A DNA stretch of 40,245 nt from a virus (taxonomy: Duplodnaviria > Caudoviricetes): positions 1 to 40,245 of IMG/VR virus record IMGVR_UViG_3300025018_000269; one strand, 5' to 3'. Numbering within the stretch: position 1 is the stretch's first letter; each line of letters opens with the position of its first letter. The position numbers and the translations under genes were made by a program. Below are positions 1 to 40,245 of this stretch, piece after piece. Under the pieces are notes generated by a model. It saw only the letters and a list, made by a program, of their open reading frames with translations. It was not told where the DNA came from and did no database searches.

Positions 1-2
1 TG

Positions 3-161
3 GGAGGGACCGCTAACAACGCGATCTTTCCAATCGCGAAAATCGAGACACGACGACGATGGATATTTTTCGGCGGTCCATCCGCTATTCACAAAGAAAT
101 CGTTATCGGTTATTGGGGCCTGCCGATCGACATCGGCGCGAGAGCCCTAAGTTTTGCTTAA
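3..161 (+). CDS. 3' end of an unidentified late gene (partial)
   Basis: Frame 3 is open from the window start to TAA at 159-161 (...HKEIVIGYWGLPIDIGARALSFA*), just before the lysis cassette. Frame 1 is also open to 150, so the frame is uncertain. Confidence 0.35.
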   Translation, partial: GGTANNAIFPIAKIETRRRWIFFGGPSAIHKEIVIGYWGLPIDIGARALSFA

Positions 162-187
162 AAATCAAACTGCTCTAAGGATGCCCG

Positions 188-589
188 ATGGAACTTTTCT
201 TCAAAGCTATGCAATTGGCCAACATCTTCGCCGGCGCGCTGTTGGTTTACGAAGCAATCGCTGCTCTGGCGCTCTGGATACATAGCAAGGACCACGAGGA
301 CATTCCGATCAAAAGATATCTACTGTCGATCGGCGCCGTGTCCCTGGGGTTGATCCCATTGCTTTCTTTCTGGCGCCGACTTCTGGATGGTCGCCTAGAG
401 TGGCTCGAAATAGCGGATGACCTGGCCGATATCTGGCCCGCCAATGCTGCAATGGTTCTGCTTTTCCTGCTCATTTTCCTGTTTCATCACATCTTGCGAC
501 AAAATAAACAGGACTGGTTGGTACAGCATCGCTTGATGATAATCGTTTTGGTGGTATCGTTCCCGGTAACTTATTTGGGCATGTTCTAA
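188..589 (+). CDS. Multi-pass membrane protein (holin/antiholin candidate)
   Basis: About four hydrophobic segments; stop overlaps the next ATG (TAATG); lies in the lysis cassette. Confidence 0.55.
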   Translation: MELFFKAMQLANIFAGALLVYEAIAALALWIHSKDHEDIPIKRYLLSIGAVSLGLIPLLSFWRRLLDGRLEWLEIADDLADIWPANAAMVLLFLLIFLFHHILRQNKQDWLVQHRLMIIVLVVSFPVTYLGMF

Positions 590-972
590 TGATCGCTTCT
601 GGATCCGCGGCTGTGGCCAAGAAAGGTGTCACCGGGATCATGTCAGTATTTGCGGCCATAGGCATCACATCAGAATCCATCCCTCTGTTTCTTGCGGTTA
701 TCATCGGTCTGTTCGGTGGAACTGCTGCGGCCTGGGCGCGCGAAAGACAAAACTCCCGGGATCTTCCAAAGCACTGGCTTGCGATGCAGATAGCTGCCTA
801 CGCCATGATCTTCCTGATCGTCATCGCCATCAACGAATATCCCGGCCTGTCTGTCCGGTGGTCTGCAGCCTTGGCGGCGCTGCTGTCGTTTGCCTCACGC
901 GAAGGCCTGACAGCGCTGCACAAGCGCACCGTGAAGGAAATTTCCGAGCGAGACATTTCTGGCAAAAAGTGA
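589..972 (+). CDS. Putative holin (3-4 TM segments, charged C-terminus)
   Basis: Hydrophobic helices and a charged tail (HKRTVKEISERDISGKK); directly upstream of the endolysin. Confidence 0.6.
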   Translation: MIASGSAAVAKKGVTGIMSVFAAIGITSESIPLFLAVIIGLFGGTAAAWARERQNSRDLPKHWLAMQIAAYAMIFLIVIAINEYPGLSVRWSAALAALLSFASREGLTALHKRTVKEISERDISGKK

Positions 973-1006
973 TATCCGGCGGGCTCAATTACCAAAGGAT
1001 GAAAAT

Positions 1007-1519
1007 ATGAGCCCGAAGATTGGATGGCCCCTCTTGTCGAACCAGATCCGGCGCGGACTGGAGAATCACACATTTGGCATGGTGCGCAACGGCGGGAAGC
1101 GCCCGCACCAGGGGTGGGACTTCTACTCCCCGCCCGGGTACCGGACCTATGCGATCGCCGACGGCCGCATCGAGATGGTCCGCGAGACCTATGCCTATGG
1201 CAAGCACGTCATCATGGAATTCATGTTCGACATGGACAACGACGGAATTGAGAGAAAATATTATGCGGTCTATTGCCACCTGTCCCGGATCGACGTCGAG
1301 GTTGGGCAGCGGGTGGTCAAGGGGCAGCAGCTCGGATTGACCGGCAACAGCGGCAACGCGAAATCGATGAAGGGCCTGGATCAGCACCTGCACTTCGAGA
1401 TCCGCAAGCAGCCGATCACCGGCCGCGGCCTGACTGGCAGGCTCTCTCCGTTCCGTGTATTCGGTCACTGCCCGAAGCACGAACCCGTCATTGAAAAGGG
1501 GCCCTTTCTGAGACTTTGA
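1007..1519 (+). CDS. M23 family metallopeptidase, putative endolysin
   Basis: HxxxD (HQGWD) and HxH (HLHFE) zinc motifs, plus YCHLS and GxTGNSG; no signal peptide; lysis-cassette position. Confidence 0.9.
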   Translation: MSPKIGWPLLSNQIRRGLENHTFGMVRNGGKRPHQGWDFYSPPGYRTYAIADGRIEMVRETYAYGKHVIMEFMFDMDNDGIERKYYAVYCHLSRIDVEVGQRVVKGQQLGLTGNSGNAKSMKGLDQHLHFEIRKQPITGRGLTGRLSPFRVFGHCPKHEPVIEKGPFLRL

Positions 1520-1573
1520 CCAGTTCGCGTTTTCGGGATATAGGCGGCATTCCAAACAGGAAAGGAAATCTAC

Positions 1574-1744
1574 ATGCTCAAGGGTAAGAAAACCTATATC
1601 ACCGCCGGCTTGGCCGTGATTGGTGCGCTGGCAGCCTACTTCACCGGCGAGGTTGATCTGGCCAACACGGCCCAGATCATTGTGACAGCTATTCTGGCGG
1701 CATTCATCCGCGATGGTGTCACCACAGAGACTCAGGGCGTCTAG
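1574..1744 (+). CDS. Small 2-TM holin-like protein (56 aa, not in the ORF track)
   Basis: MLKGKKTYITAGLAVIGALAAYFTGEVDLANTAQIIVTAILAAFIRDGVTTETQGV; AAGGA RBS; TAG overlaps the GTG of the spanin gene. Confidence 0.7.
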   Translation: MLKGKKTYITAGLAVIGALAAYFTGEVDLANTAQIIVTAILAAFIRDGVTTETQGV

Positions 1745-2151
1745 TGCTCTGGAAATTAGGGGCCGGAGCAGGTGCGCTTGCTCTGGCCTTTTTCCTGGTC
1801 TGGGTTTACGGAAACAGCCGTGAGCATGCCGGCAAGCTGGAAGAGAGAGGATTGTGGAAAGATGCCGTGGAAGCCAAGAACATCGAAATCTCATCGCTCA
1901 AGCTTGAGAATGCTGCCCGCCTCGCCAACGCGGCCGTCGATTTTGCCAACCAAATGCGCACTATTGATCCGGTCATCATCCGATCGACCAGCACGATCCG
2001 TGAATTCCGTGAAACTGATAGCGGCCGGACTCGCTGCCTTGAGCCTGAGCGCGTGTTTGGGATCGAACAGGACGCCGCCGCCCTTGGCCTTTACAATCCC
2101 GTCAGCACCAGAGGAAGCCAAGAAGCCGTGCCAGTGGACACCGCTGACTAA
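1744..2151 (+). CDS. Inner-membrane spanin (Rz-like)
   Basis: N-terminal TM anchor, helical periplasmic part and a C-terminal Cys; overlaps a lipoprotein ORF in another frame. Confidence 0.75.
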   Translation: MLWKLGAGAGALALAFFLVWVYGNSREHAGKLEERGLWKDAVEAKNIEISSLKLENAARLANAAVDFANQMRTIDPVIIRSTSTIREFRETDSGRTRCLEPERVFGIEQDAAALGLYNPVSTRGSQEAVPVDTAD

Positions 2152-2290
2152 GCAGGCCGATGGATCGATGACAGCTGCAGATACTGAGGCCGCTATCCGT
2201 TCCGGGATGACCGATGTGGCTTTGTGCGATGCGCGCCGGCAGAATGCAGTTGATGCCTGGCCCCAGGGCATCGTTCCGGATCAACCCTGA
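2009..2290 (+). CDS. Outer-membrane lipoprotein spanin (Rz1-like)
   Basis: GTG start (2009 or 2000), signal peptide with lipobox LSLSA-C, Pro-rich with two further Cys; overlaps Rz in the +1 frame. Confidence 0.75.
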   Translation: MKLIAAGLAALSLSACLGSNRTPPPLAFTIPSAPEEAKKPCQWTPLTKQADGSMTAADTEAAIRSGMTDVALCDARRQNAVDAWPQGIVPDQP

Positions 2291-2366
2291 ATTTATTGAC
2301 AATCATTGAATTCAGTGACAGGAAAAGACGTCAGGCTAATCCCCGATGCCTGACAGACCCTCCCCA

Positions 2367-2403
2367 AGCCCCGGGCGCACCGGTATGCGTCCGGGGCTAT
2401 TTC
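2367..2403 (+). terminator. Strong GC hairpin after the lysis cassette (terminator or sRNA 3' end)
   Basis: AGCCCCGGGCGCA/TGCGTCCGGGGCT 13-bp stem with one G-U pair; only a short ATTTC tail. Confidence 0.5.
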
Positions 2404-2410
2404 ATGTCCG

Positions 2411-2452
2411 CGATAATTTTTGCTTCCTCAAATGAGGCAGCAAAAATTATCG
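2411..2452. repeat. 42-bp near-perfect palindrome
   Basis: CGATAATTTTTGCTtCCTCA-aa-TGAGGcAGCAAAAATTATCG; 20-bp arms with one mismatch. Confidence 0.9.
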
Positions 2453-2522
2453 TGATGCAGAATATTTTGCACGTTCCCGAAAATGTGATACATCACGGCC
2501 TCCCAAAAAGAGGGCTTTTATC

Positions 2523-2684
2523 ATGAAAAATCTGAAAATCTGCTTGCTGATGGCACTGGCGCCGATCGCGCTTGTCGCATGTGAAGAAAACCAGCCTCCA
2601 TCGAACCCTGCCCCGGTAGACGAAGAGCCGGTGGTTCCGATCGATGAGGATTGTGGTCCAGGTACGGGCGTCAACTGCCGCTAA
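2523..2684 (+). CDS. Small lipoprotein (53 aa, moron-like; not in the ORF track)
   Basis: MKNLKICLLMALAPIALVA-CEENQPPSNPAPVDEEPVVPIDEDCGPGTGVNCR; lipobox LVAC, GAGGG RBS, own terminator. Confidence 0.75.
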   Translation: MKNLKICLLMALAPIALVACEENQPPSNPAPVDEEPVVPIDEDCGPGTGVNCR

Positions 2685-2702
2685 AAACCGGCCAACATCA
2701 AC

Positions 2703-2742
2703 AAAAAGGAAGGGCCGGGGCTAGTTCTCCGGCCCTTTTTTT
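2703..2742. terminator. Bidirectional intrinsic terminator between convergent arms
   Basis: AAAAAGG-AAGGGCCGG...CCGGCCCTT-TTTTT; A-tract before and T-tract after the stem. Confidence 0.85.
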
Positions 2743-2767
2743 AGAGAATTGTACACGTTACTCCCAT

Positions 2768-3058
2768 TCATCGGGCTTTAATCGAATAGCCTATAGGCGA
2801 GCCAGTCAATTCCTCTCCCTCACCAAGGAAGGGAATCCGCATCTCTTTTCCATCAACCGAGCATGTAGGATGATTTGGGCTAATGCCCATCAGGCCGCCT
2901 CGGAACACCATGTCGATGTCACAAATCGAGCATTTCGCAGTGATTTCGAGATAGTGCAGGTTTGTGTCGCTGGCACCGACGTTGTTAAGATGAAAGTGTA
3001 GATCGCTATGCGGACAATGTAATGATGCGCCCGCCGGGCGTTGGGTATCAGAAGTCAT
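2768..3058 (-). CDS. Hypothetical protein with CxH and CxxC motifs
   Basis: Purine-rich RBS; last gene before the terminator; possible zinc binder. Confidence 0.6.
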   Translation of the reverse strand: MTSDTQRPAGASLHCPHSDLHFHLNNVGASDTNLHYLEITAKCSICDIDMVFRGGLMGISPNHPTCSVDGKEMRIPFLGEGEELTGSPIGYSIKAR

Positions 3059-3075
3059 CTATACAATTCCCTTTT

Positions 3076-3246
3076 TTATCGTTCATCACCAATGAACATC
3101 GCGATCAGCCCCGCATGCAGGGAAACAAAAATCTGCAGGAGGACATATCTAGGGAAAATCGATGGGTCTCCATTGGCAAAGAACAGTCCGAATCCGATCG
3201 CGCTGACTATCAGGAAGCCGGCCGCAAATTTCTTAGCGATGTGCAT
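3076..3246 (-). CDS. Small 2-TM membrane protein (56 aa)
   Basis: MHIAKKFAAGFLIVSAIGFGLFFANGDPSIFPRYVLLQIFVSLHAGLIAMFIGDER; GGAG RBS; fills the gap in the operon. Confidence 0.6.
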   Translation of the reverse strand: MHIAKKFAAGFLIVSAIGFGLFFANGDPSIFPRYVLLQIFVSLHAGLIAMFIGDER

Positions 3247-3448
3247 GATATTTCTCCATGGGTATGATGTAGATGGGTTCTTCCAGCCGTGTATCTGCAG
3301 GAAGGCCCATCAGCTGCCGCATGTGCCGCGCCCTGGCCCGCTTCAAGCGTTTGGTGGCGTTTCTCTTCCGGTCGTTCAGCCGGGCAGCTGCGGAAGATGG
3401 ATCGATCGCGCCGGATGGCGTGAATAGGGGGGCGTCATCCCTGTTCAT
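3233..3448 (-). CDS. Small basic hypothetical protein
   Basis: Start MNRDDAP; Arg/Lys-rich; tiles with its neighbours. Confidence 0.55.
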   Translation of the reverse strand: MNRDDAPLFTPSGAIDPSSAAARLNDRKRNATKRLKRARARHMRQLMGLPADTRLEEPIYIIPMEKYHAHR

Positions 3449-3551
3449 CTTGGCTGTCCTTCGATATTGGCGGCGCGGACCAGTAAACATAGATGACCAA
3501 GCCGATAAACACGATCGGCACCGCGATCCAGACTGCCACAGTCAAGTTCAT
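3435..3551 (-). CDS. Single-TM micropeptide (38 aa)
   Basis: MNLTVAVWIAVPIVFIGLVIYVYWSAPPISKDSQDEQG; GGAGG RBS; ATGA overlap with the upstream ORF. Confidence 0.6.
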   Translation of the reverse strand: MNLTVAVWIAVPIVFIGLVIYVYWSAPPISKDSQDEQG

Positions 3552-3673
3552 ATAAAAAACCTCCAAATCAAGTAGCAAATCAAGACGACGCCGGCGATGA
3601 GCGCGCACAAAAGCCCGCAACCTATCAAATATCCCAGTGCGTTTTCTACGCCAACATCTTCATCTGTGTTCAT
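3548..3673 (-). CDS. Single-TM micropeptide (41 aa)
   Basis: MNTDEDVGVENALGYLIGCGLLCALIAGVVLICYLIWRFFI; GAGGTAGG RBS; ATGA coupling to the next ORF. Confidence 0.55.
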   Translation of the reverse strand: MNTDEDVGVENALGYLIGCGLLCALIAGVVLICYLIWRFFI

Positions 3674-3685
3674 GCCACCTACCTC

Positions 3686-4513
3686 TCAAACTATATCCGG
3701 AAACTGCCGGAACATCAGATCGGCCGGGATCGCCGGCAGCGGCCTTGTCTCCCCGCTCATTTGCTTCATCATGAACGGCGTGTTCGTCTTGACACACTCA
3801 TTTCGGATCGAGCGAGCCGCTTCCACATCGATACCCCGCGCGCCCTTCCCGCTTTCTCCGCCGACTATGATCCAGCCAATCTTCGGGCCAATGGCCCCGT
3901 GCATCTTTTCCGGGCCGTCATTGTCCCAGTGACCGGTCAAGGGATTCACGGTGAAGCCGTCGATGCAGATATCATCGAAACGAACGGTACCGAGAAGCGG
4001 CTCCATGGACAGGAAGCGCAACCTGGCTGGCACTGTGAGCAGAACCGGTACCCGTCGATCATATTCGACCTGGTTTTCAGCGGTGCAGCCGATCCAGACG
4101 TTCTCCCATCCATCGCCCCAGTCGGCTGGCAGCATCTTCTTGATGTTCTGCGGGAGCTTCGTGAGCAGCATGAAGATGACGTCCGGGCATTCGCGCATCA
4201 GGTCCCACGCTTCTGCGCGCCACGTGATCGATTTGTGATTGTCGAAGAAATCACTGAGGCTGTTGATGAAGACCCGCCGCCGGCGCCCATGGATGACATG
4301 GAAGATCGCTGCCTGGCGCTGCCATTTGCGGATATCAGCCCAGCCCTGCTTGATATAGGCGCGAACTCCGTGCGGGCCCCATTTGGCGCGGTGCATGCGG
4401 GTGTCCATCAGTCCCTCAGCGTAGCAATGGTCGCATGCGGGGCTGACCTTGGTGCAGCCGGCCCAGAAGTTGGCGGTGCTGTCCGCCCATTCGATGTTCG
4501 TTTGTTCGGCCAT
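3686..4513 (-). CDS. DUF5131 / phage Gp37Gp68 family protein (three-Cys motif, radical-SAM-like)
   Basis: TNIEWADSTANFWAGCTKVSPACDHCYAE, NSLSDFF, LLTK, FLSMEPLLG, WIIVGGESG, FMMKQ. Confidence 0.9.
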   Translation of the reverse strand: MAEQTNIEWADSTANFWAGCTKVSPACDHCYAEGLMDTRMHRAKWGPHGVRAYIKQGWADIRKWQRQAAIFHVIHGRRRRVFINSLSDFFDNHKSITWRAEAWDLMRECPDVIFMLLTKLPQNIKKMLPADWGDGWENVWIGCTAENQVEYDRRVPVLLTVPARLRFLSMEPLLGTVRFDDICIDGFTVNPLTGHWDNDGPEKMHGAIGPKIGWIIVGGESGKGARGIDVEAARSIRNECVKTNTPFMMKQMSGETRPLPAIPADLMFRQFPDIV

Positions 4514-4540
4514 GTCAGGCTCCTTTCTCGATTTCAGTGA

Positions 4541-4747
4541 TCAGTACCCGTAGCTATCGTTGATGTGGCCAATCTCATCCGGCGTGGCCTCCAACGATAG
4601 CTTATGCTCGAGCAGCTGGATGCGCTTTTCGATCATCCACAAGCGCTTTCCGGTGAGCTGGCCTGATGAATAGTCTGGCACAACGGTGGCTCCGAGCAAC
4701 CCGGTCGTGAAGCTTGCGCGGCCATCTGAGATTCCCACTACAGTACC
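4541..4747 (-). pseudogene. 3' half of a phage gene interrupted by IS110
   Basis: GTVVGISDG...DSYGY* joins in frame to the 6325-6080 half when the IS is removed at the ACG core. The ATG at 4846 in the ORF track lies inside the IS. Confidence 0.7.
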
Positions 4748-4761
4748 GTTGTCTAATTGAT

Positions 4762-4985
4762 TTTCCCATAGGCTAGCCATCCTTTTTGTTTCCATCCCGA
4801 TCACCAAATGGTTGTCTTCGAGGTCTGCGAACGGCTGAGGAGCCATATTGTCCGAGCCTTCATGATTGCGGTCAGGCGGATTGAGTTGGACGTCTCTGTG
4901 TCACCGGCGAGGTAGAACCTTCAACAGTACAAACGAGATCGCCCGTTCTGGCTATCGGTCCCGTATTGCGGTTCCCTGTCTGCTG
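4762..4985 (-). ncRNA. Bridge/seek RNA region of the IS110 element
   Basis: Two loops with a repeated scaffold (TGAAGG...ACCTCG) carrying guides that match the target flank (CGGTGAC, GTACT) and the donor junction (AGACAAC, CGCAAT). Exact RNA ends unknown. Confidence 0.75.
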
Positions 4986-6002
4986 TCAGTTCCAGCAGAA
5001 GTCCGTTTCCGATTGCCAAAGCGTGTGAAGCAGGGCTGCCAGCTTACGGGCCACGGCAACCCGTGCGCGCTTGTGGCCTTTGGTCTCGGCCAGCTTCTTC
5101 CCCCATGTCTGCAATGCAAAGGGACGTTTGACCCGGACCAGCAGATTGTTCGCCGCTTCATAAAGCGCGCTGCGCAGCATTGGATCACCCGCCTTGGAGA
5201 TGCGGCCGTTATAGTCCCGTTCCCCCGATTGCGAGCGTCTGGGCGCAAGCCCTGCATAAGCCCCGGCGTCCGCGCTCCGCCTGAACCGTCCCGGATCCTC
5301 GATTGCAGATTTGAAGGTGAGCGCTGTGATCGGCCCGACCCCGGGAACGCTCATCAGCCGCGTTGCCACCAGATCGCTGGCGGCCCGGGCATCCAGCAGC
5401 TTTGATGACAGAGCAAGCTGTGCGTCCAGTGCTTCGATACTCTCGATCAGTGGCATGAACACGGGCCGCAAGTCAGGCCGCTGGGTGAACAGCGCGTCCA
5501 GCCGTTCGCCCCGCTTGCCCGGCGTCGTCACGCGCCCCATGCGCAGGCCGAACAGCTTGAGCATGCCGCGCAACTGATTGGCAAAGCTGCCCCGCGAGCC
5601 GATCAGCTGAGCCCTGATCTTGAGCGCCGCGCGGTCGATATGGGTGGCGCCTGCCTTCATATGCACGCGCTTGTACCAACCGGTGCGGCACAGCTGTGCC
5701 AGGCTCTCGGCATCATTCACATCAGACTTGTTCACCCTGGCAGACAGCGCCTTCTTCGCATGTCGCGCGCAGATGCACACCACCGGCACAGCCCGCTCGG
5801 TCAGGCCGTGATAGAGGAATGTCGAGAGCGGTCCGGTTTCCAGAACTACGCGGGTCAGATCAGCGCAATGCTTGGCCAGCCACTTGGCCAGCACCTCCGG
5901 ATCGCTTGCCACCACATCCCGGCGAACAATAGCGCCGGCATCATCCACCACGCAAATATGTGTGGTCTTGTCACTTACATCCAAACCTGCATAAATAGTC
6001 AT
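4986..6002 (-). CDS. IS110 family transposase (DEDD RuvC-like domain plus Tnp domain)
   Basis: YAGLDVS, VLETG, KSDVNDA, SVPGVGPITA, GLAP..SQSG, GRISKAGD, AVARKL. Confidence 0.97.
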   Translation of the reverse strand: MTIYAGLDVSDKTTHICVVDDAGAIVRRDVVASDPEVLAKWLAKHCADLTRVVLETGPLSTFLYHGLTERAVPVVCICARHAKKALSARVNKSDVNDAESLAQLCRTGWYKRVHMKAGATHIDRAALKIRAQLIGSRGSFANQLRGMLKLFGLRMGRVTTPGKRGERLDALFTQRPDLRPVFMPLIESIEALDAQLALSSKLLDARAASDLVATRLMSVPGVGPITALTFKSAIEDPGRFRRSADAGAYAGLAPRRSQSGERDYNGRISKAGDPMLRSALYEAANNLLVRVKRPFALQTWGKKLAETKGHKRARVAVARKLAALLHTLWQSETDFCWN

Positions 6003-6006
6003 CGGT

Positions 6007-6060
6007 CACTCTCCTTCTTTGGAACCCCTCGCGGGTGATTCCGTATCAAGCAGGAGAGTG
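6007..6060 (-). promoter_or_regulatory. Hairpin sequestering the transposase RBS
   Basis: CACTCTCCT / AGGAGAGTG 9-bp inverted repeat covering the AAGGAG Shine-Dalgarno sequence. Confidence 0.6.
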
Positions 6061-6079
6061 GCTACATCAATTACGCAAC

Positions 6080-6325
6080 GTCACCGATTGCGTCTGAGAT
6101 AGCGCATTCAAATGCTTCCTGGGCGGTAACCTCGCTGGTCCGCACAAAAGGCCCGGTGTGGGGCAAAGAGCCAGTTCCCTTAAACTCTGCGGATGGATCG
6201 TCCAGCGGACTGTATCGGGCTATCGAAGAGCCAAATTCTGTTATCTCGCGGAAAGCACCGCGCTGTGCTTCTCCCCCCAGATCCGCTGCGGCCGCGTGGC
6301 CGATCGTGTCTTTCTTCTTCGCCAT
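6080..6325 (-). pseudogene. 5' half of the phage gene interrupted by IS110
   Basis: AGGAGA RBS, MAKKKDT...SDAIGD; the present stop codon (6071-6073) lies inside the IS inverted repeat. Confidence 0.7.
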
Positions 6326-6345
6326 CGATTTTCTCCTTTTTTCGG

Positions 6346-6540
6346 TCATAGACTCAGGTCTTCAATCTGCTCGTTTTGCGCGGCTTCCGCTCCCGCGCTC
6401 CACAACTCTCCGTTGACGACATCGTCAAGATCGTAGCCAGCCGCCTCACATGCATCGGAAGCATCCATGCCGGCAAAGGGCCCGCGATCATAAGCCCATT
6501 CGTACCCGGCCCTCCATGCTGCTGGCATCGTCATGAGCAA
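6346..6540 (-). CDS. Small acidic hypothetical protein
   Basis: Tiles between neighbouring genes in the leftward operon. Confidence 0.55.
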   Translation of the reverse strand: MLMTMPAAWRAGYEWAYDRGPFAGMDASDACEAAGYDLDDVVNGELWSAGAEAAQNEQIEDLSL

Positions 6541-7070
6541 TACTCACATGGTCCGGTGCACATATCGCAGCCGATTTCCGCATCAATGCACTGGCCATCA
6601 ATGCATTCGAAGGTGAAGCCCGTTCCTCCGCATTGGCCGCAGTCCGGGGCATAGTCGTAATCCACTGTATTTCCGGATAAGAAGGCCCGAATTGAGTTTC
6701 TGACTTCTTCGCAAGGATCGAAGAACCCGAGCTTTCCTTTGAGCGGGATGAGCGGAAGCTGGAGACGATCGGATATGACAAAGCCGTGGCTGCCATAAAA
6801 CCACTTGCTGTCCATTTCGGTCACACAATCGCTGATTTTCATGGCGCCGACGATCCCGCCGAGCGGCAGCTGCAGGCTGCGTATCATTTTCCGGTCTTCC
6901 TGCAGCGACTGTGATGCGTGGATCAGTACCCAGCCGCGAACTTTCGTCGACCAGTCGCGGTTCTCAACGTCTTTGCCATCGTGCAGGATCCGGTGACACC
7001 ATGGCTGACGGATTGAAAGAGCCTTTATAGTGCTCAGAGCCTCAAGCACCTGCTTCGCGGAATCGCTCAT
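6531..7070 (-). CDS. ASCH domain protein with Cys-rich C-terminal extension
   Basis: KALSIRQPW, GKDVENR, IHAS, GGIVG, KGKLGFF; eight Cys in the last 36 aa. Confidence 0.85.
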   Translation of the reverse strand: MSDSAKQVLEALSTIKALSIRQPWCHRILHDGKDVENRDWSTKVRGWVLIHASQSLQEDRKMIRSLQLPLGGIVGAMKISDCVTEMDSKWFYGSHGFVISDRLQLPLIPLKGKLGFFDPCEEVRNSIRAFLSGNTVDYDYAPDCGQCGGTGFTFECIDGQCIDAEIGCDMCTGPCEYCS

Positions 7071-7387
7071 TGCATCGACCCATCTTCTTTGGCGATGCGC
7101 GAAGCCGCCCGTAACCCCACATCAACGCCGGCGTCGAAATTGCGAGCGATCATACGCTTAACCTTCTTTTTCGCGGCCAGGTCATTCGTCTGCAACCCTC
7201 CAGCCACAGCTATACCGAATTGTGTACCGATATAGATCGCGGCTGCAGTCATGCAAAACGACAGGTGCAGTTCAATATCATCGGCACGTTCGGAGTGCGT
7301 TGCGGCGCGGATCTTCTCGACTATCTCGAAAATCTGGTCCTTTTGCTCATCTTCGGCAAGATGCACACCCGGTTTGAGGCCCATCAT
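7067..7387 (-). CDS. Hypothetical protein
   Basis: Start MMGLKPG overlaps the stop of the ATPase gene; ATGA overlap with the ASCH gene. Confidence 0.65.
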   Translation of the reverse strand: MMGLKPGVHLAEDEQKDQIFEIVEKIRAATHSERADDIELHLSFCMTAAAIYIGTQFGIAVAGGLQTNDLAAKKKVKRMIARNFDAGVDVGLRAASRIAKEDGSMQ

Positions 7388-9072
7388 CTCTCTCCCGGCA
7401 GCGGCTTGGCCAAGTTGAGCAGCCCGTTCTGTTCCGTAACGATGCCGTTGCGCAGCAGCTGCGAGAGGCTGTTGTTCCAATGCCCGCCCTTTGCGGCGAC
7501 ACCGAGCTTCTCTGCCAGTTCCTGCCTGGACATGTCCCGCCAAACATTCAGGACATCGATCATGTCGGGCACTCGGGCAGTCAGAACCCCTTTCCACAGT
7601 GAAATAGCTTCATCCCGCGTCATGCCGTCCTTCGGATCATCGGCTGAATAGACCAGGTTGCCGTCTTCCCTGATAAGGCCGCTCTCCCGCATACCCTTGC
7701 GAGCGGCATTGAAGTTCCCGCCACGGGACTTGTTCCCGATCATGGCAGCAAGGCTGGCCCAGGTAACCTTTGCCGGCGCGATGCGCTCGAGCATATCTAT
7801 CATCTTCACCGCAGCGGCGTTGAGATTGATTGCTTCTGGCGCGGGCCGGTCTTCTGTCCGGGGAGATGTCCTATCCGGGGGGGATCCGCTTATTGTGCTG
7901 GTAGGGAAGCAGTCCCGGCTAGGATCCTTCTCTATATCGACGCCGATGGTCTTTTCAATGGCCAAGGCCCTGCCGACGGGCTTCCCGCCGACCTCCATGC
8001 CTTTGATCCGATCGGTGCACAGTGCGTCTGCCACCGGCCCCACAGGCCACTCATTCACGAGAATGCCGCGTATTTTCAGGCAAAACGCCTCATATACCTC
8101 GGTTTCCTTGGCCAATTCTGCGTTCAGCGCTTGCAGATCCGCAATCTTTGCATCCTTTTCTGCAAGAAAATTCTGCAATTCCCGGGAAGGCTGTGCCGGC
8201 GTGGCAGCGGAATCGTTCGTGGTCTCGGACGGTGGCGGCGGCGTAGCCAGCGCTGCGAGAACCTCTCTCAGGTCATCCGGTGCCGGCGGCGTCGATACCC
8301 GCGCCTGGCCGGACTCGATAATCGTCGTTTCAACCTCTCCGACGGTGAAAAGCACCGGGTCGAACGATATCGCAGGGCCCATGGCCCAGAATTGCCGCTT
8401 CTGGAGTTTCAGGGCCTCCTTCGCCTCGGTAGGCGTCATCCCCATCTGGTCCGCCATGTGCTTCTTGTCGAGGCTCTGCCCGACACGGCCCATGATCCAG
8501 TTGTTCAGGTCCCCGCGCACGTCCGGGTCCATCTTTGGCAGCCGCTGGGTAGCGATGACGGCCGTAAAGCCCCTCTTGCGTCCCTCGGCTGTGAGCCGGC
8601 CGATCGCCGCGCTGTCAAAGCGGTGGGCTTCGTCGATCACGATCAGGCAAGGGTGCCACAGGTCGCGCGGCGCGGTGATCAGGGCGTCGATGAACGTCGA
8701 AATGAACTCGCGCGCGCCCTCCCGGCCCAGGTCATTGATCTGGCAAATCATGGAGATGCCGTGCTCGAGCGCCGTCAGGGCGAGGGATTTCGCGTTCGCA
8801 TTGGTCGCGGCCGTGTCTCCGTCCTCTCCGCCGGCGATGACATAGTTGAATTTCTCGCGCAGGGTGTAAAATTCATCCTCGGAGTCGAGCACGATGTGCT
8901 GGATCTTCCCGTGCGTGGCCTCGAGCAGCTTGCGGATCAGGCCGGACTTGCCGGAACCTGAGTTTCCGACGATGCCCAGATGGGCGCCTACCAGCCGATT
9001 GACGTCGATATCTATTTCTGCGCCGTCGGCGACTGTTCCAAGGCATGCGAGGCTTTTCTGAGGCTCTGCCAT
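7384..9072 (-). CDS. HerA/FtsK-like ATPase (DUF87-type) with C-terminal helix-turn-helix-like repeats
   Basis: Walker A GNSGSGKS, Walker B LIVIDEAH, GRKRG, ATQR; two C-terminal K.GG.(F/W)N repeats. Confidence 0.85.
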   Translation of the reverse strand: MAEPQKSLACLGTVADGAEIDIDVNRLVGAHLGIVGNSGSGKSGLIRKLLEATHGKIQHIVLDSEDEFYTLREKFNYVIAGGEDGDTAATNANAKSLALTALEHGISMICQINDLGREGAREFISTFIDALITAPRDLWHPCLIVIDEAHRFDSAAIGRLTAEGRKRGFTAVIATQRLPKMDPDVRGDLNNWIMGRVGQSLDKKHMADQMGMTPTEAKEALKLQKRQFWAMGPAISFDPVLFTVGEVETTIIESGQARVSTPPAPDDLREVLAALATPPPPSETTNDSAATPAQPSRELQNFLAEKDAKIADLQALNAELAKETEVYEAFCLKIRGILVNEWPVGPVADALCTDRIKGMEVGGKPVGRALAIEKTIGVDIEKDPSRDCFPTSTISGSPPDRTSPRTEDRPAPEAINLNAAAVKMIDMLERIAPAKVTWASLAAMIGNKSRGGNFNAARKGMRESGLIREDGNLVYSADDPKDGMTRDEAISLWKGVLTARVPDMIDVLNVWRDMSRQELAEKLGVAAKGGHWNNSLSQLLRNGIVTEQNGLLNLAKPLPGER

Positions 9073-9092
9073 CAATTTTCCTTCCTGTTCGA

Positions 9093-9677
9093 TTATTTGG
9101 CCCAGAATCCCCGGTCCAGTTCCAAGGTTTTCGTCGCATAGTCATGCGCGCCGGCAACGTCTTCGCGTTCGAACCCGCTCACCATGATGATTGCCGCGGT
9201 TGGAGGTTTGACGGCGTGAATAGGGGTGTTTGGTACCGGAAATTGCGTGATACCCTGGTAATGCATCTCCGGATCCATGTGGATGGCCATGCCTGCCTTG
9301 AGTTCCACCGCTCCGATCGCGAAGGGCTGCGGCGCGACCAGTGGGCTGATTGGCGTCTCGATCACGGACCGGTTCGCCGGTCCCACCGGTGCGGTCATCA
9401 GCACCGGCCGGTTCTGGGCCTGCAGCACGAAATGGAAGATCCCGCCTGGCTTGTCGTCCCGGCCGCGACCGCTGAGATGGATAGATCCCATCCCGTGCAT
9501 AGCGACGTAGGACATTTGCGTGGGCGCGACATGCGTCGTGTGGATATTCCATGTCGCGAGGCGCTTGTCTGCGCTCTTCTCGATCCTCGCGATGATATCT
9601 TCCATGTCGGGGTGCATCGCGACCGGCCTGAACCATCCAATGCTGATTCCTGCCTGCTTTTTCAAGGGAGCTTCCAT
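9093..9677 (-). CDS. Hypothetical protein, possibly a cupin/double-stranded beta-helix fold
   Basis: Start MEAPLKK; beta-rich and His-rich (IFHFVLQA, ELKAGMAIHMDPEMHYQGI). Confidence 0.6.
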   Translation of the reverse strand: MEAPLKKQAGISIGWFRPVAMHPDMEDIIARIEKSADKRLATWNIHTTHVAPTQMSYVAMHGMGSIHLSGRGRDDKPGGIFHFVLQAQNRPVLMTAPVGPANRSVIETPISPLVAPQPFAIGAVELKAGMAIHMDPEMHYQGITQFPVPNTPIHAVKPPTAAIIMVSGFEREDVAGAHDYATKTLELDRGFWAK

Positions 9678-9988
9678 GTAATCTGCCTTTCCGTGGCTTC
9701 GTGTGGGAGATAGGTAAAAACGCCGATCCTCTTGCTGTCGGCGCCTATGCAAAACACGCGCAAGCGGTCATCCAGGCCGTCGACCCGCGCATTTCCTGAT
9801 ATCAGGGTGCTGATAGGCATGTATTGACCGGAATTCGGCTTCACGCCGCTGTAATGGTTGATGTCGCGGGCCAGAAAGAAGCCCATGCGCACATTGACGA
9901 TCGACAGCTTGCGCCGCCTGATTTCAGCCTGGATGGTCAGGATCGCATCCATGACAGCTTTCTGGTTCCGGGTTTCTGACACAATCAC
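9662..9988 (-). CDS. Hypothetical protein
   Basis: GTGA overlap with the HU gene; tiles in the operon. Confidence 0.55.
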   Translation of the reverse strand: MIVSETRNQKAVMDAILTIQAEIRRRKLSIVNVRMGFFLARDINHYSGVKPNSGQYMPISTLISGNARVDGLDDRLRVFCIGADSKRIGVFTYLPHEATERQITWKLP

Positions 9989-10236
9989 GACACCGTGTCC
10001 CGGAACCGCGTGATTGTCTTATCGGCAACCCTGACAGGCTCGCCGGTGCGAGGGTTTCGGGCCATTTTGCCCTTCCGAACAACCCTGTCGAAGATACCAA
10101 AGCCGGGGATGATGACCTTCCCCTGCCCCAGCGCGGCCGGCAACGCACCGAAAACGGTATCAATCATGCGCTCCGCTGCGGTCTTTTCGACATTTTCAGT
10201 CGCTGCGATCTGGTCGATCAGGCGGATCTTACTCAT
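9985..10236 (-). CDS. HU/IHF family DNA-binding protein
   Basis: MSKIRLIDQIA, IPGFGIF, ARNPRTGE signature. Confidence 0.92.
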   Translation of the reverse strand: MSKIRLIDQIAATENVEKTAAERMIDTVFGALPAALGQGKVIIPGFGIFDRVVRKGKMARNPRTGEPVRVADKTITRFRDTVS

Positions 10237-11410
10237 TTTCGGTCGTTCCTTCTTCTGAGGCATCTGTTTCTTCGATTTCTGGATCCGGATCACCTGGCTG
10301 GTCTTTCGAGACCCGGGCGGCTTCGTCGAGCGAGATATCGATAAGATCCTCGATCGCGGTGCGGCGCTTGGCTGGAAGGTTCTCGATTTCGACCCGGTAG
10401 GCGTCGTGGATGTTCTTGATCGCGACCGGATCTGCAGCGTTCTCTTCGAGATGGCCCTTGATTTCGAACTCGATCACATCCGGGACCCGGTTCGCCTTGC
10501 AGAACGTGGCGCGCGCGCTTTCCGTCTCCGCCACGAGCCGATCGTAAAGCTCTTCGCCGATCGCTGCCCGGTCTTTTTCCAATATCGTCAACCCGACATC
10601 GAAATTTGGCAACGCGGACACCGATGCAAGGTTTTGCATGTACCGGTCCTCATAGCTATCCGCTTGCTCCCCTCCATCGACGGCCGGCTCCGCAGTCTCC
10701 CGTTCCTGCTTGCGCGGCGGATCCTTGCGAACCTGTGTCTCGGCCGGCTCACCATCGACATCGCCCGCGTCGATCGTCTTGCCCTCCATCTCTTCCGCGG
10801 CATAGGTGTCGCCCAGTTCTTCCGGGAACGCGCGGCGCAGCGCGGCGGCTTCGGCGCATTTGTCGAGCATCTGGTACGGGTTCTCCTGCCAGCGGGTGTT
10901 AGGGACGCGGGTGCCGCCCAGTCCGGAACAAATCTCTGTCCAGAAGACTTTCGGCCCGACGAATGCACAGCGGGTATTGCCCATCATTTTATAGACCGTG
11001 ATCTGGGCATATTCCGGGTACCGGACATCCTTGGCGGAATAGGACTTGCCTGATCGGTTTGTACCCTTGAAGTCCCGGACCTTCTCCGGGCCGAACTCGG
11101 TCGCGTCAATGCCGGCATATGCCCCGGTGCGGTGAGCCGTGGTGCGAATCTCTGCGATCCCGGGCCAGACCGTTTCGACCTCGCGTTTCAGCTTCGAGTC
11201 GTACATCGGGACGATGTGCACCACGCGCTTGAAGATATCGAGATTGCGCTGCTTGCAATACTGGATTGCCATGAGCACGGCTTCGGGGGTTTGCGCCGAC
11301 GGGAAGATGGCGCCGACCAGGGTACCCCATTGCCGGCGATCGATGCCATAGTCAGACAGGTTCGCCGGCGCTGCGATGCGGTCGCCGTAGTTTGTGATTT
11401 CCTTACCCAT
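10229..11410 (-). CDS. Phage recombination protein Bet/RecT (single-strand annealing)
   Basis: YCKQRNLDIFKRVVHIVP, RTTAHRTGAYAG, W...PYQMLDKCAEAAALRRAFP. Confidence 0.9.
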   Translation of the reverse strand: MGKEITNYGDRIAAPANLSDYGIDRRQWGTLVGAIFPSAQTPEAVLMAIQYCKQRNLDIFKRVVHIVPMYDSKLKREVETVWPGIAEIRTTAHRTGAYAGIDATEFGPEKVRDFKGTNRSGKSYSAKDVRYPEYAQITVYKMMGNTRCAFVGPKVFWTEICSGLGGTRVPNTRWQENPYQMLDKCAEAAALRRAFPEELGDTYAAEEMEGKTIDAGDVDGEPAETQVRKDPPRKQERETAEPAVDGGEQADSYEDRYMQNLASVSALPNFDVGLTILEKDRAAIGEELYDRLVAETESARATFCKANRVPDVIEFEIKGHLEENAADPVAIKNIHDAYRVEIENLPAKRRTAIEDLIDISLDEAARVSKDQPGDPDPEIEETDASEEGTTENE

Positions 11411-11660
11411 TTGTGCTGTCCCCCTGCTCGGCCTGCAGGAAGTGGTGGAGCATCTCCCCGGTGGCGGTAAGTTCGCCCATCGGCGATACCCAGCCGGCCA
11501 CAACCATGTCATGGAGCGATCCCTGGTCAATCGACCGCGGCACGGACAGGAATTCTTTCGGTGCGCCGCTCACGCGCTGCAATTTCTCGGCATTGAGCAG
11601 CGCGTGCTTACAGTGAACGCCAAGGGCGTTGGCCAGCTTCTTTCTCGTATTATTATCCAT
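11403..11660 (-). CDS. Hypothetical protein (possible winged helix)
   Basis: AGGAG RBS; C-terminal AGWV...ELTATG motif. Confidence 0.6.
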   Translation of the reverse strand: MDNNTRKKLANALGVHCKHALLNAEKLQRVSGAPKEFLSVPRSIDQGSLHDMVVAGWVSPMGELTATGEMLHHFLQAEQGDSTNG

Positions 11661-11675
11661 GATCGTCTCCTTTGA

Positions 11676-12329
11676 CTATTGGCGGATTTGCGTCTGTTTC
11701 TCGGTGGTAACCATGATACCGTCGAACCGGTCTCCCTTTTCCACGTCGCGCTGCATTTCCTTGCGCAGCGCCTCCCGCACCGCCGGCCGGTTCAGGTACC
11801 GCTCGGGCAGCAGCTTCACATCCGTGATCTGGATCACGGTCTTGTCCCTGAGCGTGGCCTTGGCACCGCCGGTGCTGATCACGGTCGACCGCGCGCGCTT
11901 CACCGGCGGGCGGCTGGCGCCCGGCATTGGATCATCAATGGTTTGCTGCGCCTGCTCGAGCTTCTGGGCCTTTGCGAGCGCGTCCTGGTCGCGCTGGTAC
12001 TGGTTCAGCCGGGCCGTGATTTCCTGCTCGGCTTCAACCAGCTCATCGCGAATGCCGATGACGTGCGCATCGATCGCGGAAACCGCGTCGTTGTAAGGAG
12101 TGACCAGCTGGCCGCGGATCTGGCGCATCTGCTCCAGAACGGCCTTGATCTGCGCGATCAGGTCCGTCGCAGCGATGGAACTGTCCAGATCCAGCTTTTC
12201 CGGAACGCGGCCGTAGGAATCGAGCTTGCGCTGGGCGAGCCGGATGTTATCGGCGAACTGGTCCACCGCGTCCTCGCGCGCCTGGGTAGCCAGGGTGATG
12301 TCCTTGCTGTTGTCGCCGATCATGCTCAT
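11676..12329 (-). CDS. Coiled-coil phage protein (Gp157/Gam-like neighbour of the recombinase)
   Basis: Long helical region followed by ITDVKLLPERYL...DGI motif; lies next to Bet. Confidence 0.55.
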   Translation of the reverse strand: MSMIGDNSKDITLATQAREDAVDQFADNIRLAQRKLDSYGRVPEKLDLDSSIAATDLIAQIKAVLEQMRQIRGQLVTPYNDAVSAIDAHVIGIRDELVEAEQEITARLNQYQRDQDALAKAQKLEQAQQTIDDPMPGASRPPVKRARSTVISTGGAKATLRDKTVIQITDVKLLPERYLNRPAVREALRKEMQRDVEKGDRFDGIMVTTEKQTQIRQ

Positions 12330-12508
12330 AGCCACGTCTCCCGTATTTTCTGGATATGCTTGCTGACGATCGACACGTTCAGGCCGAGCTTCTTCGCTAT
12401 CTCCTTGCCGCGGATGCCGGGGTAGCGCTTGAGCATTTCCTCGATCGCTGCCCTGTTGCGCTCCCCGATCGCCTTGCCGTAGGCGCCGTTGTAGCGGTAC
12501 CGTCTCAT
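12326..12508 (-). CDS. Small helix-turn-helix protein
   Basis: YPGIRGKEIAKKLGLNVSIVSKHIQKI. Confidence 0.8.
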   Translation of the reverse strand: MRRYRYNGAYGKAIGERNRAAIEEMLKRYPGIRGKEIAKKLGLNVSIVSKHIQKIRETWL

Positions 12509-12520
12509 TGTCCCGCCTCG

Positions 12521-12853
12521 CTAGAAGGGTTCGGGAGCGGTGAGCCAGTCCGTTCTGCGGCCGGGATTGGCCCGGGGGTCGTCCGGCTCATGCTCAATTG
12601 CCCATGCCGTGCCTTCTGCATAATATCGGTAGTCATCTTCACTGATCGGGTCTCCAACACATTGCGGCCAGACACGATCAAAATCGATGTGCCGGCCGTT
12701 GCATTCCGCATTCCATGAAAGAGACCTGTCCATAACCTCGCGCGTATCTGGCTCGAGGGGTTGGCCGTACCAGATCCTGATACCAACCTTCTGGCCACCC
12801 TTTACGAGCGACATCTGGAAGAAACCGGCTTCTGGTCGTGCTATGCTTGTCAT
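12521..12853 (-). CDS. Hypothetical phage protein, first gene of the leftward arm
   Basis: Start MTSIARPEAGFF; globular composition with several Trp. Confidence 0.7.
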   Translation of the reverse strand: MTSIARPEAGFFQMSLVKGGQKVGIRIWYGQPLEPDTREVMDRSLSWNAECNGRHIDFDRVWPQCVGDPISEDDYRYYAEGTAWAIEHEPDDPRANPGRRTDWLTAPEPF

Positions 12854-13016
12854 ATTCACCCGTGCGTTTGCAACGAGGGTCATGTTGCAGAAAAAAACAT
12901 GCCGCGCAACCCAGAAACGCATTATTTTTACAGAAATGGTAAAAAAAGATGGTGAGTAACAATAAAAAATAAGAAGCCGTCTTGACAGGGCTGCTATAAA
13001 AAGACACTTGGCATTC
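12854..13016. promoter_or_regulatory. AT-rich divergent promoter region
   Basis: Strand switch point; A-tracts; TTGACA at 12982-12987; short inverted repeats (TGCAAC/GTTGCA, TTTTAC/GTAAAA). Confidence 0.65.
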
Positions 13017-13283
13017 ATGACTGACGAAACAACGGGTGCTCGCATAATTAGGAAACTGGGAGGCAACCGCGCCGAAATAGCGCGGATCCTTGGCTGGCCG
13101 GTGACCAAAGTGCGCAGCATAGAGAGCACGGGCCGCGTTCAGCCGCCCGATTATCAACACATCATTGACCGGGCTGCGAAGGCCGGGATCGAGATTTCGC
13201 CATATGACTATGTGGCGAATTTGAAAGCGGTGCCACCATCGGAGCCGCATAGTGAGAAGGAACCCGAATATGAGGGAAATTAG
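13017..13283 (+). CDS. Cro-like HTH transcriptional regulator
   Basis: IIRKLGGNRAEIARILGWPVTKVRSIESTGRV; first rightward gene; no obvious RBS, possibly leaderless. Confidence 0.75.
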   Translation: MTDETTGARIIRKLGGNRAEIARILGWPVTKVRSIESTGRVQPPDYQHIIDRAAKAGIEISPYDYVANLKAVPPSEPHSEKEPEYEGN

Positions 13284-13764
13284 CGACGAAGAAGAGGAAC
13301 GCATGGAGCCGGTGCCGCACACCCGGGCCAATGTTGCGGAGATTGCCAAGATCATCGACAAGAACGGCAAGATGTCTCACCTTGAGACTGCGCAGGGCAA
13401 GGCGATGGGCGCGGTTGGCGCTGAGTACAAGCGGATTGAAAAGGATTATCACGGCAATATAGCCGCGGTGAAGAAGATCCGGCAGCTCGCTGCCGGCAAG
13501 GTCGATGTCTGCTACGACTATATGCGGACGTTCATCCCGCTGGCGCGCGAGATGGGGCTGCTGCCGGATGATGACCTGGTCGACCGGTCCGAAGGCGAAA
13601 ACAAGGTTTCGTCCGCGCTCGACGCGAAGAAGTCATCAACTAAGGCTGGGAAAAAGGCCCCGGCCGAAGCCGGGGTCGGCGACACTCCCGCGAAAAAAAG
13701 CGTTGATGAATTCTACGACGCGAAGAAGGACGCGGATGTTCCCGCTGACGCGACTGTAAACTGA
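13270..13764 (+). CDS. Possible GapR/UPF0335-like DNA-binding protein
   Basis: Helical core (LETAQGKAMGAVGAEYKRIEK...AVKKIRQL...LAREMGL) resembles GapR by eye; low-complexity tail. Confidence 0.45.
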   Translation: MREISDEEEERMEPVPHTRANVAEIAKIIDKNGKMSHLETAQGKAMGAVGAEYKRIEKDYHGNIAAVKKIRQLAAGKVDVCYDYMRTFIPLAREMGLLPDDDLVDRSEGENKVSSALDAKKSSTKAGKKAPAEAGVGDTPAKKSVDEFYDAKKDADVPADATVN

Positions 13765-14387
13765 TGGATGCCGCACGGGGAGTCATCGCGTATGACATCG
13801 GCACGAACCTTGGATTTTCAGCCTACAGCCCAAAATTGAAGCGCCCCTATACGGGCGTGATCAGGCTCCCATCGGCGCGGACCGATGGGAGCATGGGGCC
13901 GACTTGGGACCTGATCTGGGAGCACGTCGCTTGGGCGGACCGCAATTTTGGTGGTCTGGGCGCAATCGGGTACGAGAATTTCCTCGTCCCGACCGGTGGC
14001 CGAAAGGATGACGCAACGTCATTCACGACCAGCCCGAAGACCATCAAGACGATGGTTGGCAGCGTTGCGACGATCGAGCATGCCGCCCAGGTTCTGGGAT
14101 TTGAAGCCACGCCTATCCATAATCAGAGCTGGCGCCGTTATTGGCTGGGCAAGCGAAAGTTCGGGGTCAAGCGCGAGATGTGGAAGGCGCTGAGCATCGT
14201 GAAGGCTCAGTCCGTGGGCGTGATGACCGATAACGACGACGAGTCCGACTCGCTGGGGCAGCTGCACTGGCTCCTGAACAAGCTCGAGATAATTCCCCCA
14301 TGGGATTTTGAAGCAGGAAACGACCTGGTCGAGCAGCTCAAGCAGGCGGAGAAATGGCTCAAGGACAATACCAAGGCGGGAAAATGA
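13764..14387 (+). CDS. RuvC-like Holliday junction resolvase
   Basis: VIAYDIGTNLGFS, IGYE, NDDESDSLG acidic catalytic pattern. Confidence 0.75.
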   Translation: MDAARGVIAYDIGTNLGFSAYSPKLKRPYTGVIRLPSARTDGSMGPTWDLIWEHVAWADRNFGGLGAIGYENFLVPTGGRKDDATSFTTSPKTIKTMVGSVATIEHAAQVLGFEATPIHNQSWRRYWLGKRKFGVKREMWKALSIVKAQSVGVMTDNDDESDSLGQLHWLLNKLEIIPPWDFEAGNDLVEQLKQAEKWLKDNTKAGK

Positions 14388-15130
14388 AGAAGAATCAGAA
14401 CACCAGTTCAGCCGTGATGGCGCAAAGAACCGAACCGGCGGACAGCCTCGACTATTTCCCGACGCCGCCATGGGCCGTGCGCGCGTTCCTTTTCTGGCTC
14501 AAGGGCGAGGGCATGATGAACCGGACAGACACGGCTTGGGAGCCGGCCTGCGGCGAGATGCACATGGTCCGCGGCATGCTGGATTATTTCGAAGACGTCC
14601 GGGCCAGCGATATTTTCGATTACAATGATCGGCCGCGGATTGCGCAGACAAACCTGCGGCATGAAATCATCGATTTCACAATCACCGGATGGACAGAGCC
14701 GAAGCGCGACTGGGTATTCACAAACCCGCCGTTCCGCATCGCAAAGCAGTTCATCATGACCGCGCTCAAGGTCGCAAAAAAGGGCGTGGCGATGTTCGTG
14801 CGGACCAGCTTTCTGGAGAGCGGTGACCGTCACCGCGATATATTCTCGCACAATCCGCCGGACTTCGTGGTAATCTACGCGGAGCGGGTCGTGCTGCTCA
14901 AGGGCCGACTGATCCAGGCTGGAAAACCAGATATTTTCAATCTCGACGAAAAAACCGGCCTTCCGCGCCGCGCATCAACCGCGACCAGCTATTGCGTCAT
15001 GGTGTGGCTAAAAGGAGGGGATGGCGACTCCCGGTTCCGCTGGATCCCTGAAAGCCGCCTGGTGTATGAAGCAGACGGCGATTATCCCGAATATACCCAA
15101 GCCGATGTGGATGCGTTTCATGCCGAGTGA
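14384..15130 (+). CDS. Orphan DNA amino-methyltransferase (probably N6-adenine)
   Basis: DYFPTP, WEPACGE (SAM binding), TNPPF (catalytic). Confidence 0.9.
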   Translation: MKKNQNTSSAVMAQRTEPADSLDYFPTPPWAVRAFLFWLKGEGMMNRTDTAWEPACGEMHMVRGMLDYFEDVRASDIFDYNDRPRIAQTNLRHEIIDFTITGWTEPKRDWVFTNPPFRIAKQFIMTALKVAKKGVAMFVRTSFLESGDRHRDIFSHNPPDFVVIYAERVVLLKGRLIQAGKPDIFNLDEKTGLPRRASTATSYCVMVWLKGGDGDSRFRWIPESRLVYEADGDYPEYTQADVDAFHAE

Positions 15131-16631
15131 TTTTTCAGAGGAAAACTATGTCCGGCATTCCCCCGGCGAGGAAGCCGGCATAAAGGTCCCGCGGAACGTC
15201 GAGGCGGAAGCCATGCTCCTTGGTGCGCTTCTGATCGAAAACCGGATTGGCGATGATGTCCGCGGGAAGCTTCGGCCGGAGCACTTCTACGAGCCGATGC
15301 ATGCCCGGATCTTTGAAAAGGCGATGCAGCTGATCGACGATGGCGTGACGTGCACTCCGGTGACGATGAAGCCATATTTTGAAGATGACCCAACGATGAA
15401 GGAGCTGGGCGGTCCGTCCTATCTCGCCAAGATCACCGGCGATGGCGCCGGCCTAGTTGGCGCCCGGTCCTTCGCCGACCAGATCTATGACCTCGCCATG
15501 CTGCGCGAACTGGCGCTGGCGGCTTCCGAGATGCAGAAAAGCGCGTCCGATACGACCGAAAGCGTGTCGTGGGAACCGGTCTACGAGCAATTTGAGGACC
15601 GGATAGCTTCCCTCCAGGGTCACAGCAAAAAGCCGATGTCCCAAAGCTTTTCAGACTTGATGCGGGAGAACATCACCGAACTGGAGGAAATGAGCCGCAC
15701 CGGTGACAAGCCGGGCATCACGATCGACCTTTACGAGGATTGGAACAAGGTCGCGGGCCGCGGCATGGGCGGAGACCTGATCATCCTTGCCGCGCGTCCC
15801 AGCATGGGCAAGACCGCTATTTCGACGGCGATCGCGGCCGGGGCGGCGAAGGCGGGGCATCCTACGAAATACAAGTCGATCGAAATGCACGGGAAAAAGA
15901 TAGCCCTGCGCGCGTGTGCGTCCATCCTGTGGGAGCAGGACGTCACCCCGACCTATACCCAGCTGCAGGAGGGCAACCTGCTGCCCCATCAATGGCAAGA
16001 ACTGCACAAGGTCGAGGAAGAAATCGACGGCTGGCCGCTGTTCATCGAGACGTGCGCGGAATTTTACGTCGAGGACCTCGCGTCCGACATCCGCCGCACG
16101 AATCGCATGCTCGAGCGCAAGGGGCAGCCGCCGCTGAAATATTGCATCATCGACTATCTCGGCAAGATAAAGACCCGGCAGCGGTTCAACAATACGAACG
16201 ACCGGATCACCTATATTTGCCACACGCTCAAGGAAGTGGCGGTCAAGACCGAAACAATCATGATCGTGCTTGCCCAGCTGAGCCGGGCGATCGAGCAACG
16301 TGAAGATAAGCGGCCGCTGCTGAGCGATCTTCGCGACTCAGGGTCGATTGAGCAGGACGCCGATGTGGTGGTCTTCTTGTACCGGGAAGAATATTACCAT
16401 GTCCGCACCCGCCCCCCTGAGAACCAGCCCGCGAAGCTTGAGACGTGGAAGGCCAAGCTGTTCGAAATCCAGCACCAGCTGGAGATATTCAGTTCGAAGC
16501 GCCGCGAGGGCGCGCTGGCGAAGCGGCTCAGCTATTTCAACACCGAGTTCCAGGCGATCCGGGATCAGGATTATTTCAACTGGAAATCACAGCAGGAAAG
16601 CACGGAGACTATGGATAGGGGGTGGAAGTGA
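15120..16631 (+). CDS. dnaB: Replicative DNA helicase, DnaB family
   Basis: N-terminal PRNVEAE..LLGALL, AARPSMGKT, SIEM, IIDYL, AQLSR, SDLRDSGSIEQDAD. Confidence 0.95.
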   Translation: MPSDFSEENYVRHSPGEEAGIKVPRNVEAEAMLLGALLIENRIGDDVRGKLRPEHFYEPMHARIFEKAMQLIDDGVTCTPVTMKPYFEDDPTMKELGGPSYLAKITGDGAGLVGARSFADQIYDLAMLRELALAASEMQKSASDTTESVSWEPVYEQFEDRIASLQGHSKKPMSQSFSDLMRENITELEEMSRTGDKPGITIDLYEDWNKVAGRGMGGDLIILAARPSMGKTAISTAIAAGAAKAGHPTKYKSIEMHGKKIALRACASILWEQDVTPTYTQLQEGNLLPHQWQELHKVEEEIDGWPLFIETCAEFYVEDLASDIRRTNRMLERKGQPPLKYCIIDYLGKIKTRQRFNNTNDRITYICHTLKEVAVKTETIMIVLAQLSRAIEQREDKRPLLSDLRDSGSIEQDADVVVFLYREEYYHVRTRPPENQPAKLETWKAKLFEIQHQLEIFSSKRREGALAKRLSYFNTEFQAIRDQDYFNWKSQQESTETMDRGWK

Positions 16632-16885
16632 TGAAGTTTGACCAGATAGTGCACATAGAGTGCATGGCTGTCGGGGAACCTATTTGGGCGCAGGAAATGC
16701 GCTGCATCCCCCGAATAGGTGAAACCGTCGTTCGGATTGATGGCGCAGAACCCGGAGACTGGTTCCGGGTGGTAGATGTTATCCATGGCGCGAAACCACG
16801 GTTTTTGCCGTCCAGTTTCGCGGGATCAAGCGCGCTTGTTTTGGTTGTACGAAGGGAGAAAGTCCGTGTGGCTGCAGAGGGATAA
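16631..16885 (+). CDS. Hypothetical protein
   Basis: TGATG overlap with dnaB; IPRIGETV...FRVVDVIH motif. Confidence 0.65.
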   Translation: MKFDQIVHIECMAVGEPIWAQEMRCIPRIGETVVRIDGAEPGDWFRVVDVIHGAKPRFLPSSFAGSSALVLVVRREKVRVAAEG

Positions 16886-16895
16886 AGAGCCGGGA

Positions 16896-17198
16896 ATGTA
16901 CAAGGTCTCGGGAGAGCGCGGCTGGGAGGATATGCCGGAGCATTGGTACCCGGATGAAATGAAGAAGCGCGCCGGCTATCTCCTGATCAAGGAGAGGTTC
17001 ACGTTGCGCATGGGTCTCGTCTCGTCTGCTCGCCGGTGCTTCGGGATATGGGACTGGAAGCTGGGAGAATGGGTCGTCCGGCCGGCGAAGGCAATGTCTG
17101 AGGACAAGGTGCGGCTGATCCTCAAGGGAATATTCCTTGGCGCCAGGCAGCGCAACAAAAGAGAATATTCGAGGAAGGGGAAAAAAAATGTCAAATGA
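16896..17198 (+). CDS. Hypothetical basic protein (start uncertain)
   Basis: Fills the gap before the replication gene. Confidence 0.5.
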   Translation: MYKVSGERGWEDMPEHWYPDEMKKRAGYLLIKERFTLRMGLVSSARRCFGIWDWKLGEWVVRPAKAMSEDKVRLILKGIFLGARQRNKREYSRKGKKNVK

Positions 17199-18168
17199 TG
17201 TTATGAACCGTATCTGGTACAGCGAAAATCCCGGTCTGGAAGATCCGGTTCTGCGAATCGTCCTGATCAGCCTTGCCGACAACGCCAATGACCATGGCTA
17301 CTGCTTCCCCTCGCTGGAGACGATCCGGAAGCGCTGCGGATGCAAACTGCGCACGGTGCAGAACAAGATCAATGTTGCGATCAAGATCGGCGTCCTGAAA
17401 AAGCGGACCCGCAAGGATGCCTCGAACGAATATTTTTTCCAGCTGGATCAGCTGCCCCATGTCGCACGTCCGCGCGGTCACAAAGAACTGTCGACGGAGG
17501 AATATTACAAGCAGCGATTTGGGCATGTCGTTGACGAACAAGAGCAGGATCTGTTCGGCACTGCACCCCCTGCATATGACGACATCGATACCGGGGTACC
17601 TCCTGCATATGACGACGTACCCCCCCTGCATATAACGACAGCACCCCCTGCATATGACGACACTATAACCCTAAGAGAACCCAAAGATATAACCCCCATA
17701 CTGCGGGGGGCAAAAAACAAGGAAGAAATTCTCCATTTTTCGGAGATGCTTTTCGTAAGCCAATGGCTTGCTCTGCAGAGTGAATATCCAGTTCTGCCAG
17801 GCATGGCGAATCATGAAACGCAGCTGATGGGAGAGGGGCGGCGGAAGCTTTTGGCAGCAAGGTTCAAAGACGCAAAAATAAAGACAGGCGAAGAAGCTGC
17901 AGATTTTTTGAACACGCTTTTCGAAATTGTGGCAAAAAGCCCGCTGCTGCTCGGTCTGACGACGGACTGGAACTGCCATGCGGCTTGGATCCTTCGCCCG
18001 ACGAACATCACGAAGATTATGGAGAAAACCTATGTCCGACCTTTCCCTGCCGGTTCAGGTAGATCAGGCAATCGCCAAAGCAGAAACCTTGCGGCAGGAC
18101 GAAAGGCTGCCGATTCTCGCGCGCAGGGCCGCTCAGGGCGATCTGAAAGCCGAGGACATTCCCGCTGA
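17188..18168 (+). CDS. Phage replication initiator (N-terminal winged HTH, lambda O-like layout)
   Basis: LISLADNANDHGYCFPSLETIRKRCG..RTVQ motif, internal iterons, C-terminal W.C...WIL...NI.KIME motif. Confidence 0.85.
   Translation: MSNDVMNRIWYSENPGLEDPVLRIVLISLADNANDHGYCFPSLETIRKRCGCKLRTVQNKINVAIKIGVLKKRTRKDASNEYFFQLDQLPHVARPRGHKELSTEEYYKQRFGHVVDEQEQDLFGTAPPAYDDIDTGVPPAYDDVPPLHITTAPPAYDDTITLREPKDITPILRGAKNKEEILHFSEMLFVSQWLALQSEYPVLPGMANHETQLMGEGRRKLLAARFKDAKIKTGEEAADFLNTLFEIVAKSPLLLGLTTDWNCHAAWILRPTNITKIMEKTYVRPFPAGSGRSGNRQSRNLAAGRKAADSRAQGRSGRSESRGHSR
17569..17661 (+). repeat. Four iterons, probable replication origin
   Basis: CCTGCATATRACGAC at 17569, 17602, 17625 and 17647, followed by an A-rich tract. 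Confidence 0.85.
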
Positions 18169-18508
18169 CCTGCATGCGCGCTTGCCGGAGCTCGCCCACA
18201 TCGCCGGGAATCTTGCTCGGCCGGCCGACGAAGGCTTGCTGAACAAGCACCTGATGAAAATTTGCGCGCTGGTTGGCATGTCGACCCACGTTGATGACCG
18301 GGCGGACTGGATCGAAGTCATGATTGAGGAACTCAGTGACTTGCCGGCATCGCTGGTGATAGAGGCTCTCGAGCAGGCCAGGAAGCGCAAGACCGCGCTG
18401 TGGGACTATGCCGCGTTCGTTCAGGAATATTGCGAGGAAGGAGCTTTGTTCTTGAAAAAGCGCGCCGAATCCTATGCTATCCTGAGTTCTATCGCAGCTG
18501 GAGAGTGA
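18032..18508 (+). CDS. Hypothetical protein, possible helicase loader/inhibitor
   Basis: GGAG RBS; W...LSDLP...V..A motif; directly follows the initiator. Confidence 0.55.
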   Translation: MSDLSLPVQVDQAIAKAETLRQDERLPILARRAAQGDLKAEDIPADLHARLPELAHIAGNLARPADEGLLNKHLMKICALVGMSTHVDDRADWIEVMIEELSDLPASLVIEALEQARKRKTALWDYAAFVQEYCEEGALFLKKRAESYAILSSIAAGE

Positions 18509-18536
18509 CAATCTGGTTTTCACATGGGGCTTTGAG

Positions 18537-18722
18537 ATGAAGAAATACGTTCGCGGCATAGATGGAAAAATGGTCAGGGAGGATGACATGGCGACGTTTC
18601 AGGGCCGCGGGTCGTTTCGTGATCTGGTACGGACCATGGCTGAAAGCGGCAAACTGGTCTCGGTGACATTCGCAAAGCCAAAGCGCTTCGGCTGGACAAA
18701 AAAAGACGGTTCGAAGGAATAG
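18537..18722 (+). CDS. Small basic hypothetical protein
   Basis: 61-aa ORF tiling before the terminase genes. Confidence 0.5.
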   Translation: MKKYVRGIDGKMVREDDMATFQGRGSFRDLVRTMAESGKLVSVTFAKPKRFGWTKKDGSKE

Positions 18723-18725
18723 ATT

Positions 18726-19355
18726 TTGGCCACCCCGATCGATCCCAAAAGACTGGAAAACCTTGAGGCTGCGCTGAAAAAGCACAAGTCAAAGGACCTT
18801 TTGGATCAAAAGCAGCTCGGGGCGATCTATGGCGTGTCTCCCGGCCGGATAAGCGGATTGGTGAAGAACCGGTTCGAGGATTTTCCGCCGGCGCAGCGCG
18901 ATGCCGACGGAAAGCACTGGTACCCGGCCGGCGCCGCGATCAAGGCCATGATCGATTATTGCAAGGACAGTTCGAAGTCGCAGAATCGCAAGCGCGCCGC
19001 GATCGGCAAGATCATGTCGAAAAGCGAGCCAGCGGCGAATGACGACCAGCCGCCGCAACTGACTGCCGCTGATCTGGACCGGATGGCGAGTGCAGCGACG
19101 AAGATCTGGAGGCTCGAGCAGGAGCAGGGAAAATATATCAAGGTTGAGGATGCTGTGTCGGGCTATCGGAGCATATACTCGCTGACGCGGACCGAGATGA
19201 TGGGCTGGCTCAACCAGGTCGACCCGAACGGCGCGCTTCCGCTGGACACCCGCAAGAAAATCGAGACGTCCATCCGCTCCAGCCTGGTCAAGTTGCAGGG
19301 CCTGATCGAGGATCTGAACGCGCTTCCGCCGGATATTGAGGAAGCGGCTGAATGA
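18726..19355 (+). CDS. Terminase small subunit (Nu1-like)
   Basis: N-terminal winged HTH (QKQLGAIYGVSPGRIS), then K..RLEQEQGKYI coiled coil; AAGGA RBS with TTG start. Confidence 0.7.
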   Translation: MATPIDPKRLENLEAALKKHKSKDLLDQKQLGAIYGVSPGRISGLVKNRFEDFPPAQRDADGKHWYPAGAAIKAMIDYCKDSSKSQNRKRAAIGKIMSKSEPAANDDQPPQLTAADLDRMASAATKIWRLEQEQGKYIKVEDAVSGYRSIYSLTRTEMMGWLNQVDPNGALPLDTRKKIETSIRSSLVKLQGLIEDLNALPPDIEEAAE

Positions 19356-20200
19356 ACAACCCGTATCACATCCCGGGCCCGGCCCTGATTTCATTCTCTG
19401 GCGGCCGCACGTCCGGCATGATGCTTTGGAAAATTCTGGAAGCGCATGGTGGAAAACTGCCCGATGATGTGCACGTGGCCTTCGCTAACACCGGAAAAGA
19501 GCATGAGGAAACGCTGCGTTTCGTGAATGAATGCGGTTCGCGGTGGGGCGTCAAGATCCACTGGTTGGAGTTTTCCACTGATCTGCGGCGAGGCGGTGCT
19601 GCCAGCCGATTCGTCGAAGTTGGTTACAACAGCGCAAGCCGAGAAGGCGAACCGCTTGAAAGATTGATCGCGCGAAAAAAAGCAATATTTTCCACGCAAT
19701 CTGGGCGCTGGTGCACCGAGTTTTGCAAGGTCAAAGTGCTCGCCGATTTTATGGAAACCATTGGCCACCGTGAGGGAGAATACACTGAGGTTATAGGCTT
19801 CCGGGCAGATGAGCGCGACCGCGTTATTGAAATGCCAAACGCACGACGCAATGCCAATCGACACTTTTGCTTCCCCTTGGCTGCAGCCGGCATCCGGAAA
19901 TCCGACGTGTTTGAATTTTGGGAATCTCAGCCGTTTGACCTTTGCTTGGAGCGTGGCCTTGGGAACTGCGACCAGTGCCCATTTCTTGCATATAAGGCCC
20001 GGGTTATCCGGGCTCGGCGGGATCCTGAATCCTGCCAGTGGTGGGCAGATAAGGAAACCGCCTTTGACTACAACTTTGCCCGTGAAAGCTTCTCTGATAT
20101 CTTGCGCGATGCACAGCGGAATGCCCTTCTACCATTGGATGATATCGAGCAGGATGCAGCCGAGAGCGAATGTCTCGGTTGGTGTGCAGGTGATATATGA
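19352..20200 (+). CDS. PAPS-reductase / adenine nucleotide alpha-hydrolase family protein
   Basis: PP-loop ISFSGGRTSG, FANTGKE, RWCTEFCK, IGFRADE, FPL, GNCDQCP. Confidence 0.88.
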   Translation: MNNPYHIPGPALISFSGGRTSGMMLWKILEAHGGKLPDDVHVAFANTGKEHEETLRFVNECGSRWGVKIHWLEFSTDLRRGGAASRFVEVGYNSASREGEPLERLIARKKAIFSTQSGRWCTEFCKVKVLADFMETIGHREGEYTEVIGFRADERDRVIEMPNARRNANRHFCFPLAAAGIRKSDVFEFWESQPFDLCLERGLGNCDQCPFLAYKARVIRARRDPESCQWWADKETAFDYNFARESFSDILRDAQRNALLPLDDIEQDAAESECLGWCAGDI

Positions 20201-22290
20201 ACGACCTGATGCATCCCGCGTCAATCGCTGCCTCACTGATCAGGATTCGGGAAAGAAAGACGCTTGCGGATCCGCGCGCGGCAATGCTGGCCCCGATCGA
20301 CCAGCTCCGCCCACCGGAGGATATCTCGACGCACGAAGTCGCGTGCCGGTTCCGAAAGCTGCAGGTAATGGGCGGGGGATATACGGACTTCGATCCGGAC
20401 AAAACTCCCTATCTAGAGGAAATCCACGACGCTTGCGACGATCCGACCAAGCGCTTCGTGATTGTCAAAGGCCCTGCGCGTAGCGGGAAGACGGTAGGAT
20501 TCGAGAATTACGCGATCAAGATCGGCCAGTTCGGGCCCAGCCGGAACCTGCTCTGGTACATGCACAGCGGCCCGGACGTTCAGCGCTATGTCGCGGAACG
20601 TGTCGACTGGATGCTCAACAATCACGAAGAGCTCAACGAAAAATGGGACCGGGCCGGGAAAAACAAGTGGGACATGAAAAAGATCGACGGCGCCATCTGG
20701 GAATGGCTTGCCGCGAACGCTTCTACCACCCGCGGCCGGTCCGCTGCGGTGATCGTCGGCGACGAAGTGGACGCGATGCGGCCGTCAATCCGCGAAGCGC
20801 TGATCACCCTGATTGAAAACCGGCAACGAGAATATGGGAACATGGCAAAGGGCTTGCTGGCGTCTCACCCCGATGCCGGGCCAGAGTTCGGAGTCGACGC
20901 CTATCTGATCAAGAGCGACAGGCGGCTCAGGATATGGACCTGCCCCGCGTGCGCGCACCTGATGTCCCCGTGCGTGGAAATCGGTAAGACCCGCAGGGTG
21001 ACGTGGAACATCCGGCAGCTGATCAATTCGCAGAAGGATATGCCGGTCGACGAATTGACGCAGTACGTCGCGGAGAATGTCGCGCTGGTTTGCCCTAACC
21101 CGGACTGCGGCCTGCACTTTGGAGACACGGAGCGATTGGAGATGGACCGCGCAGGCGTCTGGATGCGCCGCGGCCTGGTGATAGACGAGCACGAAAACAT
21201 TGTGGGCACGCCAGAGGTTTTCGACCGGGCGGGCTTTGTCATCCACGCGTTCATGGCGCCGTTCGTAAAGCTGGCCGGTTTGTCGCAGGAGTGGATGGAG
21301 GCGTGGGACGAAGAGCAGCGCACCGGCTCTCACCGCAAGATGAAGGAAGTTCTGGTCAAATCGCTGGGCGAGACGGACTCCGACGATGATGAAGCTTCAC
21401 TGCCGCGCGACTGGGAAGAAGTGAAATCCCGCCTGACGAACCAGCAATGTCACATAGGTGTTGTTCCGCAGTGGGTTCGGTTCCTGACTGCCTTCGTCGA
21501 CGTGCAGGGTGCGAGCTTCGAAACCACGGTGATCGGCTGGGACGAGCAGAAGCAGTCCGTTCTGATCGACCGGTTCTCTATCAAGCAGCGGATAGGCTTG
21601 AGAAACATCAACCCGGCCGAACGGCTCGAGGACTGGGACGTGATCGAGCAGGCCGTGCTCAACCAGGTCTATCCCGTCGCCGGGTCGGACGAATTGTTCA
21701 TGGGCATCGCCAAGGTCGCGGTCGACTCGGGCGGCGAAGGGGCGGTGACCGAGAATGCCCGGAACTGGTTCGCTAATATCGCTGGACGGCCGAATAATCC
21801 CATCCCTGTCTGGCGGGTGCTGCTCTCGCGCGGCGGCGCGCACCGCGGCACGGATCTGTTCGGCAAGCCCCGCCCGTTCGACAAGGACAAGGCCGGCCGT
21901 CCGCTGCCGGTGACCATCACGGAGCGCACCGTCAACGTGCATGAGGTCAAGAACATGATCGCGCGGCGCATGGGCGTCCCGAACCCTGGGCCTCTCTTCA
22001 TGCACCTGCCGGCGGATCTGGACGACGCCTATGGCAAGGAACTGGTCGCGGAGACCCGGGTGATGGGCCAATGGATGAAAACCGGAGGCCGACGGAATGA
22101 AACGTGGGATGGCTGGGTTATGGCAGAGGTCTGCCGCGCGCTGCTGGCCCCGGAGCATTTCGCGATCGACTGGAAAAACAATCCCCCATTTTGGGCCAAG
22201 CCTTTCAAACTCTCGCCAAACGAAGACGGCGATGTTAAGGAGAGCGCAGTGCAAGGCTTCTTTAGCCGGCTCGCCAAACTTAACAGTTAG
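20197..22290 (+). CDS. Terminase large subunit (lambda GpA family)
   Basis: TPYL.EI, GPARSGKT, VGDEVD, CPAC/CPNPDC zinc motifs, VDVQ, VDSGG, RNETWD. Confidence 0.95.
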   Translation: MNDLMHPASIAASLIRIRERKTLADPRAAMLAPIDQLRPPEDISTHEVACRFRKLQVMGGGYTDFDPDKTPYLEEIHDACDDPTKRFVIVKGPARSGKTVGFENYAIKIGQFGPSRNLLWYMHSGPDVQRYVAERVDWMLNNHEELNEKWDRAGKNKWDMKKIDGAIWEWLAANASTTRGRSAAVIVGDEVDAMRPSIREALITLIENRQREYGNMAKGLLASHPDAGPEFGVDAYLIKSDRRLRIWTCPACAHLMSPCVEIGKTRRVTWNIRQLINSQKDMPVDELTQYVAENVALVCPNPDCGLHFGDTERLEMDRAGVWMRRGLVIDEHENIVGTPEVFDRAGFVIHAFMAPFVKLAGLSQEWMEAWDEEQRTGSHRKMKEVLVKSLGETDSDDDEASLPRDWEEVKSRLTNQQCHIGVVPQWVRFLTAFVDVQGASFETTVIGWDEQKQSVLIDRFSIKQRIGLRNINPAERLEDWDVIEQAVLNQVYPVAGSDELFMGIAKVAVDSGGEGAVTENARNWFANIAGRPNNPIPVWRVLLSRGGAHRGTDLFGKPRPFDKDKAGRPLPVTITERTVNVHEVKNMIARRMGVPNPGPLFMHLPADLDDAYGKELVAETRVMGQWMKTGGRRNETWDGWVMAEVCRALLAPEHFAIDWKNNPPFWAKPFKLSPNEDGDVKESAVQGFFSRLAKLNS

Positions 22291-22298
22291 GAATCGCT

Positions 22299-22547
22299 AT
22301 GGGAATTTTCACCGGCATGCCCAGAGAGGATCTGGAAACCTATATCAGTGATGCGCGATCTTTTCTGCGCGGCACCAGCACCGAGGGTGAGTTGAAAAGC
22401 ATCTGGGCCGAAGACCGCCGGATGGAATTCTTTCAGATGAACAAGTCCGACTTGCGGCGCAATCTTTCCGAAGCAGAGTCGGAACTCGAGCGACTGGATG
22501 GCTCGTCGCAAGGCGGAGCAATCAGTGTAAGCTTTGGAGGCCGGTGA
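22299..22547 (+). CDS. Head-tail joining protein (gpW-like)
   Basis: Size and position between terL and portal; helix-hairpin-helix pattern. Confidence 0.7.
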   Translation: MGIFTGMPREDLETYISDARSFLRGTSTEGELKSIWAEDRRMEFFQMNKSDLRRNLSEAESELERLDGSSQGGAISVSFGGR

Positions 22548-24280
22548 TGTCTAAGAAAAAGGTCTCCGCCGACGGCGCGCACGTCACCTCGAAAATTGAG
22601 CAGTTCGATGCCAACGCACCGTCGTTTTTTGCCAACCCAGGCCAGCGCAGCGGCGTAAGCCCGACGTTTCTCGGCGGCAATGTCTTTGCGACGCCGCAGC
22701 TGACCAGCGGGGCAAAGGAAGTGAAGGCCGGCAGGCGGCAGGCGGTTATCAACGCCAGGCGGGTGGTGCAAGACAGTCCCTTGGCCGAAGCGGCCGGCTT
22801 CAAGCGCTCCGCCAATGCCGTGGGCGCTGAACTGCGGTACCAAAGCACGCTGAACTGGCGGGCCATGGGCCTTGATATGGATCGCGGCCGGGAACTCAAG
22901 AAGCTTTTTGCTGAACAGATCGAGGCGTTGTGGGTGCCGTTCTCTCAAGATCACCGGCACATGCTGGACGCGCACCGGCAGTCTGAATTCGGTGAACTGA
23001 TGTTCCGGGCAGCACAGTCCGGCTACGGCCCAGATGGCGAGGCGCTGCTGATCGTTCGCTACGATGAAGAGCGCATGCAAAAGCACCAGGCAAAATATGC
23101 AACCTATATCGAGTTGGTCGATCCGGACCGCCTCTCAACCCCGACATCCGTTCTCAATGAAAATTTGAACAAGGATGGCCCCATGATGCAGGCCGGGGTA
23201 GAACTGGACGAGTACGGCGGCGCGGTCGCGTACTGGATCACAAAGTCGCACCCGAGCGATGGCGGGAAGGGCACTACCGAATGGGCCCGCGTGCCGCGCG
23301 AGACGGACTGGGGCCGGCCGGTATGCATCCACTGGTTCATGAAGAACCGGCCGGCGGTGCATAGAGCTATGCCGCCGATCATTTCTGCGCTGCGCAGCTA
23401 CCGCGATCTGGACAAGCTTAACGATGCCGAGCTGCAGGCAGAAGTCCTCGACGCGATGTTCACGATGTACATCGAGTCCACCATGTCCGCGACCGAAATT
23501 CTCAAGAAGCTGGAGACGCCGGAGACCGGCGCGCAGTCATCGATCGCAGATGTTCTCGATGCGAAAATGGCGCACTACGAGAAAAATGCGATCATGGCCG
23601 GCGATGTCCGCGTGCCCGTGCTCGCGCCGGACGATAAGCTCCATCTCTCGACATCGGGCCGATCGCGCAAGAATAATGATTCGCTGCGCAAATCGCATCA
23701 CCGCGCCCAGGCCGCGGTACAAAACCTGACCTATGAGATGTTCAGCGGCGATTACTCGGACACCACATTCAGCTCCGCCCAGGCCGCGCTGATCGATATC
23801 TGGCGCCTGATCATGATCGATCGGACACTTTTCAACAATAACGTGCCCAAGCTTGTGGTCGTGGCATTCGCCGAGGAATGCGTGGCGCGCGGCCTGATCA
23901 AGCTGCCAAACTGGGCGCCGGACTTCTTCCAGAACATCACTGCCTACACGTCTTGTGAATTCCGCGGTCCCGGCCGAGGGTTCATCAATCCGGATCAGGA
24001 GCAGAAAGCGGCCGGCGGACGGACCGAAAAGGCGATGACCAGCTATACGCAGGAAGCCGCATCGCAGGGGCAGGACTTCGAAACGAATATCGACAGCATC
24101 GCCGCGGAGCAGGAATATGCCCGGGAGCGCGGCGTCGTGCTGCCGACGATGCCGGAATACCACGCAATGCGGAAGGGCCCGGCGGCGGCGACGTCTGCAG
24201 ATCCGGAAGATGACGCGCAGGAGGATCCAGAGCAGGGCAATCCCAAGCCCAAGCCCACGAAGGAAGAGGACGAAGAATAA
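22547..24280 (+). CDS. Portal protein (lambda family)
   Basis: DGEAL, GVELDEYGGAVAYWI, YEMFSGDYS..TFSSA, GPGRGFINP. Confidence 0.95.
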   Translation: MSKKKVSADGAHVTSKIEQFDANAPSFFANPGQRSGVSPTFLGGNVFATPQLTSGAKEVKAGRRQAVINARRVVQDSPLAEAAGFKRSANAVGAELRYQSTLNWRAMGLDMDRGRELKKLFAEQIEALWVPFSQDHRHMLDAHRQSEFGELMFRAAQSGYGPDGEALLIVRYDEERMQKHQAKYATYIELVDPDRLSTPTSVLNENLNKDGPMMQAGVELDEYGGAVAYWITKSHPSDGGKGTTEWARVPRETDWGRPVCIHWFMKNRPAVHRAMPPIISALRSYRDLDKLNDAELQAEVLDAMFTMYIESTMSATEILKKLETPETGAQSSIADVLDAKMAHYEKNAIMAGDVRVPVLAPDDKLHLSTSGRSRKNNDSLRKSHHRAQAAVQNLTYEMFSGDYSDTTFSSAQAALIDIWRLIMIDRTLFNNNVPKLVVVAFAEECVARGLIKLPNWAPDFFQNITAYTSCEFRGPGRGFINPDQEQKAAGGRTEKAMTSYTQEAASQGQDFETNIDSIAAEQEYARERGVVLPTMPEYHAMRKGPAAATSADPEDDAQEDPEQGNPKPKPTKEEDEE

Positions 24281-25209
24281 TGGATAAGTCGAACTATTTG
24301 CCGCTCGTTGCTTCCGAGATGATCAACCGGGTGGTGTGCATCTCCCCGCGCTGGGCGAATATCCTAGTCAGCGCGGTCCGTGCCCGGATCGATGTAGACA
24401 TGATTATTGATGACCAGCAGCAAGCGCTGGACCGGAACGCGATGGATGCATTGGCGGCGCAAACAGTGGCGGATATCGGCCGGGTTCGCAGTGCGCGGCC
24501 GGAGAAGATATTCCCCCAGATCGACAACATCGCGCGCATCGACATCATGGGGACGCTGACCCGCCGGCACGGGCTGGATCCTGTGTCTGGTTTCACCGGC
24601 TATGACGGGATAAAGGCCAAGCTGGTCGCTGCCCTGGATGATGACAGCATCGACGGCATCCTGGTCGATTGCGATTCGGGCGGGGGCACGGTCTCTCAAA
24701 TGTTGGATATCGCGGACCTGATCTTCGCGGCCAATCAGCGCAATGGCGGGAAGCCGATCTGGGCCATGGCAAACGAGCAGATGTGCAGCGCGGCCTATAT
24801 CATCTGCTCTGGCGCGGACAAGATCTTCACTACCCGCTCGGCCGAGATTGGTTCCATCGGGTGCATGTTCATGCATGCCGATCGGCAGGAGCAGCTCGCG
24901 ATGCAGGGCGTCAAACTGAGGGCATTTCGCTCCGTCGGGCGCAAGGCTGAAATCAATGCTTTCGAGGACATGTCTCCAGAAGCAGTGGCGGATATCCAGC
25001 AATTATTGGACGAAACGCACGAGCAGCTGGCAGACACTGTTGCGCGAAACAGGAGCCGGAACAGCACTGAATTCGGAAAAATCAAAGATTCTATAGCCAA
25101 GGCAGATGGTTTGACATATATAGGCGATCACGCACGGGACATGGGCTTCGCTGATCAAACAGCATCCGAGGACCAGGTTTGGGAGATGTTCACTCAATAC
25201 CTGGCCTAA
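24280..25209 (+). CDS. Prohead protease, S49 family (gpC-like)
   Basis: DSGGG, CSAAY, IGSIG motifs. Confidence 0.93.
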   Translation: MDKSNYLPLVASEMINRVVCISPRWANILVSAVRARIDVDMIIDDQQQALDRNAMDALAAQTVADIGRVRSARPEKIFPQIDNIARIDIMGTLTRRHGLDPVSGFTGYDGIKAKLVAALDDDSIDGILVDCDSGGGTVSQMLDIADLIFAANQRNGGKPIWAMANEQMCSAAYIICSGADKIFTTRSAEIGSIGCMFMHADRQEQLAMQGVKLRAFRSVGRKAEINAFEDMSPEAVADIQQLLDETHEQLADTVARNRSRNSTEFGKIKDSIAKADGLTYIGDHARDMGFADQTASEDQVWEMFTQYLA

Positions 25210-25225
25210 AACCAGGAGCCCCAAT

Positions 25226-25801
25226 ATGTCGTTTTCCAGTCGATTCAAAAGCGTGGCCGCATTGCTCGGCGCCGCTTCGCAAGTTTCCATCACCGGTGGC
25301 GAAGAAGCCATCGAGATTTCTGCCGAAGACCTTCGCGCGAAAATCGAAGCCGACACCGCCAGCATCATTGCTGAGTCCCAGTCCGCATCCCCCGAAGAAC
25401 TCACCGCCGCCGCTGCAGCCGAACGCGATCGCTGCCTGACCGCACTGGCGGACCCTGCTTGTCAGGGACATCAGGCCCATGCCCGGCAGCTCCTTCGCAA
25501 CACGGAAATGTCGGCCGAACAGGTCATTGACGCCGTGAAGGAAGTCGAAGCGGAGGCCGGCGGCACCGATCACGTCGCTGCCGCCGCCGCCGCCGCCGCG
25601 CGATTGAACGGCGCCGCCCCTGCAGCCGCAGGCACTGCACCCGCAGCTGACTCGCAGGCCAATCCCAACACCGGTAACGGCGTCAATCCGCCGAAGGGTC
25701 TGGATGCGGATGCCATGTCCGCGCAAAAGCAGCGTGAAGCCGAGCGGGCCAAGCAGCGCAACGCACGGCTTCACGGCAAAGGCAAGGCTGTGAACGCCTG
25801 A
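25226..25801 (+). CDS. Capsid scaffold-like protein (Nu3-like)
   Basis: AAAAERDRC motif, Ala-rich; lies between the protease and the decoration gene. Confidence 0.65.
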   Translation: MSFSSRFKSVAALLGAASQVSITGGEEAIEISAEDLRAKIEADTASIIAESQSASPEELTAAAAAERDRCLTALADPACQGHQAHARQLLRNTEMSAEQVIDAVKEVEAEAGGTDHVAAAAAAAARLNGAAPAAAGTAPAADSQANPNTGNGVNPPKGLDADAMSAQKQREAERAKQRNARLHGKGKAVNA

Positions 25802-25831
25802 TTTTAATCAAAAGTTGGAAGGAAAAATATT

Positions 25832-26215
25832 ATGCCTATCGGAGTTGGCACCCAGATGAACCGGATCCTCGACCGGGAACACATCATTGAAGATCAGGAA
25901 TTTCTGAGCCGCGAGGAAATCACTGTCGGACCTTTGACGGCCCGCGCAGAGCCAGGTTCGTTGATGGCCATCAAGACGTCGGATTCGAAATATTATCCGC
26001 ACGCTCCGGCCGCCGCCGATGGCACCCAGAATGCCAAGGGCATCTTGCTCGACGGCCTGGATATCTCGACGGCCGACCAGAAGGGCGTGATCAACAATCG
26101 TCACACCGTCGCGAACGGCAAGAAGATCACCTTTGCGTCGGGCATCACCGGGCCGCAGAAGACTGCTGCGATTGCGGCGCTGGCGGATCTCGGAGTGCTT
26201 ATCCGGCAGGCTTAA
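25832..26215 (+). CDS. Head decoration protein (gpD-like)
   Basis: SREEIT, P.AADGTQNAKGIL, AIAALADLGVLIR. Confidence 0.85.
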   Translation: MPIGVGTQMNRILDREHIIEDQEFLSREEITVGPLTARAEPGSLMAIKTSDSKYYPHAPAAADGTQNAKGILLDGLDISTADQKGVINNRHTVANGKKITFASGITGPQKTAAIAALADLGVLIRQA

Positions 26216-26270
26216 CATTTTGGTAACACCGGCGTGGCGCGGCGCGGGTAAATTTTAAGGAAGAAAGAAA

Positions 26271-27305
26271 ATGCTCGCATATGATGTTTTCACAAGTGGC
26301 CGGTTTCAAGCCACCGAAGTCCACGAAGCTCTGGGAAATATTGAATATATCCCGGGCACCTTGGCCGAGATGGGTATTTTTGAGCCCGAGCCAATCCGAA
26401 CGACCAATGTGCTCCTGGTCAAGGAGGAAGAAAGCCTGCAGATCATCGATCCCACGGAACGCGGGTCTCAGATGACCTTCCCGGACCGTGACTACAAAAC
26501 GCAGGTCTCGCTGCCTACCTTCGGCATCCGTCAGCAGGACCGCATCAACGCCGGCGAATTGCAGAACATCATTTCGCCGAACCTTGCCTTCGATGTCGCG
26601 CTCGATAACGCCACGGACGAAGTCGACCGGCGACAGCGCAAGCTGATCCGTCAGCTGGAACTGACCCGCGAGTATCACAAGCTCGCTGCTCTGGACGGCT
26701 ATGTGCTCAAAGCCAATGGCGACATCCTGATCGATGTGTTCGACGTCATGGAAATCGCCCGGCCTTCTACGCTCACCATTGCCCTGACGACTCTTGCTGA
26801 CGGCAATCTGCGCGAATTCCTGATGACGAACATCATCCTGCCAATGCAGCGCATCGCCAATAACAGCTGGGTCAACGGCCGGACCTATGTGGCTGCCCAG
26901 ATGGGCGATGCTGCATGGGGCAAGCTGATGAAAAACCCCGAAGTTCGGGAGACCTATCTCGGCTATGCGGCAGCTGCGGATCTGCGGAACGATAAGACGT
27001 GGGACCAGTTCAGCTTTGGCGGCATCACCTGGATGCACTTCCGCGGCACGAACGACAATTCCACGATCGCGCTGGGCGCCAACGAAATCCGGTTCTTCCC
27101 GGTCGGCGGCGTTGACCTGTTCAAGGAGTACCGGGCACCAGGCGAGGACATGAACCACATCAACCAGTACGGTGATGAATTCTACTCCATCGTCTCCCCT
27201 GATAACCGGATCAACATGATGATGTTCGTTGACATCTACCTGATGTCCTATTTCATCAACATCTGCATCAAGCCCGGCGTGCTGCTCAAGGGCACCGCGA
27301 CGTAA
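26271..27305 (+). CDS. Major capsid protein (lambda gpE family)
   Basis: 344 aa; LELTREY...AL.G, F.FGGITW..FRG, FFPVG..DLF....APGE. Confidence 0.92.
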   Translation: MLAYDVFTSGRFQATEVHEALGNIEYIPGTLAEMGIFEPEPIRTTNVLLVKEEESLQIIDPTERGSQMTFPDRDYKTQVSLPTFGIRQQDRINAGELQNIISPNLAFDVALDNATDEVDRRQRKLIRQLELTREYHKLAALDGYVLKANGDILIDVFDVMEIARPSTLTIALTTLADGNLREFLMTNIILPMQRIANNSWVNGRTYVAAQMGDAAWGKLMKNPEVRETYLGYAAAADLRNDKTWDQFSFGGITWMHFRGTNDNSTIALGANEIRFFPVGGVDLFKEYRAPGEDMNHINQYGDEFYSIVSPDNRINMMMFVDIYLMSYFINICIKPGVLLKGTAT

Positions 27306-27357
27306 ATCCCACTGCGGGGCGGTCATCAGGGGCCGCCCCATCGATTAAGGAACGAAA

Positions 27358-27867
27358 ATGTCAGACAAGATCAAATGCCTCGCCACTGGCGTCTTCTGCC
27401 GGAACTCCCGCAACCAGATGTTTGTCGGCGACCCCGATCACGCAGACCCGAAGGCCCGCGCGCTGGAATTGCCGGAACCGCTCTTCAACACCCTCGAAGC
27501 AGATGGCCTGGTCAAGAAGTGCTCGGCCAAGAAGTTCGATGCTATCCGCCGGTCCGGCAAGGATGACGATGATGGCGACGATGACGATGGCGACGACGGC
27601 AAGTCCGGCGCCGATGACAAGCCGCTCAGCCGGATGACGACCGCCGAGTTGCTTGACCTTGCGACCGATGAGCTCGATGAGGAAAATCTCGCCAAGTATC
27701 GCGGCCTGAGCAACAATGCAGATCGGGCGAAGTTCTTGAAAGATGCCCGGGAAGACGCTGAAATCGCTCAGAAGAAGGCAGCAAAAGGTTCTGGCGGCGG
27801 CGGCGAACAAGGTTCGGGCACCGGCGGTGTAAATCCAGATGATCCCGATGCGGCTCCTACCCGCTGA
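27358..27867 (+). CDS. Post-capsid accessory protein (FI position), Asp/Gly-rich linkers
   Basis: Position; DDDDGDDDDGDDG linker; LSRMTTAELLDLA helical motif. Confidence 0.55.
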   Translation: MSDKIKCLATGVFCRNSRNQMFVGDPDHADPKARALELPEPLFNTLEADGLVKKCSAKKFDAIRRSGKDDDDGDDDDGDDGKSGADDKPLSRMTTAELLDLATDELDEENLAKYRGLSNNADRAKFLKDAREDAEIAQKKAAKGSGGGGEQGSGTGGVNPDDPDAAPTR

Positions 27868-28211
27868 TGCCAACGGCCTATGAAAATAGGTTGCGTAATG
27901 TGGACGCCCAGGCTGAGAAATTCCTGGGCGACACTATTTTGTACACCCCGGCCGGCGGCACCGCGGTAACGATAACGGGGTTCATCCGGTCGACCGAGGA
28001 TGAACATGAGTTCGCATCCCACATGCCAGGCAAGCACCGCTGGCGCTGCAAGATTGCCACGGACAAGCTGGCCCAGAAGCCGGTACCATCGGACCGGATC
28101 GAGCAAACTCCCGGGCCACTGGCGAAGCTCATAGGCAAGTATCGACCATCAGCGGATCTGCTCGTGGATGACGGCCGGTACTGGTCATTCGATCTGGAGC
28201 GCGCACTGTGA
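27867..28211 (+). CDS. Head-tail joining protein (FII-like)
   Basis: LGDTILYTPAGG, P..SDRI, DDG..W...L beta-rich pattern; position. Confidence 0.65.
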   Translation: MPTAYENRLRNVDAQAEKFLGDTILYTPAGGTAVTITGFIRSTEDEHEFASHMPGKHRWRCKIATDKLAQKPVPSDRIEQTPGPLAKLIGKYRPSADLLVDDGRYWSFDLERAL

Positions 28212-28732
28212 TGATGCCGGATATCGAGATTTTGGTGGAGCTCAAGAATTTCCTCTTTCCTGTCGGCGCGGCTGCAGCTGAGCCGTTTCATGTTCGCCAT
28301 ATGCGGTTCAAGGAAACGAACAGTTCGCTGTGGCCGTGCCTTGCCATTGAGCGGCTCCGGGTCCTCACGGAAAATAACATCCAGGCCGGGTCAGAGGGCG
28401 AGTATAGCGAAGCGGAGGAGATTTATCTGCTCGAGACGAGGTTTCACTTCGATACCGCCCTCCCCACTGATGACAGCGAAGATGATCCTACGGGCTTTGG
28501 AGTTGCGAGCCGCATGTTCAGGACCTGTCTTGAAAGCCTCTTTCCAGAAAGCCCAGCCGCCGGTACGATCGAAACGCTGGGTGGGAGGATCATCGATATC
28601 AGGTACGACGGCACCGATGAAACTCCGGACTATGAAAATGTCTCTACCAGCGATTACGTGAGGCTGGTCGAGACGATGGTTTTTGTATATCGTGTGCGAT
28701 CAGACCGGCCGCATATTCTTTTGAAAGGGTAA
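28211..28732 (+). CDS. Putative tail terminator (gpU-like)
   Basis: Acidic; WPCLAI and ETLGG...DI motifs; lies before the tail tube gene. Confidence 0.55.
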   Translation: MMPDIEILVELKNFLFPVGAAAAEPFHVRHMRFKETNSSLWPCLAIERLRVLTENNIQAGSEGEYSEAEEIYLLETRFHFDTALPTDDSEDDPTGFGVASRMFRTCLESLFPESPAAGTIETLGGRIIDIRYDGTDETPDYENVSTSDYVRLVETMVFVYRVRSDRPHILLKG

Positions 28733-28736
28733 AAAC

Positions 28737-29102
28737 ATGTCCGAAGAGAAAAAATCTATTCCGCCCATCTCGCTGCATGCAGCTTCCTATGACCTGCAGG
28801 AAATGATCAAGCTGGAAAAAGCCGGCAAGATCGACGATATCCGCGACGGCGTTGCGGACCAGAGCCTGCTTTCGGACGCGCAGAAGATCACTGCTCCGCT
28901 TGGCCATGCGGTGATGAAGATCAAGGGCCAGGACGGCGTTGAATATGACGCGATCGGCTATGATCCTTCCTTGGGGGACGATAAAAAATCGGACGCTTCC
29001 GGTTCTGCTGCCTCAGACGAGGGCGAAAAACCGGAAGGAAAATCTGCAGAAACGCAGAAGTCGGGCAAGAAAACTGACGATAAATCGGAAGCGGGCAAGT
29101 AA
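28737..29102 (+). CDS. Hypothetical protein with a charged low-complexity tail
   Basis: RBS present; tiles in the operon. Confidence 0.6.
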   Translation: MSEEKKSIPPISLHAASYDLQEMIKLEKAGKIDDIRDGVADQSLLSDAQKITAPLGHAVMKIKGQDGVEYDAIGYDPSLGDDKKSDASGSAASDEGEKPEGKSAETQKSGKKTDDKSEAGK

Positions 29103-29135
29103 TCGAAGCTTCATAACGACTGAAAGGAATAGAAC

Positions 29136-30323
29136 ATGGTTGCTCATCGCGAGAGTATTGTCGCTGTCGGAGTCACTATCCAGCCTACCCCGGGAACTTT
29201 CAACGCCCCGACGACGGCAGACTTGATGCCGGTAAGCACCCCCGACAACGGCACAGATGTCGTCGAGGCTGAGGATGATACCGAAACCGGGTCGATTTGG
29301 AACAGCCCCCAGGTTTTCCTGGGTGAGACCGGACGTGCCGGCGCAACGGCGCGGCTTCGCGGACCAGGCGGTGCAACGCCTCCCGCTGCCAATGCATGGC
29401 CCCTTGGCCGTGTGCTGCAGGCCGTCGGCTTCACCGAGATCCGCAACGCCACGCCGATCACCGGAACGGCGCAGACCAATGCCCTGACAGGGGCGATCAA
29501 GCTTGCGGCCGCAGAGAGCGCGGTGGCGGATTTCTACAAAGGCTATCCGATCCAGCATGCAACAGCTGGCACCGGTGTCCGCGCGAATACCATGATCCGC
29601 GGCTATGACGGCGCGACCAAAGTCGCCACGCTGATGGAGACAATGACCACTGCGATCAGCGCCGGCAGTTATACGATCCCGGCCGGCCTGTTCTATATCC
29701 TTGGCGATGGCGTCAGTGTCCCGCTGCTCAGTGCATCGGTGTGGCGTCACAAGAAGCGCTACAATTACCGCGACTGCGCCGTATCGAGCTTTGCGCTCAA
29801 TATTCCGGTGAACAATCGCCAGAACACGGATCTGCCCAGCATTGAATTTGCGATGACGGGCATCCCCGTGATGCCGCAGGATGAAGATGCGCCGGTTCTT
29901 CCCGATGCATTGCTGACCCCGATCCCTCCAGCGAAGGCCGGCAAGTTCGCGCTCAATGGGATCAAGATGGGCAGCCAGTCGATGCGCATCGAATTTGGCC
30001 TGGAGACCGGTGCTGCTCCGAACCAGAACATGGATGATGGCGAGGAAAGCCAGCTCATCCTTTCCGGCGATCGAACCATCACGATGGACATCAATCAGCA
30101 GCTGATGAGCGAGTTCAATCCGGAAACCCTGGTTTCTGCTCGCCAGCCTGTCTCGATCATGAGTGTCCACGGCCTTGGCGTTGGCAACACGTTCGTCGCC
30201 GGCGTGGCGAATGCGCTGCTCAAGCCTTTCTCTCCGCAGGGCCGGAACGGCTTTGTAGGGCTGAACAGCACGGCCGAACCAAAGGATATCTTGCGTTCGA
30301 TCAGCTTGGCGCTTATCTACTGA
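29136..30323 (+). CDS. Major tail tube protein
   Basis: Thr/Gly beta-rich 395 aa; followed by a terminator and the chaperone gene. Confidence 0.75.
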   Translation: MVAHRESIVAVGVTIQPTPGTFNAPTTADLMPVSTPDNGTDVVEAEDDTETGSIWNSPQVFLGETGRAGATARLRGPGGATPPAANAWPLGRVLQAVGFTEIRNATPITGTAQTNALTGAIKLAAAESAVADFYKGYPIQHATAGTGVRANTMIRGYDGATKVATLMETMTTAISAGSYTIPAGLFYILGDGVSVPLLSASVWRHKKRYNYRDCAVSSFALNIPVNNRQNTDLPSIEFAMTGIPVMPQDEDAPVLPDALLTPIPPAKAGKFALNGIKMGSQSMRIEFGLETGAAPNQNMDDGEESQLILSGDRTITMDINQQLMSEFNPETLVSARQPVSIMSVHGLGVGNTFVAGVANALLKPFSPQGRNGFVGLNSTAEPKDILRSISLALIY

Positions 30324-30348
30324 TCTGAGGTCACAGCCTCCCGCTGAG

Positions 30349-30381
30349 AAGGGCTCGCCGAACGATCGGCGGGCCCTTTTT
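30349..30381 (+). terminator. Intrinsic terminator
   Basis: AAGGGCTCGCCGA-ACGA-TCGGCGGGCCCTT followed by a T-run. Confidence 0.85.
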
Positions 30382-30439
30382 GTTGCAAACGGGTCGAAAA
30401 TCAGTATTCCGGACGTCTCAACGAAAGGAACTGACGAAC

Positions 30440-31330
30440 ATGGCCGTACCATTTACCGCGGAGAAGCAGTGCATCTTCCGCCCGCCATCACTCCAAAATC
30501 ATGCCCGCCTCAACAAAGTGAAAATCAAGATGCGCGTGCCCACGCCTTACGAGCGGGATATGTACGCATCGCTGATGCTGAAAGAGGGGGTTATCCACCA
30601 CACCAAGCGCGACGTGCGCCAGCTGATGCTTGCCGGCATCATGAAGGCGTTCGACGAAGAGACCGCTGAGCGGTACCGGAACCTGTCGGAAACGCTGTAT
30701 CAGGTCGAAGCCGCGGAGCAGACCCAGCAGCAGCTGCGCCGCGCGCGCTACATCGACATGACGGATGTTCCGGAGGATCAGCAGCCGACGGAAGACGAAC
30801 TCAACGCCGAGCTGGAAAAGATCAAGCCCGAGGTCGTGATGCCGATCAAGGACCGGATGGAAATCATTGAGGTCCATCAGAAAATCCAGTCCGAATATGC
30901 GCCCATCGTCAAGGTAATGTCTGACCTGGCTGAGCAGGAAGCCAAGATCGAGTGGTTGAACATCAAGCATTACGTGTCAAACTGGGAAGGGCTCCGCGAC
31001 AACCGGGACACGGATGCAACGGCGGAGGATCCGCTCGAGAAGCATGAAGCCGAATATTTGCGCAAGGAGCTTGGCGCGGATGCATGGTCGGAAATCAGCA
31101 CCTTCATCGTCGCGATGATGGGGATTGACCAGGACGAGGAAAAAAACTTATCCTTGCTGCTCGAGAGTATGTCCGCCCAGACTGGTTCGACGACATCGAA
31201 GCCGTTGCCGGGCAGCAAAAATGGGAAATCAACGGCTGGACGTTCAGGCAAAACCCGCAAAAGCTTATCACCGAAAACTCGCGCGAAGCCGTCCGCTTCT
31301 GGTACCGACTCGAAAAAGAAGGCCGAATAG
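30440..31330 (+). CDS. Tail assembly chaperone (gpG-like)
   Basis: Follows the tail tube; contains the EEKN slippery site and a low-complexity tail. Confidence 0.75.
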   Translation: MAVPFTAEKQCIFRPPSLQNHARLNKVKIKMRVPTPYERDMYASLMLKEGVIHHTKRDVRQLMLAGIMKAFDEETAERYRNLSETLYQVEAAEQTQQQLRRARYIDMTDVPEDQQPTEDELNAELEKIKPEVVMPIKDRMEIIEVHQKIQSEYAPIVKVMSDLAEQEAKIEWLNIKHYVSNWEGLRDNRDTDATAEDPLEKHEAEYLRKELGADAWSEISTFIVAMMGIDQDEEKNLSLLLESMSAQTGSTTSKPLPGSKNGKSTAGRSGKTRKSLSPKTRAKPSASGTDSKKKAE

Positions 31331-31428
31331 AAGTTTGGCCGGATGGCCGCGCCCTGCTACATCAACCGGTGAAATTGATTGCTGCCTTCAATACCATCAG
31401 TAAGCATGTGGAAGAAAACAGGGAATGA
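31141..31428 (+). CDS. -1 frameshift extension (gpT-like) of the tail chaperone
   Basis: A AAA AAC at 31141-31147; the -1 frame stays open for about 94 codons (...WPDGRALLHQPVKLIAAF...) and ends in an ATGA overlap with the next gene. Confidence 0.8.
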   Translation, partial: KKLILAAREYVRPDWFDDIEAVAGQQKWEINGWTFRQNPQKLITENSREAVRFWYRLEKEGRIEVWPDGRALLHQPVKLIAAFNTISKHVEENRE

Positions 31429-32123
31429 GCAAGCGATATGCCCGCCAAGGAAAACCGATATCACAGACGGTGATACCGGATCTGCGGCGGGCAAGTCATT
31501 TTGCGACCGATAAGGCCACCAAATTCAATTACCAGACCACGCGAAACAAAATCCGGGCCGTCGGGCTGGGCGGGCTATCTCGAGCGATCGGGTCGACGTC
31601 CTCGCTAAAAAAACGCAAGACAGCCCCGGGTGATGACGCATGGGGCGCCATCTATGCCAAGGGCGGGCAGAACAGCCGAGCAAATGCTGCACTGGAAGCC
31701 TATACCAAGGGGGCTAAAATCCTGCCGACGGGTGGCCGGAAGTGGCTGGCCTATCCGACGAAAGCCGCGGGGCGGCTTGTCCGCAAGCAGCTGCCGCGCA
31801 TCGGCCGGGGCAGGTCCTTTGGCAACTTCAAGAATTCGCCCTCCCGGCTGGGCATGCAGCTGAAATTCGTGCCGCTGAGCGCGTCCCGTGCGATGCTCAT
31901 ACTCGATGACGCCGTGGTCAATAACAAGACCGGCAAGGCCAAGAGGCGCGGCCAGCGCACCCCGCGTAACTCGATCCGGAAAAAATACGTCGTGATGTTT
32001 TGGCTGATCCGGTACACGACGCGCGCATCCCGCTTCTCCCAGGACAGGCTCACGAAGAATGCGGCGCAGCAGATCCCGTTCTATGTCCAGCAGTACCAGA
32101 ACCGGAAGTTGTCCGGGCCGTGA
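31425..32123 (+). CDS. Basic tail/neck completion-like protein
   Basis: Very Arg/Lys-rich; GAKILP.GGRKWLAYPT and VVMFWL motifs; position in the tail cluster. Confidence 0.55.
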   Translation: MSKRYARQGKPISQTVIPDLRRASHFATDKATKFNYQTTRNKIRAVGLGGLSRAIGSTSSLKKRKTAPGDDAWGAIYAKGGQNSRANAALEAYTKGAKILPTGGRKWLAYPTKAAGRLVRKQLPRIGRGRSFGNFKNSPSRLGMQLKFVPLSASRAMLILDDAVVNNKTGKAKRRGQRTPRNSIRKKYVVMFWLIRYTTRASRFSQDRLTKNAAQQIPFYVQQYQNRKLSGP

Positions 32124-32199
32124 CGCTGGCGCATGATCATTGCGCGGCGCGGCGATTTGAGCTATTTGTCAGTCCTCACGAACCAGAATGGAGAAAACC

Positions 32200-32529
32200 A
32201 TGACACGAAGTATTGGAGCGCGCATGATCCTTGCCCTATCTATGGGAATCGCGGCGGTGGCTCGAGCGATGTCCGAACTCAATACCGCCCTTCGAAGTTT
32301 GACGCGGCCGGGGCCGCAGGGATCATTTCTCGGATCTTTCTCTGATTTCCTCGACATGCTGCGGATCCGCGCGTTCGATTTCGTCATGTCGATCGCGGCC
32401 GCTCCTGCGCACATGTTCCGCTTGCCGACGCTGAAACAGGTCAGCGCTGCCGGCAGGGATGTCATTGATTTCCTTGTCGACCGCTTCGAGGCCCGAAGAC
32501 CGCGCATCAGCGCCGCCCGCGGCATCTAG
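32200..32529 (+). CDS. Hypothetical moron-like protein
   Basis: GGAG RBS and own terminator downstream. Confidence 0.5.
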   Translation: MTRSIGARMILALSMGIAAVARAMSELNTALRSLTRPGPQGSFLGSFSDFLDMLRIRAFDFVMSIAAAPAHMFRLPTLKQVSAAGRDVIDFLVDRFEARRPRISAARGI

Positions 32530-32552
32530 AACGAAGCCGTCAGAGCTTTAGA

Positions 32553-32581
32553 GAAGGGGCTGGTTTTTCCAGCCCTTTTTT
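32553..32581 (+). terminator. Intrinsic terminator
   Basis: GGGCTGG-TTTTT-CCAGCCC followed by TTTTTT. Confidence 0.8.
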
Positions 32582-32621
32582 GTGCCTTGTTTTTCCCCGG
32601 CCGGGGAATTACACAGAGTTC

Positions 32622-32698
32622 CGCAGCGTAGAGCAGTCCGGTAGCTCGCATGGCTCATAACCACGAGGTCGCGGGTTCAAATCCCGCCGCTGCAACCA
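32622..32698 (+). tRNA. tRNA-Met(CAT), initiator (fMet) type
   Basis: Complete 77-nt cloverleaf, C1:A72 mismatch, anticodon loop CTCATAA, TTCAAAT T-loop, encoded CCA. Confidence 0.95.
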
Positions 32699-32960
32699 GA
32701 TGGGTATCAGCACCGCCGACGTCGACAATGGGCTGATTGCAGCGAACTGGTATCTGCGCCGGTGCTGCTCTGATGATCGCGCAGTTCGGAGTAAGCCTGG
32801 TGATGTCACGCCAAGGCTTTGGGCAGACGATAGGGTGAGCGGACACGCGGACCAGTGACAGGCGAGCGCATCCCAACTCCCCGCCCCGCCATATCTCTAT
32901 CGCATTTGCAGAAGAATTTCGTTACAAAGCACCTGACTGACGTAATCTAGGAGCTATGTG

Positions 32961-35900
32961 ATGCGCGCCAACCGGTACGTCAGTTATCTCGCAGCAGAAA
33001 TCGAACCCAAGGCCATCCAGACCATCAAGCGGTTTGAAGACCAGACCGAACGGGTTTTCTCAAAAATTGACGCACTGAAATCACGGTCCCGGATCGATGC
33101 CGGCCTCGTGTCCTCCAACACGCGCGCCGTCGCCTCGCTCAAGAAGACCGATACAGCGCTGGCCAAGACGCGCACCGAACTCACCGGCGCGTCGGTGGCG
33201 ATGCGCCAGACCGCCCGTTCCGCCGATGTAATGAGCATTGGCCTGTCCCGCGCCGGATCTGCGCTCCAAGTCGTGCAGGGCCCGCTCGGCCCGCTGGCCG
33301 GCCGGCTCACTGCCCTTGGCGCAATCTTCCGGTCCCTGGCCGGCATAGGGCTTGCCGGCGTCCTCGCCGGCGGCGGCGCGTTCGGTTTGGGAGGCGTGGC
33401 ATCCAGCTATCAGAACGTGACGGACAAGCTGCGGCCGTTCTATGAAACGCAGCAAGAAACCAATGCTGCGATGAATGAGGTCGTTGGTATCGCGAATCGG
33501 TCCCGGCAGGCGCTGGAGCCCGTCGCCGAACTCTATAACAAAATCACCCAGGCCAGCCGGGATGCAGGGATTGAGCAGTCCCGAAACGCCCGGATCATCG
33601 AGACGGTGGCGAAAGCCGGACGGCTCAGCGGCGGCTCGGAAGAAAGTCAGAAGGCCGGCCTTACCCAGTTCAGCCAGGGTTTCGGGTCCGGCATTCTTGG
33701 CGGTGAAGAACTGAAATCTGTCCGGGAAAACACGTTCCGGCTGGCAAAGGCGATCGCCGACGGTTTGGACGTGCCGATCGCCAAACTCAAGGAACTGGGC
33801 GCGGAAGGCAAGCTCACGCCGCAGGTCATCGCAGAAGCGCTGGAGCGGTCCGCGGATCAGATCGAGCTTGAATATTCCCGGCTGCCCAAAAGGATCGGGT
33901 CCAGCCTTACCGAACTTGGCACCAATTTCTCGGTATTTGTGGGGCAGCTGGATGAGTTCACCGGTACCACGACCGCCGTGGCCACCGTCCTGTCTGGCCT
34001 CGCCAACAATCTCGACACTGTGGCCGCGGCCGGCGCTGCTGCCCTGATCGCGTTCAACGGCCGCGCCCTCGTGTCCGGATTGGCAAGTGTATCTGGAGGC
34101 CTGCAAAGCTATATCGGCAATATCAACAAAGCGGTCCAGGCAAAGCGGTTCCTGAATGAACAGCAGGCATCTGGAAACCTTCTCTATGCCACCGAAGTTT
34201 CGCGCCTCAACGCGACAAATGCGGCCGGTGCGTCGCGTGTCGCGAGCCTGAATGCCCGCAAGGCGGCGCTGCAGGACAATCTGCGCTTGCTGGATGCTCA
34301 GGAAATCAAGGAGCGAAAGTCGCTATCGACCGCGAACCAGCTGTTCGTGGCGCAGCAGTCCCAGTCGAGCGCCACGATCGCGAAGACGAAGGCGGTCAAG
34401 GGCGCGGAGGACGAACTGACCCGGACCCGGCTAGCCCGGTACCGCCTGGCGCAGCAGCTCGCAGCAGTGGAAACCCAGCTTGGCGCCGCAAACACCAGGC
34501 TTGCAGCGACGACTGCGGCCGCAACCGCCGCGCAAGTCCAGCAGAACGCAGTAATGAGCACTGCCCTTGCCCGTTTCCCTCGCCTAGCCAGCGTCGTGAA
34601 TGCAGTCACCGTATCGGCTGCAGGACTGCGCGCAGGGCTTGGCGGGCTCACTGCCTTCATGGGCGGGCCGCTTGGTATTGCATTGGCGGTCGCGGCTGGG
34701 GGGTACATCTATCTCGCTTCCCAGACAGATGAAGCGCTCGAGGCTTCCAAGCGGTTCGAACAGTCACAGAATGGACTCCAGGATGAACTGGGGCAAACGA
34801 CCGAAATGCTTGCCGGCGCGTCGGCAGCAGCGCGGCAGTTCGCGGTTGATATGCGTATCGCCGCAGCAGAAGAATCGAAGCAGAAGTTCAGGAAGGCGGA
34901 AGACAGCCTGACCAGGTCGTTTGATGTAGGTTCTCGGGGGATTATAGGGGCAGATGCCAAAAAAGCGCGGGATATTGTAGATGATCTGAACGAAACCGGA
35001 TTCAAATTTGAAAGAGATTACAAGCGCATCACAGATATTATGCGTAGGAATCCTGGTGCGTTCAAAGGAAACTTTACGACGCGATTGTTTGGTGTCGACC
35101 CGGCCGATGTACTGAAAAAAATATCGGGTGTGCGCCAGTCCGCGCGCGAATATTTGAAGACCGTCAAGGAACTGGATGAGATCCGCGATGCCGTGACATC
35201 GGCGCCGCCGCCTATCAATATCCCTACGTCTCGGACCAAGACCGAACTGAACAATGCTGCCGCGGAAGCCGCCGCCGTCGGGCAGCTTGCCAAGGAAACC
35301 GCCAAGCTCAAGACATTGCGCCAGCGCGGCAAGGCAGAAGGACAGTCCGAACAGGACTATATCGAGGAACTGTCTCAGCAGATCCAGCTGGTGAACGGCC
35401 TCAAGGAAGCAGAGAAGTCGCGCACGGCTGGCGCCAACGCAGCGTCAAAGGCGGAGCGTGCCCGGCTGGCGGCAGAGCGCAAGGCAGCAATTCAGGCGGA
35501 GCGGTCGCGCGACAATCGCTCCAAGCTCGAGAATGCCATTGGCCCATATGAAGATGCCCCGGATCAGCTGGAGAAGCTCGAAAAGACCAAGCGCCAGATT
35601 GCCGACTTGATCGGCGAGCAAGTCGAGGGATTCGGCACGTTCAGCATTGCCAACTTCAAGGAAATTGCCGACACGCTCGACCAGTCGATTCGCAAGCCGA
35701 TAGAGGATATTCTCCAGGCCCAACTCCGCGAGCTCGAAGTCAGCAAGCTGATCGCGACCGGCCGGGAAGAGGAAGCCCGGCTCCTGCAGATCAAATACGA
35801 CCTGGTCGACCGGATCGGGGATGTCGAGGACGATGACCTGGACACCATTCTCGACAATATCCGCGCGCAGCAGGAGGTCAATGACCTGATCGAACAGCGC

Positions 35901-37817
35901 GGACGGCTGGTCGACAATTACGCGCGGCTCGCCGGTACCGCAGGGGATGCCCTGCAAGGGTTGTTCCGGGACAGCTTGGGCGGAGATGTGGCTGGCGGTC
36001 TCAAGAATTTCGCCAATAATATCAAAAATGCATATCTTGACGCGCTTTCGCAAGAATTCCGGATAAAGTTGATCGGCGATCCGGAGAAGAAGGCTCGGGA
36101 CGAATTGACCCGGAACATGAATTCGTCGGCGAAGGGATTGACGGACGCCGGCACAAAGCTCGACCAGGCCGCGGTCAGCCTGATGGACGCAGCTGCTGCG
36201 CAGACGGACAAGATTCTGTCGCAAACAGGCATCAACGGTCCCGCTCCGGTAAAAACCGAAGTGAGCGACGGAATGCAGAAGGTGGCGGCGACTATCGCCG
36301 GCCTGGACGCCCCGGCCGACGCGCTGGACTCCGCAGCAGGGAAGCTCGAAGTTGCCGCGGAGCGGATGAACCAGGATATCGTCGTCAATGGCCGGCTGCC
36401 GGCGCAAGACGAAAGCTTGCCCGACTCGCTGGGCAGTTTCATCGACAAGGGCATCAGCGGACTGGTCGGCGGTGTCTTCGGGGCATCCAGCCCCATCACC
36501 AAGGCGCTGGGCAGCGTGGGCAAGATTGCCGAAGCGGCCGCATTCGGTTCGCTGGGCGGCGGTCTCGCGCAGGGACTTGGCGCCGACACGTCATCGCTTG
36601 GGTCGTCCATCGGCGGGGTTGCCGGTAAGGCGATCGGCGCGGAGCTTTTCAGCAGCCTTGGAATGTTCGCCGGCCCGCTGGGCGCGATCGCGGGCGGTCT
36701 GATCGGCGGCGTCGTCGGAGGGCTGTTCAAGAAGAAGAAATACGGCACCGCGGTGGTGACCGGCGGCGACCCGGCGTCAATAGTCGGCAATGACGGCAAT
36801 GCCCGGCAGGCGGCGGACACGTTGGCCGGCGAGGTCCAGTCAGGGCTGATGCGAATCGTTGATGCCCTTGGCGGCGAGCTTGGGCGCTTCAACCTGTCCA
36901 TTGGTCAATATAAGGGCAAGTTCCGCGTTTCGACGACCGGCCGGACCGGCAAACTAAAGGGCGGCAGCGGACGGCCGGATATCGTCGATTTCGGCGAAGA
37001 CGGTGCTCAGGAGGCTGTAGCTTTCGCAATTCTCGATGCTATCTCTGACGGCGCCGTCCAAGGGATCCGTGCGTCGACCCAGCGCTTGCTGCAGGCCGGC
37101 GATGACCTGGAGCGGGCCCTCGACCAGGCCTTGCGCTTTGAAAGCGTCTTCACCCGGCTCAAGAGGTTCAAGGATCCGGTCGGCGCCGCGGTCGACGATG
37201 TGAACAAGGAATTCAGGTCCCTGATCAAGATCTTCGGTGAAGCCGGCGCGTCGGCCGCGGAATATGCTGATCTGGAAGAGCTTTACGGTTTCGAGCGCGC
37301 CGCTGCCATAGAGCAGGCCAGCAACTCCGCTGTGTCGGCTCTGGATGATTTCATCACGCGGATGACGTCATCATCGGAAAGCCCGCTGTCACGCCGGGAT
37401 GTCTATGACAACGCGCGCTCCGATGTCGAAGAGTACCGGGCGGACATCGAGGCCGGCAAGCTGGTCAACCAGGACGAACTGATCACGGCGCTGGAGAATT
37501 TTCAGGAAGCGTCTCGCGAGCTTTATGGCAGCAAGGCTGGCTTCTTCGCCGATTTCGACGACATCCTTGATCTTGCTGCCAAGGCGCGGGATGCGTCCAG
37601 TGTGACCGGCTCAACCGGTACCCTGCCGGCGAGCCCGTTTGAAGAAGATTCGTACCTGATCCAGCGCGACCAACTGAATGCGATGTATTCTCAGTCAGAG
37701 ACGTTGAAGCAGATCCTCGCCGCGCTGCAAAATGGCGGTGCGTCCCCTTATCAATATGGCGGGGGCGGTGGTGGTTCCGGTGTATTAGCGATGCTCCCAT
37801 ATTTGAATTTTGTGTAA
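32961..37817 (+). CDS. Tail tape measure protein
   Basis: About 1618 aa, Ala/Gly-rich; N-terminal tape-measure motif QFSQGFGSGILGGEELKSVREN; hydrophobic GG-rich segments. Confidence 0.95.
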   Translation: MRANRYVSYLAAEIEPKAIQTIKRFEDQTERVFSKIDALKSRSRIDAGLVSSNTRAVASLKKTDTALAKTRTELTGASVAMRQTARSADVMSIGLSRAGSALQVVQGPLGPLAGRLTALGAIFRSLAGIGLAGVLAGGGAFGLGGVASSYQNVTDKLRPFYETQQETNAAMNEVVGIANRSRQALEPVAELYNKITQASRDAGIEQSRNARIIETVAKAGRLSGGSEESQKAGLTQFSQGFGSGILGGEELKSVRENTFRLAKAIADGLDVPIAKLKELGAEGKLTPQVIAEALERSADQIELEYSRLPKRIGSSLTELGTNFSVFVGQLDEFTGTTTAVATVLSGLANNLDTVAAAGAAALIAFNGRALVSGLASVSGGLQSYIGNINKAVQAKRFLNEQQASGNLLYATEVSRLNATNAAGASRVASLNARKAALQDNLRLLDAQEIKERKSLSTANQLFVAQQSQSSATIAKTKAVKGAEDELTRTRLARYRLAQQLAAVETQLGAANTRLAATTAAATAAQVQQNAVMSTALARFPRLASVVNAVTVSAAGLRAGLGGLTAFMGGPLGIALAVAAGGYIYLASQTDEALEASKRFEQSQNGLQDELGQTTEMLAGASAAARQFAVDMRIAAAEESKQKFRKAEDSLTRSFDVGSRGIIGADAKKARDIVDDLNETGFKFERDYKRITDIMRRNPGAFKGNFTTRLFGVDPADVLKKISGVRQSAREYLKTVKELDEIRDAVTSAPPPINIPTSRTKTELNNAAAEAAAVGQLAKETAKLKTLRQRGKAEGQSEQDYIEELSQQIQLVNGLKEAEKSRTAGANAASKAERARLAAERKAAIQAERSRDNRSKLENAIGPYEDAPDQLEKLEKTKRQIADLIGEQVEGFGTFSIANFKEIADTLDQSIRKPIEDILQAQLRELEVSKLIATGREEEARLLQIKYDLVDRIGDVEDDDLDTILDNIRAQQEVNDLIEQRGRLVDNYARLAGTAGDALQGLFRDSLGGDVAGGLKNFANNIKNAYLDALSQEFRIKLIGDPEKKARDELTRNMNSSAKGLTDAGTKLDQAAVSLMDAAAAQTDKILSQTGINGPAPVKTEVSDGMQKVAATIAGLDAPADALDSAAGKLEVAAERMNQDIVVNGRLPAQDESLPDSLGSFIDKGISGLVGGVFGASSPITKALGSVGKIAEAAAFGSLGGGLAQGLGADTSSLGSSIGGVAGKAIGAELFSSLGMFAGPLGAIAGGLIGGVVGGLFKKKKYGTAVVTGGDPASIVGNDGNARQAADTLAGEVQSGLMRIVDALGGELGRFNLSIGQYKGKFRVSTTGRTGKLKGGSGRPDIVDFGEDGAQEAVAFAILDAISDGAVQGIRASTQRLLQAGDDLERALDQALRFESVFTRLKRFKDPVGAAVDDVNKEFRSLIKIFGEAGASAAEYADLEELYGFERAAAIEQASNSAVSALDDFITRMTSSSESPLSRRDVYDNARSDVEEYRADIEAGKLVNQDELITALENFQEASRELYGSKAGFFADFDDILDLAAKARDASSVTGSTGTLPASPFEEDSYLIQRDQLNAMYSQSETLKQILAALQNGGASPYQYGGGGGGSGVLAMLPYLNFV

Positions 37818-37826
37818 AGGTCTGAA

Positions 37827-40245
37827 ATGAGAAATATTCTTTGCCTGATTGAGCCCGTCGACCAGGACACGGGTGAAGCTGTTTCAGTCCGCGTAGCGTG
37901 GACGCTGAACGCAACGGTTGCTAGCGCCGACGGTGTGCCGTGGCTCAATCTTTTCGAGCGTGCGCCGCGGCTGGGGATGACCCTGTCCGATGATGATTTC
38001 AGCGGTACCACCGCTTACGCGCGCGGAGATGCCAATCTGAACCTGAGCCGTATCGCAAATGTGGAACGTCTTTTCTGGAAGAACGCGCGGATCCGCATCT
38101 GGTCTGGCACCGGGAACCGGACGAGCGCCATGTCCGTAATCATGGATGGCAAGATCGTTGACGGTGTCCCCGCGCCAGACTCTCGCGAAATGTCCATCAA
38201 ATTCGAGAATGACCGGGACATTATCGACCGGGCCCTGCTTTATCTGAAATACACCGGTGGCGGCGGGCTGGGCGGCGAACCGGAACTGGCTAACCAATTC
38301 AAGCCGGCCGGCTTCGGCTCCCCTTTCAACGTCGAGCTCTTCTTCATCGATAACGTCAATCTGGTTGCTCAGCTGGATGGCTATGGCAATATGGAGGGCT
38401 GTGAAGGTCTTTATGAAGACGGAGGCTCGTTCGGGCCCAGCTCGGGAAACTTCGCCAATTACGCTGCTTTGGTCGCCGCAGATCTGCAGCCAGGACAGTG
38501 GGCGACGAGCTTCGCAGATGGACTGGTCCGCCTGGGCGCGCCACCATCGGGGAAAATTACTGCCGATCCCGTATTCGGCTACGGCCGGCCGGGAGAGTTC
38601 GCTATCCGGTTGCTCGCGCATGCCCAGATCGCTCCGGAAAAGATCAGGGGTACGGAGTGGCTCAACATTCAGGCGCAAGCCGATGCTCTTTGCGGTGAGC
38701 AATGCAAGGTCGACTATTGGTCGCGCAGTTCTGAGCGGGTCAAGCAGCTGCTCGAGCGGCTGATGTCTTCTCTGAACGGGATGCCCGTCCTGCACCCGGA
38801 CGGCACGATCGGCGCTACCCGGATCCCCGGCGGGTCGCAGCAGTTGGAAATGAACAGGCAGAATGCCGTCCACCGGATCACCAATTGGCAGACGACGTCT
38901 CCGCCGCAGGTGACCCATGCATTGAGCATGTCGTCGGAAAAAACCTATCTGGTCCACACAGCCGATGAAATCGATTACGAATCCGATATCGTTCTGCGCG
39001 GAGACTTTGATACGCTCGAGACATACCGTGTGGGCCACGTCGTTTTTGGCCCCAGCCGTGCGCAATGGCTCTTTACCAGCAACACGCCAAAAGCGGGAAG
39101 CGCGGCCCCCCTCCCCGTGCTGCCGGCAACATCGAACGCGAACTGGGCTCTTTACGCATCCCCGGTCGACCTCGGTGATGCCGTCGGCAATCTCGACGAT
39201 ATTTCTGATGGCGTGATTCGCAAGGCAATGCTCGAGATAGAGCGCACGAAGCTGGCCACGGTCGATGAAGGTGCGGATGTCACCGGCGACAATAATGCGG
39301 GCGGCGTCACCGGCGGCGGTCCTTTCATCTTCAAGCCAAATTTGAACTGGGGCGATCCGGAATTCGTGGGCCGGCCGACCTGGGCCGTCGATGGTCGCCC
39401 GGGCCTTGGACTGGACAGCGCCGGCTACGTGACGTCAGGCATCAACACCGGGGGTCCGTACAAAATTTCGTCAGAAGAGCTGGCCGGCAATCAAGCGGGC
39501 AACGAATTGGTGCCTGATCCAGACTTCGCGCGCGGCGTCACGCTCCCTGCGTATAATAACTCTGGCGGCGTGGCGGTGCAGACGAGCATCGCAGCTGACG
39601 ACACAGCGCCAAACGGTTCGAAGAACAAGCTCGTCATCAGCTATAACGGCGCCGGGCCTGCCAGTCCGGGTTATGGCGGCTTTGGGCTGAACCTCACCCT
39701 GTCTACCGTAGCCAAGCCGGGTTTCTACGTCAAAGGCGCGGTGATCCAATATTATATCATTGCCAAAATTCCGGTGGGCCGTGATCTTGCTTGGGCATCA
39801 AACCCCTTCGGTACAGGCGGCACCTTCACTTGGCTTACCCCGACAGCCGGTACTGGCGCGTGGAAGGTCTACATGGCCAAGCAGTTCATCGGCACCACAG
39901 GTACATTTAGTAGCACTGGATTTTTCTACCTCACGGGCGGCGTAAATGCCGCGTTTACGTGGGAAGTGGCTCGCTTTTCCGCTATCCATCAGGGCGTGCC
40001 GACGCGCACCACTATCAGCAATAGCTTGGTTGACAGCACCGGAGCGCCGACAACTGACGCGGCGATCATTACCGGACAAGGTAACGCAAGTGGCGTCATC
40101 GGTGCTGGTCCCGCCCTCTTCGCAGCGGAGCAGGATGTTCTGAACTACCGCACAACTGGAGGGCAGACACAGATACCCTACCCGCGCGGAGGGTCTTATT
40201 CTGGCGCAGCGACCAGTATGGTCGGCGCTCTTCGAGTAGACCTTC
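37827..40245 (+). CDS. Tail tip / host-specificity protein (partial, runs off the window)
   Basis: ATG 37827 MRNILCLIEPVD...YTGGGGLGGEPELANQFKPAGFGSPFNVE; Gly/Thr-rich distal part with GADVT motif. The frame was read by hand at the start; openness to the window end is inferred from its absence in the ORF track. Confidence 0.8.
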   Translation, partial: MRNILCLIEPVDQDTGEAVSVRVAWTLNATVASADGVPWLNLFERAPRLGMTLSDDDFSGTTAYARGDANLNLSRIANVERLFWKNARIRIWSGTGNRTSAMSVIMDGKIVDGVPAPDSREMSIKFENDRDIIDRALLYLKYTGGGGLGGEPELANQFKPAGFGSPFNVELFFIDNVNLVAQLDGYGNMEGCEGLYEDGGSFGPSSGNFANYAALVAADLQPGQWATSFADGLVRLGAPPSGKITADPVFGYGRPGEFAIRLLAHAQIAPEKIRGTEWLNIQAQADALCGEQCKVDYWSRSSERVKQLLERLMSSLNGMPVLHPDGTIGATRIPGGSQQLEMNRQNAVHRITNWQTTSPPQVTHALSMSSEKTYLVHTADEIDYESDIVLRGDFDTLETYRVGHVVFGPSRAQWLFTSNTPKAGSAAPLPVLPATSNANWALYASPVDLGDAVGNLDDISDGVIRKAMLEIERTKLATVDEGADVTGDNNAGGVTGGGPFIFKPNLNWGDPEFVGRPTWAVDGRPGLGLDSAGYVTSGINTGGPYKISSEELAGNQAGNELVPDPDFARGVTLPAYNNSGGVAVQTSIAADDTAPNGSKNKLVISYNGAGPASPGYGGFGLNLTLSTVAKPGFYVKGAVIQYYIIAKIPVGRDLAWASNPFGTGGTFTWLTPTAGTGAWKVYMAKQFIGTTGTFSSTGFFYLTGGVNAAFTWEVARFSAIHQGVPTRTTISNSLVDSTGAPTTDAAIITGQGNASGVIGAGPALFAAEQDVLNYRTTGGQTQIPYPRGGSYSGAATSMVGALRVDL

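What the first reader, a model, noticed from the sequence alone, without database searches (positions are those of the whole stretch)
4762..4985. IS110 bridge RNA whose guides can be read directly and match this insertion site
Seen on the minus strand: two loops share a scaffold. Loop 1 is GTACT-gtTGAAGG..ACCTCG-c-CGGTGAC (plus coordinates 4926-4930 and 4900-4906). Loop 2 is CGCAAT-caTGAAGG..ACCTCG-a-AGACAAC (4865-4870 and 4811-4817). The empty target reads CGGTGAC-G-GTAC and the circle junction reads AGACAAC-G-TTGCG. CGGTGAC and AGACAAC are identical to the left halves of target and donor. GTACT and CGCAAT are complementary to the right halves, each with a U-G wobble at the same core G. Established: IS110/IS1111 recombinases use such a bispecific RNA, encoded in the 3' end in IS1111-type elements. 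Inference: this is an intact, programmable RNA-guided recombinase with the right guide before the left guide (opposite to IS621) and a short target of about 12 nt.
Basis: partly seen in the sequence, partly recalled or inferred. Interest (0 to 1): 0.85.

Follow-up and report, generated by a model that had tools for sequence, protein, structure and literature searches.

The report
RNA-guided jumping gene inside a phage
A bacterial virus carries an insertion sequence of a known family whose tail holds four short guide words that match its own ends and its landing sites and change together with them in relatives, so it likely encodes a guide RNA of the already described bridge type, probably built like the best-studied example but reading the DNA from the opposite strand.

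Summary
Window 4750-6081 (minus) is an intact IS1111-group element (338-aa DEDD recombinase, subterminal inverted repeats, 236-nt 3' end) inserted in frame into a gene of a lambda-like phage. Four identical copies elsewhere sit in near-identical target words. In relatives the target guides change with the flanks (right guide: 0 of 20,000 permutations reach the observed score) and the donor guides change with the element ends (19 of 19 exact left-donor matches, six variants).

Two corrections. The shared core is AC, not G: the G at both junctions is a coincidence of this site. The right-before-left guide order is already published for IS1111 elements.

Added here: read on the opposite DNA strand, three of four guides have IS621's A-NNN-C-G motif and spacing, and the handshake position covaries with the donor across the group (not in this element). 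So the reversed order is probably an inverted substrate, not a different mechanism. The usual target is a REP-like repeat, sometimes beside a RAYT gene; the phage site is a near-cognate hit. RNA expression, circles and programmability are untested. New member of a known kind; interest 0.4.

The parts
4750..6081 (-). IS1111-group insertion sequence, 1332 bp, with the AC core counted at the left end (7-bp-left/3-bp-right convention); equally 4748-6079 if the core is counted at the right end
   Evidence: Four other contigs carry 4748-6079 with 0 mismatches; laid contigs stop matching at 4748 and 6086
4986..6002 (-). DEDD recombinase, 338 aa; D8, E55, D94, D97 and GLAPRRSQSG with S259 (aligns with the IS621 catalytic serine loop)
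   Evidence: PF01548 and PF02371; NF033542 234 bits, cut-off 140; motif positions; alignment to 8wt6
4888..4944 (-). Predicted target-binding module: outer stem, internal loop, inner hairpin
   Evidence: Outer helix 98% paired, 4 of 9 pairs with changes on both sides, 26 sequences
4924..4931 (-). First target guide, TGTACT plus GT: pairs with the right flank and the AC core on the element's top strand; preceded by A4939/G4934
   Evidence: Covariation with right flanks; GT in 31 of 32 RNAs; A and G invariant in 32 of 32 and 19 of 19
4900..4906 (-). Second target guide, CGGTG plus core AC, identical to the left flank; preceded by A4913/G4908
4898..4899 (-). Predicted handshake dinucleotide of the target loop (AC here; does not match this element's donor GT)
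   Evidence: Group-level match to donor +1,+2 in 24 of 45 RNAs against 14.2 permuted
4796..4876 (-). Predicted donor-binding module with a long inner arm
   Evidence: Helices 67-95% paired, weaker support than the target module
4863..4870 (-). First donor guide CGCAAT (pairs with the element's left end GTTGCG, one U-G) followed by CA, which does not pair with the core
4811..4817 (-). Second donor guide AGACAAC, identical to the element's right end including core; preceded by A4824/G4819
   Evidence: 19 of 19 exact matches over six variants
6059..6073 (-). Left subterminal inverted repeat (outer 8 bp TAATTGAT perfect); also holds the candidate -10 TAGCCA at 6064-6059
4754..4768 (-). Right subterminal inverted repeat; candidate -35 TAGACA at 4755-4750
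   Evidence: promoter role inferred
6080..6086 (-). Left half of the target with the core copy, CGGTG-AC
4742..4749 (-). Core AC and right half of the target, GGTACT (G where the guide specifies A)
6082..6349 (-). 5' part of the interrupted phage gene (likely start ATG 6325 behind an AGGAG site)
   Evidence: frame open across the empty site for 158 codons from ATG 6349 to the stop at 4541
4541..4747 (-). 3' part of the interrupted phage gene
   Evidence: 67 open codons in that frame against 47 and 1 in the other two; no relatives found

Best explanation
This is an IS1111-group insertion sequence whose 3' non-coding end holds four guide words that match its target flanks and its own two ends, and it likely makes a two-loop bridge RNA that would direct the element's DEDD recombinase to join its circular form to CGGTG-AC-AGTRC sites around a shared AC core. 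Shown by sequence and comparison: element limits, intact gene, AC core, guide-flank and guide-end covariation, two-module fold. Inferred from IS621 and ISEc11: the element forms a circle, a junction promoter (TAGACA, 17 nt, TAGCCA) transcribes gene and RNA, one recombinase dimer binds each loop, and strands are exchanged across the core. Inferred here (about 0.7): the RNA has the same build as IS621's, but target and donor are held upside down relative to the transposase gene. The first guide of a loop is then IS621's left guide reading the element's bottom strand, the first cut would fall on the bottom strand just left of AC, and the two bases after CGGUGAC would be the handshake. The usual target is a REP-like repeat of sphingomonad chromosomes (about 0.75); the phage site is a near-cognate word (A to G after the core, tolerated as U-G) that the element hit inside a phage gene.
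For: Identical copies at other sites: left flanks CGGTGAC or CAGTGAC, right flanks AGTGCA, AGTTTA or GGTACT. Right target guide against flank: 14 guide variants, 23 pairs, 4.62 of 6 Watson-Crick matches against 2.41 permuted, 0 of 20,000; left target guide: 6 variants, 10 pairs, 4.00 of 5 against 2.67, 84 of 20,000. At least 7 changes of the left guide on the transposase tree, including L032, which changed both guides and both flanks inside a 100/100 clade. Donor: exact 7-mer in 19 of 19 called elements, foreign words 1 of 95; first donor guide 5.05 of 6 against 3.69, 0 of 50,000. Fold: 47 cells with double changes against 19.8 shuffled; 85% paired against 34-44% for slid controls. IS621 spacing (A43/G48, A67/G72, A150/G155; linker C47) is met by three guides: G at the expected place in 32 of 32 and 19 of 19 each, A five bases before in 30-32 of 32 and 17-19 of 19. 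The unpaired CA after the first donor guide recalls IS621 C130-A131. Handshake matches the donor in 24 of 45 (1 of 20,000 permutations) and the target in 4 of 48. Genome G002 holds 38 copies of exactly the 13-mer that its element's guides specify, control 0, in inverted pairs. RAYT-like gene in 5 of 60 element flanks, three within about 60 bp, one beside an identical copy.
Against: No RNA, circle or activity was observed. Permutation tests treat related elements as independent, so the p-values are optimistic. Within the close clade the donor guides hardly vary (second guide invariant; first guide 3 variants, 3,273 of 20,000); donor support comes from relatives at 45-61% identity, and 6 of 25 distant elements could not be called. 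The first donor guide lacks the A, and its G is at the expected place in only 7 of 19 distant elements. In this element the handshake AC does not match its donor GT (9 such rows), its A matches the target's next base, the wide set alone is not significant (12 of 17 against 11.3), and the donor-loop handshake does not covary with the target overall (5 of 48 against 3.7). The single sequence folds no better than shuffles (z 0.57), and RNAalifold alone recovered only the target module. 0 of 12 repeat loci had a RAYT within 1.5 kb; the RAYT model score was 77.8 against a cut-off of 80. A short target-only RNA suffices for ISEc11, so the donor loop may be dispensable.
Confidence: 0.87

Rival explanations
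1. Seek-RNA model: only the target module guides; the ends are recognised mainly by protein at the subterminal inverted repeats, and the donor-matching words are a relic or help only in circle formation.
For: An 82-nt ISEc11 RNA described as holding the target matches supports transposition better than the 154-nt form (PMC11187229). Donor module fold is weaker; its first guide lacks the conserved A and full core pairing (1 of 19).
Against: The second donor guide tracks six different right ends exactly in 19 of 19 elements and the first tracks left ends; a relic would drift. A/C/G motif invariant before the second donor guide.
Confidence: 0.08
2. Both loops guide, but IS1111-group RNAs really engage DNA in a different geometry from IS621 (circularly permuted loops, top strand cut first).
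For: Siddiquee 2024 conclude the mechanics may differ. The first target guide pairs with the core on the top strand and is followed by TG, complementary to the donor's CA, in 11 of 32 RNAs. This element's predicted handshake does not match its donor.
Against: That dinucleotide varies (AG 12, TG 11, CG 7, GG 2) while the donor is constant. The 8/6 spacings from the conserved G fit IS621 only in the inverted reading.
Confidence: 0.2
3. The matches are chance, or the phage-IS junction is an assembly chimera.
For: L017 joins the window's right flank to another left flank, so chimeric joins of this repeat occur. The left junction is fully bridged only by a run that may be the window's source.
Against: 0 of 100,000 shuffles hold all four words; the flanks rejoin into one 158-codon frame; the right junction is bridged in runs X4 and X5. 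Guide covariation does not depend on this site.
Confidence: 0.02

Closest known systems
IS1111-group seekRNA elements ISEc11, ISKpn4, ISPst6, ISPa11 (Siddiquee 2024, PMC11187229; parts 1-5 of 9 read)
   Same: 3' non-coding region, subterminal inverted repeats, 330-350-aa DEDD protein with GL-P----SG, top-strand match 5' of bottom-strand match, natural reprogramming among relatives; ISPa11 targets REPs
   Different: Alphaproteobacterial clade not tested there; the parts read describe target matches only, whereas here a donor module covaries with the ends
[quoted passage not shown]
   Same: By eye the ISAzs32/ISMex9/ISMno22/ISMpo4 row shares AGLDVS, LEAGPLS and VNKSD motifs with this protein; donor guides predicted in a multi-loop
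   Different: Identity not computed; its guide order and orientation are in a figure I could not see; the passages describe manual inspection, not an experimental test
IS621 bridge recombinase (Durrant 2024; Hiraizumi 2024 PMC11208158, sections 7 and 11 and passages read; PMC13626964 passages)
   Same: Two loops, four guides, 2-nt core, A/G protein-binding motifs five apart, unpaired A at the end of the first donor guide, handshake after the second guide, REP target
   Different: RNA at the 3' end; core AC instead of CT; substrate inverted relative to the gene; longer inverted repeats; long inner arm in the donor module; distant protein (E 4e-8)
REP-targeting IS110-family elements IS621, ISPpu9, ISPa11 (PMC12288879 passages)
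   Same: Insertion into dispersed palindromic repeats at a fixed dinucleotide
   Different: Target is an AATTA-CGGTGAC / AATTC-CGGGGAC repeat of sphingomonads, lacking the GTAG head of classical REPs (recalled feature)

Membership tests
IS1111 group of IS110 family | DEDD (RuvC-like) plus PF02371 domain with GL-P----SG, 330-350 aa | tested here: met
   338 aa, both Pfam domains, NF033542, GLAPRRSQSG
IS1111 group of IS110 family | Subterminal inverted repeats (7-17 bp) | tested here: met
   8 bp perfect, 11 of 14
IS1111 group of IS110 family | Terminal extensions 7 bp left, 3 bp right | tested here: met
   12 bp lie between the perfect repeats; this is 7+3 if the outermost pair is counted as a G/G mismatch, and that pair is G/C in L111, L114, L116, L120
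IS1111 group of IS110 family | Long non-coding region downstream of the gene | tested here: met
   236 nt 3' against 79 nt 5'
IS1111 group of IS110 family | Top-strand target match 5' of bottom-strand match | tested here: met
   4924-4931 precedes 4900-4906 on the minus strand
IS1111 group of IS110 family | Circular intermediate with junction promoter | tested here: inconclusive
   No joint listed in 8 runs of contigs, which cannot show absence; TAGACA-17-TAGCCA by inspection, TAG conserved in 52 of 52 left ends
Bridge RNA (IS621 type) | Target-binding loop whose guides covary with target flanks | tested here: met
Bridge RNA (IS621 type) | Donor-binding loop whose guides covary with element ends | tested here: met
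   (19 of 25 distant elements callable); not resolvable within the close clade
Bridge RNA (IS621 type) | Conserved A and G five apart before each of four guides | tested here: inconclusive
   Met for three guides, not for the first donor guide
Bridge RNA (IS621 type) | Shared 2-nt core included in guide pairing | tested here: met
   Core AC in three guides; the first donor guide does not pair with it, as A131 does not in IS621
Bridge RNA (IS621 type) | Handshake bases pair with the non-cognate DNA | tested here: inconclusive
   Target loop 24 of 45 at group level but not in this element; donor loop no overall signal
Bridge RNA (IS621 type) | RNA is expressed, binds the recombinase and is reprogrammable | not testable with these tools
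   Needs small-RNA sequencing, pull-down and recombination assays
REP/REPIN with RAYT (target repeat) | Dispersed short repeats in inverted pairs, linked to a RAYT gene | tested here: inconclusive
   Repeat in 25 of 201 genomes, reversed control in 2; inverted pairs; RAYT-like gene in 5 of 60 element flanks, 0 of 12 repeat loci

The most novel reading that the evidence does not exclude
IS1111-group and IS621-type bridge RNAs share one architecture, and the published reversed guide order is only an inverted DNA substrate. IS1111-group recombinases would then have a working, separately programmable donor loop, cut the element's bottom strand first, and have their handshake directly after the second guide, which gives design rules for a whole untested branch of bridge recombinases. 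This clade retunes its guides to follow variants of a RAYT-linked sphingomonad repeat and can ride phages through near-cognate sites.
Probability: 0.65. Interest if true: 0.55.

Novelty: new member of a known kind. Interest (0 to 1): 0.4.

Why it matters
The element itself is one more member of a described family. Its value lies in an open point between two 2024 papers: whether IS1111 elements use a donor-binding loop and the IS621 mechanism, or a target-only RNA with different mechanics. The relatives gathered here give covariation support for the donor loop and a base-level prediction (first strand cut, handshake position) that one assay can test. My search of solved structures matched only IS621 and ISCro4. 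A compact AC-core system with many natural guide variants is also a usable starting set for genome editing in alphaproteobacteria.

Tried and rejected
Core = G or CG: rejected. Handshake read directly after the first target guide: rejected as a general rule. Other copies in the own record: none, single 40-kb contig. Viral collection: no relative of the transposase or of the upstream gene part. Uninterrupted form of the phage gene: not found in 401 genomes, among longer proteins, or in Pfam/PHROGs, so the empty site rests on the open frame only. Sequencing runs: no RNA holder listed; no circle or empty-site joint listed in 8 contig sets; neither is evidence. Rfam: no match at E up to 1. Single-sequence folding uninformative. 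One search miscalled the ends of L113, L119, L121 and L122, and its four-word shuffle used a wrong word; both were redone. The scaffold-anchored guide call misplaced several guides and stopped early; it was replaced by an alignment. The 52 of 52 left flanks ending in AC follows from my search pattern and is not used as evidence. Duplicates left out of counts: L001, L016, L044-L048, L055, L106; left out of the tree: L009, L043, L050, L103. The target repeat's words were not in the text of the TnpA-Y1 survey, and no paper held IS1111, RAYT and target together. Earlier scan findings: none.

Full report
Setting. The window is a 40,245-base virus record with one copy of the element. It carries terminase, portal, protease, head, tape-measure, replication and annealing genes of a tailed phage. 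The closest named relatives of the transposase (74-89% identity) come mostly from Sphingomonadales genomes, so the host is probably a sphingomonad (inference). The gene at 4986-6002 (minus) is a 338-aa IS110-family recombinase with D8, E55, D94, D97 and the SQSG loop.

The observation. In 100,000 dinucleotide shuffles of the non-coding stretch, 55 held both 7-mers and none held all four words. With the element removed in a script, the flanks give one frame of 158 codons ending at the stop at 4541; the other two downstream frames stop after 47 and 1 codons. The right junction is bridged by contigs of runs X4 and X5; the left is bridged in full only by X1, a possible source, and by fewer than 31 letters on the element side in X2 and X5. 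These aquifer runs may be one campaign.

Ends and core. Four other contigs carry bases 4748-6079 with 0 mismatches. Their left flanks end CGGTGAC (three) or CAGTGAC (one). Their right flanks begin AGTGCAC, AGTGCAG, AGTTTAC, or the window's own GGTACTG (L017, probably a chimeric join). The G after the left junction therefore belongs to the element, and the G after the right junction belongs to this site; over 37 copies with both ends, the base agrees in 17. The shared core is AC. The first target guide runs on as GT, the complement of AC, in 31 of 32 distinct RNAs.

Target guides. From 43 copies with a complete 3' end (32 distinct RNAs), guides were read by column and compared with flanks. Right side: 14 guide variants, 4.62 of 6 matches to own flanks against 2.41 permuted, 0 of 20,000. 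Left side: 6 variants, 4.00 of 5 against 2.67, 84 of 20,000. Examples: guide TATTGT with flank ACAATA; CGGATC with GATCCG; CCGTTAC with CCGTTAC. The tree of 28 proteins needs at least 7 changes of the left guide. Relatedness makes the p-values optimistic, and mismatches at distal positions are common.

Donor guides. In the close clade the right end and its guide are invariant, and the other guide has too few variants (3,273 of 20,000). Among 25 elements reaching down to 43% identity, ends were called for 19. All 19 hold their own right-end 7-mer (AGACAAC, AGAGAAC, ACAGAAG, AAAGAAG, AAACAAC, AGATGAC) in the non-coding region; a foreign word was found in 1 of 95 tests. The first donor guide scores 5.05 of 6 against 3.69 permuted, 0 of 50,000. 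The end caller required an inverted repeat and a shared core but did not look at the RNA.

Fold. A two-module structure that I drew on a 26-sequence alignment has 85% of cells paired against 34-44% for slid controls, and 47 double changes against 19.8 shuffled. The target module is strong and was also found by RNAalifold; the donor module is weaker (67-95% per helix) and rests on my drawing.

Guide order. Siddiquee 2024 (PMC11187229; I read parts 1-5 of 9) state that in IS1111 elements the top-strand match precedes the bottom-strand match, the reverse of IS110, and that the mechanics may differ. Durrant 2024 (PMC11208160; passages and supplement rows) predict 3'-end bridge RNAs in 93% of IS1111 elements, with donor guides in a multi-loop.

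A reading that goes further. In IS621 each guide follows a protein-bound A and G five apart. Eight bases lie between G48 and the core of the first target guide, six between G72 and the core of the second; the first donor guide ends C130, with A131 unpaired to DNA (PMC11208158, sections 7 and 11 and passages; spacings are my count). Here the first target guide has G, 8 bases, core; both second guides have G, 6 bases, core. G is invariant in 32 of 32 and 19 of 19, preceded by C, with A five before in 30-32 of 32 and 17-19 of 19. The first donor guide ends in unpaired CA in 30 of 32. The RNA thus reads as IS621's if the DNA is turned over. This predicts a first cut left of AC, where the IS1111 7/3 convention places the insertion point, and a handshake directly after CGGUGAC. 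That dinucleotide equals the donor's first two bases in 24 of 45 RNAs (14.2 permuted, 1 of 20,000) and the target's in 4 of 48; the donor-loop equivalent never equals its own donor (0 of 45), as IS621 requires. Against: the first donor guide lacks the motif in distant elements, this element's handshake does not match its donor, the distant set alone is not significant, and two distant rows were misaligned by 1-2 bases. I did not find this reading in the passages read after searches, but I could not see the figures, one picture-only supplement, or the Perry and Pelea Science papers.

Natural target. Most flanks carry AATTA or AATTC before the guide match. A 15-letter empty-site pattern occurs in 25 of 201 genomes of the order, against 2 for the reversed control. 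G002 holds 38 copies of the exact 13-mer specified by its own element's guides, in inverted pairs. A RAYT-like gene lies in 5 of 60 element flanks (82.5 kb screened), three within about 60 bp, but in 0 of 12 repeat loci. A REP-like target is likely; REP targeting is known for IS621, ISPa11 and ISPpu9. The phage has no perfect guide site; the insertion used a near-cognate word in a gene.

Mechanism, steps marked. Shown: ends, core, guide matches, covariation, intact gene, several insertion sites. From established family biology: circle, junction promoter, RNA processing, tetramer, strand exchange (cut-out or copy-out is disputed; abstract of 10.1101/2025.10.25.684509; passages of PMC13626964). 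Inferred here: inverted substrate, bottom strand first, handshake position, REP-like target. The -10 candidate lacks the final T, which I recall being common in alphaproteobacteria.

Verdict. Real, well supported, and a new member of a known kind. Interest 0.4; 0.55 if the inverted-substrate reading holds and is not already drawn in the unseen figures.

Noticed in passing
L037:286-1656: The right end is followed by 18 bases and then the left end again, as in a circle or tandem that includes a piece of target repeat; may be an assembly artefact.
   Followed up: no
L017: Identical element with the window's right flank but a different left flank that also appears as a loose end in run X9; a chimeric join or an IS-mediated phage-host rearrangement.
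   Followed up: partly
window 4300-6500, run X1: The whole 40-kb record is one contig with no other copy of the element laid in that run, which would fit phage DNA carrying the element without its host; X1 may be the window's source.
   Followed up: partly
run X13 (organism A): A run labelled as one organism holds the element with no differing letter over 4748-6086 and none of the phage flanks; a possible cultured source.
   Followed up: no
L084:1370-1640 and 2320-2600 (G002): Clusters of inverted pairs and partial tandem copies of a GGGGACAGTATAC repeat, REPIN-like; family not identified in the papers searched.
   Followed up: partly
window 4747-4760 and 6066-6081: The predicted circle junction is nearly palindromic about the right edge of the core, and target repeats are flanked by AATT words like those in the inverted repeats; possibly a protein-read preference.
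   Followed up: no
L007, L009, L033, L100: The inner hairpin of the target module carries insertions of 10-14 bases without loss of guide-flank match, marking a tolerant site for engineering.
   Followed up: no
window 4541-4747 and 6082-6349: The interrupted phage gene (about 150 codons) has no relative in any search run; it lies just upstream of a DUF5131 gene.
   Followed up: yes
window 19352-20200: Phosphoadenosine phosphosulfate reductase-like gene directly before the terminase; also a DNA methyltransferase at 14354-15130.
   Followed up: no
L127: A Mesorhizobium relative whose two junctions do not share a core and whose right end differs from its donor guide at one base; possibly decayed.
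   Followed up: no
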